Below are positions 1 through 64,000 of a stretch of 64,000 bases of DNA, one piece after another (within the stretch, counting starts at the first letter, position 1; every line of letters starts with the position of its first letter). Below the pieces are notes generated by a model. It made no database searches and was not told the origin of the DNA. It saw only the letters and a list, made by a program, of their open reading frames with translations. The stretch spans positions 384,001 through 448,000 of the forward strand of contig CBDESZ010000018.1 in NCBI GenBank assembly GCA_965242725.1, read 5' to 3'. A program made the translations under genes and the position numbers. This stretch comes from Alkalispirochaeta sp. GTDB lineage: Bacteria; Spirochaetota; Spirochaetia; DSM-27196; Alkalispirochaetaceae.

Positions 1-324
1 GGTTTTCTCTTTTCCGCGGTCCTGACCTCTCTCATTCTCCACAAAGGTTTTTCTCCCCCCGGGACGAACGGCAGCGACAGTGACGGTATTGAGACGCAGC
101 ACGGGGGCTACAACGATTTCCACCTCATTCTGGCGCTCTTCGTCGGGTTCCTTATGCCCTACCTCTTCGGTCTGCCCTGGTTGTCCTACACAACCGGTCT
201 CTCCCTGAAAGAGGCGCTCCCGATCGGAATGATTCCCTTTCTCCCCGGCGATCTTGTAAAAGGGATCCTTCTGTTCTTTCTTATCCGACGCATGCCACAG
301 TCGATATGGCGTCGCTTGAAATAA
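1..324 (+). CDS. bioY: Biotin transporter BioY (ECF S component), 5'-truncated by window edge
   Basis: Frame 1 is open to TAA at 322-324 and reads ...YLFGLPWLSYTTGLSLKEALPIGMIPFLPGDLVKG..., the typical BioY C-terminus (PF(I/L)PGD..K). It precedes ECF ATPase and T-component genes. Confidence 0.8.
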   Translation, partial: GFLFSAVLTSLILHKGFSPPGTNGSDSDGIETQHGGYNDFHLILALFVGFLMPYLFGLPWLSYTTGLSLKEALPIGMIPFLPGDLVKGILLFFLIRRMPQSIWRRLK

Positions 325-1016
325 CGGACCTCACCGTACGGCTCGGCGATCCAAAACGGACCGTTCTTGAAAAGGTCTCATTCCTCTGTGACGGGGGAAA
401 TATCCTGCTCATCCTTGGGGCAAACGGTTCCGGAAAGTCAGTGCTCCTCAGGACGCTTCTGGGACTGCATCAGGTGAAACGAGGGTCCGTCCTCCTCGAC
501 GGAAGCCCCCTGGCGCACAAGAAAGACGGCCTCTACCGTCGTTCCGGCGTAGCCCTGCAGAATCCGGATCATCAGATATTCGGTGATACCGTATTTGACG
601 ACCTGTGCATCGGCAGGACCCCCGATGACGTGCGACGCCACCCCGCCGTCGCGGCCTTTGGTCTCGACGCGCTCCTGAACGTTCCTCCCCATGAACTGAG
701 CGGCGGGCAGCGCAGACGTCTGGCACTTGCGGGTGCGTGTATCGCGTCAAGGGACTTTCTCTTTCTGGACGAACCCTTTATTGAGCTTGACTATCCTCAC
801 ATTCTCGTCCTCATAGACCAGATCAGGTACGCCCGGTCCCGGGGTTCCGTCGTGGTCGTCGCGTCCCATGAAACCCGTGACATATGGGAAATATCCGACC
901 GCGTCCTGCTTCTTCACGACGGGCGTCCCGTTGTCTACGGACCGCCGGATACGGTGCGTCCCTATGTGTCGCCCCGATACGGACTGAGACCGTTGGAATC
1001 GAGTGTGCGGACATGA
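306..1016 (+). CDS. ECF transporter ATP-binding protein (EcfA/CbiO/BioM-like)
   Basis: Walker A GANGSGKS, QNPDHQIFG motif, signature LSGGQ, Walker B FLFLDEP. Confidence 0.9.
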   Translation: MASLEITDLTVRLGDPKRTVLEKVSFLCDGGNILLILGANGSGKSVLLRTLLGLHQVKRGSVLLDGSPLAHKKDGLYRRSGVALQNPDHQIFGDTVFDDLCIGRTPDDVRRHPAVAAFGLDALLNVPPHELSGGQRRRLALAGACIASRDFLFLDEPFIELDYPHILVLIDQIRYARSRGSVVVVASHETRDIWEISDRVLLLHDGRPVVYGPPDTVRPYVSPRYGLRPLESSVRT

Positions 1017-1609
1017 AGGATGTCCTGGTCCTGCTGCACTTTCTCCTTGGTCAGATTCTGGTTCTGACCATTTCCCGCCTCCCCGCCGTTGCCGTGACCG
1101 TCATAGGCGCTGCGGCGGTGAACGTGGCGATCTCTCGACGTCGTGCAGGTATTTTTCGCCTGGCATTGGCCGTGGCCGTACTGACCGTACCGGTCCTCCT
1201 GGGGCAGCTTTTTTTTCTCGCCCCGACGGCGACGGTTGATCCGTCGGTGCTTCTGCGGGATTGGGGAGTGTACGCGTCACGATTACTTGCCGCAGCCTTG
1301 ATCGCCCGGGTCTATCTGATCAGCCGCGGTACCTCGGGAATACAACGGGGTCTGGCGGGAGTTACCCGTTTCCTGCCCCGTCGGGTTGCACAAACGATCG
1401 CCCTTGTAGCCGGTAGCGCACTTTTTCTCGTTCCCGTAGTGACCGTCTATCTCCGACGTACGCTGCAAATCGCGTCTATCCGCTTTCGCTCCGGCGGCAA
1501 GATGTCTATCAGAAAACGGTCGCGCGCCCTTGGCGCAACGTTGATACATCTTTCCCTCCTTCCCCAGAGACGCGCGGAAGGTATGGTCATACGGGGAATG
1601 GTGGAATGA
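1013..1609 (+). CDS. ECF transporter transmembrane T component (CbiQ/BioN-like)
   Basis: Hydrophobic protein with two Arg-containing C-terminal motifs (ASIR, MVIRG). ATG overlaps the ATPase stop (ATGA). Called partly from context. Confidence 0.65.
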   Translation: MKDVLVLLHFLLGQILVLTISRLPAVAVTVIGAAAVNVAISRRRAGIFRLALAVAVLTVPVLLGQLFFLAPTATVDPSVLLRDWGVYASRLLAAALIARVYLISRGTSGIQRGLAGVTRFLPRRVAQTIALVAGSALFLVPVVTVYLRRTLQIASIRFRSGGKMSIRKRSRALGATLIHLSLLPQRRAEGMVIRGMVE

Positions 1610-2091
1610 TTCACGTCGTCCTTGTGGAACCTGAAATACCGCCCAATACGGGCAATATCGCCAGGACCTGTGCCGCAACGGGCATCCCCCTTCATCTCGT
1701 TGAACCCCTCGGTTTTTCAATATCCGACCGCTACGTAAAACGGGCGGGACTTGACTATTGGAAGGACGTGGACCTCCATCTCCACCGCGACCTTCCCGCC
1801 TTTTTTACTTATGCGAAGGAAAGATGCGGCGCACCCTGGGAACCGGCCCTTCTCACCACCAAGGGCAGCCAACCGTATACCCGCATTTCCCTCCCCCCGG
1901 AGGGAAAAGACCTCTTCCTCCTTTTCGGTCCGGAAACGCGGGGTCTGCCGGCGGACCTTCTTGCGCGCTTTCCTGACAGGCGGTATCGTATTCCCATGGT
2001 GCCTGAGCGACGGTCACTGAATCTGAGCAATTCCGTCGCCGTCGTCGTTTACGATCTATTAAGACGCGCAGGCTTTGAGAGACTTGAATAA
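1606..2091 (+). CDS. trmL: tRNA (cytidine(34)-2'-O)-methyltransferase TrmL (SPOUT)
   Basis: PEIPPNTGNIARTCA, RAGLDYW, FGPETRGL, RSLNLSN motifs. Confidence 0.95.
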   Translation: MIHVVLVEPEIPPNTGNIARTCAATGIPLHLVEPLGFSISDRYVKRAGLDYWKDVDLHLHRDLPAFFTYAKERCGAPWEPALLTTKGSQPYTRISLPPEGKDLFLLFGPETRGLPADLLARFPDRRYRIPMVPERRSLNLSNSVAVVVYDLLRRAGFERLE

Positions 2092-2108
2092 CAAGTGAGG
2101 GTCACTGA

Positions 2109-2903
2109 ATGAAAAATATCGGAATTATCGGCACCGGCTACATGGGTACCGCCGTCATGCGCGGTATTCTGAAAACCGCACCGCACGTTCAGTTTGGAAT
2201 GGTGGAGAAAGACGGTTCCCGAAGGGATTACTGCACCCGTGAACTGGGAGCTCTCGACTTTACCGCCAAGCCGGCTGAGTTGTTCGGCTTTTCGGATATG
2301 GTAATCCTCGCAATCAAGCCCCAGGATCTGGAAAGCCTCGCAGATTCGATCGGAAAAATCGACGCCGATTCGCTCATACTCTCCATGCTGGCCGGTACTC
2401 CAATCACCCGTATCGGCGGACTTCTGGGAGTCAGGCGGATCATCAGAATCATGCCCAATCTGGCTGCGGACATCGGAAAGGCGGTGACGGGCATTACCTT
2501 TTCCCGGGAGATCGAATACGGAGTGCGAACCGAGGTCCACCGAATCCTCCAGGGGCTCGGGACCCTTCTTGAGGTGCGGGAGGATCAGCTCGCCGCGGTC
2601 ACCGGTATTTCCGGAAGCGGCATCGCCTTTGCCCTCGAGTTTATTGACGCCCTTGCAATGGGTGGTGTCCTTGAGGGACTTCCCTATGGCCAGGCGGTGC
2701 AGGCGGCAAGAGATGTCGTGGAATCCGCCGCGGCACTCATGAAGGAATCCGAATCCTCGCCGTCCGAGCTTGTCCGCCGGGTGTGTTCACCCGGTGGAAC
2801 GACCGTACAGGGTGTTCGTGCCCTCAAGGCGGGGCAGTTTGACGCAACGGTAATGACCGCAGTGGAAGCGGCAGCCCGACGCTCCAGGGAGCTTGAAGGA
2901 TAA
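2109..2903 (+). CDS. proC: Pyrroline-5-carboxylate reductase
   Basis: GTGYMG Rossmann motif, LAIKPQ, RIMPN, GSGIAF, VCSPGGTT. Confidence 0.95.
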   Translation: MKNIGIIGTGYMGTAVMRGILKTAPHVQFGMVEKDGSRRDYCTRELGALDFTAKPAELFGFSDMVILAIKPQDLESLADSIGKIDADSLILSMLAGTPITRIGGLLGVRRIIRIMPNLAADIGKAVTGITFSREIEYGVRTEVHRILQGLGTLLEVREDQLAAVTGISGSGIAFALEFIDALAMGGVLEGLPYGQAVQAARDVVESAAALMKESESSPSELVRRVCSPGGTTVQGVRALKAGQFDATVMTAVEAAARRSRELEG

Positions 2904-2959
2904 TCGCCGGAGCCGCGGCGACGCTTGTTTCAGACCACATACCTCAGATACTATATGCC

Positions 2960-4258
2960 ATGCTTGATCTCAAATTCGTACGGAACAACCCTGAACTCAT
3001 TAAAAAGAATATCAAAGACCGTAACGTGCAGGTTGACGTGGATGCGATCCTCCGACTCTATGACGGCCATCGCGAGGCGCTCCAGCGGGTGGAGGAACTT
3101 CGGACCAGGAGAAATGAAAACGCCGCCGCGATGAAGCAGCGCCTCTCCGAGGACGAGCGTAAAAGCCTGATCGATGAAGGCAAGCGCTTGAAGGAAGAGA
3201 TCGCCTCCCATGAAGGAGAGCTGAAGGAGCTCGAAAAGGAGCTTCACCGCGCCGCCGAGGCACTCCCGAACCTCACCCACCCGGAAACACCCGTTGGAGG
3301 CGACGATTCCGCAAACAGAGAGCTGGAAGTCGTCGGCACTCCCCGGACCTTTTCATTCGAACCCAGGGACCATGTGGAACTGGGAACGTCCCTCGACATC
3401 GTCGACTTTGAGCGCGCGGCGAAGGTCTCGGGAGCGAAGTTTTACTACCTCCGGAATGAAGGGGTCTTTCTTGAGCTGGCGCTCATACGATACGCCCTCG
3501 ACATTCTCAGGGAACGGGGATTCACCCCGATGATAACCCCCGATATCGCCCGCACCGACGTGGTTGCCGGAATCGGTTTCAATCCCCGGGGACCGGAGTC
3601 CAACATATACAATCTGGAAGATGAAGACACCAGTCTCGTGGGGACGGCGGAAATCACTCTCGGCGGGTATTATGCCGACGAGACGCTCCCGTCGGAGGAG
3701 CTGCCCCTTCGCATGGCGGGCCTCTCCCACTGCTTCCGGCGGGAAGCGGGTGCGGCCGGGCAGTTCTCACGAGGACTGTACAGGGTACATCAATTCACAA
3801 AGGTGGAGATGTTCATTCTCTGCCATCCTGACGACTCGGAACGCTTTCATGTGGAAATGCTTGAAACGGAAAAGGAAATATTTTCCAGTCTGGACATACC
3901 CTTCCGTGTCCTCGACATCTGCAGCGGCGATCTGGGCGGACCGGCGTACCGCAAATTCGATCTTGAAGCGTGGATGCCGGGGCGGGGAGAATCGGGAGAA
4001 TGGGGCGAGGTGACAAGCACCTCCAACTGCACCGACTTCCAAAGCCGCAGACTGAATGTGCGCTATCAGAAACTCCTGGAGAACGGAAAAAAGGAACGGG
4101 GATTTGTTCACCTCCTCAATGGCACCGCCGTCGCCGTCTCCCGGGCGATTATCGCGATTCTTGAGAACTTTCAGCGCTCCGACGGATCCGTGGAGATACC
4201 CCCGGCTCTCCGGAAGTATACCGGATTTGACGTCATTCAACCAAAAAAGATGGGCTGA
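2960..4258 (+). CDS. serS: Serine-tRNA ligase
   Basis: MLDLKFVR start, N-terminal coiled coil, GTAE, CFRREAG, GLYRVHQF, SNCTDFQSRRL, HLLNGT. Confidence 0.97.
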   Translation: MLDLKFVRNNPELIKKNIKDRNVQVDVDAILRLYDGHREALQRVEELRTRRNENAAAMKQRLSEDERKSLIDEGKRLKEEIASHEGELKELEKELHRAAEALPNLTHPETPVGGDDSANRELEVVGTPRTFSFEPRDHVELGTSLDIVDFERAAKVSGAKFYYLRNEGVFLELALIRYALDILRERGFTPMITPDIARTDVVAGIGFNPRGPESNIYNLEDEDTSLVGTAEITLGGYYADETLPSEELPLRMAGLSHCFRREAGAAGQFSRGLYRVHQFTKVEMFILCHPDDSERFHVEMLETEKEIFSSLDIPFRVLDICSGDLGGPAYRKFDLEAWMPGRGESGEWGEVTSTSNCTDFQSRRLNVRYQKLLENGKKERGFVHLLNGTAVAVSRAIIAILENFQRSDGSVEIPPALRKYTGFDVIQPKKMG

Positions 4259-4267
4259 GGAAGATCC

Positions 4268-5395
4268 ATGTTGATCCATCCACCCCGCATGATCGCGGAA
4301 ATAGGGACCGCCCATAGCGGGGACGTCGGTCGGGCAAAGGAACTCATATCCGCGGCGGCGGAGGCCGGTGCCGATACGGCGAAGTTCCAGCTGGTCATCG
4401 CCGACGAAATTCTCCATCCCCTCTCGGGCCCGGTAGATCTGCCGGGCGGCGCTTTTCCGCTGTATGAACGATTCAAGGAACTGGAACGGGATGTGGAGTT
4501 TTACCGCGAGCTGCAGGAGCTCTGTCACGAAGCGGGAATACAGTTCCTCTGCACGCCTTTCGGAGTGGAAAGCGCGCGCCACCTCTATTCCCTCGGCGTG
4601 GAGGAATACAAGATTGCCTCCCCTGAACTGAACCACCATCCCCTGATAAAGGAGATCGTTTCCTACCGGAAACCGATAATCCTGTCCACCGGTGTTTCCA
4701 GATTGCGGGACATCGGGGAAACCGTCGACTATATCGCGTCGCTCAACTCCGGTACGCCGCTCCAGCTCCTTCACTGTGTCACCTCGTATCCCGCCCGGGA
4801 GGAGGAATACAACCTCCGTGTCATTCCGGGGCTGGCATCGGTCTTCGGCATTCCCGTAGGCATCTCCGACCATTCAAGAGACGCGACGCTCGTTCCGGGC
4901 CTTGCGACGATTTTCGGTGCCGTTACGATAGAAAAGCATATAACCCTTGATCGTGACGCCAATGGGTTGGACGACCCCATTGCACTGGATCCCGAGGAGT
5001 TTGCGGAAATGGTGCGGGAAGTCACACGAATCGGGGAAGCTCTCGGGAACGCCACGGATCCTGTCGAACTGCAACGAATCAAAGAGGAACTGACCGCCGA
5101 CTACCGCGACCGCTTTGGTGAGGAACGGGTTGAAACCGTGCTCGGCGACGGTGTCAAGCGCCTTGCCGAAAGCGAAGTACGCCACTACGGCTACACAAAT
5201 CGAAGTATCCACGTTCTCCGCGACGTGACCGCCGGTACAACCCTCACCGAAAAGGATCTGGCCGTACTGAGAAGCGAAAAAAACCTGACTCCGGGTCTGC
5301 ATCCCCGCTACTGGGAGGTCATCCTGGGACGAAGGGTTTCAATGGACGTCCGTCCCGGCGAGGGACTGCGATGGGAGCACCTTTTCCGGGATTAG
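4268..5395 (+). CDS. N-acetylneuraminate synthase family protein (NeuB/SpsE-like) with C-terminal SAF domain
   Basis: AEIGTAH, AKFQ, KIAS, ILSTG, LHCVTSYP, SDH, IEKHITL motifs. Confidence 0.88.
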   Translation: MLIHPPRMIAEIGTAHSGDVGRAKELISAAAEAGADTAKFQLVIADEILHPLSGPVDLPGGAFPLYERFKELERDVEFYRELQELCHEAGIQFLCTPFGVESARHLYSLGVEEYKIASPELNHHPLIKEIVSYRKPIILSTGVSRLRDIGETVDYIASLNSGTPLQLLHCVTSYPAREEEYNLRVIPGLASVFGIPVGISDHSRDATLVPGLATIFGAVTIEKHITLDRDANGLDDPIALDPEEFAEMVREVTRIGEALGNATDPVELQRIKEELTADYRDRFGEERVETVLGDGVKRLAESEVRHYGYTNRSIHVLRDVTAGTTLTEKDLAVLRSEKNLTPGLHPRYWEVILGRRVSMDVRPGEGLRWEHLFRD

Positions 5396-5455
5396 GGGTG
5401 CCCCGCTCCCGACTCTCCCATCGCAGGCGTCCCTTCGCGACGACGCCTCACTGTA

Positions 5456-8170
5456 CTACGCAACCAGTTTTCGAAGAACCGTATGCAGAATACCGCCGTT
5501 GCGGTAATACTCCACCTCGACGGGTGTATCGATTCTGCAAATCGTCTCGATCGTGGACGTCGATCCATCCTCTTTTTTGACATCCACCATAACCGTCTGT
5601 CCCGGTTTCAGTGAATCATCGACGTGAATCGTATATGACTCTTTCCCGGTAAGTCCCAGGGAATCGGCGGACGCACCGTCCTTGAACTGCAGCGGCAGGA
5701 CGCCCATACCTACCAGGTTGCTCCTATGGATACGCTCAAAACTCTCGGCGATGACCGCCTTGATTCCCAGGAGCTGAACACCCTTTGCGGCCCAGTCACG
5801 GGAGGAGCCCATGCCGTAATCCTTGCCCGCCAGGACAATGGTCGGAATATCCGCATCTTTATAGCGTTCCGCCGCCTCAAAAATGCTTACAACTTCTCCG
5901 GTGGGTACATGAGTCGTCACGGACCCCTCAGTGTCGGGAGCCATGGCGTTCCGAAAACGGATATTGGCGAAGGTTCCCCGGGTCATGATCTTGTCATTGC
6001 CGCGTCTGCTTCCGTAGGAGTTGAAGTCCTTTCGCTCCACACCCCGGCCGACAAGGTACGATCCCGCCGGACTGTCCGGAGCGATCGCCCCCGCTGGAGA
6101 GATGTGGTCGGTGGTGATGCTGTCACCGGCCTTGACGAGAACCCGCGCCGATGTAATCTCCTCGATGGGTTTCACCGTGAGATCCATATCCTTGAAGAAC
6201 GGAGGTTCCTGAATGTAATCGGACTCCTCTTTCCAGTCATAGAGCGCCGATTCCGTGACGGGAATGGCGTTCCAGTCGGGATTAGAATCTTCAAGTCCCT
6301 GGTAACTCTTTATGAATGCATCACGGTCCAGGGCCTGGCGAACGTATTCCTGCAGTTCATCTGCGGTCGGCCAGATTTCGTGGAGATACACGGGATTCCC
6401 CGACTGATCGTGACCGATCGGATCGCTTGAGAGATTGATATCCACCGTACCGGCAACGGCGTAGGCTACGACAAGCGGCGGCGACATGAGGAAATTGGCC
6501 TTCGTGTGGGGGTTGATACGTCCCTCAAAATTACGGTTCCCCGAAAGAACACCGGCGACGACGAGATCCTCCGCTTCGATCGCCTTTGCAATGTTTTCCG
6601 GTACGGGTCCACTGTTCCCTATGCAGGTGGTGCAGCCGTACCCGACAAGATAAAATCCGAGTTTTTCAAGATATGTCATCAACCCGGTACGCTGAAGGTA
6701 TTCGGTGACCACCATCGATCCCGGAGCAAAACTCGTCTTGATCCACGGCTTTCGGGTCAGTCCCTTTTCCACGGCTTTCTTTGCGAGAAGCCCCGCGCCG
6801 AGAAGGACACTCGGGTTGCTCGTATTTGTACAACTTGTAATGGCGGCTATGACCACGTCGCCGTGGGTGAGCTCCTTGCGGGATCCCTCATCCATGACGG
6901 CAGGTGAACTCTTCCGTATGTCCCCGTCGTCCAGGCCGTATCCGCCCTTTGCCACGGGAGCGCGAAGCATTGCCCGCCACGCGTCCTTGACGTTCTTCAC
7001 GGCGATCCGATCCTGGGGACGTTTCGGACCGGCAATGCTCGGTTCAATCTCATCAAGGTTCAGTTCAAGGACAGCCTCAAATTCCGGATCCGGCGTATCG
7101 TCTGTACGGAACATTTCCTGGGCCCTGGCATACTGTTCCACCGTTTTGATCTGCTCCTCCGGTCTGCCCGTTGCCCACATATAATCAAGAGTCTGCTGGT
7201 CTATCGGGAAATATCCCATCGTCGCGCCGTACTCGGGAGCCATGTTCGATATCGTCGCCCTGTCGGGAACGGTCATTTCACTCAACCCCGGTCCGAAGAA
7301 CTCGACAAACTTGCCGACAACGCCGTGTTTACGGAGCATTTCGGTTATACGAAGGACCAGGTCCGTCGCGGTGATACCCGGGCGAAGTTTTCCGGTAATC
7401 TTCACCCCCACTACCGCCGGCGCGAGGACGTATATCGGTTGCCCCAGCATCGCCGCTTCCGCCTCAATGCCGCCGACACCCCATCCGACGACACCAAGCC
7501 CGTTGATCATCGGAGTGTGGCTGTCGGTTCCAACAAGAGAATCAAAATAGGCTACCCTGCTGCCGTCAACGTCGCGCACCTGAACGCCTTTTCCGAGATA
7601 TTCAAGGTTCACCTGATGGCAGATGCCGCTCGCAGGGGGAACGACTGAAAAATTCTCAAATGCCCCCTGCCCCCATCGCAGAAATTCGTATCGCTCGCGG
7701 TTCCGCTGAAACTCAAGTTCCGCGTTCTTGCGAAGCGCCTCACTGCTGTTGAAGAAATCGACCTGAACCGAATGGTCGATAACGAGGTCTACAGGTAATT
7801 CAGGATTGATTTTTGCCGGATCGCCGCCGAGACGTGATACGGCGTTGCGCATCGCCGCCAGGTCGACGACGCTGGGAACGCCGGTGAAATCCTGCAGCAG
7901 TACACGTGCCGGCTTAAAGGGTAATTCAACTTTTGCCGGGCCGGCGGGATTGTAATTCCCAATGGCGTCGATATGTTCTTTGGTGACTTCATAACCGTCT
8001 TCATGACGTAAAATGGATTCCAACAGGACCCGTATTGAAAACGGCAGCTTCCGGACATTTGGAAATACCGTTTCAGCGAGATGGGCGACGCTGTAGTACT
8101 GTACATCTCCCAATGCGGTTTGCATTGTCTGCTTTGAATTGTAACTATTTCCCACTGAGGTTTGGCTCAT
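5456..8170 (-). CDS. acnA: Aconitate hydratase A
   Basis: [59 protein letters not shown]. Confidence 0.97.
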
Positions 8171-8190
8171 TCCTATCTCTCCTTAAGGTT

Positions 8191-8242
8191 ATTATACTGA
8201 CCCTACGGGGTAGTCGACTACACCATAGGCCCGTGGTATAGT
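8191..8242. promoter_or_regulatory. Overlapping divergent sigma70-type promoters around a 12-bp palindrome
   Basis: Plus strand: TCGACT(8214-19)-17 bp-TATAGT(8237-42) with TG extension. Minus strand: TATAAT at 8191-96. Palindrome GTAGTCGACTAC at 8210-8221. Confidence 0.5.
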
Positions 8243-8258
8243 GCGGGCGGGAGAGTTT

Positions 8259-11200
8259 ATGGTTACTGATAAATTCAACAATACCGAAGTCCTGCGGTCT
8301 CTCTATTCGACGATGGTTACGGCTCGTCACATGGACCTTATCGAGCAGAGCTATACGTCCCGGGGTGAAGCTTTTTTCCACGTCTCCGGTGCGGGGCACG
8401 AGGGCTCCATTGCCCTGTTTCCCCATTTGACCGAACATGACTGGCTTCACTGCCATTACCGCGACAAGGCGCTCATGCTTGCCCGGGGAATTTCTCCCTA
8501 CATGTTCTTTCTCAGTCTCTTCAACAAGGACGAATCCCACTCCCGGGGTCGACAGATGAACGCCCATATGAGCGACCCTGAGCGAAAGGTGTTGAGCATC
8601 GTCGGACCCGTCGGAAACAGTGCCCTCCAGGCGGTGGGCGTCGCGGAAATGGTGAAAGATGATGAAACCAACCCGCTCGTCCTGTGTGCCCTCGGAGAGG
8701 GAATGACCCAGGAGAGCGAGGTCCTTGAGGCGATCGGTCACGCCGTACGGGAAACGCTACCGGTCCTCTTCGTCGTTCAGGACAACAAGTACGCCATATC
8801 CACAAAGACGACAGGTAAGACATTCTATTCCCGCCCCTCCGGCGAGGCGGATGAGTTTTACGGCGTGCCCATTACCCGCATAGACGGAAGAAAGGTTCCC
8901 GACGCGGTTACACACTTCGGGACACTTGTCGATGCCATCCGCCGCGACAGGGGACCCCGGATCGTCATCTTTGAGGTGGAACGGCTTCACAATCACACAA
9001 ACGCAGACGATCAGCGGGTCTACCGTAATCCCGATGAAATCGCGGCGGCCGCAGAAACGGGGGACCCCGTGGCACTGCTTCGGGCCCAGCTCATGGCTGC
9101 CGGAGTGAATGAAGACGAGCTTACCACCGAGGAGGAGGAGATTCGGACTCGCCTCGAGGGAGAAGCGCGTCGCGCCCAGATGAGTGCCGAGCCGACGCCC
9201 GTCCACGGCGCCAAGGCGCCCCTTCCGGCCCGCCTTGAGGAGCGCAGCGGCGAGTACACCGGAGACGGCGAGGACTCACTGGTCATGCTCGAGGCGATCC
9301 GGGAAGTACTGGATGCCCGAATGGCACAGGACGACCGGGTCACCCTCTTTGGAGAGGATATCGAAGACCCCAAGGGCGACGTCTTTGGTATCACCCGGGG
9401 ACTGGGGAAAAAATACGGAAAGAGAATCAGAAACAGCCCCTTGAGCGAATCTCTTATTCTGGGAGTCTCCATAGGAAGGGCCCTCGCGGGGGGACGTCCG
9501 GTGGCGTTTCTTCAATTTGCCGACTTCCTGCCCATCGCGTACAACCAGATTTTTTCTGAACTGGGGAGTATGTACTGGCGAAGCGACGGAGGCTGGAAGG
9601 TACCGTTGATCGTCATGGTGACCGCCGGCGGCTATCGTCCCGGACTTGGACCGTTTCACGCATCCACCCTGGAGGCGCTCGTCGCCCATACGCCGGGCGT
9701 GGATGTTGTCATGCCGTCCACGGCGGGCGATGCGGCGGGACTGCTCAACGCCGCCTTTGAATCGGAGCGTCCGACAATCTTTTTCTATCCAAAGAATCAG
9801 CTGAACGATCGCGCCCGTATGACAAGTTCCGACGTGGCGAGACAGATCGTACCCCTCGGTGTGTCCCGACGTGTACGGGAGGGTTCGGACCTCACGATCG
9901 TGGCCTACGGCAATACCGTTCCCCTTGCCCAACGTGCTGCGGATGAGCTGGCAGACCAGGGTGTGTCCGTTGATCTTCTCGATCTGCGGAGTATCGTACC
10001 CTGGGACGAGGATGGGGTACTGAAGAGTGTAGACCGTACCGGTCGGCTCATTGTGACCCACGAGGACAACCATACCGCCGGATTCGGCGCCGAGGTTATC
10101 GCGACCATCGCCGAAAAAAGCCGTCGTCACATCGCCGCTCGCCGGGTCACCCGGGGAGACACCTATGTGCCCTGTAATTTCGGGAACCAGTTGGATGTTC
10201 TCCCGTCGTACAAGCGCATACTTGAGACGGCGGTGGAACTTCTGGGGGGAAGTATCGTCTGGAAACGGGACGACGCGGCGGAAAGCGGCGTCTTTGAGGT
10301 GGAAGCGATCGGTTCCAGCCCGTCCGACGAGACGGTAACGGTGGTGGAGTGGAAAGTTAAACCGGGCGATGTTGTAAAGGAGGGAGACCTCCTCGCCGAC
10401 GTCGAGGCCGACAAGGCCGCGACTGAATTGAAATCCCCCGTCTCGGGGACGGTGTCGGAACTCATTATAGAAGAGGGTGATAACGTCCCGGTGGGTACGC
10501 CGATCCTGCGAGTCAAAACGGCGGAAAACGAACCCGTTCATGTCAAACCGCTGACAAGGGAAAATCCCGGAACTCCCGTCATTACCGGAATCGGTCGGGA
10601 CGAAGGCGACGCTCCCGGGGGATCCACCCCGGCAGCTTCCTCCGTCCCGGTAGCCGCCACGGTGCGACGTGTCGACGGGCCGGTCTGTCTCATCGCAGGT
10701 ACCGCCGTCCGGAAGGGATCACGAATCGTCGAAAACGCGGAAATCGCAACGATGACTCCCGACTGGGAAGGCGACGACATCGAGAAACGGACGGGCATTG
10801 CCAGGCGCCACTGGGTCGTCCCGGGAGAGGACACGCTCACCCTCGCCGTCGATGCGAGTCGGGAGCTCCTGGATTCCAAAGAGATCGATATTTCGGACAT
10901 CGGCTTGATCATCTTTTCGACAGGTACCCCGACAAGCACCACTCCCTCTATGGCGGCGCTCCTGCAGCACGCGCTGAATACGGAGGGCGTAGACATATCA
11001 TGTCCCGCCTACGACATCAACGCCGCGTGTTCGGGATACATATACGGACTGCAGATCGCATGGGACTTTCTGAGCAACAGCCCGGACAGACTGGTTCTTC
11101 TGGTGACCAGTGAAGTCCTCAGTCCCCGTCTGGATATGCGCGACGGAGGTACGGCACCGATATTTGGCGACGCCGCAACGGCCACCCTCATCGGCGGTTC

Positions 11201-11654
11201 CCGTTCACCCGTCGCGGATGCCGCGTATGCGTCGGTGGATCGACCATTCATCGCCACAAAGGGAGAAAGCGGCGAGTCGCTGCGGGTTCCCCACGAAATT
11301 GATGTTCCCATTACAATGGATGGACCGGCGGTCTACCTGGAAGCGGTTCGGGCGATGATGCAGGCCCTCTCGTCCGGTGCCGATGCGGCAGGAATCAAGG
11401 CCGACGCCCTGGACCTCTACATTCCACATCAGGCCAATCAGCGAATCATCAACGCCATCCGTCAACGCCTCAAGGTTCCCCATGATCGGATGTACAGCAA
11501 CATCGCCGATAACGGAAACACCTCTTCAAGCACGATACCGATTTGTCTCAATGAACTGCTCCCTGACGGCTCCGGCGGCGGGCAGGTGTGGGGTATCACC
11601 GCATTCGGCGGGGGATTCACATACGGCGGTGCGTTACTGCGTACGCTGTCATAG
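8259..11654 (+). CDS. Fusion: 2-oxoacid dehydrogenase E1alpha + E1beta + lipoyl domain + 3-oxoacyl-ACP synthase III (FabH-like)
   Basis: One continuous ORF. TPP motif GEG...QDNKYAIS; E1beta GEDI, LQFADF, THED; lipoyl EADKA (Lys codon 10413); FabH triad DINAACSG (Cys 11028), PHQAN (His 11427), GNTSS (Asn 11517); C-terminal AFGGG. Confidence 0.92.
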   Translation: MVTDKFNNTEVLRSLYSTMVTARHMDLIEQSYTSRGEAFFHVSGAGHEGSIALFPHLTEHDWLHCHYRDKALMLARGISPYMFFLSLFNKDESHSRGRQMNAHMSDPERKVLSIVGPVGNSALQAVGVAEMVKDDETNPLVLCALGEGMTQESEVLEAIGHAVRETLPVLFVVQDNKYAISTKTTGKTFYSRPSGEADEFYGVPITRIDGRKVPDAVTHFGTLVDAIRRDRGPRIVIFEVERLHNHTNADDQRVYRNPDEIAAAAETGDPVALLRAQLMAAGVNEDELTTEEEEIRTRLEGEARRAQMSAEPTPVHGAKAPLPARLEERSGEYTGDGEDSLVMLEAIREVLDARMAQDDRVTLFGEDIEDPKGDVFGITRGLGKKYGKRIRNSPLSESLILGVSIGRALAGGRPVAFLQFADFLPIAYNQIFSELGSMYWRSDGGWKVPLIVMVTAGGYRPGLGPFHASTLEALVAHTPGVDVVMPSTAGDAAGLLNAAFESERPTIFFYPKNQLNDRARMTSSDVARQIVPLGVSRRVREGSDLTIVAYGNTVPLAQRAADELADQGVSVDLLDLRSIVPWDEDGVLKSVDRTGRLIVTHEDNHTAGFGAEVIATIAEKSRRHIAARRVTRGDTYVPCNFGNQLDVLPSYKRILETAVELLGGSIVWKRDDAAESGVFEVEAIGSSPSDETVTVVEWKVKPGDVVKEGDLLADVEADKAATELKSPVSGTVSELIIEEGDNVPVGTPILRVKTAENEPVHVKPLTRENPGTPVITGIGRDEGDAPGGSTPAASSVPVAATVRRVDGPVCLIAGTAVRKGSRIVENAEIATMTPDWEGDDIEKRTGIARRHWVVPGEDTLTLAVDASRELLDSKEIDISDIGLIIFSTGTPTSTTPSMAALLQHALNTEGVDISCPAYDINAACSGYIYGLQIAWDFLSNSPDRLVLLVTSEVLSPRLDMRDGGTAPIFGDAATATLIGGSRSPVADAAYASVDRPFIATKGESGESLRVPHEIDVPITMDGPAVYLEAVRAMMQALSSGADAAGIKADALDLYIPHQANQRIINAIRQRLKVPHDRMYSNIADNGNTSSSTIPICLNELLPDGSGGGQVWGITAFGGGFTYGGALLRTLS

Positions 11655-11754
11655 CGAGCTATTCGGGCAGGGTCGCCCACACCGTGCGACGACTCACCAC
11701 GGCGTGTAACACCACCGGCGATCGTCCGTCCGGACGAGCAAACCGACGGGACAT

Positions 11755-11793
11755 AAAAAAACCCCGGGGCAAAGGAGGTGAAATCCCCGGGGT
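11755..11793 (-). terminator. Intrinsic terminator (GC stem + U7) with anti-SD sequence in the loop
   Basis: Stem ACCCCGGGG(11761-69)/CCCCGGGGT(11785-93). The A7 run at 11755-61 gives a U-tract on the minus strand. The loop contains UUCACCUCCUUU. Confidence 0.65.
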
Positions 11794-11879
11794 GTACGTC
11801 ATTGGTACTTGCTTGGTCTATCGTTTATAACAACACACGGCGTGGGTGGTTACACCATCGACACCGATTTTTTCTTTTT

Positions 11880-12527
11880 TCATCCCTCCGGTTTGAGAAT
11901 CGCCGGAGGTTCTTCTCCTTCCGGAACAAATACAAGCGCGGCGGAATTGAGGCAGTAGCGCAGACCCGTCGGTTCAGGTCCGTCGGGAAAAACGTGGCCT
12001 AAATGGGAGCCACTCATACTGTCGACGACTTCGATGCGTACCATGCCATGACCACGGTCGACGTTATACCGGACCGCATCGGGAGACAGGGGTTCATAAA
12101 AACTGGGCCAGCCGGAACCGCTGTCGTATTTTGCGTCCGAGCTGAACAGGGGCTGTCCCGTTGCCGCGGAGTAATAGACACCCTTTTCCTTGTTTCCGTT
12201 CAGGACGCCGGTGAACGGTGCTTCCGTACCCTTTTCCCGCATAATCCGGAACTGACTGTCGGTGAGACGCTCTTTCCACTCCTCTTCCGTGAGTACCACG
12301 GGAAAACTTCCATCCACTGGAAATGACTCAACCAGTTCCCGTTCCCTGGGACTGAGGCTGTTTTGAATTGCCTTATCGATCGCTCTATCCTCCTCGTCAC
12401 TGAGACGATTGCTCTCAATGTCCTGTTCCGCAGGAACTGTTGCACTATCAATCCTCCCCCGGGCGTACACCCCTGATGCGAGGACGACGAAACTCAGGAC
12501 AACCAGCCAACCGTCACGGACACACAT
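11880..12527 (-). CDS. msrB: Peptide-methionine (R)-S-oxide reductase MsrB with signal peptide
   Basis: [34 protein letters not shown]; hydrophobic N-terminus. Confidence 0.93.
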
Positions 12528-12561
12528 GGTTTTCTTCTTCAGGTAAAAATATAACGATGAA

Positions 12562-15153
12562 TTACGGTGAGGGAAAATCGCGGGAGAAATCGTCGGAAGA
12601 GATGAATTGACGGAAACGTTCTATTTCCCGACGTACGGCGGGAATATTCTCGAGAGCACCGGGGGCGTCATTTTCCATACAGAGATCTTCAACAACCTTG
12701 GCGGCGGCTCCCAGATCGTGACAGCTGAGATTCCACGCGCCGCCCTTTATCGCATGAATGACGATACGCGCGTCCGATATCCTGTCACCGTGTATGAGCT
12801 CTTCAACTGAATCGATTTGGCCGGGAAGACGTTCTGCAAAGGCTTCGCTCACTTCCTTTGCGGTCTTTATGTCGCCGAGGAACGACGCGATCGTATCGGG
12901 AAAATCCATCGGCGGGCCGGCACCGGCGGCATCCGCACCCGCCCCTGTGAAGTACGCATCAGCGGAGTCCCCTCCACCGGCGTCAGGTATCTGAGGTGCC
13001 GATTCCCGTTCCTCTTCCAGCTCTTCAAGCTCTTCCAGCTCTTCAAGCTCTTCGAGGGGTTCCAGTTCCTCAAGGTCAGCAGGATCTTCACCCTCACGCG
13101 CCGGCTCCGTGGTAAGCTCCGCCGTTGTCTCCACCTTCGAAGAGCCTGAACCCCGAGTTCCAGACTCCTCAAGGAAAAAACCGGCGTCCTGAAGCCGACG
13201 AATGACATCTTCAATATCATTGCGCTTGAACGGCTTCGCCATGTACTCATTCATTCCCGCCCGGATGCAGCGATCCCGGTCACCGGAAAGGGCGTTGGCC
13301 GTCACCGCGACGATGGGAACATCAAATCCCAGCTCCCTGATACGTATCGTCGCATCAAAACCGTTGAGAGTCGGCATTTGCACATCCATGAATACGAGGC
13401 CGATCCCGGGATTCCTCTGCATTTCCGCGACCGCCTCGGTTCCATCGGATGCGACGATAGTTTCAAAGCCAAGTTTTTCGAGAATCGCCTGAAAGAGCCG
13501 TTGGTTGACGAAGTGGTCTTCCGCCACCAGAACGGTCCGCGGGCGTCCGTCGATCGGGACGGACCGTCCGGAAAACGTTCCTTCACCGTCCACCGCTTCC
13601 AGCTCTTCAATTTCATCGGAAAATATGGATTCCACAGTTTCCTTCAGCTCACGGGGCTTGACCGGTTTATTGATATAGCCCTTGAACCATCCGAGAAGCT
13701 TCATCTTGGCGTCACCGGAGCTGATGCCGGTGGGGCTCATGAGCACCAGGGGTATCGCATCGAAGCGGGAATCGTTGCGTATTTCCGACGCCAGTTGCCA
13801 CCCGTCCATACTCGGCAGACGGAGATCGAGGAATATGACTTGCGGCTCCCTTCCTTCTTCCGACGTCTCCGCCAGGAGGGTAAGTGCTTCAGGGGCGTCC
13901 TGCGCCGCCGTCGTCTCGGCTCCCCATCTGCGGAGATACTTGATAACCACGTCGCGGCTCGACTGGTTGTCGTCAACGATGAGCGTGCGAAATGCGGGTG
14001 GTGCCCCCTTGGGGCGGAGAAGTTCACTCGTTTCTGTATCAGCCCCCTCCATGGGGACGACAAACCAGAAGTTGGATCCCACACCGGGTTTGCTCTTTAC
14101 ACCGATTCGTCCGCCCATCATATCAACGAGGTCCCGAGAAATTGAGAGTCCAAGGCCGGTACCGCCGAAGCGACGCGTTGTCGACGCATCGACCTGGGAA
14201 AAGGGTTTAAAGAGACGGTCCTGCCGCTCCTGGGGTATGCCGATACCGCTGTCCCGCACCTGTACGAGAAGGTGGGGAGATTTCTTCCTGCGACTCAGTC
14301 CTGCAGATATGCGAATCTGACCATCCTCGGTGAACTTGACGGCGTTGTTCACCAGATTGACGATGATCTGTCGTATGCGGCTCGGGTCTCCGACGGAGGT
14401 TCTCGGCAGGTCCGGTTCCGTCCACAGGACAACCTCCAGCCCCTTCTTGTGGGCCTGCATGCTGACCATATCGACGGCGTCCTCGATCATTTTCACCGGT
14501 TCAAAGGTTATCGATTCAAGTTGCAGTCGCCCCGCCTCAATCTTTGAGAAATCGAGGATGTCACTTATCAGTCCGAGAAGCACTTCACTGGCAAACTGAA
14601 TCTGCTGCAGGTATTCCAGCTGCTCCTCATCCAGCCCGGTGTCCCGCATCAACTCGGCCATTCCGTTTATTGTGTGCAGGGGCGTCCGGATTTCGTGGCT
14701 CATGTTGGCGAGAAAGGCGCTCTTCGTCTGGGTCGCCGCCTCGGCCGATTCTTTTGCCTGTCGCAGTTCATCTTCGTTGTTTTTTTGAGACGTGATATCG
14801 TCGACAACGGCAATCATAAAGGGAGAACTGTCCGCGGGACGGACCGCCCGCATGTCGACCCGCCACCACGCTACTTCTCCCGTTCTTCTTCTGCACCGGG
14901 AAACGACCTGAAAATTGCTGCGCTCCCCTTCAACGGTCTCGGAAAAGAGCTGCTGGAAGAGAGCGGCGTCCTCGTGATGGGAGTAGGCGGTGAGGAACCC
15001 TCCGACGAGGTCGTTCTCACCACGTCCGAGAAACTGCCGTACCGCATTGTTTGCGTACTGAATCCGGCCGCCCGCATCCATGACGACAATCCCGATGGGA
15101 GATTGTTCGAAAACGACGCGAAACTGTCGTCCGAATGGTGAACGGTCACTCAT
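12562..15153 (-). CDS. Cytoplasmic hybrid sensor kinase PAS-HisKA-HATPase-REC-REC-Hpt
   Basis: [34 protein letters not shown], two receiver domains (FLDLRLP, FMDVQMP), Hpt HAIKGGA. Confidence 0.93.
13010..13075 (-). repeat. Coding 9-bp tandem repeat (LEE/ELE) in the kinase linker
   Basis: Repeated ctcttc(c/a)ag units on the plus strand encode [22 protein letters not shown]. Confidence 0.7.
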
Positions 15154-15155
15154 GG

Positions 15156-16424
15156 CTAAAAGTTCAGCTGAAGGATTTCCGACGCCTTCTGACGAATCGT
15201 CTGCGGTTTCAGTGGTTTGATCATGTAGCTCGACACGCCCAGTTGCAGAGTCTGCAGGATCGTTTCACGCTTGGAGAGGGCCGAAAGGACGATCACCGGA
15301 GGGTGACGCTCCCGTTCAGAGAGCTGCTGAAGGACCTGGAACCCGTCCACCTCGGGCATCAGCAGATCGAGAAACACAAGATCCGAGTTCATTCCGTTTA
15401 CCCCGTCGAGAAACTCCCTTCCGTTATTGTACCTGTCGATGACAAACCGGGTATCCGAAAAAGCGGTCTTTATGAGTTCCTGTATGATCTCATCGTCGTC
15501 GACGATTGAAATTCGAATCGAATCTCCGAGGGAGGCGAGATCAAAATTGTGTGTCTGCTCCGCCTTGAAACGGAGGTTGATTGACTCCTCCCGCTGTTTC
15601 TTCGGCGCACTTGCCTGAACGACATTCGCAAAATTGACCGACCCCTCGCCCTTTCTGTCATGTTCTTGAGTGTCACCCTTCTTCACCAGCAGACCGTCCA
15701 TTGCCTGCTCAAGGCTGTCGGTAACTTCAATTCCCTCATATTCCTGTCGATTATCCAGGAACTCCCTGACGTATTCGCTCTGGGTCAGCACTTTGGTGTA
15801 CTTCTTCATCGTTCCGGTGGTATTCAGGATTGTGGAAAAGAGGGTGTTCAGTTTTATGGAATCGGTAGTGGAAACTTCGATGCTCGTCATCATGACCAGC
15901 ACCTTCGGCATTTTCAGTTCATACAGCTCGAGGAGTTCCCTCAGCTTGTACCTCAGGAGATCTATCTTCTCCCGGTTGAGTCCCTGGGCTATCTCAATGA
16001 AAAGGATATCTTCATTGACATGGGTCTCGATGATACACGGCGTCTCGTCAATTGAAATAGGCACACCCATGACTTCGCTCACGCTCTGAAGGAGGGTGTC
16101 CACATTGATCGGTTTGCGTAACAGCTTCTTTACGTTGTAGCGCGCGATTTCCACGAGGGCATCCCGATCCACCTTGGCGGAGGCGATAATCACCGGAATA
16201 TGCCGGATATTTGGATCCTCGTTCTTTTCCCTGAGCATCTCCGCCGCCGATTTTCGGGAGAGCTGATAGTCTGTGATTATGAGATCGGGATTCACGGAAC
16301 GAATCTTTGAGCCGCCGTCAAGCCCGCTGACGGCGGTGGCGACGTCAAAACCGTAGTAACGTAATGTCTTTTTCAGATATTCCCTGAAAAGCTGCGATTC
16401 ATCAATTACGAGTATTTTTTTCAC
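15156..16424 (-). CDS. Response regulator with N- and C-terminal receiver domains and an unassigned central domain
   Basis: KILVIDES...LIITDYQL...KP and ISIVDDD...FLDLLMP...IKP; ends 2 bp before the kinase start. Confidence 0.85.
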   Translation of the reverse strand: MKKILVIDESQLFREYLKKTLRYYGFDVATAVSGLDGGSKIRSVNPDLIITDYQLSRKSAAEMLREKNEDPNIRHIPVIIASAKVDRDALVEIARYNVKKLLRKPINVDTLLQSVSEVMGVPISIDETPCIIETHVNEDILFIEIAQGLNREKIDLLRYKLRELLELYELKMPKVLVMMTSIEVSTTDSIKLNTLFSTILNTTGTMKKYTKVLTQSEYVREFLDNRQEYEGIEVTDSLEQAMDGLLVKKGDTQEHDRKGEGSVNFANVVQASAPKKQREESINLRFKAEQTHNFDLASLGDSIRISIVDDDEIIQELIKTAFSDTRFVIDRYNNGREFLDGVNGMNSDLVFLDLLMPEVDGFQVLQQLSERERHPPVIVLSALSKRETILQTLQLGVSSYMIKPLKPQTIRQKASEILQLNF

Positions 16425-16495
16425 CGTCTCCGCCTTAGGGTCGATATTATCGATTTACTTCTTTCAAAAATCAAGGGTATCGCTATAATTGCCCC

Positions 16496-18352
16496 ATGAC
16501 ACACGACCGACGTGAACCCAGAGATAATGGCAGTACCGGGGAACTCTTACCGGAACCGGCACCCCCGGATTCCCGGACAACCGCCCTCTCCAATATGGTT
16601 CTCAGCGCATCGGGATGGCGCGCCGTATTCGGCGGCGACGACAACTCCCTCTCCCCCGCCATCTCCCCGGCGCATCGCGACCTCATCATGGTTGCCGCCC
16701 GCGTCTTTGCCGATCTCGTCCGATCGGCGCATTCCGATCGGACCCGGCGCCCCTCAATCGTCGTGGCAACCGATACGCGCCCGACGGGGCCGGCAATCGC
16801 GGATACTGCAATTCGCACCTTTCTCGCCTCCAGCGTTGATGTGAAGTGGCTGGGCGTCTCTGCCGCTCCCGAGGTCATGTCATTTACAAAAGTGACCGAT
16901 GGCTGTGACGCATTCTTCTATATATCCGCCAGCCACAATCCACCCGGCCATAACGGATTGAAACTCGGCCTTGCCGACGGCGCCGTCCTTCCCCATACCG
17001 CCGCAACTCCCCTGATCGCGCGCTTCAGGGATCTGGCCGTCAACGCAGAGTTTGTCCACTCACTCCTCACCGACGTTGCCGCCCTCCCACCGTCGATGCC
17101 GGAAGCTGTGTATGAGCAGCAGAAGAAGTGGAAGGCAGCCGCGCTCGATGGGTACCTCGCGTTCTCTTTCCTTGTCGGAACGTCACCCGGAGACTCGCCC
17201 GATTCCCTCGACAGGCGCCGGTTTACAGACGTGGTGACCGGTGAACTACGGAAACGGCCCCTCGGAATTGTGGCGGAGCTCAACGGGAGCGCCCGCTCCC
17301 TTTCGGTAGACAAAGAACTTCTCGCCGAGCTGGGAGTAAAGACTGCCTTTCACAACGACAAACCCGGTGTTTTCGCCCATCAGATACTCCCGGAAGGTGC
17401 CGGACTGAAGGACGCCCGGGAGCTGCTGGAGCGTTATCACCGGATGGACCGGTCGTTTCAAATCGCATATGTGCCGGACAATGACGGCGATCGGGGTAAT
17501 CTCGTCTTCTACGACGCCGCCGTCGAAAAGGCTGTTGCCCTCGATGCGCAGAGTGTTTTTGCGCTGGTTGTGTCGATTCAGCTGGCGTGGCTGCGGTACA
17601 TCGGCGTCAGCGGCGATCGAATAGCCGTCGTCGCCAACGGGCCTACGTCGTTACGAATCGACAGAATCTGCTCATCCTTCGGAGCGCGCCTCTTTCGGGC
17701 GGAGGTCGGTGAAGCAAACGTCGTCTCCCTCGCGGAACGCCTTACCGGCGAAGGTTGGACGGTCGCCGTTCTTGGAGAAGGTTCCAACGGCGGAAATATA
17801 ACGCCCCCGGCCACGGTCAGGGACCCCATGAGCACGCTGCTGGCGCTCATTAAAATGCACGCCTTCGGCCTCGCAGCCTACGTGGACGACGCCCTGAACA
17901 AGGAGAGCGGGTTTCTCGACCTCCTGCGACGACTGCCGACTTTTTCCACGATCGCCACCGATGATGAACGGGCAAAACTGAAGGTCCCCGATATTTCCCA
18001 CGGGGAGCTGAAAACGGCGTATGAAGAGAATATGGAGAAGACGATACAACCCCTTCTTACGGTACTGTCCCGTGAGTACGGCGGGTCAATTGCCTACAGG
18101 ATCATCAACTATGAAGGTACCGAGACGATGGAAGGCGCAGGAAACAGAAGCAGCGCCGCCCGGGGCGGTCTCAAGGTCGTCTTCTCAACGGAGAAACGGG
18201 AGGACGTGGCATCTCTCTGGATGCGCGGCAGCGGTACGGAACCGGTTTTTCGGATCCTTGCCGACTGTTACGGAACCAACGAAACCCTTCTGAATGAACT
18301 GATTCAGTGGCAGCGAGCGGCAGTCATGAAGGCGTGCGGCATCGGTCAATAG
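16496..18352 (+). CDS. Phosphoglucomutase/phosphomannomutase family phosphohexomutase
   Basis: DTRPTG, SASHNP phosphoserine loop, DNDGDR metal loop, RGSGTEP. Confidence 0.9.
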   Translation: MTHDRREPRDNGSTGELLPEPAPPDSRTTALSNMVLSASGWRAVFGGDDNSLSPAISPAHRDLIMVAARVFADLVRSAHSDRTRRPSIVVATDTRPTGPAIADTAIRTFLASSVDVKWLGVSAAPEVMSFTKVTDGCDAFFYISASHNPPGHNGLKLGLADGAVLPHTAATPLIARFRDLAVNAEFVHSLLTDVAALPPSMPEAVYEQQKKWKAAALDGYLAFSFLVGTSPGDSPDSLDRRRFTDVVTGELRKRPLGIVAELNGSARSLSVDKELLAELGVKTAFHNDKPGVFAHQILPEGAGLKDARELLERYHRMDRSFQIAYVPDNDGDRGNLVFYDAAVEKAVALDAQSVFALVVSIQLAWLRYIGVSGDRIAVVANGPTSLRIDRICSSFGARLFRAEVGEANVVSLAERLTGEGWTVAVLGEGSNGGNITPPATVRDPMSTLLALIKMHAFGLAAYVDDALNKESGFLDLLRRLPTFSTIATDDERAKLKVPDISHGELKTAYEENMEKTIQPLLTVLSREYGGSIAYRIINYEGTETMEGAGNRSSAARGGLKVVFSTEKREDVASLWMRGSGTEPVFRILADCYGTNETLLNELIQWQRAAVMKACGIGQ

Positions 18353-18378
18353 CGGCGCTCCCCACATCCCTCGGTCTT

Positions 18379-19272
18379 CTACGACCCGGCGACTACGGTT
18401 TCACCCTTCTTCCCGATGCGACGGACCAGCCCCTCCCGCTCCAGATCGGCAAGTGCATCCTCCACATCGTCGGGAGAGAAACCGGTATACGCGGGAAGGT
18501 TCTCCGCCACCACCATTTGATGCTGATTGACCAGACCGACAATCCGTCCGCGAAGCTGTCTGCGGCTGCGTTCAAAGGTACTCTGCCGTACGTAGTGGGC
18601 GCTCCTTCTGTTCGCGTTGACCGCCGTTTTCGGCAGGAGCGATCCGGTGTCCATGAGAGCCCAGTACCACTCCCGGGGATTCTCCCGACATAACGATTTC
18701 TCAATGAGAGGGAGGATTTCCCGGTCGTGGATCGCTCCGGCGACATCGGAGAAGAAGGCCGTGAGAAATACGCGCCGAATATTTGTCTCTATGAAAACAA
18801 CGGGGCGGTTGTAGGCAAATGCGGCGATCGAACCCGCCGTGTTGGGTCCGATGCCGGGAAGGGCGACAAGAGTCTCCGGCGTCTCCGGTACGACACCGTC
18901 ATGGTCCTCGACCACGAGCTGCGCGGAACGGTGAAGGTACCGGGCACGCCGGTTGTATCCCAGCCCGCTCCACATCTTCAGGACCTCTCCGAATGGCGCC
19001 TCAGCCAGGTCGGAAAGGGTCGGAAACCGGTCGATAAAGGAGAGAAACTTCTCCTTCACCCGCTCCACCTGTGTCTGTTGCAACATGATCTCGGACACGA
19101 GTATCCAATAGGGATCGGTATTGCTCCGCCACGGCATCGGTCGCTGCAGGGTACGGTACGTTGTCCACACGAGATCCCGAAAGTGATTACGGTCGGTGTC
19201 GCTGTCAAACCGGAATGGGCGCTTCGTCAGCTCCGCTGCGGGTGACTCGACGGCGGAAGGTTCCTTCTCCAT
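18379..19272 (-). CDS. mutY: A/G-specific adenine glycosylase MutY-like, lacking the Fe-S cluster cysteines
   Basis: PWR, VSEIMLQQTQV, WSGLGYNRRA, HhH LPGIGPNTA, WALMDTG; no CX6CX2CX5C. Confidence 0.85.
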   Translation of the reverse strand: MEKEPSAVESPAAELTKRPFRFDSDTDRNHFRDLVWTTYRTLQRPMPWRSNTDPYWILVSEIMLQQTQVERVKEKFLSFIDRFPTLSDLAEAPFGEVLKMWSGLGYNRRARYLHRSAQLVVEDHDGVVPETPETLVALPGIGPNTAGSIAAFAYNRPVVFIETNIRRVFLTAFFSDVAGAIHDREILPLIEKSLCRENPREWYWALMDTGSLLPKTAVNANRRSAHYVRQSTFERSRRQLRGRIVGLVNQHQMVVAENLPAYTGFSPDDVEDALADLEREGLVRRIGKKGETVVAGS

Positions 19273-19277
19273 ACCCC

Positions 19278-20333
19278 CTATCCGTGTCGCTTTACAGACT
19301 TCTCCGCCTTCCGTTTGATGCGATTCCAGATACCCGACATCCCCATTGCCTTGCGAACTTCCTGCAGTGTTTCCCGTGCCACAGTTCGCATCGTCTCCGT
19401 TCCCCGGTAGATAACCTCGTCCACCAGCCCCGATTGGCGGGCGTATTCTTCCCGCTTCTCCCTGATGGGATCGAGAAAGGCATTGAGTGCCGCGGCAAGC
19501 TTTTCCTTGACCTCAACATCACCGACTCGTCCCGCCCGGTACCGTTCCTTCAGGTCCCGTACCTCTTCTCGATCGGGATTGAAGACGTCGTGATAGCTGA
19601 AAACCGGGTTCCCCTCGACCGTGCCGGGCACGTCCGCGCTGATCCTGTTGGGATCGGTATACATTCCCCGGACTTTCCTGTTCACCGTCGCGCCGTCGTC
19701 GGAAAGCATAATGGCGTTGTTGAGAGACTTTGACATCTTTGACGCGCCGTCGGTCCCGACGAGGGTGGGAACATCGCCTACCATGACATCCGGGACCGGG
19801 AAGACGTCACCGTAGAGATAGTTAAAACGACGGGCAATCTCCCGTGTCAGTTCCACATGCGCCTCATTGTCCTTGCCGACCGGAACGAGGTGGGCTCGGG
19901 GCAGCAGAATATCGGCGCTCTGCAGGACGGGATAGCCAAGCAATCCAAACGGCATTTCCGTCAGATTGGCGTTCCGGGCCATATCCTTCAGGCTGGGAAG
20001 ACGCTGCAGCCGGGGTACGGTGACCAGCATCTCCAGAAGAAGATTGAGTTCATAAATTTCCGGCACGGCACTTTGGAGATAGATCGTCGACCGCTCCGGA
20101 TCGATCCCGACGGAGAGATAGTCAAGGACCATGTCACGTGCGTTTTGCGCGATTTCATCGATGGCGCTCTTCTCCGGCCGCGTCGTCAGGGTATGGAGAT
20201 CTGCGATGATGAAATAACACTCATATTCATCCTGCAGTCGAACGCGGTTCTGCAGCGATCCTACATAATGTCCGAGGTGAAGTTTTCCCGTCGGCCGGTC
20301 TCCCGTAAGGATTCGTTTCTTCTGCTCACTCAC
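19278..20333 (-). CDS. trpS: Tryptophan-tRNA ligase
   Basis: [13 protein letters not shown] (HIGH), [24 protein letters not shown] start chosen from the upstream GAGG. Confidence 0.95.
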
Positions 20334-21459
20334 TGGTTGCCTCATTTTCCTTTTCCGCGCCTCTTTGACGCCGTATTTTGTAGTTACCGGTTCCCATGAG
20401 AATTCCGAATGGCTCAAGGCCGGGCACATTTTCAAATATGATCTTTATGACGACAGTCATCGGTACCGCAAGAAACAATCCGGCCGTTCCCCAGAGCCAC
20501 CCCCACATGAGCAGGGAGAGGAGGATGACGACGGGAGAGAGATTCAGACTGTCGCCGAGAAGTTTCGGATCGAGGATATTCCCGATGATGAACTGCGTCG
20601 CCGACATGCTGATAATCGTCACGATGATCGGGTTCCACTCCGGCAGAAACTGAACGAGCGCGAATATCGCGGTTATGACGGTAATCGCGATGGAACCGAT
20701 GCTTGGAATGAAATTGAAGAGAAATGTCATCACCGCCCAGATAAAGGGAAAATCGACGCCGATGAGTCGAAAAGCGGTGTAGACAATCACCGCCGTGAGA
20801 CCGCTGACGAGGATCTTTACCGCCATGTACCGTCCGATCTGACTGGTAACATGAATCAAGACGCGATTGAACCGGCGTGTCGTTTCATACCGGACGGCAA
20901 GTTCCATCTTTCTCCGGACGTACGGTTTTTCAAGGAGCAGAAAGAGGAGGAAGATGAAGACGAGCATGAAGCCGCTGAGAAAGGACATGAGATTTCCCGA
21001 GAGGTCGAGAACCATATTCCCCACCGTCCTGGTCACTTCGAGATCACTGATGATCGTCGAGGGCAGGTCAAAGCGCATAATCATGTCTGAAAGGAGCTGG
21101 GTGAAACGCTGCTGATAGCGGGGAAACTCTCTCAGGAGGCTCTGTACGCTGGTATAGACGATCTGAAATCCCAGATACCCGAAGGCAAGAAAGACGATGA
21201 GTACCAGAGAAATGGCGAGAAACCGGGGCATCCTGTGCTTTGTCAGAAAGGTCGCCATCGGAGAAAAAACGAAGGAAAGCAGAATGGCGATGACAAAGGG
21301 TATAAAGATCTCCCCCGTCAGACGCAGGACGCCTCCCACGGCGACGAGGGCGATAATAAAGAGATACACGGTGCTGGCCCGTAAAAAACCCTGGGGCATC
21401 CTGATCTGTCTCAGCGCAGCACTCCGGGATGTGGAATCGGACTTTTTGTCATGATCCAT
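20326..21459 (-). CDS. AI-2E family transporter (PerM/TqsA-like)
   Basis: Multi-TM protein with [42 protein letters not shown]. Confidence 0.9.
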
Positions 21460-21592
21460 GATCGCTACCCTATAAGGCAAACCGCCTTTATTCAACGGCA
21501 CAGCCGACGCTGAGATAAGAAAGCGCCTCGACTTCCGCCCGACATTGTGTCGAACCCGCCGAGGCGCCCCGGATCTCGCGTATGCCGCCGGA

Positions 21593-22984
21593 TTAGAAGT
21601 GGATCGCCCACCCTTCGGCGGCACGGGCGCTTTCCATCACCGCCTCCGAAAGCGTCGGATGGGCGTGAATCATCGTCGCAATGTCCTCCGGCAGGAGTTC
21701 CGCCTTCTTGGCAAGAAGGAGCTCATGGATCAACTCCGTGGCATTGTACCCGACGATGTGGGCACCGAGTATTTCCCGTGTCTCCTTGTCCAGAACGACC
21801 TTTACGAGGCCTTCGCTCTTTTCAACGGCGACGGACTTGCCGGCACCGCGATAGGGGAAGGTCGCCACATCAACGGGCCGCTTCCGCTCCTGTGCGGCCT
21901 TTTCGGTCAGACCGAAACTGCCGATCTCCGGTTCGCAGTACACGGCGGACGGAATCGACTGGGGATCAATTTTCGCCTCCGGCGAGTGGCCCGCCATGTA
22001 TTCAACGGCGATTTCTCCCTCTTTGCTTGCCACATGGGCGAGAAGCGGTGAGGCGATGACGTCGCCGATTGCGTAAACGCCCGGCACGGACGTCTGGTAA
22101 TAGTCACCCACGGTGATGAACCCCTTTTCCGTCTTCACACCGATTGTATCAAGACCGAGATTTTCGGAGTTGGGCGCCCGCCCGACGGCAACGAGGATCT
22201 TGTCTGCGTTGAGGGTCTCCTTGGAGCCGTCGGCGCTTTCCACATCCAGCTTTATTCCTTTGCCCTTGGTGTCCAGATTTGTCGCTTTTGTACCGGTCAT
22301 CGTTTTCACGCCGTACCGTTTGAACGCCTTTGCAACGATGTCCACCGTTTCGGCGTCTTCAAGGGGCAGCAGCTGATCAAGCATTTCCACCACCGTCACA
22401 TCTACGCCGAAGGCGTTCATGACATAGGCAAATTCCATACCGATCGCCCCGGCACCGAGAATGATCAGCGACTTCGGCAGCTCCGACATCCCGAGAATAT
22501 CTCGCGATGAAAGAACCTTTTTCCCGTCAAACTCAAAACCGGGAATCTCCCGGGAACGGGACCCGGTGGCAATGAGAATGTTTTTGGCGGAAATACTCTT
22601 CTTCCCGTCGATGGATACTTCATGGGCTGCGGTAAACTGCGCCGTACCCTCTATGTATTCGATCTTGTTTTTCTTGAGAAGGGACTGCACGCCTTTGGAC
22701 AGCTTGGACGCCGCGTCACGTGATTTTTTGTGAACTTTTCCGTAATCAAGGCCGCTCTTATCCACGGTGACGCCGATTTTTTGCAGCTCCTCCGTGTCGT
22801 GCATGATTTCAGCCTGATGGATAAGTGCCTTGGAGGGAATGCACCCCCAGTTGAGGCAGACGCCGCCCGGCGCCTCCTTCTCCACGACGGCCGCCTTTAA
22901 TCCGAGCTGGGAAGCACGGATCGCCGCGACATAGCCTCCCGGCCCCGCCCCTATGATAAGTACATCGTAATCGTAATCTGCCAT
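21593..22984 (-). CDS. lpdA: Dihydrolipoyl dehydrogenase (E3)
   Basis: GAGPGGY, GGVCLNWGCIPSK, GAGAIG, HAHPTLSE. Confidence 0.96.
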   Translation of the reverse strand: MADYDYDVLIIGAGPGGYVAAIRASQLGLKAAVVEKEAPGGVCLNWGCIPSKALIHQAEIMHDTEELQKIGVTVDKSGLDYGKVHKKSRDAASKLSKGVQSLLKKNKIEYIEGTAQFTAAHEVSIDGKKSISAKNILIATGSRSREIPGFEFDGKKVLSSRDILGMSELPKSLIILGAGAIGMEFAYVMNAFGVDVTVVEMLDQLLPLEDAETVDIVAKAFKRYGVKTMTGTKATNLDTKGKGIKLDVESADGSKETLNADKILVAVGRAPNSENLGLDTIGVKTEKGFITVGDYYQTSVPGVYAIGDVIASPLLAHVASKEGEIAVEYMAGHSPEAKIDPQSIPSAVYCEPEIGSFGLTEKAAQERKRPVDVATFPYRGAGKSVAVEKSEGLVKVVLDKETREILGAHIVGYNATELIHELLLAKKAELLPEDIATMIHAHPTLSEAVMESARAAEGWAIHF

Positions 22985-23012
22985 TGTTTTCCTCCCTGTA
23001 TTCCAGCTCGTC

Positions 23013-24356
23013 CTAGAAGATCATCCGGACAGGTTGTTCCATGATTCCCTGAAGATCTGCAAGGAATTTTCCACCTGCGGCGCCGTCGATAACACGATGG
23101 TCACAGGACAACGTCATTTTCATGATTGACGCGACACCGATGGAACCGTCGTCTTTGACGATCGGAGTCTTCCTGGTGGCACCGAGGGCGAGTATGGCCG
23201 AACCCGGGGGATTGATGATCGCCGTAAACTCCTCAACACCGAAAGAACCGAGATTGCTGATTGTGAACGTTGCACCGGTGTACTCACTGGGCTGGAGTTT
23301 TCCCTCCCGGGTTTTCCTGATCAGTTCCTGCAGCTCTTCATCGATTTCACGGACTCCCCTATTTCCGCAGTTCCGCACGACCGGCGTGATCAGCCCGTTG
23401 CCCAGATCCACGGCAAGACCGATATCGATGCTGCCGTACTGGACGATCTTGTCTCCCTGCCACGACGCATTGATATGGGGATGGCGCTTGATCGCCTCGG
23501 CGGCAAATTTGATGAAAAAGGCGTTGAGGGAAACTTTGTTGTCCAGCGTATCGTTGAGAAATTTTCTCGCGGCCACGATGTTTTCCATGGCAACCGACAT
23601 CTTGAGGTAGTAGTGGGGTGCGGAAAACTTGCTTTCGCTCAACCGCTTGGCGATGACCGCCCGCTTCCCTGCAACCGGGATTTCCTGGTCACCCGGCGCT
23701 GCCGCCCCCGCGGCGGGGGCGTTGCCGGTAACCGACGATGCCGGAATACCCCTGAACGATTCGATATCGCGTTTCACGATACGCCCGTCGGGACCGCTGC
23801 CGGTGACATAGGAGAGGTTGATATTCCGTTCCGCCGCGAGTTTCACCGCCAGGGGACTCGCCTTTATGCGTCCGCTTTCACCCCGCTGCGGTCCCGTCTG
23901 GGGAGCGGAACTCCTGGTTTCGTCCTTCCCGTCCGCCGGTTTTTCACTTTTCCCGGCTGTTGCCTTTTCCTGACTTTTTTCCTTTTCCCCGCCGGCCTCT
24001 TCTTTCTTTTTCCCGGCGTCGGGAGCGGGGGTACTCTCTTCTTTTTCTTCTTCTTTTTTGGCCCCCGATTCGCCGCCTTCCGCGGAGACGTCTTCCATGA
24101 TTGAGGAGATGTCCTCACCTTCCTCTCCGAGTATGGCGATCGTCTGACCTACGGTGGCGTTGTTGCCTTCGGTGACGACAATCTTGAGGAGCGTGCCCTC
24201 CTGGGTCGCCTCGTAATCCATGCTCGCCTTGTCGGTCTCCACCTCACAGAGGACGTCGCCGGCGGCGATGGTGTCGCCTTCCTTCTTATTCCAGCTCGTG
24301 ATGGTTCCCTCTTCCATGGTGGGAGAAAGAGCCGTCATCGGTATCTTTTCTGCCAT
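23013..24356 (-). CDS. pdhC: Pyruvate dehydrogenase E2 dihydrolipoamide acetyltransferase
   Basis: LSPTMEEG, ETDKA lipoyl site, PSBD (ASPLA...GSGPDGRI), DHRVIDG. Confidence 0.95.
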   Translation of the reverse strand: MAEKIPMTALSPTMEEGTITSWNKKEGDTIAAGDVLCEVETDKASMDYEATQEGTLLKIVVTEGNNATVGQTIAILGEEGEDISSIMEDVSAEGGESGAKKEEEKEESTPAPDAGKKKEEAGGEKEKSQEKATAGKSEKPADGKDETRSSAPQTGPQRGESGRIKASPLAVKLAAERNINLSYVTGSGPDGRIVKRDIESFRGIPASSVTGNAPAAGAAAPGDQEIPVAGKRAVIAKRLSESKFSAPHYYLKMSVAMENIVAARKFLNDTLDNKVSLNAFFIKFAAEAIKRHPHINASWQGDKIVQYGSIDIGLAVDLGNGLITPVVRNCGNRGVREIDEELQELIRKTREGKLQPSEYTGATFTISNLGSFGVEEFTAIINPPGSAILALGATRKTPIVKDDGSIGVASIMKMTLSCDHRVIDGAAGGKFLADLQGIMEQPVRMIF

Positions 24357-24361
24357 TGGTC

Positions 24362-25342
24362 CTACTCCTTGTATGTTACCCGTTTCACTGCGGCGATTAC
24401 CTTTTCCACCGACGGCTGGATTGCGAGTTCCAGCGTGTGGTTATAGGGCATCGGCACGTCTTCACTGTGGACAAACTCCACAGGAGCATCGAGATCGTCA
24501 AAGCAATTCCGGGAGACGAGCCAGCCCACGTGTGAACCGACACTCGCCATCGGCCATGACTCGTCGATGACGACGGCCCGATTGGTCTTTCGGACGCTTC
24601 TATAAATCGTCTCTTCATCGAGGGGACGAAGGCTCCGCAGGTCGACCACTTCCGCATTAATGCCCATGTCGGCGAGCTCCTCCGCCGCTTTCAGGACCAT
24701 GTAGACCGGTTTGCCGTGGGCGATAAGGGTAACATCGTCGCCTTCCCGCTTGATATCGGCCTTGCCGAAAGGTATGAGGTACTCTTCCTCGGGCACCTCT
24801 CCCGTCCACCCGTAGGCGAGTTCGCTTTCCAGCATGATCACCGGATTGTCATCCCGTATCGCCGTCTTCAGGAGTCCCTTGGCGTCGTACGGCGTTGCCG
24901 GGGCGATAACTTTGAGCCCGGGAACATGGACAAAGAAGCTCTGCAGCGCCTGGGAGTGCTGGGAAGAGAGATACTCCGCCGGTCCGTTTGCACCGCGAAA
25001 GACGATGGGCACCTTCAGCTGTCCCCCCGACATATGGCGCAGCTTTGCTGCGTTGTTGATAACCTGATCGAGCGCGAGGAGGGCGAAGTTGAAGGTCATC
25101 CACTCCACAATCGGCCGCAGTCCGACGGTTGCCGCACCGACGGCGAGTCCGGAAAACCCGAGTTCCGTGATCGGCGTGTCCAGAACACGCTTTTCTCCGT
25201 ATTTGTCGAGAAGACCCTTACTTACCTTGTAGGCGCCGTTGTACTGCCCGACCTCTTCACCGAGGAGAAAAACCTTTTCGTCCCGAGCCATCTCCTCGTC
25301 CATGGCCTGGCGAATCGCTTCCCGCATTTGAATTTCTGGCAT
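24362..25342 (-). CDS. pdhB: Pyruvate dehydrogenase E1 beta
   Basis: GEEVGQYNGAYKVS, DTPITE, EWMTFNF, QHSQ. Confidence 0.95.
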   Translation of the reverse strand: MPEIQMREAIRQAMDEEMARDEKVFLLGEEVGQYNGAYKVSKGLLDKYGEKRVLDTPITELGFSGLAVGAATVGLRPIVEWMTFNFALLALDQVINNAAKLRHMSGGQLKVPIVFRGANGPAEYLSSQHSQALQSFFVHVPGLKVIAPATPYDAKGLLKTAIRDDNPVIMLESELAYGWTGEVPEEEYLIPFGKADIKREGDDVTLIAHGKPVYMVLKAAEELADMGINAEVVDLRSLRPLDEETIYRSVRKTNRAVVIDESWPMASVGSHVGWLVSRNCFDDLDAPVEFVHSEDVPMPYNHTLELAIQPSVEKVIAAVKRVTYKE

Positions 25343-25364
25343 TCTTTACTCCTTTCGCTTCGCC

Positions 25365-26339
25365 TCAGGCGAGGATATCTTCATACATCGTATGGAGGGC
25401 CGGTTCTTCGCTCTTCTCCGCAAAATCAACGGAGTCTTGGACGATTTGCTTCATTTCATCGTCGAGCTTTTTGAAGTCCTCTTCCTTCAGGATCTTTGCC
25501 TCCATGAGCTGACTCTTCAGCTGGACGATGGGATCCTGCTTTTTGTACTGCTCCAGCTCATCTTTCGTCCGGTATTTGGCGGGATCGCTTATTGAATGGC
25601 CCTTGTACCGATACGTCTTCAGGTCAACCAGATAGGCCGTACCGCTCTTCCTGGACTCGTCGGCGACTTCCTTGAGCCCTTCATAGACATCCAGGAAATC
25701 CATTCCGTTGATCACCTTGCCCTTCAGACCGTATCCCTCGGCCTTGACTGAAAAGTCGTCGATACCGGAGACACGATGCACAGCGGTTCCCATTCCAAAG
25801 TGGTTGTTCTCCACGATATAGACAATCGGAATGTTCCAGATCTTTGCGAGATTGAGGCTTTCATGGAACGCGCCCTGATGTATGGCGCCGTCGCCGAAGA
25901 AGCAGAAGGTTACCCCCCCGTCTTCGTCGTACATGTGCTTGAATGCAACGCCCGTGGCAATGGGAATCTGCGCACCGACAATGCCGTTCCCGCCGAGGAA
26001 GTGGCGTTCGGCATCGAACATATGCATGGAACCGCCCTTACCCCGGACACACCCCGTTATCTTGCCGAAGAGCTCGGCCATGATGCTTTCCGGCGACATC
26101 CCGACGGCCAGCGCGTGTCCGTGGTCGCGATAGGAGGTAAGTATGTAGTCCTTGGCGAGATCCAGCGCCGCCACTGCACCGACCGCTACGGCCTCCTGTC
26201 CATTGTAGAGGTGGAGAAAGCCGCCGATTTTTCTCAGACCGTACATTTGTGCCGCTTTTTCCTCAAACCGGCGTATGAGCAGCATGTCCCGCAACGCCTT
26301 CATGAGAAAGTCCTTTTTGTATTTCTTGATATCCGACAT
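25365..26339 (-). CDS. pdhA: Pyruvate dehydrogenase E1 alpha
   Basis: GFLHLYNGQEA, YRDHGH, GKGGSMH, GDGA...ENN, RYKGHSISD. Confidence 0.95.
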   Translation of the reverse strand: MSDIKKYKKDFLMKALRDMLLIRRFEEKAAQMYGLRKIGGFLHLYNGQEAVAVGAVAALDLAKDYILTSYRDHGHALAVGMSPESIMAELFGKITGCVRGKGGSMHMFDAERHFLGGNGIVGAQIPIATGVAFKHMYDEDGGVTFCFFGDGAIHQGAFHESLNLAKIWNIPIVYIVENNHFGMGTAVHRVSGIDDFSVKAEGYGLKGKVINGMDFLDVYEGLKEVADESRKSGTAYLVDLKTYRYKGHSISDPAKYRTKDELEQYKKQDPIVQLKSQLMEAKILKEEDFKKLDDEMKQIVQDSVDFAEKSEEPALHTMYEDILA

Positions 26340-26354
26340 GTTCACTCCCTCTGA

Positions 26355-26792
26355 TTACGCCGTAGCGCTGTAATGCTCGCCCTTCATGGGACGGTAATAG
26401 TCGATCTGCTCAATCATCGTCTCAATGACGACCAGGTCCGTTTCATTCGGGTTGATATGCCAGAACGCCATCATGTGAGGTCCTATCGCCTCGAGAACAT
26501 CCGACTTGAGGGTGGGATTGTCGATGATCGTCGCCTTTCCGACGATTTCCACAACCTCGTCGAGAGATTTCGTCTGGATGAGCCATGAGACTCGGGCGTG
26601 TTCATTGATGTGATTTACCTTCCGGAAACTCGGTGCCGTCACCGAATATAACGATCCCGACTGACCGCGAAGTACCGTCGGAGTCATCCAACGACTGGAG
26701 GGCCTCCCTTTTTCATCCACCGTCGAGAGAACGGCGGCGTGCGAACTGTCGAGTATGCGTTCCGCCACATCCAAGAGTGAGTTGAGCTCCAT
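26355..26792 (-). CDS. Pyridoxamine 5'-phosphate oxidase-like FMN-binding protein
   Basis: AVLSTVDEKGRPSSRWM and K...I split-barrel pattern; GGAGG upstream of ATG 26792. Confidence 0.7.
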   Translation of the reverse strand: MELNSLLDVAERILDSSHAAVLSTVDEKGRPSSRWMTPTVLRGQSGSLYSVTAPSFRKVNHINEHARVSWLIQTKSLDEVVEIVGKATIIDNPTLKSDVLEAIGPHMMAFWHINPNETDLVVIETMIEQIDYYRPMKGEHYSATA

Positions 26793-27010
26793 TTTCCTTC
26801 CTCCTGCAATTCGTGAGTGCTTGATTTCTTCATGGTGACCGCTACAATGTAATAAAACCATCGGGTTTTGTAACCTCTCAAAACCGACAGGGAGCATAAT
26901 TGCTGACTAAAACAACTATACTTTAGTAGATATCCCTTGTTATACTCAGCAAAGGATAATTCTGTATCTATAAAAAGGCTGACAATTTCAGTCGGAAGTC
27001 AGGAGGGCTT

Positions 27011-28054
27011 GTGTTTCAGAAACAGGTTGTCATGCGACGGGTGGTTTTTTCCCTCATTCCCTTGTTTCTGTTTGCGACATTTCTCTACGGTTGGCGGGTG
27101 GTCGTCACCACCGCCCTGGTCTTTGCCCTTGGTATTGGGACGGAATACCTCTTTGAGAGAAGTCGCAAAAAGAAAGTAAGTGAAGCGGTTCTGGTAACAA
27201 GCGCGCTCTATGCGCTCTCATTGCCGCCGGCAACGCCGTTATGGATCGCGGCGATAGGCATCATTTTTGCCGTCGCCGTTGGAAAGGGCGTGTACGGGGG
27301 ATTCGGCCGAAATATCTACAATCCGGCTATTACCGGGCGACTCTTCATATACATTACCTTCCCCACGGTCCTCACCACGGCGTGGATGGTTCCGGCAATG
27401 GTTGATGTCGCCGGCGCCATGGGATTGACCGGCGCGTTCGGTACCTCCGGTCAGGTTGCCGTCGACACCATTACCGCGGCAACACCGCTTGCGGTCATGC
27501 GCTCCGGGGAAATGCCCAACCTGTGGAACCTCTTTCTCGGATTCCGCGGCGGATCGATGGGTGAAAGCAGTACGATCCTGATCATCGCCGCCGCCACCTA
27601 CCTCATGTGGACCAAAACGGCAAACTGGAAGTTCATCACCTCCACATTTACAAGCGCTCTCGTCTTTACAATCGCGTTTTACTTTGCCGACCTGATTCCC
27701 GGCGTATCTCCTTCGTCATATTCAGGGGCGGGACATCTGGTACCCATCGCGGCATACATGATGAGCGGAAGCATTCTCTACGTCGCCGTTTTCATGTCCA
27801 CCGATCCCATTTCCGGACCGAATAATCCAAAGGCCCAATGGGTGTACGGATTCCTCATCGGCGGTGTTTCCATGACCGTCCGCACCTTCAGCGGTTTTCC
27901 CGAGGGAACGAGTTTCGGCATCATGATCGGGAACACTTTCAGTGCCCTTCTTGATGAGCTGCTGCCCAAGAAGAAAAAGAAAAAACAGAAAAAGCAGAAA
28001 GTGGCGGCCGCGCCGCCGGAGACGGCTGATTCCGGTCAGGAGGCGACCGTATGA
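27011..28054 (+). CDS. NqrB/RnfD-family membrane flavoprotein
   Basis: GGFGRNIYNPA, FMN site DTITAATPL, GSMGESS, FMSTDPIS. Confidence 0.9.
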   Translation: MFQKQVVMRRVVFSLIPLFLFATFLYGWRVVVTTALVFALGIGTEYLFERSRKKKVSEAVLVTSALYALSLPPATPLWIAAIGIIFAVAVGKGVYGGFGRNIYNPAITGRLFIYITFPTVLTTAWMVPAMVDVAGAMGLTGAFGTSGQVAVDTITAATPLAVMRSGEMPNLWNLFLGFRGGSMGESSTILIIAAATYLMWTKTANWKFITSTFTSALVFTIAFYFADLIPGVSPSSYSGAGHLVPIAAYMMSGSILYVAVFMSTDPISGPNNPKAQWVYGFLIGGVSMTVRTFSGFPEGTSFGIMIGNTFSALLDELLPKKKKKKQKKQKVAAAPPETADSGQEATV

Positions 28055-28656
28055 ACAAGCAGAGTCTCGTATATACCGTCATATTTACCTTCATCGTTTC
28101 CTTCGTGTTCGTACTTGTATTGTCTTTTGCAAACGAGGGTACCCGGGAACGGGTTGAACTGAACCAGCAACTCAATCGTCAGCGGGCGATCCTCAATGCC
28201 CTCGGCGTCGAGTATTCCGGACCGGATCAGGTACTGAGCCTCTTTGAGGATGTCGAGGAAGTCGAACGGGGAGGTATGACCTTTTACCGCACCGTCGTGG
28301 ACGGCGAGCAGGCGTACGCAAAAGAGTTCAACGGCAGCGGCCTGTGGGGCAATATCAACGGCATTATCGCCGTTGACGGAGAGGTGAACAGGACCCTCGG
28401 ACTGGAGATCATCAGTCATAATGAGACACCCGGCCTGGGAGGGCGTATCGATGAACCCTGGTTCAAGGAACAATTGCGGAATGAGCGCATCGTCGACGGC
28501 ACGATCCGCGTGAGCGGAGCCGGCGAAGGCGACGAGGATCACGACAACGGAGAAATTGACGCCATTACCGGTGCTTCGAGGACGAGTGATGCCATGCAAG
28601 TGATATTCAATAATCAGCTGTCGGACATTTCCGACGCATTGGGAGGTAACTCATGA
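28051..28656 (+). CDS. NqrC/RnfG-family FMN-binding subunit
   Basis: N-terminal TM helix, GSGLWG, HNETPGLGG, DAITGASRTS. Confidence 0.9.
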   Translation: MNKQSLVYTVIFTFIVSFVFVLVLSFANEGTRERVELNQQLNRQRAILNALGVEYSGPDQVLSLFEDVEEVERGGMTFYRTVVDGEQAYAKEFNGSGLWGNINGIIAVDGEVNRTLGLEIISHNETPGLGGRIDEPWFKEQLRNERIVDGTIRVSGAGEGDEDHDNGEIDAITGASRTSDAMQVIFNNQLSDISDALGGNS

Positions 28657-29258
28657 GCACCTCTGGTCAGATACTCAAAGACAATCTCTGGTCGAATAAT
28701 CCGATCTTTATGCAGGTTCTCGGAATATGTTCCGCCCTCGCGGTGACGAATCTGCTTGTAAACACGATGATCATGACCATCGGGGTGACCTTTGTGACGG
28801 CGATGTCGAGCTTCACCGTCTCGATGATCAAGTCGCTCATTCCCCGAAAGGTACGGATGATCGTACAGACCCTGGTCATAGCATTCTACGTAATCATCGT
28901 TGACATTCTCCTCAGGGCGTATCTTCCGGATATCAGTCGTGCCCTTGGACCGTATGTGGGGCTGATCATCACAAACTGCATCATCATGGGCCGGGCGGAG
29001 GCGTTTGCCCAGAGCAATCCGCCCCTCATTTCCATGTGGGACGGTGCGACCAGCGGCTTCGGCTATATGGCGGTACTGCTGACTATCGCATTTTTCCGGG
29101 AGCTCCTCGGCTTTGGAACGCTCTTCGGATACCAGGTATTACCCGACGCATTTGTACCGTGGACGATCATGGTTACCGCACCGAGTGCCTTTTTCTTCCT
29201 CGGCGGTATCATTTGGGCGGGCAAGACGATCATGAATCGTGAAGGAGCGGCAGCATGA
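28653..29258 (+). CDS. NqrD/RnfE-family subunit
   Basis: NNPIFMQVLGICSALAVT, VGLIITNCIIMGRAE, RELLG. Confidence 0.92.
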   Translation: MSTSGQILKDNLWSNNPIFMQVLGICSALAVTNLLVNTMIMTIGVTFVTAMSSFTVSMIKSLIPRKVRMIVQTLVIAFYVIIVDILLRAYLPDISRALGPYVGLIITNCIIMGRAEAFAQSNPPLISMWDGATSGFGYMAVLLTIAFFRELLGFGTLFGYQVLPDAFVPWTIMVTAPSAFFFLGGIIWAGKTIMNREGAAA

Positions 29259-29854
29259 ACGCGGCACCACTGTTAAATCCCTTTTCACTCTTTTTTGCGT
29301 CGATTTTTACGAGCAATATCCTTCTCGCAAACTTCCTCGGCATGTGCTCGTTCATATCCATATCCAAGGATATGACCTCTTCAAACGGACTGGGCATGGC
29401 GGTAACGGTGGTACTCACCATAACCACCGCACTCAACTGGGTTATTCTCAACTACGTGCTCGTCCCGCTGCAGGTGGAATATCTGCGCTTCATCGTATTC
29501 ATCATTTCCATCGCTGCGGTCGTTCAAATGCTTGAAATGATCATTGACCGTGTATCCCAGGCACTCTACATGAGTCTGGGAATCTTTCTGCCCCTCATCA
29601 CGGTTAACTGCGCAATTCTGGGTGTCTCCCTTTTCATGGAGATCCGGAATTACACGTTCCTCCAAAGCGTGATATACGGATTCGGTTCCGGCCTTGGATG
29701 GTGGCTCGCCATTATGGCTCTTTCGGCGATTCGGAAGAAAACCGAGAAGGCGCCGGTTCCCGCAGGACTGAAAGGGCCGGGAATCACCGTCATTACCATT
29801 GGGTTCATGGCAATGGCCTTTATCGGGTTTTCCGGCATGCTCTCGGTTCAATAA
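29255..29854 (+). CDS. NqrE/RnfA-family subunit
   Basis: FLGMCSF, LGIFLPLITVNCAILG, MAMAFIGFSG. Confidence 0.92.
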   Translation: MNAAPLLNPFSLFFASIFTSNILLANFLGMCSFISISKDMTSSNGLGMAVTVVLTITTALNWVILNYVLVPLQVEYLRFIVFIISIAAVVQMLEMIIDRVSQALYMSLGIFLPLITVNCAILGVSLFMEIRNYTFLQSVIYGFGSGLGWWLAIMALSAIRKKTEKAPVPAGLKGPGITVITIGFMAMAFIGFSGMLSVQ

Positions 29855-29866
29855 GGAGTTCTTCAG

Positions 29867-30997
29867 ATGGAATTGGACTTGGTATACTTTATCGCCCCCG
29901 CGGCAGTGGGGGGCATCTCGGCGGGCCTGGCTGCGCTGATTTCGATAACCGACAAGATCGTCAACAACTATGGCGACATAAAAATCGATATTAACAACGG
30001 AAAAAAGGAGCTCGTCGTCAAGGGCGGACAGCCGATGCTCTTCGGACTTGCCGGGGAAGGCATTTTCATACCTTCCGCATGCGGCGGTCGCGGAAGTTGC
30101 GGTACCTGCAAGGTGAAGGTCAAGAGTGACATCGGCCCGGTCATGCCGACCGAGGTTCCATACCTTACCAAGGAAGAGATAGCCGACGACGTCCGACTCT
30201 CCTGTCAGGTCAAACTCAAAGAAGATGTGGATATCGACATTCCTGAGGAGCTTTTCAACGTCCAGGAGTATCAGGCCACCATCGAGAAGATTGAACAGGT
30301 TACCCACGATATTCTGGAGGTGTACTGCAAACTCCCCGAGGGCAAGGAAGTGACATTCACCTCCGGTCAGTACGGACAGTTTGAGGTTCCTCCCTACGAA
30401 AAGGTGAAAGAGAGATCGATGCGTGCCTATTCGATGTCTTCACCGCCGTCGGACAAGAACCACCTTGAGTTCCTGATCCGTCTCGTCCCGGGCGGAATCG
30501 TCACCACCTACGTTCACAACCATCTCCAGGAAGGCGAAAAAATCCGTATTGTCGCTCCCTTCGGCGACTTCTACGTCCGCGAGACCGACGCCCAGATGAT
30601 CTGTGTCGCCGGCGGTTCTGGAATGGCTCCGTTCAAGAGTATTTTTCAGGACATGATCGACAAGGGTACTTTGAATGATCGGGAAATCTGGTACTTCTTT
30701 GGCGCGCGGTCAAAGAGGGATGTTTTTTACCTCGATTGGCTGTACAAGCTGGATGAAGAAAATGAGAATTTTCACTTCATCCCCGCCCTCAGTGAACCCC
30801 AACCGGAGGACAACTGGGACGGTCCGACGGGATTGATCACTGAAATCCTCGATGAATACCTCAAAAATACAATTAATCCGGAGAAAGAGAAGGAAGGATA
30901 TCTCTGCGGCAGCCCCGGGATGCTTGATGCGTGTATGAAGGTCATGTCTGAAAATGAAATGCAGACCGACAAGATATATTTCGACAAGTTTGCGTAA
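29867..30997 (+). CDS. NqrF-like membrane-anchored 2Fe-2S/FAD NADH oxidoreductase
   Basis: N-terminal TM helix, SACGGRGSCGTC...RLSCQ, RAYSMSS, GGSGMAP, FGARS, YLCGSPGM. Confidence 0.9.
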   Translation: MELDLVYFIAPAAVGGISAGLAALISITDKIVNNYGDIKIDINNGKKELVVKGGQPMLFGLAGEGIFIPSACGGRGSCGTCKVKVKSDIGPVMPTEVPYLTKEEIADDVRLSCQVKLKEDVDIDIPEELFNVQEYQATIEKIEQVTHDILEVYCKLPEGKEVTFTSGQYGQFEVPPYEKVKERSMRAYSMSSPPSDKNHLEFLIRLVPGGIVTTYVHNHLQEGEKIRIVAPFGDFYVRETDAQMICVAGGSGMAPFKSIFQDMIDKGTLNDREIWYFFGARSKRDVFYLDWLYKLDEENENFHFIPALSEPQPEDNWDGPTGLITEILDEYLKNTINPEKEKEGYLCGSPGMLDACMKVMSENEMQTDKIYFDKFA

Positions 30998-31012
30998 GGC
31001 AGGTACAAGCGT

Positions 31013-31477
31013 ATGAAAATGTCTCCCGAATACAGAAAGGCGCAGGAAAACATGCAGCCCGGCGTGATAACCGCCAACGGGTTTCTCGGTGACGATACGC
31101 GCAATATCGTCGATATCATTGAGGCGGACGAGGAAGAGTTCTCCCGCCTCGGAATGGATTTCGATGAAGTTGCCGCACAGCTGCGGCATCTCCTCAACGA
31201 GGGACGGAAAGGCCTCGATGAGCCCGTCACGGTGGATGGAAAGTGGATCGTCACGACAACCGAGGCACGGGGTCATCTGGCGTCCCCCTTTGAAGACGGG
31301 ATATTCCGGAAGGTGAACGCGACGATACAACGGGCGACCAATGGAAAAGCGGAGGGGCCTACCCTCCTGGTAAGCGACCTCTCTCTCCACCTGATGGAGA
31401 AGAATCACTTTCTACAGGGAAAAGGGGCGCCCTTCCGATTGGATCCCCACACGATCAAGACGGTGCTCGACCTTTAG
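31013..31477 (+). CDS. Hypothetical protein directly downstream of the nqrF-like gene
   Basis: 154-aa ORF 15 bp after the nqrF-like stop, with protein-like composition. Confidence 0.7.
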   Translation: MKMSPEYRKAQENMQPGVITANGFLGDDTRNIVDIIEADEEEFSRLGMDFDEVAAQLRHLLNEGRKGLDEPVTVDGKWIVTTTEARGHLASPFEDGIFRKVNATIQRATNGKAEGPTLLVSDLSLHLMEKNHFLQGKGAPFRLDPHTIKTVLDL

Positions 31478-31534
31478 AGGGCACCGTCCTTCATTGATCT
31501 TTTCCCCCGCCGTCACTATGCTGTAACAAAGACC

Positions 31535-33568
31535 ATGGCCGACGAACGTGTACTCATCGTTGAGGATGAGAAAATTATAGCATTGGACCTCCAACGCCGG
31601 CTGGAAAAGTTCGGTTATACAGTTGTCCACCTTGCATCAAATGCAGATGAGGCGGTTGCCAGCGCCGAAGAGTATCGCCCCGATATCATTCTCATGGATA
31701 TCATGCTCGGTGGTGAGCGGGACGGCGTCGATGCGGCAATTGAGATCAAGGAACATACAAACACACCTATCGTTTTCCTTACGGCCTACGCGGATGAACA
31801 CACCGTGGAACGGGCGAAGAAGGCGGAACCGGTCGGATATGTTCTCAAACCCTTTAAAGAACGGGAACTGCAGACGACAATCGACATCGCCCTCTACAAG
31901 GCGCGGGTCGATCTCAAAATGCAGGAGCAGGAGCAGCTCTTTGAGGCACTCCTGAACAGCATGAACGACGGACTGGTCGCATTCTCCGCCCAGCGTACGA
32001 TCCGCTTTCTCAATCCCGTTGCCGCCGACCTTACGGGATGGCATCCAGAAGAGGTGATCGGCCGGCAACTGGAAGAGCTCTTCACCCTTTATGACGAAAA
32101 TTCCGAACTCGCCACGGCGATCCCTTTTTCCCTCGTCTTCAGCGGCAAGGATTTCGACTTCGAGAATGTCTACGTACTGACGGAACAGGGTGGTCGCGTA
32201 AGCATTTCAGGGTCAATTACGCCTACACGGACAAAGGACGCCATCGACGGAGGACTGATCACCTTTCGGGACGTGACGGATATCAAGGAAATGTCTGAAA
32301 TCATCGAATACCAGGCAAGCCACGATTCCCTCACGGGGCTGATGAACAGGGAGGAGTTTTTTCTCAGGCTCCTTGAATTTTCAAAGTCGGCCCACATGGA
32401 ACGGCGTACCCACAGCTTCATCTATCTGGATCTTGATCAGTTCAAGATTATTAACGATGTGTGCGGTCATCTGGCGGGAGACGAGTTGCTCCGGCAGGTG
32501 TCGGGTGACATCACCGGCCAGTTATCTTCCGAAAACCACGTTGCCGGCCGGCTCGGAGGCGACGAATTCGGCATACTTCTGGTCGACGCCCCATTGGCCC
32601 ACGGAATGAACGTCGCCCAGAATCTTCTTCGCAATATCAATCGGAAGTTCATCTGGCAGAAAAATGCCTTTCACATAACCGCCAGCGTCGGTCTCGTCCC
32701 GATCACGGGGGCGAATACCGACGGCTACAACATTCTCGCCGCCGCCGATGATGCGGCGTACCTCGCCAAGGAAGGCGGAGGGAACTCGGTAAAGCTCTAC
32801 GAAACGGCGGACTACAAGTTTCTCAAGCGTCGGGGTGAGATGCAGTGGATATCCCGATTGAATCACGCACTTGAAAGCGATCGCTTTGTCCTCTGGGGAC
32901 AGGAGCTCGCCGCCACAAACGGTGCGGAAATCGATCACCTCGAGGTGCTCATCCGTATGGTCGATGAGGAGTCGTCCCTCATCAGCCCTGCCGATTTTAT
33001 CCCCGCGGCGGAGAAATATAACCTCATGCCGGCGGTTGACCGCTGGGTGATCAAGAACGCCGTCAACAGGCTCCTGGAACAGACAGTCAATGGACGGCGT
33101 CCCATATTCAGTATCAACCTCAGCGCCGCGTCCATCGCAGATGAGCGGATGCTGGACTATATTCAGAACATATTTACGACGACAGGTATCGACCCCAGTC
33201 AAATCTGTTTCGAAATAACTGAAACGACGGCAATTTCCAATATGAGCAGGGCAACCTCCTTCATCCGTCGTCTGAAGTCCATGGGTACGACCTTTGCCCT
33301 CGACGATTTCGGCAACGGGTTTTCGTCCTTCGCCTATTTGAAGCACCTTCCTGTAGATTACCTGAAAATCGACGGCTCCTTTGTCCGGAGCATTGCCGAC
33401 GACCCGATCGACTACGCCCTTGTGGAATCGGTAAATAATATCGGCCATGTCATCGGTATCAAGACGGTCGCAGAGTTTGTGAAGGACGAACGCATTCTGG
33501 CGTTGCTTCAGGAAATGGGCGTCGATTACCTGCAAGGGTATCAGATCGCAAAACCCAAGCCCCTTTAG
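31535..33568 (+). CDS. REC-PAS-GGDEF-EAL c-di-GMP signalling protein
   Basis: LIVEDE/LMDIML receiver, HDSLTGL, RLGGDEF, EVLIR, EITET, DDFG, LKID, QGY. Confidence 0.95.
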   Translation: MADERVLIVEDEKIIALDLQRRLEKFGYTVVHLASNADEAVASAEEYRPDIILMDIMLGGERDGVDAAIEIKEHTNTPIVFLTAYADEHTVERAKKAEPVGYVLKPFKERELQTTIDIALYKARVDLKMQEQEQLFEALLNSMNDGLVAFSAQRTIRFLNPVAADLTGWHPEEVIGRQLEELFTLYDENSELATAIPFSLVFSGKDFDFENVYVLTEQGGRVSISGSITPTRTKDAIDGGLITFRDVTDIKEMSEIIEYQASHDSLTGLMNREEFFLRLLEFSKSAHMERRTHSFIYLDLDQFKIINDVCGHLAGDELLRQVSGDITGQLSSENHVAGRLGGDEFGILLVDAPLAHGMNVAQNLLRNINRKFIWQKNAFHITASVGLVPITGANTDGYNILAAADDAAYLAKEGGGNSVKLYETADYKFLKRRGEMQWISRLNHALESDRFVLWGQELAATNGAEIDHLEVLIRMVDEESSLISPADFIPAAEKYNLMPAVDRWVIKNAVNRLLEQTVNGRRPIFSINLSAASIADERMLDYIQNIFTTTGIDPSQICFEITETTAISNMSRATSFIRRLKSMGTTFALDDFGNGFSSFAYLKHLPVDYLKIDGSFVRSIADDPIDYALVESVNNIGHVIGIKTVAEFVKDERILALLQEMGVDYLQGYQIAKPKPL

Positions 33569-33575
33569 TACTTCA

Positions 33576-34139
33576 ATGCATCTCTATCCCCCTCTATCAA
33601 TAAACGGCCTGAAACACGTCGGCAAGAGTTCGGTGGCTCGCCTCACCGCTCGGGCGCTGAAGGCGGACTACTTTGATACCGACGAGATGATGTTGCATAT
33701 TTCGTCGGCGCCGGGCCAAACGACGATTCGTGATCTCTATCGGAGCGTCGGGAAAGAGGAGTTTCAACGGCTGGAGGCGGAGGCACTTTCCAGGATCACA
33801 ACAGGCATCGTCGATGGAGGCCCTGGCGCACTGATTTCCACCGGAGGCGGCATATGCGATAACGCGGCTGCCTTCGAAATTCTTTTGCGCGACACCGTAC
33901 CGATCGTCCTCGATGAGGAGCCTGCCGTGCTCTACGACCGAATTTCGGCGCGGGGAATACCGGCGTATCTCGACCCGGATCGTCCGTATGCCCACTTCAT
34001 TGAAATCGCCGACCGACGAAGGCGTCGTTACCTCGAGACGGCAGCACACGTCATTTCAGTACGGGGGATGACCCTGGCGGAAATTGTTGACGCCCTTGTA
34101 TCGTATTTGAACAATAGGAGCGACTATGGCAGGCAATAG
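33576..34139 (+). CDS. aroK: Shikimate kinase
   Basis: GLKHVGKSS P-loop, DTD, STGGG; overlaps aroC. Confidence 0.85.
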   Translation: MHLYPPLSINGLKHVGKSSVARLTARALKADYFDTDEMMLHISSAPGQTTIRDLYRSVGKEEFQRLEAEALSRITTGIVDGGPGALISTGGGICDNAAAFEILLRDTVPIVLDEEPAVLYDRISARGIPAYLDPDRPYAHFIEIADRRRRRYLETAAHVISVRGMTLAEIVDALVSYLNNRSDYGRQ

Positions 34140-35181
34140 CTTTGGACAGGCCTTTCGGATTACGACATTCGGTGAATCACACGGCGGCGCCGTCGGCGTC
34201 GTTGTTGACGGCGTGACGCCGGGAGTGGAACTCGCTGCGGAGGACGTGCAGCGGCAACTGGACCGCCGGAAACCGGGGCAGTCATCGATTACCACCCCCC
34301 GGTCGGAACCGGACACGGTGCATCTTCTTTCCGGTATTTTTGAAGGAAAGACGACCGGTACGCCGTTAATGATGATCCTTTATAACTCCGATGCCGATCC
34401 GTCTGCATATGATTCCATAAAGGACAAGTATCGCCCCGGTCACGCGGATTTCACCTATTTGAAAAAGTACGGTATTCGCGACTGGCGCGGCAGCGGCAGA
34501 GCTTCCGGAAGGGAGACGGCAGGACGTGTCGCCGCAGGCGCGGTGGCACGAAAGGTTCTGGAAGCGCAGGGTATTCGGGCTCTGGCCTATACAAAACGGA
34601 GCGCCGGCGTGGAATGTGAGGATTTTGTACCTGAAGAAATTGAGAACAATCCTCTGAGGGCATGCGATCCCAATGCGGCCCGGGAAATGCTGAAGCGTAT
34701 TACGGAGATTAAGGAACAGGACGACAGCGTAGGTGGCGTTATCGAATGTCGCGTCACCGGTGTGCCGCTGGGACTCGGAGAGCCGGTCTTCGACAAGCTT
34801 GACGCTGAACTGGCCCACGGTATGCTCTCAATCGGATCGGTAAAAGGCATTGAATTCGGGGCCGGATTCGCCGCGGCCGAAATGACAGGCAGTCAGCACA
34901 ACGATCAGCTCGGGCCGATCGGATTCCTCACAAACAACGCCGGAGGAATCATCGGCGGTATCTCCACCGGCGAAGAGATCATTTTTCGAATCGTCGTGAA
35001 ACCGACAAGCTCAATCGCCCGGCCGCAGCAGACTGTGGATATCATGGGAACTCCTCAGACAATCCGCACCGAAGGACGCCACGATGCGTGTATCTGTCCC
35101 CGTATCGTCCCGGTCGTAGAAGCGATGACCTACCTCGTTCTCATGGATCATCTGAAACGTCAACAGGCAATGCTCGCATAG
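34126..35181 (+). CDS. aroC: Chorismate synthase
   Basis: TTFGESHG, RPGHAD, GRASGRETA, KPTSSI, GRHD. Confidence 0.96.
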   Translation: MAGNSFGQAFRITTFGESHGGAVGVVVDGVTPGVELAAEDVQRQLDRRKPGQSSITTPRSEPDTVHLLSGIFEGKTTGTPLMMILYNSDADPSAYDSIKDKYRPGHADFTYLKKYGIRDWRGSGRASGRETAGRVAAGAVARKVLEAQGIRALAYTKRSAGVECEDFVPEEIENNPLRACDPNAAREMLKRITEIKEQDDSVGGVIECRVTGVPLGLGEPVFDKLDAELAHGMLSIGSVKGIEFGAGFAAAEMTGSQHNDQLGPIGFLTNNAGGIIGGISTGEEIIFRIVVKPTSSIARPQQTVDIMGTPQTIRTEGRHDACICPRIVPVVEAMTYLVLMDHLKRQQAMLA

Positions 35182-35196
35182 GAGCGGGGAGAAGAT

Positions 35197-35595
35197 ATGG
35201 AAACTGAATACACCGCGCCCGTAACTGCCTGGGTCGCCGAACGCATTTACTGGATTTTTTTGGGTCTCATGTTTCTCAACGTCCTGCAACGGAAGTACCA
35301 GAAACAGGCGTCACGAAAACGAATGGCCACACTTCGCCTCGGCATCGCCCTTTTCTTCCTTTTTGTGGTGGCACAGTCGATAAACCATTTCGGCGGGACG
35401 GATGTTCTCTTTTACCTTGCCCTCGTTGCGTTTGTGGCGGTCGTTTATGCCTATCGGGAATCGATGGTTCCCTTCCGATTGAAGTCGGCCGTAGACAGGC
35501 GATGGCTCAATTTTCATGAGATTTTCTTTGATGACGAACACGGCGACGGAGACAAACGCCCGGAAGAACAGAAACCGGACGACGACGATTCCTGA
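35197..35595 (+). CDS. Hypothetical membrane protein
   Basis: Three hydrophobic segments; GGGGAGA upstream. Confidence 0.7.
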   Translation: METEYTAPVTAWVAERIYWIFLGLMFLNVLQRKYQKQASRKRMATLRLGIALFFLFVVAQSINHFGGTDVLFYLALVAFVAVVYAYRESMVPFRLKSAVDRRWLNFHEIFFDDEHGDGDKRPEEQKPDDDDS

Positions 35596-35600
35596 TGTCT

Positions 35601-36170
35601 CTACCGCCGGTGTGTGTCTGAATCACCGACGGGAGGAATCAGGTCCTCTTCATCGGGGTTGTCGTCCTGATCGTGGCGATCACGACGATACACGATAACG
35701 AGAACACCGATAAATACGACGATCAACGGCCACCACTTCGCGGCGACGCGACTCAGACTTTCCTCGATAACATCAGTGCTGAAGAGCAGGAAGACCAGAG
35801 AAAGAATGATTATCGCCGCTCCGGGAGTCACCAGGGTGAGACGATATTCCTCGCCCTTTCTCACGCCATATACGGTAAGGGCGATTCCGACAATCGTCAT
35901 GAAGACCGGCCAGACAACCGCAATTTGCACTGCAGGTAGGGCGGATTCCCAAAGCAGGGCGAACCCTCCGCTCAGCGCCAGAAATGTGCCGGTAAAGACG
36001 TTACTGTCCTTGCCGTCCGGCAGAAATGCACGACCGAAGAGGCCGACCCCACCGATAAGAAAGAACACCGGCAGAATGACCGCGCCGACGGTGATTAACC
36101 CGGTCGTTACCAGAAGGAGAGTACCGCCAACGACCAGAAGGGCCATTCCTACCATTACACGACGATTCAT
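35601..36170 (-). CDS. Hypothetical membrane protein (LiaF/DUF5668-like TM repeats)
   Basis: Repeated (W)P...I.G transmembrane hairpins, e.g. KWWPLIVVFIG. Confidence 0.7.
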   Translation of the reverse strand: MNRRVMVGMALLVVGGTLLLVTTGLITVGAVILPVFFLIGGVGLFGRAFLPDGKDSNVFTGTFLALSGGFALLWESALPAVQIAVVWPVFMTIVGIALTVYGVRKGEEYRLTLVTPGAAIIILSLVFLLFSTDVIEESLSRVAAKWWPLIVVFIGVLVIVYRRDRHDQDDNPDEEDLIPPVGDSDTHRR

Positions 36171-36223
36171 AGCTACAGTGTATCGTATTGCCATTCGAGG
36201 CGCTACGGGGATATGGTGATGCG

Positions 36224-37258
36224 ATGAGTCGGAAACGACACTATTCCATACATATTGCCGCAACAATCCTCATACTCCTTCTCCAGCTTTCTCTGACTGC
36301 GGCCCGTCCGTCCGAGGAGCACCCCAATCTCGCCCTCCCCGCATACGAACGGGAAGCACAGGAGGGAGTTCCTTCATTTCCCGTGGTCGAACGCGCCGTC
36401 GCCGCGATGCGCTCGTCCTCGGGTGATGCCGGAACGATCACTTTTTTGACAAATCACGTCCACCGTTTTCCCGACGACCTGAACAACGGATACTATCTGA
36501 CCCTGATCGGAGAGACATACCTCGGTCAAGGCGCGTCCTCACTGGCACGTCAATACTATCGCAGGGCATTGCTGGCCCATCCTGACATTCTGGTCCGTTC
36601 CGTTCCGGTCCATCGCATCGCCATCGACAAGCTGCTTTCCCTGGTGGAAGCACCGGACGAGCGAATATTTTATTTGCGCTACCTCCAGAACCACTACAGC
36701 GATGATATAGACCACGGACTGACGGCGTACTATCTCGGAAAAGCATACGAAGAAGAGGGAAGATGGGGAGAGGCGTATGAAAGTTATCGCATCTTCCTGC
36801 AGTTCCCGGAAACCCGGGTTCCCGGAGAGCCCCAGGCCGCGGAAGAGATCCGCCGACGCCTCGCCTTTTATGATTCCCGCCGCAACTGGACCCACGAAGA
36901 TTTGGACACGCTGGTAGGAAGAATAAAGCATGCGTTGTGGACCCAAAACCCCGCCGCGTTGCTTAGGGACCGGGCGGGCGAGAACTTTTTTACCATGTCA
37001 TGGGAACAAGATCCCGATGACTACAACAGTGCAATACCGACATTCGATATCGCCGCGTTTGTCCGACGGTCCCGCGTACGTTACGCCGAGGAACTCGATA
37101 TTTCATCAAACGCCAATGAAGCATATCTGCGAACATGGGGATGGTCTCACAGAATTCCAACGTGGTATCTCTATTTCCGACGCATTGACTTTCCCGCCGA
37201 TCCTGAGATACACGGCAACTGGGAATGGGCGGGGATTTATTTTGGTGAATCCCGATAA
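36224..37258 (+). CDS. Exported TPR-like hypothetical protein
   Basis: Signal-like N-terminus, TPR-like helices (YYLGKAYEEEGRWGEAYESY), Trp-rich C-terminus. Confidence 0.7.
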   Translation: MSRKRHYSIHIAATILILLLQLSLTAARPSEEHPNLALPAYEREAQEGVPSFPVVERAVAAMRSSSGDAGTITFLTNHVHRFPDDLNNGYYLTLIGETYLGQGASSLARQYYRRALLAHPDILVRSVPVHRIAIDKLLSLVEAPDERIFYLRYLQNHYSDDIDHGLTAYYLGKAYEEEGRWGEAYESYRIFLQFPETRVPGEPQAAEEIRRRLAFYDSRRNWTHEDLDTLVGRIKHALWTQNPAALLRDRAGENFFTMSWEQDPDDYNSAIPTFDIAAFVRRSRVRYAEELDISSNANEAYLRTWGWSHRIPTWYLYFRRIDFPADPEIHGNWEWAGIYFGESR

Positions 37259-37276
37259 TTACCGACAATCAGTATT

Positions 37277-38140
37277 ATGAAGGTCTCTGCAGTAGCAAGC
37301 GTTCTTCTGATTTTTGCGGTCCACCTCGTTTCGGCGCAGGAAATACACATTGACGCGGACAGTGAACTCGACTGGCAAAGAGGAACCATCGGAATAACGA
37401 TGACGGCCACTGCAGCGGAAGGGACTTCTATTCGTCCTGACTTCATTTTTCGCGCCAGACAGCAAATTGATCGCGCTTTTCCGTCCGCATTGTTCGATTC
37501 ACTATTGCCGTTGCGTGTCGATTCGGTGCGACTGGTACATGAAGTGATCCGTGACGAGCCGGCACTCGCCTCCCGTATTTCCGCCCTCGCTGCCCAGGCG
37601 GAAAAAGGACTGCCCCGCCCCAACGCCAACATGACAATGGTGCAGCGGGATTACCACGTTCCTATCTTTCCCGATTTTGTACAACTTTTCATGGAACACG
37701 AAATTCCGTTTCGCATGGAAGAGGTTATTTCCTGGGTTCCGACGGCCGAATTTACCGGTGTCATTATTTATGCCGCCGACCCCCTTCCCCTCCGGGGTAC
37801 CGACGATACGGTCTATGTTGAACCGGCCCTGCTGCCGGAGATTTACGACAGCGACCTCCGACCCGTTCTTGAACAGGATATGCTGGACCCCGGTGCCGGA
37901 TCACAATGGGGCGCCGTCGCATATTCCGCGGATACCAATGAGGATCCCTGGCGTTATCGGGTTGGGAATCGGCCCATTCGAATCATGGCGCGCGAAGCGT
38001 TCGGCGTTCACCCGACGGATATTATCATTGAAAAAGAGGATGCTGATATGCTTCTCGCGACGGAACATAACCGGTCTCTTCTAAGATCCGGGCGTATTCT
38101 GGTTATTCTTCACTCCTCTCAGATCACAAGGGCAGACTGA
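37277..38140 (+). CDS. Exported hypothetical protein
   Basis: Signal peptide MKVSAVASVLLIFAVHLVSA; 287-aa ORF. Confidence 0.7.
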   Translation: MKVSAVASVLLIFAVHLVSAQEIHIDADSELDWQRGTIGITMTATAAEGTSIRPDFIFRARQQIDRAFPSALFDSLLPLRVDSVRLVHEVIRDEPALASRISALAAQAEKGLPRPNANMTMVQRDYHVPIFPDFVQLFMEHEIPFRMEEVISWVPTAEFTGVIIYAADPLPLRGTDDTVYVEPALLPEIYDSDLRPVLEQDMLDPGAGSQWGAVAYSADTNEDPWRYRVGNRPIRIMAREAFGVHPTDIIIEKEDADMLLATEHNRSLLRSGRILVILHSSQITRAD

Positions 38141-38142
38141 CT

Positions 38143-39445
38143 TTACTGTCCACAATCGTGCGGATGGCAACGTCCTATTCCATGCAGTAACCGGGAGTTA
38201 ATCGTCCGTTGATGCGATTCTTCCGCTCCGGCGTCCCCATCATCCCCATCCATACCACCCGAAGCGTGTGATTCAACCTGCTTCGGGTGAGAAATGTCCG
38301 GCGTGTCAGCATCGTCCGTCGTACCCGCCGCAGTCGATCACTCCCGATTCCTGCCGCCTCGCCGTGACGCAGTACATTCCGCGGTGAGATTCGGTACTCC
38401 TTGTCCACGTTGTGCCACACCAGGTAGATCCACATCCGGGCGGTGCTCAGCGCCGCATTCCGGGCAAAACAGACCGTCTCCCGGTGGTGCTCGGCGAGAT
38501 CCTTCCGGATCTCCCGATCAAGATAGTTCACCGCGAACAGGGGATTGGTCGCAGTTCGCGGTCGTCTCGAGGAAATCGTCACCTGGCGAATCCCGTCCGA
38601 CTGCCACTGGCGAAGACACCTCTGGTAGGTCGGGTGTTCGTCACTGCGAAGAATCCGTCTCTCCGGTGCCACCGGGTGCCAGACCCGCACTGCCTCATGG
38701 ATGAGTTCATGAAACGATCGGGCAAGTGCCCCGGGGTCAGGCGGTTCATGCACCTCGATGAGCGCCCGTTTCCGCCGCTGCCGCGCGGACATTCGTCCGC
38801 TTCGCCGCAGGGTAACTGACGTCATTGCAAAGAGATATTGCGAGTCGGCTCCGGCAAGGAGGTTGAAGGAATTCGGATGGTACTGGCTGACCCAGAAGCT
38901 CTGAAAGCCGTCAGCCACGAGGTCTTCGGCGGGAACGACGTCCTCGGTAAGCGCTCCGTGGACGGCGATACTCTGGCGGGCAAGCATCATGATCCGGTGG
39001 GTGATGGTGGTGGGAGAGACGAACAACTGCCGGGCGGCGGCACGGATGGAACAGCCGCTGACCAGCAGATTCCGCAGCCGGGAGAGGCTGATGTGCTTTT
39101 TGGTGAAGTACTCGAGGGAGAAGGTTGATGCACTGAAGTGGCGTCCGCAGGTGGTACAGCGAAAGCGTTGAACGATCCCGAGCCGCCGGGAGCGATAGGT
39201 TCCGTCACGGATCCACCATGCAGATGGGGGAGACGGATCGGGAAGGAGGGGATGTACGGAAGCGCCGCGCCAGTGTTCGGCGCAGCGGGGGTTCGGACAG
39301 AACGGGGGGTGGTCCATGGGCAGCTCCTGTATTGGGGGAGATTCCGAATCGGCAAACGGTGGTTCGGTCCCCTGACAGATACAGTGCATTTCTATCTTTC
39401 TGCTTCAGAAGTGACGATCTTCACCCGCACGGTTGTGGACAGTAA
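38143..39445 (-). mobile_element. Insertion sequence, IS1-like transposase with 24-bp terminal inverted repeats
   Basis: Left TTACTGTCCACAATCGTGCGGATG (38143-66) vs reverse complement of 39422-45 TTACTGTCCACAACCGTGCGGGTG (22/24 identical), enclosing a single transposase-like ORF. Confidence 0.8.
38175..39317 (-). CDS. Putative transposase (Zn ribbon + HTH + DDE-like)
   Basis: CPNPRC...QRFRCTTCGRHF zinc ribbon, SIRAAARQLFVSPTTI HTH, ADGFQSF, SDEHPTY, RETVCFARN resembling IS1 InsA/InsB; AGGAG RBS. Confidence 0.75.
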   Translation of the reverse strand: MDHPPFCPNPRCAEHWRGASVHPLLPDPSPPSAWWIRDGTYRSRRLGIVQRFRCTTCGRHFSASTFSLEYFTKKHISLSRLRNLLVSGCSIRAAARQLFVSPTTITHRIMMLARQSIAVHGALTEDVVPAEDLVADGFQSFWVSQYHPNSFNLLAGADSQYLFAMTSVTLRRSGRMSARQRRKRALIEVHEPPDPGALARSFHELIHEAVRVWHPVAPERRILRSDEHPTYQRCLRQWQSDGIRQVTISSRRPRTATNPLFAVNYLDREIRKDLAEHHRETVCFARNAALSTARMWIYLVWHNVDKEYRISPRNVLRHGEAAGIGSDRLRRVRRTMLTRRTFLTRSRLNHTLRVVWMGMMGTPERKNRINGRLTPGYCME

Positions 39446-39490
39446 GCAATCCTTGACAGCCCCTGTGATGCGTGGTCAAATACCGCCGAC

Positions 39491-40772
39491 ATGATACGCA
39501 TCTCGCGCCGTTTGGGTGCCCTACTCATAATTGTTCTAATCGTCGTCTCATGTTCTCGCCAACCGGAAGAGTACGCCGTCCTGCTGTGGCCCGATACAGG
39601 ATCTTCTCTTGAAGCGGGAACGGTTGCAGGTATCACCGAAACAGGTCCGGACGAAACCGTCACCGTCATTCAAAATGACGAAGAAATCTCCCTTGAGCGG
39701 TGGCGTATACGCTCTTTTGAAGAACAAACGGCGGCCGAGTCATATGCCGAAACGTTCGCGCCCTGGAAGGAAACGTACGCGCGGAGCATGAGGACGGCGC
39801 TTCCCGTACGGGCCCGTCCCGACTCCAGCAGCGAAAGACTGTACCGATTACGGGACGGAGAGTTGATGAAGGTCCTCAACCGTCAGGACGAGCGTGCCGA
39901 CGAGGGAGGACTGTCAGACTACTGGTATGAAATTCTCACCCGGGAAGGCGTGATAGGCTGGGTTTTCGGATACCACCTGGAGCTCACCGGCGCAGCCGGT
40001 AGAGCACTGGATCCCCGTGAGGAACATGACGGACTGGACAGACTCGTTCGGGACATAGCGTCCGTGGTATGGCGTCCTGAATACTTTGAACGTATGGTCT
40101 CAGCGGGCCGAATCAATCTCGACGAGTTTGCACCCCCGTTTCGGACTTTTCGGCGACTGGGAAGAGAACGAATTTCGTATTGTATTGCCGGATGTGCAAC
40201 GTGAGGTTTCCTATACCGGATACCGCTCCTCCGACGGCCGGATCATCGAGTTTGAAGGGGCCGATCTGGAAATGGAGTATCATGGCGAGGAACGGCTGAC
40301 CGTCACCTATAGCGTAAACGGCCGACGACGATCGACTGAGTTTCGGATATTTGACGAAGATATCTCCCTCGTTATCGAAGCGGAGTTGGAACGGCGGGAA
40401 CGGAAACTCCAGGAATTTCTCGATCGGGGATCTCAGCTTATCAGTACCGCCTACGGCACCATGACGATATTTGACGATCGGCGGGTTACATGGACCGATT
40501 ACGATCGTCTCGTACCCAACGTCATCCCTCCTGCATTCGACGGTAGCGGAAGAATTCGATTTGATCTGTTCCTTTCGGACAGTCTTCACGGACGATACGA
40601 CGGCGTGCTCAAGCTTACCGGATCTACGACGGAGATCGCGTTTCTCTACTCCTTCACCGACGACGGCGTCCGGTTCGTCTATGTTCCACGGAACACTCTG
40701 GACGAAAACGGGGTGATCCTATCTGAGCCGGTATCTCCGGTGGTGATATTCTTTCGGTTCTTCAACGGGTGA
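39491..40772 (+). pseudogene. SH3-domain lipoprotein-like gene split by a +1 frameshift (probable sequence error)
   Basis: Lipobox-like VVSC; SH3-like LPVRARP...WYEILTREGVIGWVFG. Removing one C from the C5 run at 40133-37 joins ORFs 39491-40204 and 40086-40772. Confidence 0.7.
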
Positions 40773-40784
40773 CAGGGACCTCCG

Positions 40785-42752
40785 ATGCTGTCAGCAACGG
40801 CCCTGTCCCTGTCATACGGCACACAGAACATACTTGATGATGTAAGTCTCACCATCGACAGCGCAACGCGAGCGGGACTCGTCGGCGCAAACGGGAGCGG
40901 GAAAACATCGCTTCTGCGCATTCTCGCCGGCAAGGAACGAGGGGAAGGCGGAAAGGTGATCGCCGCCAGGGACGCCATCATCGAATACCTTCCCCAGCGA
41001 AATGCGGTACCCCTGGAACGTACGGTCTACTCCTTTGCGGACGAGGGATATGAGCGGGATCATGACCTTCTTGAACAACGAAACCGCGCTGCCGACCGCC
41101 TCGCCGCCAATCCCCATGACGAAAACGGTCTCGCAGTCATCGCTGAAATCGACCACCATCTGGAACACAGCGGTTACTACCGGCGACAGGAGAAAATCGG
41201 ACGCGTTCTTGACGGGCTCGGTTTTACGAGTCGTGATTACGATCGCCCCCTCGCCCAGTTCAGCGGCGGGTGGCGAATGCGAGCAGCGCTGGCAAAGAGC
41301 CTCCTGACACGTCCCCACATCCTCCTTCTCGATGAGCCGACAAACTATCTCGACAGCGAAGCCCGTTTGTGGCTCGGCAACTTTCTGAGATCATTTGACG
41401 GCGGTTTCGTCGTAGTTTCCCACGATCGCGCCTTTCTCGACGATACGGTTGATACAATTCTGGAACTCTTCTCCGGAAAAGTCCGGCGATATCGGGGAAG
41501 TTACACGGAGTACGAAAATCGTCGAAGCGAGGAGTTGCGCCAACTCGTGGATGCCTGGGAAGCACAACAGCGGGAAATCGCCCGACAGGAAGAGTTCATT
41601 CGCCGGTTCCGGGCAAACGCCAATAAGGCACGGCAGGTCCAAAGCCGGGTCAAGGCGCTTGAAAAAGTAGAGCTCATTGAAATACCGGAACACCTTCGTC
41701 CCATTCATATCGTACTCCCTCCCCCGGTACACAGCGGAAAGACGGTTCTCTCACTATCGGAAGTCAACAAATCCTATGGATCTCTTCACGTTCTTGAAGA
41801 TCTTTCCCTGACGCTTACGAGGGGACAGCGGCTCGCCGTCGTCGGATTGAACGGAGCCGGAAAATCGACGCTGTTGCGCCTTCTTTCGGGAAGTGAATCA
41901 CCCGACGACGGTGAAATCCGCACCGGAACAGGTGTCGAAATCGCCTACTTTGCCCAGGACAGTGCCGACCATCTCCCCGCGGACGAGACGATACTCCAGT
42001 ATGTCACAGCTCGGGCCCACGACCAGGCGGTTCCCCGGGTTCGCGATATTCTCGGGTCGTTCTTGTTTTCCGGAGACAGTGTCGACAAGCCTCTCGGAGT
42101 ACTTTCGGGGGGTGAGCGGAGTCGCGTTGCCATGGCAACCCTTCTCGTACGATCCGCCAACCTGCTTATCCTTGACGAACCGACAAACCACCTTGACATG
42201 ACTAGTCAGGAAGTTCTGGCTAAAGCACTTTCCCGTTATGAGGGTACCGTCGTCTTTGTCTCCCACGACCGCCATTTCCTCCGGAGTATCGCCACTGACG
42301 TTCTCGCACTCTGGCCGTCGGATCGGTCGGATCCTGCGATCCCGCGAAATCGCTGGCAACTCTATCCCGGTTCGTACCGTGAGTTTGAGGGGGCATCACT
42401 TGGTCGGGTCTTTCTTCTCCACTCCGCTATGGCCGAAAATTCGGGTCCCGCAGAGTCTGCGGGAAACGATGCCTCGGCAAAAGACTTCGCGGAGCAGAAG
42501 AGACTCAGGTCGGAACTCCGTAAAATTGAAAAACGAGAAGAGGAACTTCTCAATGAAATAGACCGAATGGAATCACAGCACCGACAGCTCCAGGACGAAA
42601 TTTCCCGTCCGGAGATTTATACCGACGGGCGTCGCGTCCGGGATCTGACGGCTCGGTTGGAAGAAAATGAACAGATCCGCGCCGACCTCCACCGGGAGTG
42701 GGAAGATCTGGAAGAACAACGAAACCGAGTTGTACGAGAAGCGGAGTCTTAA
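40785..42752 (+). CDS. ABC-F family ATPase
   Basis: Two ABC domains (GANGSGKT/FSGGW/LLDEPTN; GLNGAGKS/LSGGE/ILDEPTN), no TM segments, C-terminal coiled coil. Confidence 0.95.
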   Translation: MLSATALSLSYGTQNILDDVSLTIDSATRAGLVGANGSGKTSLLRILAGKERGEGGKVIAARDAIIEYLPQRNAVPLERTVYSFADEGYERDHDLLEQRNRAADRLAANPHDENGLAVIAEIDHHLEHSGYYRRQEKIGRVLDGLGFTSRDYDRPLAQFSGGWRMRAALAKSLLTRPHILLLDEPTNYLDSEARLWLGNFLRSFDGGFVVVSHDRAFLDDTVDTILELFSGKVRRYRGSYTEYENRRSEELRQLVDAWEAQQREIARQEEFIRRFRANANKARQVQSRVKALEKVELIEIPEHLRPIHIVLPPPVHSGKTVLSLSEVNKSYGSLHVLEDLSLTLTRGQRLAVVGLNGAGKSTLLRLLSGSESPDDGEIRTGTGVEIAYFAQDSADHLPADETILQYVTARAHDQAVPRVRDILGSFLFSGDSVDKPLGVLSGGERSRVAMATLLVRSANLLILDEPTNHLDMTSQEVLAKALSRYEGTVVFVSHDRHFLRSIATDVLALWPSDRSDPAIPRNRWQLYPGSYREFEGASLGRVFLLHSAMAENSGPAESAGNDASAKDFAEQKRLRSELRKIEKREEELLNEIDRMESQHRQLQDEISRPEIYTDGRRVRDLTARLEENEQIRADLHREWEDLEEQRNRVVREAES

Positions 42753-42781
42753 TATACTCCCAATACACGGGAGGTCACACG

Positions 42782-43720
42782 ATGAATACATTAAAAGGAC
42801 GCTCACTGCTCACGCTCACCGATTATTCCGCGGAGGAGATACGCTACCTTCTCGATCTCTCTCATAAGGTAAAGGGAGAGAAGGCTGCGGGACTTCGTCC
42901 GTCCCGCTTTGTGGGATACTCACTGGCAATGATCTTTGAAAAGCGATCTACGAGGACCCGCGCAGCCTTTGAGACTGCCTTTGGTGAGGAGGGAGGACAT
43001 CCGGTATTCCTCTCAAGCCAGGATATCCAACTCGGCGCGAAGGAGACGATAGAAGATACCGCCCGTGTTCTCGGTAGAATGTTTGACATTATCGAGTTTC
43101 GGGGATTTCAACAGCGGGCCGTTGAAGTCCTGGCGCAACACTCCGGTGTTCCCGTCATCAACGGTCTGACCGATATGTTTCATCCCACTCAAGCACTCGC
43201 AGATCTCATGACCATTGAAGAGCATATGGACCATCTGGCGGGCGTACGGAGTGTCTATATCGGTGACGGCCATAACAACGTCTCAACCAGTCTGATGCTT
43301 GCCGCGGTAAAAATGGGAATGCATCACACCATTATCTGTCCCCCCGAGCGCGCCCCTGATCCCAAATACGTAACCCGGGCAAAGGAGTATGCGGAACAGT
43401 CGGGAGGTTCCATCGTCGTCAGTCATAAACCAACCGATATCGGACGCATGACCCATGTTGTTTATACCGATGTATGGGTTTCCATGGGAGAGGAAGACCT
43501 TGCCTCTGAACGGGTGGAAATGCTCAAACCCTATCAGGTGACGGGAGAAATTATGGCGCGGGCTCCCCAGGCAATCTTTCTCCATTGCCTCCCTGCGGTG
43601 CGGGAAAACGAAATGACCACGGAAGTCATTGACGGTCCCCAGTCACGTGTTTTCGATCAGTCTGAAAACAGGAAGCACACCATCAAGGCGGTTATGCTTG
43701 CAACCCTCGGGCTCGCATAG
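42782..43720 (+). CDS. argF: Ornithine carbamoyltransferase
   Basis: STRTR, HPTQ, DVWVSMG, HCLP; GGGAGG RBS. Confidence 0.93.
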   Translation: MNTLKGRSLLTLTDYSAEEIRYLLDLSHKVKGEKAAGLRPSRFVGYSLAMIFEKRSTRTRAAFETAFGEEGGHPVFLSSQDIQLGAKETIEDTARVLGRMFDIIEFRGFQQRAVEVLAQHSGVPVINGLTDMFHPTQALADLMTIEEHMDHLAGVRSVYIGDGHNNVSTSLMLAAVKMGMHHTIICPPERAPDPKYVTRAKEYAEQSGGSIVVSHKPTDIGRMTHVVYTDVWVSMGEEDLASERVEMLKPYQVTGEIMARAPQAIFLHCLPAVRENEMTTEVIDGPQSRVFDQSENRKHTIKAVMLATLGLA

Positions 43721-43733
43721 TACTATTTTTGAT

Positions 43734-44147
43734 ATGAAAATCCGAAGCGTGTTGGCGATTCTAATTGTTCTTCTGGCGGCCGCGCCGACGGCGTTTGGGC
43801 AGGAACAGGGAGAAGAACAGGACACTATTCTCGCGGTCACGGTCTACGTACAGCGTATTTATCCCCACAGTCTGGGGTACAAGGTGATTTACAATCAAAG
43901 TGATCTCTATCCCGGTGAACTGTACTTGCCGGGACGCTGGTTCACAGATGCAGCGGGGAAAGCGGCCATCATTTACCGGAACCACGCGAGCGTCCCGTAT
44001 ATGACCGTCTATTATGTGAACGGCGAATTCAGCCATCTTCAGTTATTTGCCCACTCCAATCCGGCTCATAGATCGTGGGGTGCATTACCAAGCGATCAGG
44101 ACCTCCGGGAGGAGTTCTCGGTAGAGACTCTGGACATCAGCTACTGA
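43734..44147 (+). CDS. Exported hypothetical protein
   Basis: Signal peptide MKIRSVLAILIVLLAAAPTAFG; promoter-like TTGCAA-17-TACTAT just upstream. Confidence 0.7.
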   Translation: MKIRSVLAILIVLLAAAPTAFGQEQGEEQDTILAVTVYVQRIYPHSLGYKVIYNQSDLYPGELYLPGRWFTDAAGKAAIIYRNHASVPYMTVYYVNGEFSHLQLFAHSNPAHRSWGALPSDQDLREEFSVETLDISY

Positions 44148-44155
44148 ATTTTACT

Positions 44156-45130
44156 GTGGATATTACACCAGTCGTACCCGTTCCCGCTGAAGTCGTATCT
44201 TTTATACGACAGCACAGCGGGTTCGTCATTCTGGGTCACCGCGAGCCTGACGGCGACTGCGTCGGCAGCCAGTTGACCCTGGCAAATGTACTTCGCCGCA
44301 TGGGAAAAGGCGTTTCTGTTTACAACCCCGGCCCCTTTGAACGACAGGAGATCGCCCTCTACTACGACCAGTTTGACCGTTCCATCAATCTCGACCATCT
44401 GGGAGACAATCCTGCCGCAATCGTCGTCGATTCATCCGGAAGTGACCGGTTGGGATCTGGTGCCAATGAGATCTCCGCTTTGCAGGTACTCGTCATAGAT
44501 CATCATACAAGCGGTGCGTCCTTTGGTGACGTCCGATTCGTTCGGCCGGCAATCCCCGCCACGACGATTCTCGTCACCTCGTTGATCCTTGCGATGGAGC
44601 AAACGATAACGAAAGATGATGCATTTCTACTCTTCCTCGGCCTCGCGACGGATACCGGTTTTTTTCGATTTCTCAACAGCGGAGAACAGACGGCATTTAC
44701 CACCGCCCTCGTACTATCCCGGGCCGGCGCCTCTCCCCGGGATGTCGACGTGCATCTGCGCAGTGGTCGCTCCTTCGAAAGCAGACGTCTCATAGGACGC
44801 ATGCTCGATCGTGTTGAACGGCTGCAGGACGGTCGCATTCTGCTGACATATCAGACCCAGGCAGATGAACGTGAAATGGGGAGCCGACGCGATTCCGACG
44901 CTCTGTACAGCCTGCTCCTTGCCATTGAGGACGTGGAAGTCATCGCAGTTGCCAAGGAGAAACCTGACGGCTGTACCGTAAGCTTTCGTGCTTCCGGAGG
45001 CATCGACGTCGGAGATCTGGCCACCGAATTCGGCGGTGGGGGCCATCAGAAAGCGTCAGGAGCCTTTTACGAAGGGCCGCTCATAGAGTTTCTCGGGATA
45101 CTTCGCTCCCGACTCAACGCACTCTTTTAG
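44156..45130 (+). CDS. DHH/DHHA1 phosphoesterase (NrnA/DhhP-like); start uncertain
   Basis: HREPDGDCVGS, VVD, IDHH, TDTGFF, SFR, GGGGHQKASG. Confidence 0.9.
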   Translation: MDITPVVPVPAEVVSFIRQHSGFVILGHREPDGDCVGSQLTLANVLRRMGKGVSVYNPGPFERQEIALYYDQFDRSINLDHLGDNPAAIVVDSSGSDRLGSGANEISALQVLVIDHHTSGASFGDVRFVRPAIPATTILVTSLILAMEQTITKDDAFLLFLGLATDTGFFRFLNSGEQTAFTTALVLSRAGASPRDVDVHLRSGRSFESRRLIGRMLDRVERLQDGRILLTYQTQADEREMGSRRDSDALYSLLLAIEDVEVIAVAKEKPDGCTVSFRASGGIDVGDLATEFGGGGHQKASGAFYEGPLIEFLGILRSRLNALF

Positions 45131-45377
45131 TCCTTCTGCCCCGCCTTCCAATGGGAGAGACAATTCCCCAGCCGCTACGGACCATGTAAAGCCGCACTAT
45201 GACGGCGCACCCTGCAATAACGACTTCCGGTAATAGCGATTCCCTGGAAAGCGCCCGCCGTAGCCGCGGCGAGATACAATTATTCGCCGCGAATTGTAAC
45301 AGAATGTATCAATAACACATCCATTCATGGACAAAAAAATAGGCATGAATTTTGCTTTCCATGGGTGGAGGATATCG

Positions 45378-46232
45378 ATGAGTAGCATTAACCAGGTATA
45401 TCTCGCCTTCCGACGCGGCGAGACCGACTGGGACTCTCTGATTACCCAGTGTTGCATATATATCGGAGAGATCTCTGTGCGCATGTTTCGTGTCGCTATG
45501 GAAGAGAGGGACGATACGATCGCGGAGTTCTTCCCGAAATTGTGTGCTTTGACGGCCAATTATCAGGAATGCGGTTCAAGTTTTGAAGCATACCTCACGG
45601 TGAGTCTGCGCTTTTTTTGCAGGAGCCGGCACCGTCGTCGTCGTGAGTGTGCCCTGCGGGAAGTTCTCACCGACGATGTCGACTCGCCGCTCTTCCTGGT
45701 TGAGGACCGGGAATCGGTCACCATCGTTCATTCCGATTTCTCATGTCCCGGCGGTCAGCGTCCCCTTCTGACAATCACACGGCGAACCGACACTCTGCGA
45801 AAGCAGCTGCTTATCTCCTTTTGCAAGAATCTCCCGATTCTCGACGATGAGCAGGTCGCATCATACACCCGCCTGCTTCAGTTGCCTCCCGGATTGGTTA
45901 CGAGCCTTGAAACGTATGTATCAGACCGAAGGGAGCACTTCCTCCAGCGAAGGAACCGGTACACCGAACAGCGGGACCGGCATTACGCTGAAATGCATCG
46001 CTGTCAGCACCTCGCTGCCGCTACGTTGTCGGTCGATGAAAAGCGGAGCCTCACCGAACGAAGTGAATACCACCGCCGCCGCTGGCTTCACTACCATGAG
46101 CGTTTGAAGCGGCAGAATATTCACCTCAGCAACCGGGAAGTCGGTCTGCTTCTGGGCATACCCAAAGGTTCCGTCGATTCGGCTATGGCGAATTTGAACC
46201 GAAGGCTTGAGGCGATCAGCCGGTCCCGATAA
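45378..46232 (+). CDS. Divergent sigma70-like / HTH protein
   Basis: Region-2-like D...EF...Y...FEAYL...R; C-terminal region-4-like LSNREVGLLLGIPKGSVDSAM; GGAGG RBS. Confidence 0.55.
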   Translation: MSSINQVYLAFRRGETDWDSLITQCCIYIGEISVRMFRVAMEERDDTIAEFFPKLCALTANYQECGSSFEAYLTVSLRFFCRSRHRRRRECALREVLTDDVDSPLFLVEDRESVTIVHSDFSCPGGQRPLLTITRRTDTLRKQLLISFCKNLPILDDEQVASYTRLLQLPPGLVTSLETYVSDRREHFLQRRNRYTEQRDRHYAEMHRCQHLAAATLSVDEKRSLTERSEYHRRRWLHYHERLKRQNIHLSNREVGLLLGIPKGSVDSAMANLNRRLEAISRSR

Positions 46233-46241
46233 CCTACCGCC

Positions 46242-46933
46242 ATGAATACTCTACTCCTTGCCTCCAACAATGAGCACAAGTTCCGTGAGATGACATCCAT
46301 TCTGAAGCATCTCGACGCTCCGGTTCATCTCATGCGTCCTTCAGATCTGGGATTTTCCTTTGACGTCGTTGAATCGGGTGATACCTTCGAAAAAAAACGC
46401 CGCAGCAAAGGCGTGGGGATTGTATCGCCTCCTCCTGGGTGAGCAGTTGCCCGGAGTGACGGCCTCGGACACTCCCGGGAAAATCAGGGAAAATGTGCGC
46501 TCCCCGTTTTTCAGCAGCTCTTCCGAAGGTAATCGCCGATGATTCAGGAATATGCGTGCATGCCCTGGACAATGCGCCCGGGGTGTATTCGGCGCGTTTC
46601 GGTTCGGACGGTCCCGATCCTCCCCGCACTGACGAGGAACGAAACACGCTTCTCCTGAAGACCCTGACCGGCGTATCGGACAGGGGCGCCCATTACGTAT
46701 GTAATGCCGTTCTCGTACTCGATTCGGAACAGTACATACAAACGGAGGCAACCTGGCACGGTACCGTATTGTCCGCACCCGCGCAGGGAACGACCGGATT
46801 CGGCTACGATCCTCTCATCTTTCTGGAGGACTACGGCCTATCGGTTGCGCAAATGCCGCAGGAACAGAAAGACCACGTCTCCCATCGCGCAAAGGCGGTA
46901 GCCGCCCTCATGAGAGGTGCAGCTCTTTCTTGA
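46242..46933 (+). pseudogene. rdgB: Non-canonical purine NTP pyrophosphatase RdgB, split by two +1 frameshifts (probable sequence errors)
   Basis: LASNNEHK, ESGDTF, ADDSG, PGVYSARF, GFGYDP, SHRAKA spread over three successive frames. Shifts at A8 (46390-97) and C4/T5 (46502-11). Confidence 0.85.
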
Positions 46934-46965
46934 CACCCCGCCGAAAAGTAACTAGGCTCCCCGCC

Positions 46966-48795
46966 ATGCATGGAGTAATCACCAGAGATCAGCAATCTCC
47001 CGGAGACATCTGGGATCTGTCTTCCCTCTACGACGACGAGCAACAGTGGACCGAAGACTTGAAGCGCCTCGAAGGATTTGAACCGGTTATTACGGAGTAC
47101 CAGGGCACTCTGTCGCAGTCTGCGCAACGGTTGCGGGACTATCTGGATCTTACTGTCCGCATCGGTATTCTCGAAGAGCGGCTCGGATACTACGCGATGC
47201 TTAAACAGGCCGAGGATGCAGGCAGCAGCGATAATCAGAAACGGTACGCCCGGTTCATGCAGGTTGCCTCACAGATATCCGCCGCGATGAGCTTTTTCGC
47301 CCCGGAACTGCACGAAATTCCGGAAGGGCAAATGTCCGCTTTTCTCGAAGATGAAATTCTGGCGGAGTTCCGCATCACCCTCAACAAGATACTGCGGTAC
47401 CGACCGCACACATTGTCCCCCGGGGAAGAGCGTATCCTGGCGATGCAGCAGGAAGCCAACCAGACGGCATCAAAGAGTTTTGGCGCCCTGGTGGATGTGG
47501 ACTTTGACTTTGGCGAAATCGAAACTCCCGAAGGCATCCGACCTCTCACACAATCAACCCTTTCCTCCCTTCTTGAACATCGGAACCGGGACGTCCGACA
47601 ACGGGCGTTCACCCGGTTCTATGCGCTCTATGAGGGACACAAGAACACCCTTGCAGCCCTGTACACGGGAAGTGTGAATCTTGACGTATATCACGCCAGG
47701 GTACGAAAATTCTCATCCGCCCTGGAATCAAAGCTCTTTCCCGACGACGTCCCCGTCGCCGTCTATGACAATCTGGTTGCGGCGGTGCGGAAAAACCTCC
47801 CGATACTGCACCGATATTACCGTCTCCGGAAGATCGTTTCCGGTCTCGATGATTTTGCCGTATACGATACGAGAGTCCCCCTCGTTCCCTCCATCACGGT
47901 GGATAACAGCTATGAGGAAGCGGTTGATACGGTGCTGTCCGCCCTGGCACCGTTGGGTGGGGAGTACGTCGATACCCTGAAAAATGGTCTGCTCGGCGGA
48001 TGGGTAGACCGCTATGAAAACAAGGGAAAACGCTCCGGTGCATTCTCCGCCGGCAGTTATACAGGCTATCCCTACATCCTCATGAACTACAAGGAAGACT
48101 CCATCAGGGACATGTTCACCCTCGCCCACGAGGCGGGACACAGCATGCACTCCTGGTACAGCGTTCGGTCCAATCCGTTTCAGCACTATGATTACACGAT
48201 ATTCGAGGCGGAAGTCGCCAGTACATTCAACGAACAGCTTCTCATGAAGCATCTTCTCGACAAGACCGACGACGACGACATGCGGGCATATCTCCTGAAT
48301 AAGCACCTCGATGATCTGCTCGGGACACTTTTTCGCCAAACGATGTTTGCCGAGTTTGAACGAACCATTCATGAGCATGTCGAATCCGGTAACGCCCTGT
48401 CCATCGACCACCTCAGATCGGTGTACGGTGACCTTCTCACGGCGTACTTCGGACCCGACGTCGTCATTCCGGAAAACCTGAATCTTGAGGGGCTGCGGAT
48501 TCCCCATTTTTATCGATCATTCTACGTGTACAAGTACGCCACCGGCATCAGCGCCGCCATTTCCCTGGCGCAACGCGTACTCAACGGCGGGGCAACTGAG
48601 AGGGACGATTATTTCGCATTTCTCCGTTCCGGGGGCTCCCGGTATCCCATCGATTCCCTCTCCCGGGCAGGCGTCGACATGGCGTCTCCGGAGCCTATAG
48701 AAGATGCAATGGCGCTCTTTGCACGGCGCGTTGAGGAGCTTTCGGGAGCGTTGCAGGTCGATCTCCAGGCCAAAGAGTTCCCGTCAAATAGTTGA
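46966..48795 (+). CDS. pepF: Oligoendopeptidase F (M3B)
   Basis: WDLSSLY, GKRSGAFS, HEAGHSMH, EAEVAS, PHFY..FYVYKYA. Confidence 0.95.
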   Translation: MHGVITRDQQSPGDIWDLSSLYDDEQQWTEDLKRLEGFEPVITEYQGTLSQSAQRLRDYLDLTVRIGILEERLGYYAMLKQAEDAGSSDNQKRYARFMQVASQISAAMSFFAPELHEIPEGQMSAFLEDEILAEFRITLNKILRYRPHTLSPGEERILAMQQEANQTASKSFGALVDVDFDFGEIETPEGIRPLTQSTLSSLLEHRNRDVRQRAFTRFYALYEGHKNTLAALYTGSVNLDVYHARVRKFSSALESKLFPDDVPVAVYDNLVAAVRKNLPILHRYYRLRKIVSGLDDFAVYDTRVPLVPSITVDNSYEEAVDTVLSALAPLGGEYVDTLKNGLLGGWVDRYENKGKRSGAFSAGSYTGYPYILMNYKEDSIRDMFTLAHEAGHSMHSWYSVRSNPFQHYDYTIFEAEVASTFNEQLLMKHLLDKTDDDDMRAYLLNKHLDDLLGTLFRQTMFAEFERTIHEHVESGNALSIDHLRSVYGDLLTAYFGPDVVIPENLNLEGLRIPHFYRSFYVYKYATGISAAISLAQRVLNGGATERDDYFAFLRSGGSRYPIDSLSRAGVDMASPEPIEDAMALFARRVEELSGALQVDLQAKEFPSNS

Positions 48796-48821
48796 CCAAA
48801 TTTCATTGGTCGTGTTATATT
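48792..48821 (+). promoter_or_regulatory. Sigma70-type promoter of tRNA-Leu
   Basis: TTGACC(48792-97)-18 bp-TATATT(48816-21) with TG extension. Confidence 0.6.
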
Positions 48822-48837
48822 CCGGGCTCACAGCAAA

Positions 48838-48921
48838 GCGGCAGTGGCGGAACTGGTAGACGCGCCAGCTTGAGGGGCTGGTGGCCGCAAGGTCGTGGAG
48901 GTTCAAGTCCTCTCTGCCGCA
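48838..48921 (+). tRNA. tRNA-Leu (anticodon GAG)
   Basis: Acceptor GCGGCAG/CTGCCGC+A, D-loop AACTGGTAGAC, anticodon arm CCAGC-TTGAGGG-GCTGG, long variable arm, GTTCAAGTC; CCA not encoded. Confidence 0.96.
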
Positions 48922-48928
48922 TCTGTTG

Positions 48929-48962
48929 ACTCACGGCGAGTTTCTCGTCGTGAGTTTTTTTT
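48929..48962 (+). terminator. Intrinsic terminator after tRNA-Leu
   Basis: ACTCACGGCGAG/CTCGTCGTGAGT stem followed by a T-run. Confidence 0.85.
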
Positions 48963-49035
48963 ACGGGATTACTTTTCACACCACCGACAATCGTCTGCCT
49001 GCGACTTTTTTCCCGTTTCATGGTACCCTCTGCGC

Positions 49036-49608
49036 ATGTCCTCATCCGTTCGAGAAAAGATTCTGAAAAACGCAATATCCGCTTTTGCCGGCAGAGGATA
49101 CGAGGCGGTGGGAATACAGGAACTCTGTGAAAGCGCCGCAATCACCAAACCGACTCTCTATTATCACTTCGGCAATAAGGAGGGCCTCCTCCGGGCGTCC
49201 GTTGAATACGCGGTCTCCACGTTTCTCTCCGGAATTTCCGGCTTCCTTGCCGTATCCGACGATACTTCCCGCAGCGATTTGCTCGACGAAATCGGGGCCC
49301 TTCTCGACGGCGTCTATCGCTTTGCCCACCGGGAACAGACGCTCTTTCAACTCATCGTTCAGGCTCTCTATGCACCGCTTCAAAGTACGCTGAAGGTGGT
49401 GGCCCATGATTCCATTACCGGAATGATACAGGCCTTTACGGATTACTTCCGTCGGCTGTCGGAAAACCATGGAAACCTCGGCGGAAAGGAGGAATACGTC
49501 GCCCTCGTATTTCTGAGTCACTCAGTGATCTATTCCCAGTATGAACGTACAAATGACTCGCATGCACGAAAACTGGCGTCCCAGACCTTTCTGTATGGCG
49601 TCTTTTGA
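49036..49608 (+). CDS. TetR/AcrR family transcriptional regulator
   Basis: ILKNAISAFAGRGYEAVGIQELCESAAITKPTLYYHFGNKEGL HTH. Confidence 0.93.
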   Translation: MSSSVREKILKNAISAFAGRGYEAVGIQELCESAAITKPTLYYHFGNKEGLLRASVEYAVSTFLSGISGFLAVSDDTSRSDLLDEIGALLDGVYRFAHREQTLFQLIVQALYAPLQSTLKVVAHDSITGMIQAFTDYFRRLSENHGNLGGKEEYVALVFLSHSVIYSQYERTNDSHARKLASQTFLYGVF

Positions 49609-49620
49609 CTCCCCAACGGG

Positions 49621-49649
49621 TTGATTGTATACCTACCGTTCGGTATATT
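49621..49649 (+). promoter_or_regulatory. Promoter with an embedded TetR-type palindromic operator
   Basis: TTGATT(49621-26)-17 bp-TATATT(49644-49); imperfect palindrome TATACCTACCGTTCGGTATA at 49628-47. Confidence 0.65.
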
Positions 49650-49675
49650 CGGATATATACTTTGGGAGGTTTCTG

Positions 49676-51046
49676 ATGAATTTCATCTATCATCTGTATC
49701 CACTGGGCGTTCTTGATGTACCCCACCGGAACCACGATCCTGTGAACGACACCACTGCAGCGGTCGCAGGCGACGTGCCGCCAATACGGAAGCTTGTCGA
49801 TTGGATACCTTATGTACGCGATCTCGGATGCGACGGCGTCCTCCTCGGGCCGGTTTTTCAGTCGGAGAGTCATGGTTACGATATCGTTGACCCCTATCGC
49901 GTCGATACGCGGCTCGGCGGTAATGAAGACCTTGCCGCGGTCTGCGGCGCCTTTCGGGAGGCGGGTATTTCCGTCCTTCTTGATGCCGTCTTCAACCACG
50001 TCGGTCGGTCGCACTTCGCATTTCAGGACCTTCTACGCCGGGGGCAATCGTCGGACTACAATGACTGGTTTCACAATATCGATTTTTCACGGGAGGGACG
50101 TAACGGCGACCCGTTCACCTACGAAACGTGGGACGGCCACGACTCGCTGGTGAAACTGAACCTGGAACATCCCGACGTCATTTCCTATCTTCTCGACGCC
50201 GTGAAAATGTGGCGGGAACGCTTTCAATTCGGGGGACTCCGTCTCGACGCGGCGGACGTGATCACCCCCACATTCTGGCCTAAATTGCGGGAAGTCGTCG
50301 GTGATGAGACACTCCTCATCGGAGAGATGGTCCACGGTGACTATTCGTCCATTACCGGAGCAGGAATGGTCGACGGAGTTACCAACTACGAGTGCTACAA
50401 GGGGCTCTATTCCTCACTGAACGACGGAAACCTCTTTGAAATCGCCTGGTCCCTGAACAGACAGTTTGGGCCGGAGGGTATCTATCGGGGATTGCCGCTG
50501 CAGTCATTTGTGGATAATCACGATGTTGACCGCATCGCCTCCACCGTGAACGACGATCACTATCTCTATCCGATACATCTCCTCCTCTTTACCATGCCCG
50601 GGATTCCCTCGGTCTACTACGGGAGTGAAGCGGGATTGCCAGGTGTGAAGGGCATCGACGACTGGCCGCTCCGCCCACCGTTGGCGCCGAACGCTCTTTC
50701 CGGCCCGGACGCTCCGCATCCGGATCTTCGAACGATGATACGTGACGCCGCGGCATTGCGGCGCTCTTCCGAGGCGCTCCGGCGGGGAGACTATCGTCAG
50801 ATATATGTATCCAACGGACAGATTGTGTTTCTCAGGGAAAGTGCCGATGAACGGATTCTCGTCGCGATCAATGGTGAAGAAGGAAACGCCGATATTCCCG
50901 TCGCCATGTTTGAATTGCCGGACGAAGCATCCGATCGGACCGGTCTGACCGGGGTGGACCTCCTGAACGGCCACCGGGACCTCGACTCGCTGCACTCCCT
51001 CGAAATACCCGGTTACTGGGGACGAGTCATCCGACTCCACCGGTAA
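49676..51046 (+). CDS. GH13 alpha-amylase/cyclomaltodextrinase-like glycoside hydrolase
   Basis: HGYD, DAVFNH, GLRLDAA, GEMVHG, FVDNHD, YYGSE. Confidence 0.92.
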   Translation: MNFIYHLYPLGVLDVPHRNHDPVNDTTAAVAGDVPPIRKLVDWIPYVRDLGCDGVLLGPVFQSESHGYDIVDPYRVDTRLGGNEDLAAVCGAFREAGISVLLDAVFNHVGRSHFAFQDLLRRGQSSDYNDWFHNIDFSREGRNGDPFTYETWDGHDSLVKLNLEHPDVISYLLDAVKMWRERFQFGGLRLDAADVITPTFWPKLREVVGDETLLIGEMVHGDYSSITGAGMVDGVTNYECYKGLYSSLNDGNLFEIAWSLNRQFGPEGIYRGLPLQSFVDNHDVDRIASTVNDDHYLYPIHLLLFTMPGIPSVYYGSEAGLPGVKGIDDWPLRPPLAPNALSGPDAPHPDLRTMIRDAAALRRSSEALRRGDYRQIYVSNGQIVFLRESADERILVAINGEEGNADIPVAMFELPDEASDRTGLTGVDLLNGHRDLDSLHSLEIPGYWGRVIRLHR

Positions 51047-51066
51047 CGGCGACCTCCCGGCGCAGC

Positions 51067-52371
51067 CTAATACCGCCTCTGTCCCTTCAGGTAGATTGAT
51101 ACGCGTCCCGTCGATTCCGAAACGGCAACGCTGAGCGAATCCGTCACCGCGGTAATAGCCCGGGCACTCGCGTGGCGGGCGCCTTCGCCGGGATGGTGGT
51201 CCAGCTGTCCCGGTGAGACCGCCAGGTACGTTCCCGCGGAAACCACCGTGCCGTCCACATCGATGACAAATGCTCCGTCAATCTTGGAAAACTCCTTGAT
51301 CGTCTCGTCCAGGGAGGGATCGAGAATGTTTCGCGCCTCCTCGGGATACCCGAGAAAGGGATTTACGATGAGCTGATGGGTATAGGGGGCGATATCCGCG
51401 ACGTGGCCGATGACAAAAAGGGCGCCGATGGGCTTCCCTTCCCGCCCTTCCCGTCCAAGTTCTTCAGCGATTTCGAGGACCCGTCCGGAAACGGACGCGT
51501 CAATATGAGGAAGGAGACGCTCACCCGTCGCCTCATCGCGTCGAACGATCCGTATTGACGAAATTCGGTTTGATCCCCGAACCCCCGACAGGACGACAAG
51601 AATCTCGGTATTCCCGAATGCACCGTCCATAAGAAGACGGATGAGCTCCCGTTGAACCGTCCCCGGATCCCAGAAGGACGTCCGTACTCCTTCAATCCAG
51701 CGGACCCTTACGGTTTCTCTTTCGTGACACCGGTCGCACAGTATGTATCCCTGAAACGACGGATAGGTATTCAGAAAATCGGTACCCTCGGAAAAGGTGT
51801 CGCCCATGAGTACCAGTGCGGCGCCGGGTGTCTTTCCCCGGATCTCCAATGCGGCATCGATGCAGCGGTGATTCACGTCGTCTCTGACCGATCCGTCCCG
51901 TGCGGTGTCCAGCGATTCCGCATGGTCGGCAATGATATCGACGATTTCCGATTCGTTCGGGCTGTCGATGATGCGCCGTATCACTCCCTCATAGCGCAGT
52001 ATCCGGGCAATAGTCGCCATTGTCCTGAGATGGTTCCGGTCACCGCCGGCAAACAGTACGGCGATTCTGATTGACTGTCCCGGAATACCCCAGTCTATCG
52101 CCTCGGACAGCACCCCCACGACGACGATGTTGTCTGAAACACCCGATTTGACTGCGTGGGGAAAGGCGATCTGTTCCGCCACAATAGACGATACGATCGC
52201 CTCCCGGTCGACGGCGAGACGTTCGATCTCTCCTGCAGTGAGGTCGTCACAGAGGTCGCCCGCACGACCGGCAAGCTCGGCAATGGCGTTTTCTTTCGTC
52301 GATGAATGGAGAAACAGTGCACTGAGGACGGTGAGGCCCGCCTGTTCGCTCTGTAGGACCCGTTTGACCAC
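51067..52371 (-). CDS. PTS EIIA(2)-domain / diadenylate cyclase (DisA_N, DacZ-like) fusion
   Basis: N-terminal REAIVSS...IAFPHA EIIA motif; C-terminal EGREGKPIGALF, KIDGAF, GARHASA, AVSESTG. Confidence 0.85.
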   Translation of the reverse strand: MVKRVLQSEQAGLTVLSALFLHSSTKENAIAELAGRAGDLCDDLTAGEIERLAVDREAIVSSIVAEQIAFPHAVKSGVSDNIVVVGVLSEAIDWGIPGQSIRIAVLFAGGDRNHLRTMATIARILRYEGVIRRIIDSPNESEIVDIIADHAESLDTARDGSVRDDVNHRCIDAALEIRGKTPGAALVLMGDTFSEGTDFLNTYPSFQGYILCDRCHERETVRVRWIEGVRTSFWDPGTVQRELIRLLMDGAFGNTEILVVLSGVRGSNRISSIRIVRRDEATGERLLPHIDASVSGRVLEIAEELGREGREGKPIGALFVIGHVADIAPYTHQLIVNPFLGYPEEARNILDPSLDETIKEFSKIDGAFVIDVDGTVVSAGTYLAVSPGQLDHHPGEGARHASARAITAVTDSLSVAVSESTGRVSIYLKGQRRY

Positions 52372-52394
52372 AACTTCCTCCCGGACGGGACGTT

Positions 52395-52985
52395 CTAGAG
52401 CACCCCTTTGGTGGAGAGCACATCCTTCCGGGACCGATACGCCGCTCCGAGAGCGCGCCCCGTCGCTTTGAATATTGCCTCGGCGAGATGATGGCCGTTT
52501 TCACCGTAGTGGCCGATCACATGGATGTTGAGCTTTCCGTGGGAGGCGAAACCCTGAAAAAATTCCCTGACCAGGCTCAGGTCGAAGTTTCCCGCCCATC
52601 CCTGAGGATAGGTGACGCGGTACACCAGATAGCTCCTGCCACACGCGTCCACGATGACCTCCCCCAACGCATCGTCCATGGGTATCGCCGCATGACCGAA
52701 TCGCTGAATTGGTCCGTACCGGGAGACCGCTTCGGCCAGGGCGTCTCCAATGACGATGCCCACGTCTTCCACGGTATGGTGATGGTCAACATCTATGTCG
52801 CCCCGTGCCGCGAGTTCCACGGTAAATCCGCCGTGAAAAAAGAGGGCATGGAGCATATGGTCGAAAAACGGAATGCCCGTCGCAACCGTCACATCTTGAG
52901 GCCCCCGCGTTCCCTCTTCCGGCAGACCCAAACGGAGGCTGATCTGCGTTTCTTTCGTCTCTCTCGTCACGTCTACGACTCGCAC
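52395..52985 (-). CDS. hisB: Imidazoleglycerol-phosphate dehydratase
   Basis: RETKET, FFDHML, HHTVED, PMDDAL, NGHHLAEAIFKA, STKG. Confidence 0.95.
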   Translation of the reverse strand: MRVVDVTRETKETQISLRLGLPEEGTRGPQDVTVATGIPFFDHMLHALFFHGGFTVELAARGDIDVDHHHTVEDVGIVIGDALAEAVSRYGPIQRFGHAAIPMDDALGEVIVDACGRSYLVYRVTYPQGWAGNFDLSLVREFFQGFASHGKLNIHVIGHYGENGHHLAEAIFKATGRALGAAYRSRKDVLSTKGVL

Positions 52986-52987
52986 AC

Positions 52988-53941
52988 CTACCCCCTGATA
53001 GATCCTTCGTCCAGATCCGTCAATTCTTTCAGCCGGGGAGGATCGTTTCCCGGTCGGGAACACGTCCCGGCTGATACCGCTGCGGCGAAACGCAGCATCT
53101 TCGTCGCCTGTCCCTCGGTGAGGGAAGAAATGGCGGTATTGTCCAAAAGTCCGTTATGATACAGCCACGCCAAGAGGCCGCCGTGAAAGGAGTCTCCCGC
53201 ACCGACAGTATCGGCAACGGTCACCTGTCGGGCCGGTTCGAAAACCGAAAAACTCCCGGTATACGCCGTCGCGCCCCGCGCACCTTCGGTAACGACGATA
53301 AGGTGTGCCCCCGCTTCGAGCATTTCCGCCGCGGCCGCCGGCTTGTCGGTGGACTTGGAAATCCAAAGCAGGTCCTCATCACTTATCTTTACAATGGTGC
53401 TTGCTCCTATCGCCCGTTCGATTCTTGTGCGGTAGGCATCCTCATCTTCGATGATCGACTCCCGGATATTGGGGTCAAATGAGACGACCCTGGACCGACG
53501 CTCCCGTTCAACCAGGCGGATTATGGACGGTCCCACGGGACTGGCGATTAGGGATATGGAGCCAAATTGAATCGCCTGCACTTCTTCCGGTATCTCCGGC
53601 AGATCATCGACGGTTACGGCGCGGTCGGCCGCATTTTCACAGAAAAACGCATATCGTGCTTCTCCGCTGTCGGAGCGTTTCACGAATGCCAGGGTGCTCA
53701 AACGTCTGTCCCGGAGCAGATACTCCGTGCCCACCCCGTTCTCCCGTAAATGGGCGACAAGGAGGTCACCAAAAAAATCGGTGGAAATCCTGCCGAAAAA
53801 GGAGTTGGGAACCTCCAGGCGAGCCGTCGCGATCGCCGTATTGTAGGGCGATCCACCTGGGACGGGCACATACGCGCCCTTGCCGTTCCTGTCCGCAGTC
53901 GGAATAAAATCTATAAGTGCTTCACCCGTGTGAACTATCAT
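52988..53941 (-). CDS. PfkB-family carbohydrate kinase (fructokinase-like)
   Basis: GEALID, GGSPYN, FDPNIR, DTVGAGDSF. Confidence 0.92.
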   Translation of the reverse strand: MIVHTGEALIDFIPTADRNGKGAYVPVPGGSPYNTAIATARLEVPNSFFGRISTDFFGDLLVAHLRENGVGTEYLLRDRRLSTLAFVKRSDSGEARYAFFCENAADRAVTVDDLPEIPEEVQAIQFGSISLIASPVGPSIIRLVERERRSRVVSFDPNIRESIIEDEDAYRTRIERAIGASTIVKISDEDLLWISKSTDKPAAAAEMLEAGAHLIVVTEGARGATAYTGSFSVFEPARQVTVADTVGAGDSFHGGLLAWLYHNGLLDNTAISSLTEGQATKMLRFAAAVSAGTCSRPGNDPPRLKELTDLDEGSIRG

Positions 53942-53972
53942 GGTCCCAGTATAGTCTAATGATCAGCTCTCG

Positions 53973-56900
53973 TCAGCTCGGATCGTATGCCAGCACGGCC
54001 CGGAGCCAGCGTTCCGCCTCATCCATGGTGAATCCCTGACGGCGTGCCCAGTCAGAAACCTGATCACGCTGAAGTTTTCCCACCCCGAAGTACTGACTCT
54101 GGGGATGGGAGAAGTAGAAGCCGCTGGTAGCCGCAGCGGGAAGCATCATATAGCTCTCGGTAAGCCCGATATCAAGCTCTTCGGCTCGAAGCATTTCAAA
54201 GAGCATTCCCTTGTCGTGATGGTCGGGACACGGCGGATACCCGGGCGCCGGACGTATGCCCTGATACCTTATGGCGAAAAGGTCTTCCTTTGACAGCGAT
54301 TCCTCGGGAGCATATCCCCACCATTGCGTACGGACCTCCTCGTGAAGACGTTCCGCAAAAGCTTCAGCGAGACGGTCGGCGAGAATCTTGGCGAGAATCT
54401 CTTTGTAGTCGTCACCGCTGTCCCTGAATTTCCGGACGTATCGCTCCAGTCCGAATCCCGTATTTGTGCAAAACCCGCCGATATAGTCCCTGGTATCCGT
54501 ACCCTTTTCGGCGACGAAATCTGATAGAGAGAGGTAGTAATCGACGCTCTCCTTCTTTTTCTGCTGTCGCAGGGTGTGCCATGTCGCAAGAACGTGTGAT
54601 CGCGTCTCGTCGCTGTATATTTCGATCGAATCGTCGGGGGTGCGCGCCGCGGGATAGAGAAAGATGGCGGCCCGGGCCTCAAGAGCGTGCTCTTTCACGA
54701 TTTCATCGAGCATCTCCTGGGCGTCGTCATAGAGTCGGCGCGCCTCCTCGCCAACCTGGGGATCGTCGAATATGGCCGGGAACTTTCCCTTCATTTGCCA
54801 TGCGATGAAGAAAAAGGTCCAGTCGATGTACTCCCTGAGAACCTCAATAGGATACTCCCGGAAGTGTTTGACTCCCAGCGTGGCGGGCACGGAGGGCGGC
54901 GTTGAAAAATCGGGCCTGAAGCGCGCCTTGCGGGCGTCTTCAATTGACAGATACTCCCGGGCCTGCGTCTTTTCCGCCTGCTTCTGTCGCGTCTTCTCGT
55001 GATCCGCCTCGATTTCCGCCGCCAGTTGTCCCCTCGTCGCCGGGTTCAGCAATCTGTTGACGATGCCGACGGCGAGAGAGGCGTCCTTGACGTGGACGAT
55101 GGGCTGATGGTACTGGGGAGCGATCTTCACGGAGGTATGTACCTTGCTCGTCGTTGCCCCGCCGATGAGCAGGGGTAGTTCAAACCCCTGGCGTTCCATC
55201 TCCTGGGCGACATTGACCATTTCGTCGAGACTGGGCGTAATGAGGCCGGACAGACCGACAATGTCGACCTTTTCCCGGCGCGCCGTATCGAGGATGTCTT
55301 CCGTCGGCACCATGACACCCATATCGATGATGTCGAAGTTATTGCTTGCGAGAACAACGCCGACGATGTTCTTGCCGATGTCATGAACATCGCCCTTGAC
55401 CGTGGCGAGCAGGATCTTTCCCTTGTCGGCGCTGTCTCCCTCACCTTTCTCCGCCTCTATGAAGGGCTCAAGATAGGCCACAGCCTGTTTCATCACCCGC
55501 GCGCTTTTTACCACCTGGGGCAGGAACATCTTTCCCGAACCAAAGAGGTCACCGACGATGTTCATACCGTCCATAAGAGGTCCCTCTATCACATGCAACG
55601 CCCGGTCCATCTTCTGACGCGCTTCTTCCACGTCATCCTCGATGAAGGCGGTGATGCCCCGCATGAGGGAATAGGAGAGACGCCCTTCGACGGGCTGTTC
55701 CCGCCAGGCAAGGTCTTCCTGCCGAGCCGAGGTGCGCCCGGCGTATGAATCCGCGATATCAAGGAGATTCTCCGTCGCCTCGGACGTTCTATTGAGGACG
55801 AGGTCCTCCACGGCGGTTTTCAGCTCCCCGGGAATTTCGTCGTAGACCGTCAACTGGCCGGCGTTGACGATTCCCATGCTCATTCCCGCCTGCAGCGCGT
55901 GATAGAGGAATACCGAATGGATCGCCTCCCGGACGCGATCCATCCCCCGGAAGGAGAAACTGACGTTGCTTACCCCGCCGGATACCTTCGCGTCCGGAAG
56001 ATGTTCCCGAATCCATCTGGTCGCATTGATAAAATCGACTGCATAATTACGGTGTTCTTCAATGCCGGTACCGATGGCAAAAATATTGGGGTCAAAAATA
56101 ATATCTTCCGGCGGGAATCCCGCTTCCCTGGTGAGGATGTCATAGCTCCGCTTGCAGATGTCGATTTTTCTCCGGTAGGTATCGGCCTGCCCTTCTTCAT
56201 CAAACGCCATGACGATTGCGGCCGCTCCATAGTCCCGTATGGTCCGCGCATGGGCGAGAAACTCGTCCTTCCCTTCCTTGAGTGAGATCGAATTGACGAT
56301 TCCCTTACCCTGAACCCATTTGAGTCCCGCTTCTATCACTGAAAATTTGCTGGAATCGATCATGACCGGAACGCGACAGATCTCGGGTTCCGTCGCCAGA
56401 AGTTTGAGAAAGCGTTCCATCTCGGCGGCGCTGTCCAGCATCGCTTCATCCATATTGATGTCGATGATCTGAGCACCGTTTTCAACCTGATCGAGGGCGA
56501 CGTCGAGGGCTTCCTGATGGTTGCCCTCCCGTATGAGACGGGCAAATTTCTTGCTGCCTGTGACGTTTGTTCGTTCTCCGACGTTTACAAATCCTGTATG
56601 TCCCGCAATTTCGAGCGGTTCCAGCCCGGACAGGCGCATTGTATGGGGATCGTCGGGAATCACCCGCGGCTCGTAGCCCCTGCACCGCTCGATAATCTGA
56701 CGAAGGTGCTCTTTGGTGGTACCGCAGCAGCCTCCGACAATATTGACAAGACCGTCGGCCGCCATCGATCCCAATACGGCAGCCATGTGCTCCGGTGTGT
56801 CGTCGTATTCACCGAATTCGTTGGGAAGTCCCGCATTGGGATGAACGCTTACTGGCTGCTGCGATACCTTTCCAAGCTCCCGGACATATCGCCTGAGCTG

Positions 56901-57671
56901 GTCCGCACCGAGGGCACAGTTGAGACCGATCGAGAAGGCGTCGGAGTGACGGACCGAATAATAAAAAGCTTCCGTCGTCTGCCCCGAGAGGGTGCGCCCG
57001 CTCTGGTCGGTGATCGTTCCTGAAATCATGACAGGTACAACTTCACCTGTCCGGTGAGCATACCGTCTGGCCGCAAGTATGGCCGCCTTTGCGTTCAGCG
57101 TGTCAAATATCGTCTCAATCATGATCAGATCGACACCGCCCTCGAGGAGTCCCTCCAGGGCGTTCGCGTAATCCGCAGTCAGCCGGTCAAAACTGATGGC
57201 GCGATAGCCCGGATCGTTCACATCAGGTGACATGGAGAGCGTCTTGTTTGTCGGGCCGAGGATTCCGGCGACAAAACGCGGATGGTCGGGATTCCGTTCG
57301 GTAAACTCGTCGGCAACGGAGCGGGCAAGGCGCGCCGAGGTTCGGTTGAGTTCCCGCACAAACGCCGGATCGTCGAGACCGTAATCGCTCTGGGAGACGG
57401 AAGTCGCGTTGAAGGTGTTCGTTTCCACAATGTCGGCTCCGACCTCGAGAAATCCTCGGTGGATCTCGCCGATAATCTCCGGCTTCGTCATGGAAAGAAT
57501 GTCGTTATTGCCCTTCAGCGCCAGGGGATGATCGTTGAAACGTGCTCCCCGGTAGTCCTCTTCGCCAAGGCGGTAGGTCTGGATGTTGGTTCCCATCGCG
57601 CCGTCAAGAAAGAGAATCCGCTGTTCCACCGCTTTTCTCAGATAGGAATACCGTTTACTTCGTTCCGTCAA
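53973..57671 (-). CDS. metH: Cobalamin-dependent methionine synthase
   Basis: DGAMGT, GLNCA, GGCCGT, GERTNV, DVHDIG B12 motif, RPAPGYP. Confidence 0.97.
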
Positions 57672-57796
57672 AGCTGTCTCCTTTGATCAGAAAATACCAT
57701 ACCCTCCGTGAAGTATCTACACGGAAGGATTCCGCACGTTTGCTTATGTAAAATCAATTTGCAACGCGAAAACCGTTCAGGACGGCTCCGTATACC

Positions 57797-59053
57797 TCAC
57801 ATGCGATCCCACGCCGGGAGGGAGGGGGATATTTTGGGAAAAAGTACCGATGCAATCATGCGCGCCTTTCGTCCTGATACGGAGATCTCTCCTGAAGCGA
57901 TAAGCTCATCTACGGAATGGGTGCCGAATATCAGGCGAACTACCGATTCACCGGCCTCTACCCACGGAACAACCTCATCCCGCTCATCCCCTCCGGCGGA
58001 GGGGAGGCTCGCGACCGGCGACACGGCGATAACCCCATCTGTTTCGGAAAGAACGCATTGCTCCCTGGAATCGGAAAGGACGAGAAGCGGGCGCTCCCCT
58101 CCCATTCTCCCGCCGTCATCGGTCCCGCCGATCAACGGTCGGATCTCCTCATAGCGCCCGGTCAGTTCGACCTTCATCGCGGACAACGATCGGGAGAGCG
58201 CGATGATCCTCCCCATCGGTCCGCCGTTGGGACGGTAGTCTTCGGTAGCCCGATAGGGCCCGCGCCGAAGTGATCTCACATATGGCGATGCAGGGGGCAT
58301 GTTCCGTAATAGGAGGTATTCACAGCGGCTGCGTGTCGACAGTTCCTTCAGAACCGACATGACCACCTCGGGTTCGCCGGCGAGGTCGGAAACGTACAGA
58401 ATTCCTTCCGACGGCCCGCAAACGACGTACCCCGATACCGCCCCCGTCCCGTCGCGCCAGAGATGCCCCGATCCGAGAGATGAACGGGGATTCCTGCGAT
58501 AGGTCGGACGTACCGCCGTGCCGGGAACATCGCGGTACCAGAAATTGGCGCACCCGGCAATTTCCTCCCAATCATTGATATCTTCAAGTTTCGGAATCGT
58601 CCGTGAAGGCAAATCCTCCGCCCGGGCGCGCCAGTTCATTTCCGGCCAGATTGTGACGTATCCGAATCGGTGGTAGAAATCAGATATGCCGTACAGCAGT
58701 GTGGCGTGATAGCCCGCCCCGTCAAGGTGTTCCACTACCGCGCGGGCGAGACGGGCGACGATCCCCTGCCGCCGCCAGTCGGGGTGGCACGCCACCGCAC
58801 CGATACCGGCAACACGAAGACGGCCTTCACCGAATCGCATTGTAAGGTCCCATACGCCAAAGTGGGCAACGAGTTTGTCTCCGGCAAAGGCGAGGCGAGT
58901 TGACTCCCAGTCATACGGGCCATTCAGAATATATCCGTCCCTGCATCGCTCCCGCCATTCCCAGTAGTTCTTGAAGGTCTTTCCCGTCAAATCCACTATT
59001 CCGTCGTAGTCACGATCGGGATCGGCGGGACGTATCGTGATTTCCCGTTCCAT
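57797..59053 (-). CDS. GNAT acetyltransferase (Eis-like)
   Basis: AGIGAVACHPDWRRQG, FYHRFGY; SCP2-like C-terminal region. Confidence 0.8.
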   Translation of the reverse strand: MEREITIRPADPDRDYDGIVDLTGKTFKNYWEWRERCRDGYILNGPYDWESTRLAFAGDKLVAHFGVWDLTMRFGEGRLRVAGIGAVACHPDWRRQGIVARLARAVVEHLDGAGYHATLLYGISDFYHRFGYVTIWPEMNWRARAEDLPSRTIPKLEDINDWEEIAGCANFWYRDVPGTAVRPTYRRNPRSSLGSGHLWRDGTGAVSGYVVCGPSEGILYVSDLAGEPEVVMSVLKELSTRSRCEYLLLRNMPPASPYVRSLRRGPYRATEDYRPNGGPMGRIIALSRSLSAMKVELTGRYEEIRPLIGGTDDGGRMGGERPLLVLSDSREQCVLSETDGVIAVSPVASLPSAGGDERDEVVPWVEAGESVVRLIFGTHSVDELIASGEISVSGRKARMIASVLFPKISPSLPAWDRM

Positions 59054-59077
59054 CTTGCTATTTTTACCTCATCTGCC

Positions 59078-59345
59078 CGGCGGCGCAACCAGCGTCGGCG
59101 CAACACAGGGAATACGCCTTACAATAGAATTGGCCGGGCGGCGGCGCACCAAGCGCCGGTGCAAATTACGGGTAACGCCTTGCACCTGAATCGTCGGGCG
59201 GCGGCGCACCAAGCGCCGGCTGCAAAATACGGGATACGCCTTGTTCCTGAAATGTCGGGCGGCGGCGCAACCAGCGCCGGCGCAAAATTCGGGTAACGCC
59301 TTGCTCCTGAATCGTCGGGCGGCGGCGCAACCAGCGCCGGCGCAA
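59078..59345. repeat. Intergenic 60-61-bp tandem array of five GC-rich hairpin cores (REP/BIME-like)
   Basis: Core CGGCGGCGCA(AC/CC)(C/A)AGCGCCGG(C/T)GCAA at 59078, 59139, 59199, 59260 and 59320, separated by mutually similar 34-35-bp linkers. Confidence 0.9.
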
Positions 59346-59357
59346 CATGACACAGTT

Positions 59358-60563
59358 TTATCGACACCGCCGTACCGGATTCCGCAGGAGCTCTTTCAGG
59401 ACGGCTGCCGGATCCTCCACTTTTGACAGAATGATCATCGCAGCGATCACATAGGGTTTGTAACTCGCCTCACGATAGAGTGAAGCCCGGTATCGATCAA
59501 AGACGGAAGCCGCAACCTCGCCGGTCCTGCAGCTTACACCCGAGATATCGGCAGGCAGGCAGTGCATGTACAGGGCCTTACCTCGAGCCGTTGAAGCCAT
59601 TAATTCCTCGTCGGCCTGCCAGTCCATAAACTCTGCGTTACGGGCAAGCAACGTTCCTTCCAGGGCTTTGATCCCGTCCAGGTCATTTTCTCCGAAAAGC
59701 TTCGTTCGCTCTTCCATCGCGGCAAAGGGCGCCCAGCTCTTCGGATAGACCACGTCGGCCCCCGCGAAGGCTTCGGCCATCGTCTCCACCCGCTGAAAGC
59801 TTCCACCGGAAGCGCGCGCGTTCTTTCGGGCCACCTCTTCCACCTCGGGCATGACTTCATACCCGTCCGGATGGGCAAGGACGACCTCCGCGCCGAACCG
59901 CGTCATGAGACCTATGATTCCCTGGGGTACAGAAAGAGGCTTGCCGTAGGACGGACTGTACGCCCAGGTCATCGCGATTTTCTTCCCCCGAAGGGCCTGC
60001 ACGCTTCCGAAATGGTTGATAAGGTGCAATGCGTCGGCCATGCTCTGGGTAGGATGGTCGATATCACATTGGAGATTGACCAACGTTGTTCGCTGTTCCA
60101 GGATTCCCGCCTGAAATCCATCCTGCAGCGTTGATGCGAACTCACGCATATAGGCGTTTCCCCGACCGATATACATGTCGTCCCGAATCCCTACGACGTC
60201 GGCCATAAAGCTGACCATCGTCGCCGTCTCACGAACCGTCTCGCCATGGGCAATCTGACTCTTTCCTTCGTCGAGGTCCTGCACCGCCAGACCCAGCAGA
60301 TTGCACGCCGAAGAAAAGGAAAAGCGGGTGCGCGTCGAATTGTCCCGAAAAAGGCTCACCGCCAGACCGGAATCAAAGAGACGGGGCGAGATGTTGTTGG
60401 AGCGAAATCCCCGCAGAATATCGGCAAGAAGGAATACAGACTGGATTTCGTCGTCGCTTTTCTCCCAGGTCAGAAGGAAGTCGCTATTGTACATCTCTCG
60501 GGTGTTCAAGGTACCCAGAACCCTGATCGCCTCCGAGAGACCGTGCATATCGTAGGTCGGCAT
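59358..60563 (-). CDS. ygeW: Knotted carbamoyltransferase YgeW
   Basis: DFLLTW, FRDNSTRTRFS, SQIAHGETVRET, NLQCDIDHPTQ, WAYSPSYGKPLSVPQG, HCLPAD. Confidence 0.93.
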   Translation of the reverse strand: MPTYDMHGLSEAIRVLGTLNTREMYNSDFLLTWEKSDDEIQSVFLLADILRGFRSNNISPRLFDSGLAVSLFRDNSTRTRFSFSSACNLLGLAVQDLDEGKSQIAHGETVRETATMVSFMADVVGIRDDMYIGRGNAYMREFASTLQDGFQAGILEQRTTLVNLQCDIDHPTQSMADALHLINHFGSVQALRGKKIAMTWAYSPSYGKPLSVPQGIIGLMTRFGAEVVLAHPDGYEVMPEVEEVARKNARASGGSFQRVETMAEAFAGADVVYPKSWAPFAAMEERTKLFGENDLDGIKALEGTLLARNAEFMDWQADEELMASTARGKALYMHCLPADISGVSCRTGEVAASVFDRYRASLYREASYKPYVIAAMIILSKVEDPAAVLKELLRNPVRRCR

Positions 60564-60642
60564 GAGTCTGTCCTCCATGTGCGAAACCCGGCAGGAAGGC
60601 TGGCGCGAATGCCCATACGGTCGCGCCGGGATCGCCGATTCG

Positions 60643-63529
60643 TTATAACTTTCCCATCGCCCTGAGTATGCGTTCGGGGCTGAAGGGCCAATCTCTGATC
60701 CAGACGCCGACGGCGTCGTGAATAGCGTTTGCAATGGCGGGGGCGGCGCCGTTTACACTGATTTCCGATACCGATTTCGCCCCGAAAGGTCCGTAGGGAT
60801 CGTTGGTGTCAATCAGGATCGCTTCAAAGACCTCCGGGATGTCCCCTATCATGGGCACTCCGTAACTCCTCAGGTCGGGATTGACGCACCGTCCCTGCTC
60901 GTCGAATATCATCTCTTCATAGAGAGCGTGTCCCATCGACTTCAGCACCGCCCCGTATATCTGTCCCAGGGCGTACTCGGGATTGATCGGCGTTCCCGCA
61001 TCCTCTAGGGCGAAATACTTGTCCACCGTGACCTTCCCCGTCCGGGTATTGACCGAAACCTGAACAAAGTGCGCTCCATAGGGAAAGGAAAATTTGTCGG
61101 ATGTGAATGACGCGGACGCGATGAGCTGGCCCGAACCGTCACCACCCTGGGTATGCCATGCAAGCTTGCGATAGGTTACTTCCCCCTTTTTTCCGCGGGC
61201 AATACCAGGAGCGACCAGTTCAATGTCACCGGGCCCTTCATTCAGGATCTCCGCCGCGGCTCTCCGTATCTTTTCCGCCATTTTCAACGCCGCGTTTCTC
61301 GCAGCCCCGCCGGAGAAGTACGTTCCCGACGATGCGTAGGCCCCCGTGTCAAAGGGCGCACTGTCGGTGTCGCCCGATTGCACCGTCACCGTCTCCATAT
61401 CACATTTCAGAACCTCTGCCGTCATTTTCGCGCTCACAAGGTCCAACCCCGTTCCCAGATCGGCACCGCCGGACTGCACGAGAAACGAGCCGTCACCAAG
61501 CATTTTTACCGTAGCCGTGGCGTGGTCCAGACCAGGCAGGCCGGAGCCCTGCTGCACCGTGGCGACTCCTTTACCTATCCGAATGTAAGGTTTCTTTGCC
61601 GACTCCGCCGGAACAGCACCCTTGCCCCACTCGATCAATCTGGCGCCCTCCTCCAGGGCCGGTCCCAGGCCGCAGGTGACGGCGGGCGCGGCGGCGCCCT
61701 CCCGCCCTTCACCGAGAATTTTCAGGATCTCCAGCATTGTCCCTTCGGTTACACGGTTTTTCTCAATCAATTGGAGGTGGTCTATTCCCAGTTCCACCGC
61801 CAGTTCCTTCACGGCCATCTGGAGGGCGTAGTTCGCCTTTGGGGCGCCGTATCCCTGATACGCTCCCGTGGGAGGACGGTTTGAATAGTAGGCCACCACC
61901 TCAAATGCGGCGTTCTCGCACGGGAAGAGGGGAAGGCTCTTGGAGACACCGTTCATCGGAACGGTAAGCGCGTGCCCGCCGTAGGCGCCCTGATTGGACT
62001 CGACCTTCATGAATATCGTGGTGATCGTCCCATCACGCCGGGCGCCGATTCTGACGGTGATCCGCATCGGCTTGCGGGAGGAGTTGGCTATAAACTCTTC
62101 CTCCCGAGTGTACTGCTGAAAGACGGATCGCCCCGTCTGCCAGGCACAGAAGGCAACGAGATCCTCAATGGTGACATCCTGTTTGGAACCGTAGCCGCCA
62201 CCGACCCGCTCCTTGATGACACGAACACGGTTTTCCGGAATATCGAGAAGGGTGGCGACGATACGTCTCAGGTGATAGGGCACCTGTGTCGAGGCGTGGA
62301 GAATCAGACGGTCCCCTTCGACTTTTGCGTAACACGTGTGTTTTTTCAAGAGGGGTGCATTGGATCTGGGTTGTCCTGTACGTCCGCTCTATGACCACAT
62401 CGGCCTCGGCAAAGCCGCGATCGACGTCGCCGATTCCCCCCGATACCGAAGCGGCGATATTCCTGCGCGGATTGCCGCCGATGGGAAACTGGTAGACCAC
62501 CGGCTCTTCCCGGGGATCGGCCTCTTCGTTTAACGCCGTGAGATTATCAGGCGCTCCGTCGACATATTCAATGCGTCCACCGTGTATCCGCGGCGCATCC
62601 GGTGCCGCGGCGGCGTCCCAATCCAGGATGACCGGCAACAGCTCGTACCGGACATCGATCAGCTTCAGCGCCGCATCGGCGGCGGTTTCAGTCTCCGCAA
62701 CGACGGCGGCCACACGGTCCCCGACGTGGCGCACTTTCCGGGAGAGGAGCATGCGGTCATACGGTGACGGTTCGGGGAAGCCCTGCCCCGCCTGGCTGTA
62801 TACCCTCTGGGGTACGTCTTCGTGGGTGAATATCGCGACTACTCCGTCCACCTTACGCGCCCGGGTCGCATCGATGGACCGAATCCATGCGTGGGCGTGG
62901 GGACTGCGCAATACCTTGAGAACGCAACTGCCCTGCTCTACACGGTCTTCTACGTAGACCTTCTCGCCGGCAACCATTCGGATGGAGTCCTTTTTCGGGG
63001 ACGGCTTTCCCACAACCGTGTAGTCCGGCCCGAAGGATGGTATCGCCGAGTTTGCCCCGGCGGCCGGGTCTTTCAGACGCTCCGCGGCAAGGGCGACCGC
63101 ATCAAAGAACTGACGGTAGCCGGTGGCGCGGTTGAAGAGGGGCGAAAGAGCGTCTACCACGGCCGCGCGATCGGGGTTCGGGTTGCGGCGCAACAGATCG
63201 TGGATCATCAGCGCCGCGGCGGGAGCGTTGTATCCGGACTGGACACACCCCGCTTCAACAAGCGCCTGTTGAACGACGCCAAGATTGCGGCCCTCTCTGA
63301 GATACTCAACCGTCTTGACGTCCCGCCCTTCCAGCTGTGCCGCCAGTAGAAGGTTTGCCCCGACGATCCTGTCGTCAAGGAGAATCGTATCGGACCCGGC
63401 AAAACCGAATCCGTCGTCGGAATTGCGGACTGAAGGAATGCCGTTACGCTGCAGGAATGGTTGCGCCTTTTCACCGGCGTCGCCGTGGAAGGTCACCGGG
63501 CGTCCGTTGAGGATGAAGGATATCTTCAT
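60643..63529 (-). pseudogene. xdhD: XdhD/YgfN-like molybdopterin oxidoreductase, split by a +1 frameshift (probable sequence error)
   Basis: SVRNSDDGFGFAGSD N-terminus like E. coli XdhD, LRSPHAHA, GGGYGSKQ, YQGYGAP, GAYASS, GAKSVSE. Removing one base of T6 at 62341-46 joins the two ORFs. Confidence 0.88.
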
Positions 63530-63999
63530 GACAGCACCTCCTCGATACAGCGCTGAACGCAGTCGGCGACAACCACCGAGTTTACATACCGTTTGTACTC
63601 GACGCTTCCGAGAAAATCCCCTTCCGGTCGGATAGCCCCGGCAATGAGCTCCTCCACCCGTCTGATCGCCCCGGAACGGTCCCGGGCCTCAGGGTCAACG
63701 GTTTTCAGGTACTCCTCAACGGCCGGTAACCGGACCGGCCTGGGCGCGACGCATCCGAGGGCCACCCGTGCCGCAACGATTGTATTTCCTTCGTTCTCCA
63801 CTCTCACCGCGCCGCTCACCACCGGCAGGGCGATATGGGAACGGGATTCCTTGACCGCTCGACACACACCACGTACGGGAGGTACGACGACACGGAGAAT
63901 CAGCGCATCATGGTCACCGGAGACATATTCTTCCACGGGCATACTCCCCTCGGACGTCTCCGCAACGGCGTCCAGTGCGAGTAGAACGGGAATGATATA
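63526..63999 (-). CDS. YgfM-like FAD-binding subunit of the molybdo-oxidoreductase, 5'-truncated by window edge
   Basis: Open to the window end (YIIPVLLALDA...); ARVALGCVAPRP and DFLGSVEYKRY of the XdhB/CoxM C-terminus; overlaps the xdhD start. Confidence 0.75.
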   Translation of the reverse strand, partial: YIIPVLLALDAVAETSEGSMPVEEYVSGDHDALILRVVVPPVRGVCRAVKESRSHIALPVVSGAVRVENEGNTIVAARVALGCVAPRPVRLPAVEEYLKTVDPEARDRSGAIRRVEELIAGAIRPEGDFLGSVEYKRYVNSVVVADCVQRCIEEVLS

Positions 64000-64000
64000 G

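Follow-up and report, generated by a model that had tools for sequence, protein, structure and literature searches.

Gene organization and domain content

The fusion gene is located on the forward strand of the window (the whole 64,000-nucleotide stretch analyzed here) and occupies a single stop-free frame (8241/8259 to 11654) encoding 1131 amino acids. The start codon is the ATG at 8259, with GGAG 5 nt upstream as part of a Shine-Dalgarno-like GGAGAG read from the sequence (8250 to 8255, +), and the same Met start was found in close homologues. A promoter scan returned one site (8214 to 8242), versus 1.0 expected by chance. The gene is solitary, flanked by a divergent acnA and a convergent msrB.

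The N-terminal module, a branched-chain-type E1-alpha (8259 to 9233, +; assigned by Pfam E1_dh, PDB matches, and conservation), carries the ThDP motif from G146 to N176, His246, and the pocket residues F40, Y67, M100, and H103. It is followed by E1-beta (9267 to 10244, +; Pfam and best PDB match) with Glu397 and His467, and by a lipoyl domain (10284 to 10523, +; Pfam Biotin_lipoyl) whose attachment residue, Lys719, is encoded at 10413-10415. A conserved segment 3' of the lipoyl domain (residues 765-776; 10551 to 10586, +), with a predicted strand at 772-776, belongs to the E1-lipoyl module, as it was also found in a KAS-less relative in locus L035; we infer that it acts as a tether. A flexible Pro/Gly/Ala linker (residues 782-805; 10602 to 10673, +; pLDDT <50, no Pfam match) without a peripheral-subunit-binding domain (PSBD) leads to a FabH-type KAS III (10674 to 11651, +), identified by alignment to Escherichia coli FabH, family counts, and NCBIfam PRK09352. 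Its Cys924 (codon at 11028), His1057 (11427), and Asn1087 (11517) align with C112, H244, and N274 of E. coli FabH.

Pfam matches above cut-off were E1_dh (17-314), Transket_pyr (343-516), and Transketolase_C (537-645) in the E1 part, and Biotin_lipoyl (693-751), ACP_syn_III (918-982), and ACP_syn_III_C (1042-1128) in the C-terminal part. There was no Pfam match to 2-oxoacid_dh (PF00198) or E3_binding (PF02817) in the fusion, nor to PP-binding (ACP) in the fusion or its neighbors, and a DHR motif was absent from the whole protein. The KAS III just passed PRK09352 (252 bits, cut-off 249) and missed TIGR00747 fabH (224 bits, cut-off 292). The AlphaFold2 model (pLDDT 93.4, pTM 0.74) was ordered except at residues 1-4 and 782-805 and placed no helices in the stretch that joins the lipoyl domain to KAS III, which argues against a PSBD at this point. 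Its KAS III superimposed on E. coli 1hn9 and Aquifex 2ebd with a TM-score of 0.91-0.94, depending on the target. No PDB chain matched more than one module in a sequence search, and no Foldseek row among the matches listed spanned both E1 and KAS III. When the lipoyl domain was modeled in complex with the KAS III dimer, the score was 0.03 and the mark 0.32, from which no verdict was drawn. The architecture given in the preliminary description, a single ORF of E1-alpha, E1-beta, lipoyl domain, linker, and KAS III with intact triad and lipoyl Lys and with neither E2 core nor PSBD, was thus confirmed.

Distribution and conservation of the fusion family

The same six Pfam domains were present in all of at least 120 homologues among the matches listed, and none of these contained an E2 core or PSBD domain. 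The fusion, whose presence in related genomes had been left to be established, was whole in 31 of 41 of them and formed one full-length ORF in 35 of 69 fetched loci; 5 of 40 relatives were without it. An assembly chimera was ruled out by the homologues with the same six domains and the full-length ORFs in relatives. Contigs from sequencing runs X1 and X3 covered 8000-10661 in pieces (at least 99%), with the lipoyl-KAS III junction outside the coverage. No plasmid record covered 80% of the fusion. Occurrence was patchy (7 of 300 other genomes in a phylum sample), which counts against the proposed role, and scattered carriers were also found in other phyla, including a cyanobacterium.

The ThDP-site and catalytic residues G146, N176, H246, E397, and H467 and the lipoyl Lys719 were conserved in 132/132 homologues. 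Public annotations label family members either 'E1 component' or 'beta-ketoacyl-ACP synthase 3', so that the family is hidden under two names. No published description of an E1-lipoyl-KAS III architecture was found in the open-access literature; a paper on Akkermansia presents the canonical route without mentioning a fusion.

E1 type and predicted substrate

The 16 best PDB sequences for the fusion E1-alpha were branched-chain E1-alpha, and the best PDB match of E1-beta was the Thermus branched-chain E1-beta. Five of six branched-chain pocket residues were identical to Thermus E1; the pocket residue Y86-beta is Phe in the fusion. The GRQM..H loop occurred in no other E1-alpha of the same genome, and the pyruvate/acetoin-type loop was seen in 18 of the 20 additional E1-alpha sequences retrieved from relatives. 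The fusion E1 is thus branched-chain-like by comparison with known sequences, as the preliminary description had held, although the GEG motif on which that assignment partly leaned is not diagnostic, since this position is Asp in 88/132 and Glu in 44/132 family members.

Identity to characterized branched-chain E1-alpha was only about 30%, which, together with the Y86-beta to Phe exchange, speaks against branched-chain priming. A search of 41 relatives with the Brevibacillus Bkd E1-alpha returned nothing above 37% over full length, a result that cannot show Bkd to be absent because two annotated Bkd E1-alpha are themselves only 33% alike. Cyanobacteria are not known for branched membrane acids, so the cyanobacterial carrier also counts against a branched-acid product. 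Oceanispirochaeta is a named carrier genus (WP_114629602.1; matched to the profiled strains at genus level), and some Oceanispirochaeta strains contain iso-C13:0 and iso-C15:0 as major acids (PMC11129491).

Residues of the KAS III domain

An aromatic residue at position 32 (E. coli FabH numbering) combined with R/K at 151 was found in 0/132 close fusions and 0/36 distant fusions, versus 23/23 stand-alone spirochaete KAS III. In FabH, W32 and R151 are the pair that stacks the CoA adenine; here the positions are occupied by Asp840 and Gly963. The triad Cys and Asn were retained in 132/132 close and 36/36 distant fusions, and the His in 132/132 and 35/36, respectively. The N247 position was invariant (132/132). 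R249, which with its neighbors is presumably the basic ACP-docking patch of FabH, was kept in 131/132 (Arg1062 here), and position 257 was Arg in 125/132. Position 210, basic in 23/23 stand-alone KAS III, was Pro in 117/132 fusions; this Pro may weaken ACP binding and was counted against the proposed reaction. K214 was kept neither in the fusions nor in the stand-alone controls.

Trp occupied the T28 position in 125/132 close fusions but only 10/36 distant ones. To judge from the alignment, it could replace W32 as the adenine stacker, and this possible stand-in was counted against a CoA-free reaction. The R36 position was kept in 118/132 fusions. At the F87 position, Thr was found in 130/132 and may, by analogy with Mycobacterium tuberculosis FabH, open the acyl channel.

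Proposed replacement of the E2 core after the lipoyl domain

An 85-row E1 tree placed all 40 KAS fusions in one clade of 47 rows. The KAS-fusion clade had SH-aLRT support of 98, and its sister group consisted of single-chain E1-lipoyl-E2-core proteins (joint support 99), with further E2-core fusions in the next shell outside this pair. Among 150 representatives, KAS III was found in 49, an E2 core in 14, and both in 0. Elsewhere, the slot after the lipoyl domain was filled by a thioesterase (P0273), E2-ACP-PKS (P0325; as separate genes in L035), or KAS III-KR-ACP (P0284), the last of which places KAS III in a condense-and-reduce module. Like the fusion, the sister E1-lipoyl-E2-core proteins had no E3_binding match.

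A second lineage was composed of lipoyl-PSBD-KAS III proteins encoded beside an E1 of a different clade, with E3_binding in about 74 of 120 rows (hand count among the matches listed). The W32/R151-type pair was kept in 57/115 of these proteins; a KAS III can thus be lipoyl-linked without having lost the pair. In the KAS III tree, the fused, lipoyl-PSBD, and stand-alone groups separated (98, 94, and 100), but no broad outgroup was included; the evidence for separate origins therefore comes from the E1 tree. The slot swap, the loss of the CoA pair, and the second lineage together support the idea that lipoamide hands its acyl group directly to KAS III. The proposal that KAS III sits at the place of E2 and takes the acyl group directly therefore gained three independent comparative lines, the transfer itself being a prediction from sequence.

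Genome context and partner enzymes

The reverse strand of the window carries pdhA-pdhB-pdhC (23013 to 26345, -), which with lpdA (E3; 21593 to 22984, -; TIGR01350 550 bits, above cut-off) as the last gene make up a complete pyruvate dehydrogenase operon that has an E2 of its own. The closeness of lpdA, to which the preliminary description had pointed, consequently says nothing specific about the fusion. Its product is nevertheless the likely shared reoxidant of the fusion's lipoyl arm in trans, and PdhC might supply an E2 core to the fusion in trans. The genome also contains lipA, two LplA/LipB genes, four lipoyl-bearing E2 proteins, and, besides the fusion, three genes of the KAS III type. 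Genes for Lpd and lipoate ligase/transferase were present here and in 5/5 distant carriers.

Whether carriers lack a stand-alone fabH or bkd E2 had been posed as a check. Absence of fabH was rejected as a rule given the three further KAS III-type genes here and the second KAS III in 4/5 distant carriers, although in one genome (G331, 99% complete) the fusion was the only ACP_syn_III_C match. E2 cores of other complexes were kept in 5/5 distant carriers and could act in trans. The retained E2 proteins and other KAS III genes were counted against direct priming.

No recurring fab, ACP, or lpd neighbors were detected (41 loci clustered, 77 neighbors scanned), a further point against the proposed reaction; a lipoate ligase domain (L041), an acyl-ACP thioesterase (L090), and an SDR (L086, L089) were single cases. 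The gene lies among housekeeping genes here and in relatives, and a role in a biosynthetic cluster of this genome was rejected on account of these surroundings.

Proposed reaction and alternative explanations

We consider it slightly better than even (probability roughly 0.55) that the fusion is a priming enzyme that turns branched-chain 2-oxoacids into 3-oxoacyl-ACP, and that it derives from a single-chain E1-lipoyl-E2-core ancestor by exchange of the E2 core for KAS III. ThDP-dependent decarboxylation and reductive acylation of a lipoyl group by E1 are established chemistry. Here, E1 would decarboxylate 2-oxoisocaproate, 2-oxo-3-methylvalerate, or 2-oxoisovalerate and reductively acylate its own lipoyl-Lys719, for which the residues are present. 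The S-acyl-dihydrolipoyl arm would then acylate Cys924 in a CoA-free thioester exchange. KAS III, in which the triad is seen, would condense it with malonyl-ACP (FabD/AcpP) to iso/anteiso 3-oxoacyl-ACP for FAS II, and the shared LpdA would reoxidize the dihydrolipoamide in trans with NAD+. Stand-alone FabH would supply straight chains from acetyl-CoA.

The same lipoyl-to-KAS III chemistry might serve another 2-oxoacid (pyruvate, 2-oxobutyrate, longer, or aromatic) or a specialized lipid or polyketide instead of bulk branched acids. The low identity to characterized E1, the F87 to Thr exchange with its possibly wider channel, the PKS lines loaded by relatives of this E1, and the scatter of carriers over unlike phyla would fit such a role, which we regard as unlikely in view of the Thermus-like pocket and the solitary position among housekeeping genes. 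Just as unlikely is continued use of acyl-CoA, with an E2 core (PdhC or the C1/C30 E2) unloading the lipoyl arm in trans, or with KAS III as a lipoyl:CoA transacylase, so that the fusion would only co-localize supply and use. E2 cores are indeed available here and in the five distant carriers, R36 is largely kept, the new Trp is a single helical turn away from position 32, and the CoA pair persists in half of the lipoyl-PSBD-KAS III proteins; however, the pair is lost in all 168 fused rows versus 0/23 controls, E2 core and KAS III are strictly exclusive in the slot, and a tethered KAS III without CoA contacts would profit little from free acyl-CoA.

We also think it improbable, to a slightly greater degree, that KAS III is solely a lipoyl:ACP transacylase standing in for the E2 core plus ACP of BkdB-type proteins, with isovaleryl-ACP then elongated by FabF. 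Sister loaders do end in E2 core and ACP (P0340, P0325, L035, L094, L095), and the available text of PMC4578411 reports acylating activity for KAS enzymes. This role accords poorly with the invariance of the decarboxylation residues His1057, Asn1087, and N247, with KR and ACP directly after KAS III in P0284, and with the fusion as sole KAS III match in G331. A vestigial or non-oxidative lipoyl domain or E1, with KAS III acting alone, is very improbable: the missing PSBD for E3 recruitment would suit it, yet the sister E2-core proteins share this lack, neither Lys719 nor the E1 catalytic residues vary, and the Lpd and lipoate ligase/transferase genes accompany the fusion.

More broadly, we would give even odds that lipoyl-primed KAS III is an undescribed entry to fatty-acid synthesis that arose at least twice by KAS III replacing the E2 core (single-chain E1-lipoyl-KAS III, and two-gene E1 plus lipoyl-PSBD-KAS III). 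It would extend across Spirochaetota, PVC bacteria, and scattered Proteobacteria and Cyanobacteria, as the sole KAS III in some genomes, and the E1-lipoyl unit would serve as a portable source of acyl groups for several acceptors (E2 core, E2-ACP, KAS III, thioesterase).

In textbooks, iso/anteiso fatty acids are made via acyl-CoA. If true, lipoyl priming would represent a new type of FabH chemistry and account for branched lipids in bacteria that lack a recognizable bkd operon; it would also separate starters made from amino acids from the catabolic CoA pool. Cultured carriers such as Oceanispirochaeta and Ruficoccus exist, and a one-gene source of branched primers would be useful for engineering, for which a bkd plus FabH swap is needed at present according to the available text of PMC6461809.

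Comparison with known systems

In Staphylococcus aureus and Bacillus subtilis, branched-chain 2-oxoacid dehydrogenase (BkdA1/A2/B and LpdA) feeds FabH, as described in the available text of PMC11167679 and PMC6461809. Both systems have a branched-chain-type E1-alpha/beta, a lipoyl arm, a need for E3, a FabH-type triad, and the same predicted net product. Unlike the Bkd complex with FabH, the fusion is one chain without E2 acyltransferase core or PSBD, its KAS III lacks the W32/R151 pair, and acyl-CoA is predicted to be skipped.

The nearest precedent is Photorhabdus BkdABC (plu1883-1885), a branched-chain ketoacid dehydrogenase with a ketosynthase that, going by the accessible parts of the published descriptions, converts a 2-oxoacid to a ketoacyl thioester without CoA through the ACP-bearing BkdB, whose ACP domain is primed by NgrA (PMC4578411; PMC4901931; bioRxiv 10.1101/2022.10.20.513026). 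By the same descriptions, it shares with the fusion a dedicated E1 and ketosynthase and a route from branched 2-oxoacid to 3-oxoacyl thioester, and it aids iso-fatty-acid synthesis; it comprises three proteins with an ACP relay in BkdB, whereas the fusion has neither ACP domain nor E2 core.

The Streptomyces PKS/NRPS loaders (L094, L095) combine E1-alpha/beta with lipoyl-E2 core-ACP-KS, and their E1 falls in the shell adjoining the fusion clade. Judging from domain order, they too would move the acyl moiety off the lipoyl arm and onto a biosynthetic carrier with no free CoA involved, via E2 core and ACP to a type I KS, whereas the fusion has KAS III at the place of the E2 core. E2 core, ACP, and downstream PKS/NRPS, missing in the fusion, were found only in its relatives L035, P0325, L094, and L095. 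Streptogramin A-type loaders and quinocarcin QncN/QncL/QncM/QncK are presumably such E1-lipoyl-E2-ACP loading modules; a literature search for the streptogramin loader gave no pertinent paper among the matches listed. With FabH (E. coli 1hn9, Aquifex 2ebd), the fusion KAS III has in common the fold, the triad, N247, R249, F157, M207, and F304; it differs in scoring below the TIGR00747 cut-off, in the replacement of W32, R151, T28, and N210, and in being covalently tied to a lipoyl domain.

Domain organization and distribution of the fusion

The open reading frame at 8259 to 11654 (+ strand), as read from the window sequence, ran through 1,131 codons without interruption, with GGAG, a ribosome-binding-like motif, directly 5' of its start. 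Pfam matches over the cut-off assigned residues 17-314 to E1-alpha, 343-645 to E1-beta, 693-751 to a lipoyl domain and 918-1128 to KAS III; no Pfam match to the E2 catalytic domain or the E3-binding domain was found in the protein, and the DHR motif was absent from its whole length. An AlphaFold2 model built on a 117-row alignment (pLDDT 93.4; disorder confined to residues 1-4 and 782-805) contained no helical peripheral-subunit-binding domain (PSBD). The single-ORF E1alpha-E1beta-lipoyl-KAS III architecture without E2 core or PSBD, as given in the preliminary description, was thus borne out. In sequence and structure comparisons with the PDB, solved E1 or FabH chains matched the modules one by one, and no solved chain among the matches listed covered the E1 and KAS III modules together. 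The fusion gene stood alone between acnA (divergent) and msrB (convergent). Elsewhere in the window, a lone NeuB-family gene (4268-5395; NeuB plus SAF) was located between serS and acnA, a position kept in relatives, and an Nqr/Rnf-type run (27011-30997; RnfD, FMN-binding, two membrane subunits, NqrF-like) was oriented divergently to the pdh operon and a PNPOx-like gene.

The same six domains were present in 120/120 homologues, among the matches listed of 1,722 with E < 0.001. Among 69 fetched loci, 35 carried a full-length single ORF, originating from Spirochaetota, Pirellulaceae, Verrucomicrobiota and Kiritimatiellia; the rest comprised 28 ordinary E1/E1/E2 operons and 6 loci that were cut or otherwise laid out. 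The proposed survey of the domain architecture confirmed that it recurs across related genomes and other phyla: it was whole in 31 of 41 related genomes (source genome counted in), partial in four (three at contig ends), in frameshifted pieces in one and without a match of its clade in five, and matches were obtained in 7 of 300 other genomes of an even phylum sample. Named carriers were unclassified Oceanispirochaeta, Ca. Accumulibacter necessarius, Ruficoccus sp. ZRK36, a Francisellaceae MAG and Anthocerotibacter panamensis. One complete genome (G030) had two copies (L092, L093), both in frameshifted pieces, reflecting sequencing error or decay. The fusion is real and conserved, a new wiring of known modules, and its chemistry likely includes one new reaction.

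Substrate of the E1 part

When the E1-alpha part was compared with PDB sequences, the 16 best matches were all branched-chain E1. Bit scores were 113 for Thermus and 84-95 for human branched-chain E1 and 57-65 for pyruvate E1; Pseudomonas branched-chain E1 reached only 60. Thermus F66, Y95, M128, H131 and beta H129 were kept in the alignment and beta Y86 was replaced by Phe, residues which we take to form the branched-chain pocket. GEG, previously read as a branched-chain marker, proved weak (Asp at this position in 88 and Glu in 44 of 132 family members), and the GRQM..H loop was the better one.

Apart from the fusion, the E1 of the source genome comprised PDH, a second pyruvate/acetoin-type enzyme, SucA and an 824-aa E1 located next to an SDR. 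The 824-aa E1-alpha/beta, with a long insert, belonged to an operon (L071:3260-8950, contig C30) with a DeoR regulator, E2 and that SDR; a sugar-type ABC transporter lay upstream of this operon. Because 18 of the 20 further E1-alpha loci topping the E1 search across related genomes had the pyruvate/acetoin-type loop (one had another loop; one was a partial gene in a non-carrier), these sequences suggest that carriers may lack a separate branched-chain dehydrogenase (Bkd). According to PMC11129491, iso-C13:0 and iso-C15:0 are major acids of Oceanispirochaeta strains M1/M2, a comparison at genus level, the fusion protein (WP_114629602.1) being from unclassified Oceanispirochaeta.

Exchange of the E2 core for KAS III

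When a profile of the E1-lipoyl part was searched against 1.84 billion representatives, 150 matches were listed, among which KAS III occurred in 49, an E2 core in 14 and both in none. In a quick IQ-TREE of 85 E1 parts picked from profile matches and fetched loci (SH-aLRT only), a 47-row clade (98) included all 40 KAS fusions of the tree. Its sister was three single-chain E1-lipoyl-E2-core proteins (joint 99), and the next shell held eight further E2-core fusions together with two PKS-loading E1 from Streptomyces. Stand-alone enzymes of the Bkd and PDH types branched outside all of these. With these stand-alone enzymes taken as outgroup, the ancestor would be an E1-lipoyl-E2-core chain whose core was later replaced. 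E3_binding had zero matches in the scanned E2-core fusions, so the absence of PSBD is probably inherited. Nested rows showed further tail swaps, namely E2 core (P0271), thioesterase (P0273) and a 250-aa tail without domain assignment (P0270). P0284 (1,942 aa), also nested, continued from the E1-lipoyl unit into KAS III-KR-ACP, and P0325 into E2-ACP-KS-MT-C-A. In a likewise nested Pirellulales locus (L035:3913-12171), E1-lipoyl of the fusion's clade was followed by a separate E2 core-ACP and a type I PKS (KS-DH).

In two comparison genomes, G039 (L086:8498-12124) and G031 (L087:8235-11759), a fused E1-alpha/beta gene preceded one for lipoyl-PSBD-KAS III, these two loci being the only ones in which this adjacency was seen; G039 also encoded the single-chain fusion. 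By hand count, E3_binding was present in about 74 of 120 homologues among the matches listed, and named carriers of lipoyl-PSBD-KAS III include Salinispira pacifica, Spirochaeta lutea, Ereboglobus, Rariglobus and Pelagicoccus. This protein is an E2 with the core alone exchanged. Its E1 partner grouped with PDH/acetoin types (96) and not with the fusion, which points to a separate origin.

CoA contacts and catalytic residues

Relative to E. coli FabH, the fusion had W32 replaced by Asp, R151 by Gly, T28 by Trp, N210 by Pro and F87 by Thr. W32 and R151 presumably stack the CoA adenine. The pair (aromatic 32, R/K151) was kept in 0/132 close and 0/36 distant fusions and in 23/23 stand-alone spirochaete KAS III (including L123-L142, L073:8028-9053 and L074:6848-7906), rows that are kin and not independent samples. 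Trp occupied position 28 in 125/132 close fusions and might take over the role of W32, which would count against loss of CoA contact. Position 210, a further point against, was Pro in 117 of 132 close fusions and Arg/Lys in all 23 stand-alone controls, which also had His at R36 and in no case K214. The pair was retained in 57/115 lipoyl-PSBD-KAS III, and its loss is therefore not obligatory; the F304 position was Val in 115/115 of these.

The ThDP motif (G146/N176), H246, E397, H467 and lipoyl K719, as well as KAS III C924, H1057, N1060 and N1087, were invariant in 132 family members. The source genome encoded lipA, two LplA/LipB genes and lpdA, and Lpd and LplA/LipB were over the cut-off in 5/5 distant carriers. 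lipA (G000:C18:377566-378429) was on the same contig, ~14 kb upstream of the fusion and about 5.6 kb before the window.

Proposed mechanism and alternatives

Domains, residues, helper genes and slot exchange are the observed basis of the mechanism. In the most likely reading (probability about 0.55), E1 would decarboxylate a branched 2-oxoacid and acylate its own lipoyl arm, which would pass the acyl group directly to C924 for condensation with malonyl-ACP by KAS III, and LpdA would reoxidise the arm in trans. The lpdA gene put forward as E3 candidate is present, but closes a full pdhA-pdhB-pdhC-lpdA operon.

The same lipoyl-to-KAS III chemistry with another substrate or product is a minor possibility, and an acyl-CoA intermediate, formed via E2 in trans or KAS III, is about as improbable. 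The acyl-CoA route in trans is made possible by the E2 proteins and extra KAS III genes of carriers: the source genome had four lipoyl-bearing E2 proteins (PdhC, C1, C30, SucB), and E2 cores occurred in 5/5 distant carriers. The suggestion that carriers lack stand-alone fabH did not hold, with three more KAS III-type genes in the source genome, one adjoining fabD-fabG-fabF, and a second KAS III in 4/5 distant carriers; in G331 (99% complete), the fusion was the sole KAS III match. A fourth, divergent KAS III-like gene of the source genome (G000:C16:132417-132683; 382-aa frame) scored 48 bits to ACP_syn_III_C. Mere transacylation to ACP by KAS III appears slightly less probable still, and a vestigial lipoyl arm very improbable.

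Comparison with known systems

No description of the fusion was found in searches of an open-access library, and it is apparently undescribed. It would work like Bkd plus FabH, as described in PMC11167679, PMC6461809 and PMC5011732. Unlike the Bkd complex it has no E2 and so falls outside that group, and unlike canonical FabH its KAS III lacks the CoA pair and scored under the TIGR00747 cut-off. Loaders of E1 plus lipoyl-E2-ACP-KS occur on Streptomyces plasmids, and the E2 core-ACP layout of the Pirellulales locus resembles that of BkdB, here put to use as a PKS loader. The closest functional precedent, likened by function, is Photorhabdus BkdABC, which combines a branched-chain dehydrogenase and a ketosynthase and in which BkdB bears an ACP (PMC4578411, PMC4901931, bioRxiv 10.1101/2022.10.20.513026).

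Follow-up and report, generated by a model that had tools for sequence, protein, structure and literature searches.

Two redox-driven ion pumps, Rnf and Nqr, belong to one family and are its only known members. A locus of Alkalispirochaeta sp. raises the question of where an Nqr-type complex hands over the electrons of NADH when NqrA is missing. The locus lies in a stretch of 64,000 nucleotides, the whole of which is here called the window. Its nqrB-C-D-E-F-like genes (27011-30997, + strand) are tightly packed and all intact, as judged from ORF reading and family scans, and they are followed by a sixth co-oriented gene (X), which starts 15 nt past the nqrF stop. The operon and its borders are:

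26898-27010, no strand: AT-rich divergent intergenic region of 113 nt, between a PPOX-like gene (- strand) and the nqrB-like gene
27011-28054, + strand: B subunit of the NqrB/RnfD family, 347 aa; GTG start, RnfD-length N-terminus, Lys-rich C-terminal tail; Pfam PF03116, 250.9 bits
28051-28656, + strand: C subunit, NqrC/RnfG-type FMN_bind, 201 aa and RnfG-sized, from family scans and alignment with V. cholerae NqrC
28653-29258, + strand: D subunit, NqrD-like, 201 aa; NF006777, 243.3 bits (above the cut-off of 235)
29255-29854, + strand: E subunit, NqrE-like, 199 aa; nqrE TIGR01940, 223 bits (below the cut-off of 247.55)
29867-30997, + strand: F subunit, NqrF, 376 aa, with an N-terminal membrane helix; TIGR01941, 296.3 bits (cut-off 295); Pfam Fer2, FAD_binding_6, and NAD_binding_1
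31013-31477, + strand: X, 154 aa, soluble; directly 3' of nqrF in related loci
31477-31491, + strand: weak terminator-like hairpin directly 3' of X, a consensus match only

The 5' region has a GC content of 0.44 (vs about 0.55 nearby). A Shine-Dalgarno-like AGGAGG stands just 5' of the GTG start at 27011, and the three promoter-like hexamer pairs near 26898-27010 are weak and do not rise above shuffled sequence. There is no space for nqrA upstream of B, with the divergent PPOX-like gene only 113 nt away, and ORF reading and family scans placed neither RnfC nor RnfB within the operon. A sequence-only reading had described five tightly linked nqrBCDEF-like genes with intact motifs, an AT-rich divergent 5' region leaving no space for nqrA or rnfC, and an operon without rnfB, and family scans, motif location, and alignment bear all of this out. 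Its five genes stand, but within the same span (27011..31477) it overlooked the sixth gene X, which has become the main lead.

The predicted cofactor motifs are all present in B-F of this operon and align with their counterparts in the solved structures of Vibrio cholerae subunits (PDB alignments; the cofactor sites are predicted from sequence). As references for classical Na+-NQR we used the V. cholerae entries 7xk3 and 8a1t, together with the operons of Klebsiella, Ruegeria, Neisseria, and Parabacteroides.

27473-27484, + strand: TAAT, predicted covalent-FMN threonine motif of B (aa 155-158); D152..T158-P159 is conserved across 31 family members
28567-28578, + strand: TGAS, predicted flavinylation motif of C (aa 173-176), aligned with SGAT of V. 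cholerae NqrC
28719-28730, + strand: LGIC, cysteine motif of D (aa 23-26), by motif location
28971-28979, + strand: TNC, cysteine motif of D (aa 107-109), by motif location
29336-29347, + strand: LGMC, cysteine motif of E (aa 28-31), by motif location
29603-29611, + strand: VNC, cysteine motif of E (aa 117-119), by motif location
30080-30109, + strand: CGGRGSCGTC, 2Fe-2S Cys motif of F (aa 72-81), aligned with 8a1t_F
30197-30208, + strand: LSCQ, 2Fe-2S motif of F (aa 111-114), by motif location
30422-30433, + strand: RAYS, FAD motif of F (aa 186-189), aligned with 8a1t_F
30611-30631, + strand: GGSGMAP, NADH motif of F (aa 249-255), aligned with 8a1t_F

The four Cys of F align with 8a1t_F, and an NqrF with intact 2Fe-2S, FAD, and NADH motifs supports the earlier proposal that NADH would be taken in through this subunit. 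The genome also holds an ApbE gene (on C16) and a second NqrC-like FMN-binding gene (on C19).

Not all subunits are equally Nqr-like: the NCBIfam equivalog cut-offs are reached by D and F and missed by B, C, and E. The NqrB model NF003756 matches B only from profile position 110 onward (206.8 bits, cut-off 414), while TIGR01937 gives 191.2 bits (cut-off 349.9) and the rnfD model TIGR01946 gives 198.4 bits (cut-off 207). In PDB alignments residue 34 of B pairs with residue 133 of V. cholerae NqrB, so that about 100 N-terminal NqrB residues are absent, and residues 5-7 pair with residues 21-22 of RnfD. The N-terminally short B subunit claimed before is therefore real and has the length of RnfD. 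D and E, for their part, score higher against V. cholerae NqrD (197.5 bits vs 143.7 to RnfE) and NqrE (188.6 bits vs 162.1 to RnfA), respectively.

A paralog-rooted tree of D and E (66 rows, among them 12 RnfE rows, 7 RnfA rows, and only 5 classical operons) places the window proteins inside an NqrF-bearing clade, with support of 100/99 in the D half and 89/84 in the E half; all 12 RnfE and 7 RnfA rows fall outside it. The D and E of operons without NqrA form their own group (80/83 in the D half, 94/93 in the E half), outside classical Nqr and every sampled Rnf, and the classical NqrD (100/99) and NqrE (100/98) clades, as sampled from only five operons, exclude it. The two halves of the tree disagree on the place of this A-less group among the Nqr-type lineages. 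The label of an Rnf/Nqr intermediate, given to the complex by the sequence-only reading, holds for its traits only (B and C are Rnf-sized; D, E, and F are Nqr-like), not demonstrably for its descent. Since NqrA and RnfC are homologous (Reyes-Prieto 2014, in the excerpt available), the missing A is most simply a loss and not a primitive state.

The absence of nqrA extends beyond the operon. A profile search of the 91.8%-complete genome gave no nqrA (best match 33.4 bits, cut-off 321), and five closed single-contig relatives gave none either (best 39.3 bits, same cut-off).

X, by position the sixth gene, is a constant of the module even in distant lineages. It is directly preceded by nqrF in all 157 related loci that have upstream sequence (77/77 genome loci and 80/80 metagenome loci; 160 related loci in total), with X in the 80 metagenome loci being only 25-42% identical. 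Where there is enough room, all five genes stand in order in 56/57 genome loci and 32/33 metagenome loci, and an RnfC/NqrA-like match occurs in 0/160. An F homologue was found in 37 of the 41 genomes of the order and in all 26 high-quality ones; the order B-(C)-D-E-F-X is kept in 10/10 fetched relatives (C undetected in one), and pILYOP01 of Ilyobacter polytropus offers an annotated example. Apart from this, the flanks show no conservation (no flank cluster covers more than six loci), and their clustering revealed no extracytosolic acceptor gene conserved beside the module.

The window X is soluble, contains neither cysteine nor a recognisable cofactor motif, and matches no Pfam or NCBIfam model. 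Its predicted structure (AF2 pLDDT 91.2) found no counterpart among solved folds. It fits a family with the motifs GFLGxDxR, G....[C/S]P[F/W], H..., and F-x-x-G-x-G...R...P, in which its residues D28, G87, P92, F133, and G136 are invariant among 70 representatives. At the Ser/Cys site the family usually has Cys (58/70 representatives), whereas the window X has Ser, as in 74/80 Spirochaetales loci, and its His is shifted.

31283-31291, + strand: SPF, X-family motif
31406-31426, + strand: HFLQGKG, X-family motif

What X may do is suggested by its company in other lineages. Fusion proteins join it to rubredoxin (P0048, P0062), to rubrerythrin (P0037), to nitroreductase (P0057), or to a domain of peroxiredoxin type (P0102). 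Among the 65 metagenome loci that extend 400 nt or more past X, the gene directly after it encodes rubredoxin in 7 and rubrerythrin in 3, and 53 have no redox gene there; a Fur-family gene accounted for 2 of the 39 downstream ORFs scanned. One oxygen-defence operon (L149) has the order peroxiredoxin, flavodiiron/ODP-like, ferritin, rubrerythrin, soluble NqrF, X, rubredoxin, G6PD, Rex; it has no B-E genes, and its NqrF (337 aa) lacks the membrane helix. A membrane-type locus (L135) reads BCDEF-X-rubredoxin-G6PD, and the two loci share 72% identity in F and 76% in X. A soluble F-X-rubredoxin unit without B implies that X can work without B and that electrons could exit NqrF directly, bypassing the pump.

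This link may not extend to the clade of the window, since its X is Ser-type and all 10 loci with rubredoxin or rubrerythrin after X are Cys-type. A rubredoxin gene does lie within 8 kb in 36/80 Spirochaetales loci (convergent after aroC, about 4 kb off), and this proximity is inherited synteny; the 13 loci nearest to the window (L035-L047) have no nearby rubredoxin. Within the 64-kb window neither rubredoxin, rubrerythrin, nor nitroreductase was found. The genome encodes one rubredoxin (on C5) and a flavodiiron/ODP-like protein (on C27); rubrerythrin and superoxide reductase were not found anywhere in it. By analogy with the other lineages, the non-canonical acceptor of the sequence-only reading is plausible.

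Our preferred, still tentative, reading is that BCDEF-X would form an Nqr-type membrane NADH oxidoreductase without NqrA, likely pumping Na+ (or H+), in which X helps to pass electrons to a soluble rubredoxin-type acceptor and not to the NqrA/NqrB quinone site. Electrons would enter from NADH through the FAD and 2Fe-2S of F, reach the D/E cluster, and continue through the FMN of C and the FMN and riboflavin of B to the cytoplasm. There X would dock the acceptor, either at the cytoplasmic face of B vacated by NqrA or at NqrF. In Alkalispirochaeta sp. the rubredoxin and the flavodiiron-like protein could be the last links of a defence chain from NADH to O2 that builds an ion gradient as well, which would be of use to an alkaliphile. 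NADH stands at about -320 mV and rubredoxin near 0 mV, a span like the one between NADH and menaquinone, by which Nqr is driven in Bacteroidota.

It is possible, but we consider it unlikely, that the complex is still a quinone reductase, in which the riboflavin of B reduces (demethyl)menaquinone bound within B and X only replaces the structural role of NqrA. D and E do sit beside classical Nqr in the NqrF-bearing clade, and the excerpt of a 2025 review states that NqrA holds no cofactor and that ubiquinone in the membrane is reduced directly. Furthermore, the genome encodes two MenA-like prenyltransferases, one of whose genes shares an operon with those for an NDH-2-like flavoprotein and a YceI-like protein, which makes a prenylquinone pool possible. 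However, the 91.8%-complete genome gave no MenB above the cut-off (best 116 bits vs 342.7), no MqnA/D, and no cytochrome bd, and the B subunit lacks the N-terminal part of NqrB discussed above. X, moreover, accompanies soluble rubredoxin-type proteins and a soluble NqrF without a membrane core; in addition, genome papers, in their excerpts, report the A-less layout from anaerobes and leave the acceptor open there too.

Slightly less probable still is that X stands off the electron path, as a factor that matures or regulates NqrF (by loading its cofactors or sensing redox state), with electrons being delivered elsewhere, e.g., outward via the extracytosolic FMN of C. X is always beside nqrF, even a soluble one lacking B-E, and in the window clade it has neither cysteine nor cofactor motif. 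In other systems, flavinylated Nqr/Rnf-like parts do serve electron transfer outside the cytosol (Méheust 2021, in excerpt), and the additional NqrC-like gene would suit such a route. Yet the fusions of X to rubredoxin and rubrerythrin fit docking better than maturation, the module has no conserved extracytosolic acceptor gene at its side, and the full conservation of B (the riboflavin-side half of the core) suggests that a return path to the cytoplasm is in use.

That an RnfC (or RnfB) from another locus joins the core, making it an Rnf-like NADH/NAD+ or ferredoxin-linked machine, is highly improbable: the genome does have three RnfC-like genes (on C4, C6, and C25), and the rnfCDGEA cluster on C25 has no recognisable rnfB, but each sits in its own rnf-type cluster with RnfD- and RnfA-like genes (plus G and E on C6 and C25; C4 shows weak or partial matches only), none of the 160 related loci has such a gene, D and E are only 36-44% identical to the genome's own RnfE and RnfA, and NADH in via F with NAD+ out via RnfC would be a futile cycle.

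For the preferred reading, the constant X gives a concrete handle on the acceptor of the A-less complex, as its fusions and neighbours point to rubredoxin-type partners. More doubtful is the wider proposal of a third widespread Rnf/Nqr branch, a Na+-pumping NADH:rubredoxin oxidoreductase in which X, a docking subunit of new fold, would recruit acceptors of rubredoxin type, and by which anaerobes would gain membrane energy from the electrons that remove O2 and peroxide. If true, the family would gain a third, widespread form, distinguished by a novel subunit and another point of electron exit, and models of NADH turnover, ion-gradient formation, and oxygen tolerance would change for many anaerobes of digesters, sediments, and soda lakes. 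Cultured hosts for biochemistry are Ilyobacter polytropus and Alkalispirochaeta alkalica (X was found in both), and also Pseudothermotoga lettingae, known from a published A-less cluster.

The window operon resembles classical Na+-NQR (NqrABCDEF) in having NqrF as input module, cysteine pairs in D and E, and flavinylation motifs in B and C, as well as in the order B-C-D-E-F; D and E fall in the same NqrF-bearing clade, and D and F reach equivalog cut-offs. It differs in the missing NqrA and the extra gene X, as well as in the size of B (347 aa vs 400-412 aa annotated) and C (201 aa vs 257-270). Some of the fetched comparison operons are followed by nqrM or apbE, and the window operon by neither; the NqrM model PF04400 had no match in this genome, but likewise none in all 14 control genomes.

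The A-less nqrBCDEF layout itself is already in print, with the acceptor left open: it is described in Pseudothermotoga (Thermotoga) thermarum and lettingae (PMC4148951), Clostridium ultunense (PMC5924567), and Ca. Izimaplasma ZiA1 (PMC6256511). These clusters share with the window the five-gene layout and the puzzle of NADH's partner, and the excerpts of the three papers mention neither a sixth gene nor its distribution, and give no phylogeny or rubredoxin link. Unlike them, the window locus comes from a haloalkaliphilic soda-lake spirochaete lineage.

The Rnf complex (RnfCDGEAB), including the C6 and C25 copies of this genome, has a homologous four-subunit membrane core, with B of RnfD-like and C of RnfG-like length. 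In the window operon, however, RnfC and RnfB are missing, NqrF takes the place of RnfB, and D and E lie outside all sampled Rnf. A further comparison is the second operon of two relatives (L030 and L032 of G031 and G039), which is Nqr-type, NqrF-bearing, and short in B and C, and groups with the A-less and classical forms in one clade; in contrast to the window, it has no X and a 474-aa A subunit (NQRA_2nd and Fer4 domains) that keeps its 4Fe-4S dicluster domain. Finally, the NQR/RNF-like systems of Méheust 2021 (eLife) are likewise partial Nqr/Rnf systems tied to flavinylation. As defined in the excerpt, their RnfD-like membrane domain carries an NAD-binding domain (PF00175) as a C-terminal fusion, whereas the window B consists of PF03116 only, PF00175 resides in the separate F, and both D and E are present.

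The operon in the window belongs to a widespread and biochemically uncharacterized Nqr-type module that lacks NqrA and has a constant sixth protein, here called X. This confirms and extends the observation of an NqrA-less operon made in the sequence-only reading. The six genes overlap with their neighbors or are separated from them by short gaps, and X starts 15 nt past the nqrF stop.

Genes of the NqrA-less operon in the window
27011-28054, plus strand, B (nqrB-like)
28051-28656, plus strand, C (nqrC-like)
28653-29258, plus strand, D (nqrD-like)
29255-29854, plus strand, E (nqrE-like)
29867-30997, plus strand, F (nqrF-like)
31013-31477, plus strand, X (sixth gene, product of 154 aa)

The GTG start of B is preceded by AGGAGG, and X is followed by a weak hairpin with a T-rich tail. 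Upstream of B lies an AT-rich gap (GC 0.44) of just 113 nt, beyond which come a PPOX-like gene in divergent orientation and an operon resembling that of pyruvate dehydrogenase; there is indeed no room for nqrA or rnfC, as had been claimed. On the other side, X is followed by a response-regulator/GGDEF/EAL gene (31535-33568), whose position, with aroK and aroC coming next, is conserved across most of the order. The nearest public loci belong to Alkalispirochaeta and further Spirochaetales MAGs, many of whose names suggest soda or salt lakes; Alkalispirochaeta alkalica DSM 8900 (L045) is among the loci with the module.

Among the five known subunits, D scores above the cut-off of one NqrD equivalog model (243.3 against 235 bits) and F barely passes the nqrF model (296.3, cut-off 295), and E is intermediate (nqrE 223, cut-off 247.55; rnfA 204.8, cut-off 229.3). 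C is an FMN_bind protein of RnfG size that scores 85 bits with nqrC (cut-off 144) and 68.6 with rnfG (cut-off 102). B belongs to PF03116; it matches the NqrB model from profile position 110 only (206.8 bits, cut-off 414) and covers the rnfD model almost entirely (198.4 bits, cut-off 207). Compared with solved chains, D scores 197.5 bits with NqrD and 143.7 with RnfE, E 188.6 with NqrE and 162.1 with RnfA, and C 63.6 with NqrC and 33.4 with RnfG, whereas B gives a tie (NqrB 121.4, RnfD 119.2). The FMN-attachment, membrane cysteine, and NqrF cofactor motifs listed earlier were all found and align with the matching stretches of the solved enzyme. That NqrB is N-terminally short is likewise borne out, with residue 133 of Vibrio cholerae NqrB pairing with residue 34 of B and RnfD residues 21-22 with B residues 5-7. 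Classical NqrB has 400-412 aa in the annotated records that were fetched, whereas B of related NqrA-less modules mostly has 296-350 aa. At its other end (27965-28054, about residues 319-347), B closes with a Lys-rich stretch (KKKKKKQKKQK) and a tail of low complexity that shows no conservation in the family alignment. On the Nitratireductor sp. OM-1 plasmid pOM-1 (L218), an otherwise classical nqrA-F set with apbE and nqrM has a B of 258 aa that is annotated as RnfD-type.

Elsewhere in the genome (G000, in which the window is C18:384001-448000; 4.34 Mb in 34 contigs, 91.8% complete), no orphan A or C subunit was found. The nqrA model reaches at best 33.4 bits against a cut-off of 321, with all three matches on RnfC-like frames; the rnfC model finds three genes above cut-off, each in a cluster of its own; and five single-contig relatives carrying the module give at best 39.3 bits with nqrA. 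An orphan gene, named beforehand as a finding that would count against the proposal, was thus not found in the 91.8%-complete genome or, for nqrA, in these relatives. The three RnfC-like clusters differ in their make-up. On contig C6 an rnfCDGEAB operon has a normal rnfB and an RseC-like gene. On contig C25 (105319-110176; L118) rnfCDGEA is found without a recognizable rnfB, and the frame that comes next (184 aa) matches neither Pfam nor NCBIfam. The third cluster (contig C4, 228197-232002; L120:3198-7003) is very divergent, with extreme branch lengths in the tree. Its products are RnfC-like (498 aa; 264 bits), weakly RnfD-like (313 aa), and RnfA-like (198 aa), besides one frame of 201 aa whose Rnf-Nqr match stays below threshold, and a 522-aa frame of no family lies ahead of the cluster. 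A lone NqrC/RnfG-like FMN-binding gene, 36.6% identical to C of the operon, lies outside the Nqr/Rnf clusters (contig C19, 21775-22395; L121:1276-1896).

X itself has no match in Pfam or NCBIfam. Its structure model (pLDDT 91.2, pTM 0.84) gave no PDB match at E ≤ 0.001 with Foldseek (best E 0.22) and none with Z ≥ 5 among 48,161 chains with VIA-align (best Z 2.6). The searches with this predicted fold are hence without a usable match, which would not in itself prove a new fold. The family is nonetheless large: a profile built from 11 spirochaete X proteins and run against a library of 1.84 billion proteins matched 847 cluster representatives with E ≤ 0.001, of which 251 had E ≤ 1e-10. Named members are annotated as "hypothetical protein," the nearest Atlas clusters are from Thermodesulfobacteriota, Planctomycetota, Fibrobacterota, and Cloacimonadota, and DUF7919 occurs on 13% of the members in one Atlas cluster near X.

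The gene context of X is highly constant. In 80 genome loci found through X, nqrF lies directly 5' of X in all 77 with upstream sequence, and B-C-D-E-F are ordered in 56 of the 57 with enough room, the exception having no detectable C gene. The 80 metagenome loci represent a distant Cys-type subfamily (25-42% identity to the window's X), scanned with a narrower alignment (A3); here nqrF is directly 5' of X in 80/80 and the B-C-D-E-F order is kept in 32/33. None of these 160 loci has an RnfC/NqrA-like match, and their flanks outside B and X show no conservation. A cultured, named example is Ilyobacter polytropus DSM 2926 (pILYOP01, ILYOP_RS10220 to RS10195), in which RefSeq labels the six genes piecemeal and X as "hypothetical protein." In one relative (G017, a single contig; L023/L044), B is followed directly by D with about 50 nt in between and the C gene is undetected, which could be a genuine loss or an assembly error.

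To trace the descent of the module, the D and E paralogs were placed in a single tree of 66 rows (IQ-TREE, LG+C20+F+G4). It holds 14 NqrA-less modules, five classical operons from named records, Rnf from the genome studied, its relatives, and named records, and Nqr-type operons in which A has kept a 4Fe-4S dicluster domain (L030, L032, and relatives); classical Nqr (n = 5) and likewise Rnf are thinly sampled. The D and E halves root each other (100/100). In the D half, all NqrF-bearing forms make up one clade (100/99) with every RnfE outside, and the NqrA-less group (80/83) has as its sister group classical Nqr together with the 4Fe-4S type (100/96). In the E half, the NqrF-bearing clade (89/84) contains the NqrA-less group (94/93), and classical NqrE (100/98) is sister to the 4Fe-4S type plus the NqrA-less group (88/84). 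The branching order of the three Nqr-type lineages thus differs between the halves. The tree thus makes the module a separate Nqr-type lineage that lies outside Rnf and is not nested within classical Nqr. As NqrA is homologous to RnfC (PMC4014512), the absence of A would most simply be explained by its loss, accompanied by the acquisition of X. The 4Fe-4S type is a second operon in two genomes (G031/G039) and was dropped as "canonical Nqr," given that its A keeps the 4Fe-4S domain and falls below the nqrA cut-offs. This A subunit (L030:6141-7565, minus strand, and L032) combines a 4Fe-4S dicluster domain (Fer4_7) with NQRA_2nd, and its operon ends in NqrF; the operon would seem to represent one more Nqr-type lineage, intermediate between RnfC-bearing forms and those with a cofactor-less A.

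Regarding the acceptor, our best reading, a tentative one, is that the operon encodes an ion-pumping NADH oxidoreductase in which X would serve a soluble rubredoxin-type acceptor. The context in other lineages points to such partners. Rare fusions join X to rubredoxin (P0048, P0062), rubrerythrin (P0037), nitroreductase (P0057), or a peroxiredoxin-type domain (P0102); longer fused forms were absent among 7,989 candidates with alignment A2, a weak search since fused forms do exist. Of the metagenome loci, 65 extend for 400 nt or more past X, and in these the gene directly 3' of X is rubredoxin in seven and rubrerythrin in three, although several of these loci are close kin and the independent events therefore fewer. 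A Fur-family gene stands 3' of X in 2/39 downstream frames scanned. One locus (L149:2066-9107) encodes, in order, peroxiredoxin, a flavodiiron/ODP-like protein, ferritin, rubrerythrin, an NqrF that is soluble (337 aa, membrane helix absent), X, rubredoxin, glucose-6-phosphate dehydrogenase (G6PD), and Rex, with no B-E genes in the roughly 5 kb covered upstream. Its F and X are 72% and 76% identical to those of a membrane-type locus (L135) ordered BCDEF-X-rubredoxin-G6PD. X thus accompanies NqrF and rubredoxin also where the membrane core is missing, which makes it harder to see X simply as a plug on B.

Several observations argue against extending this to the window itself. The X family has Cys at one position in 58/70 representatives, where the window's clade has Ser instead (74/80 Spirochaetales loci), and all 10 loci with rubredoxin or rubrerythrin 3' of X are Cys-type. 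Rubredoxin, rubrerythrin, nitroreductase, and peroxiredoxin gave no match within the window. The genome encodes one rubredoxin, which lies on a different contig with a flavoprotein gene and a TPR gene next to it, as well as a flavodiiron/ODP-like gene; rubrerythrin and superoxide reductase were not found in this 91.8%-complete genome. In 36/80 Spirochaetales loci a rubredoxin lies within 8 kb of the module, about 4 kb away, in the order X, GGDEF-EAL, aroK, aroC, and convergent rubredoxin. As this is inherited synteny, and the 13 loci closest to the window lack it, it was rejected as independent support.

A quinone-reducing variant is the more probable of two live alternatives, though less probable than the rubredoxin-type reading. 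The genome has two MenA-like prenyltransferases, for which reason the claim of a "quinone-free genome" was rejected, whereas no MenB, MqnA/D, or cytochrome bd turned up at 91.8% completeness. One of the two prenyltransferases (304 aa) lies in a minus-strand operon on the window's contig (C18, 37353-40272; L223:5353-8272) together with an NDH-2-like flavoprotein (418 aa) and a YceI-like protein (238 aa), which hints at a prenylquinone-handling system although the ring-synthesis pathway was not found. A role of X off the electron path is a slightly less probable alternative.

In the literature covered, mostly outside subscription journals, we found no characterized NqrA-less complex, study of X, rubredoxin link, or study of DUF7919, and the available parts of the 2014 evolution paper (PMC4014512) and of a 2025 RNF/NQR review make no mention of the NqrA-less form. 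Genome papers do record it: nqrBCDEF without nqrA is described, with the other reactant given as unknown, for Thermotoga thermarum and Thermotoga lettingae (Tlet_0865-0869 in the latter; PMC4148951) and for Clostridium ultunense (PMC5924567), and NqrBCDEF is listed for Ca. Izimaplasma (PMC6256511). In Méheust 2021, any NqrF-bearing flavinylation cluster was counted as NQR, and the name "NQR/RNF-like" is given to another architecture, in which an RnfD-like membrane domain is fused to an NAD-binding domain.
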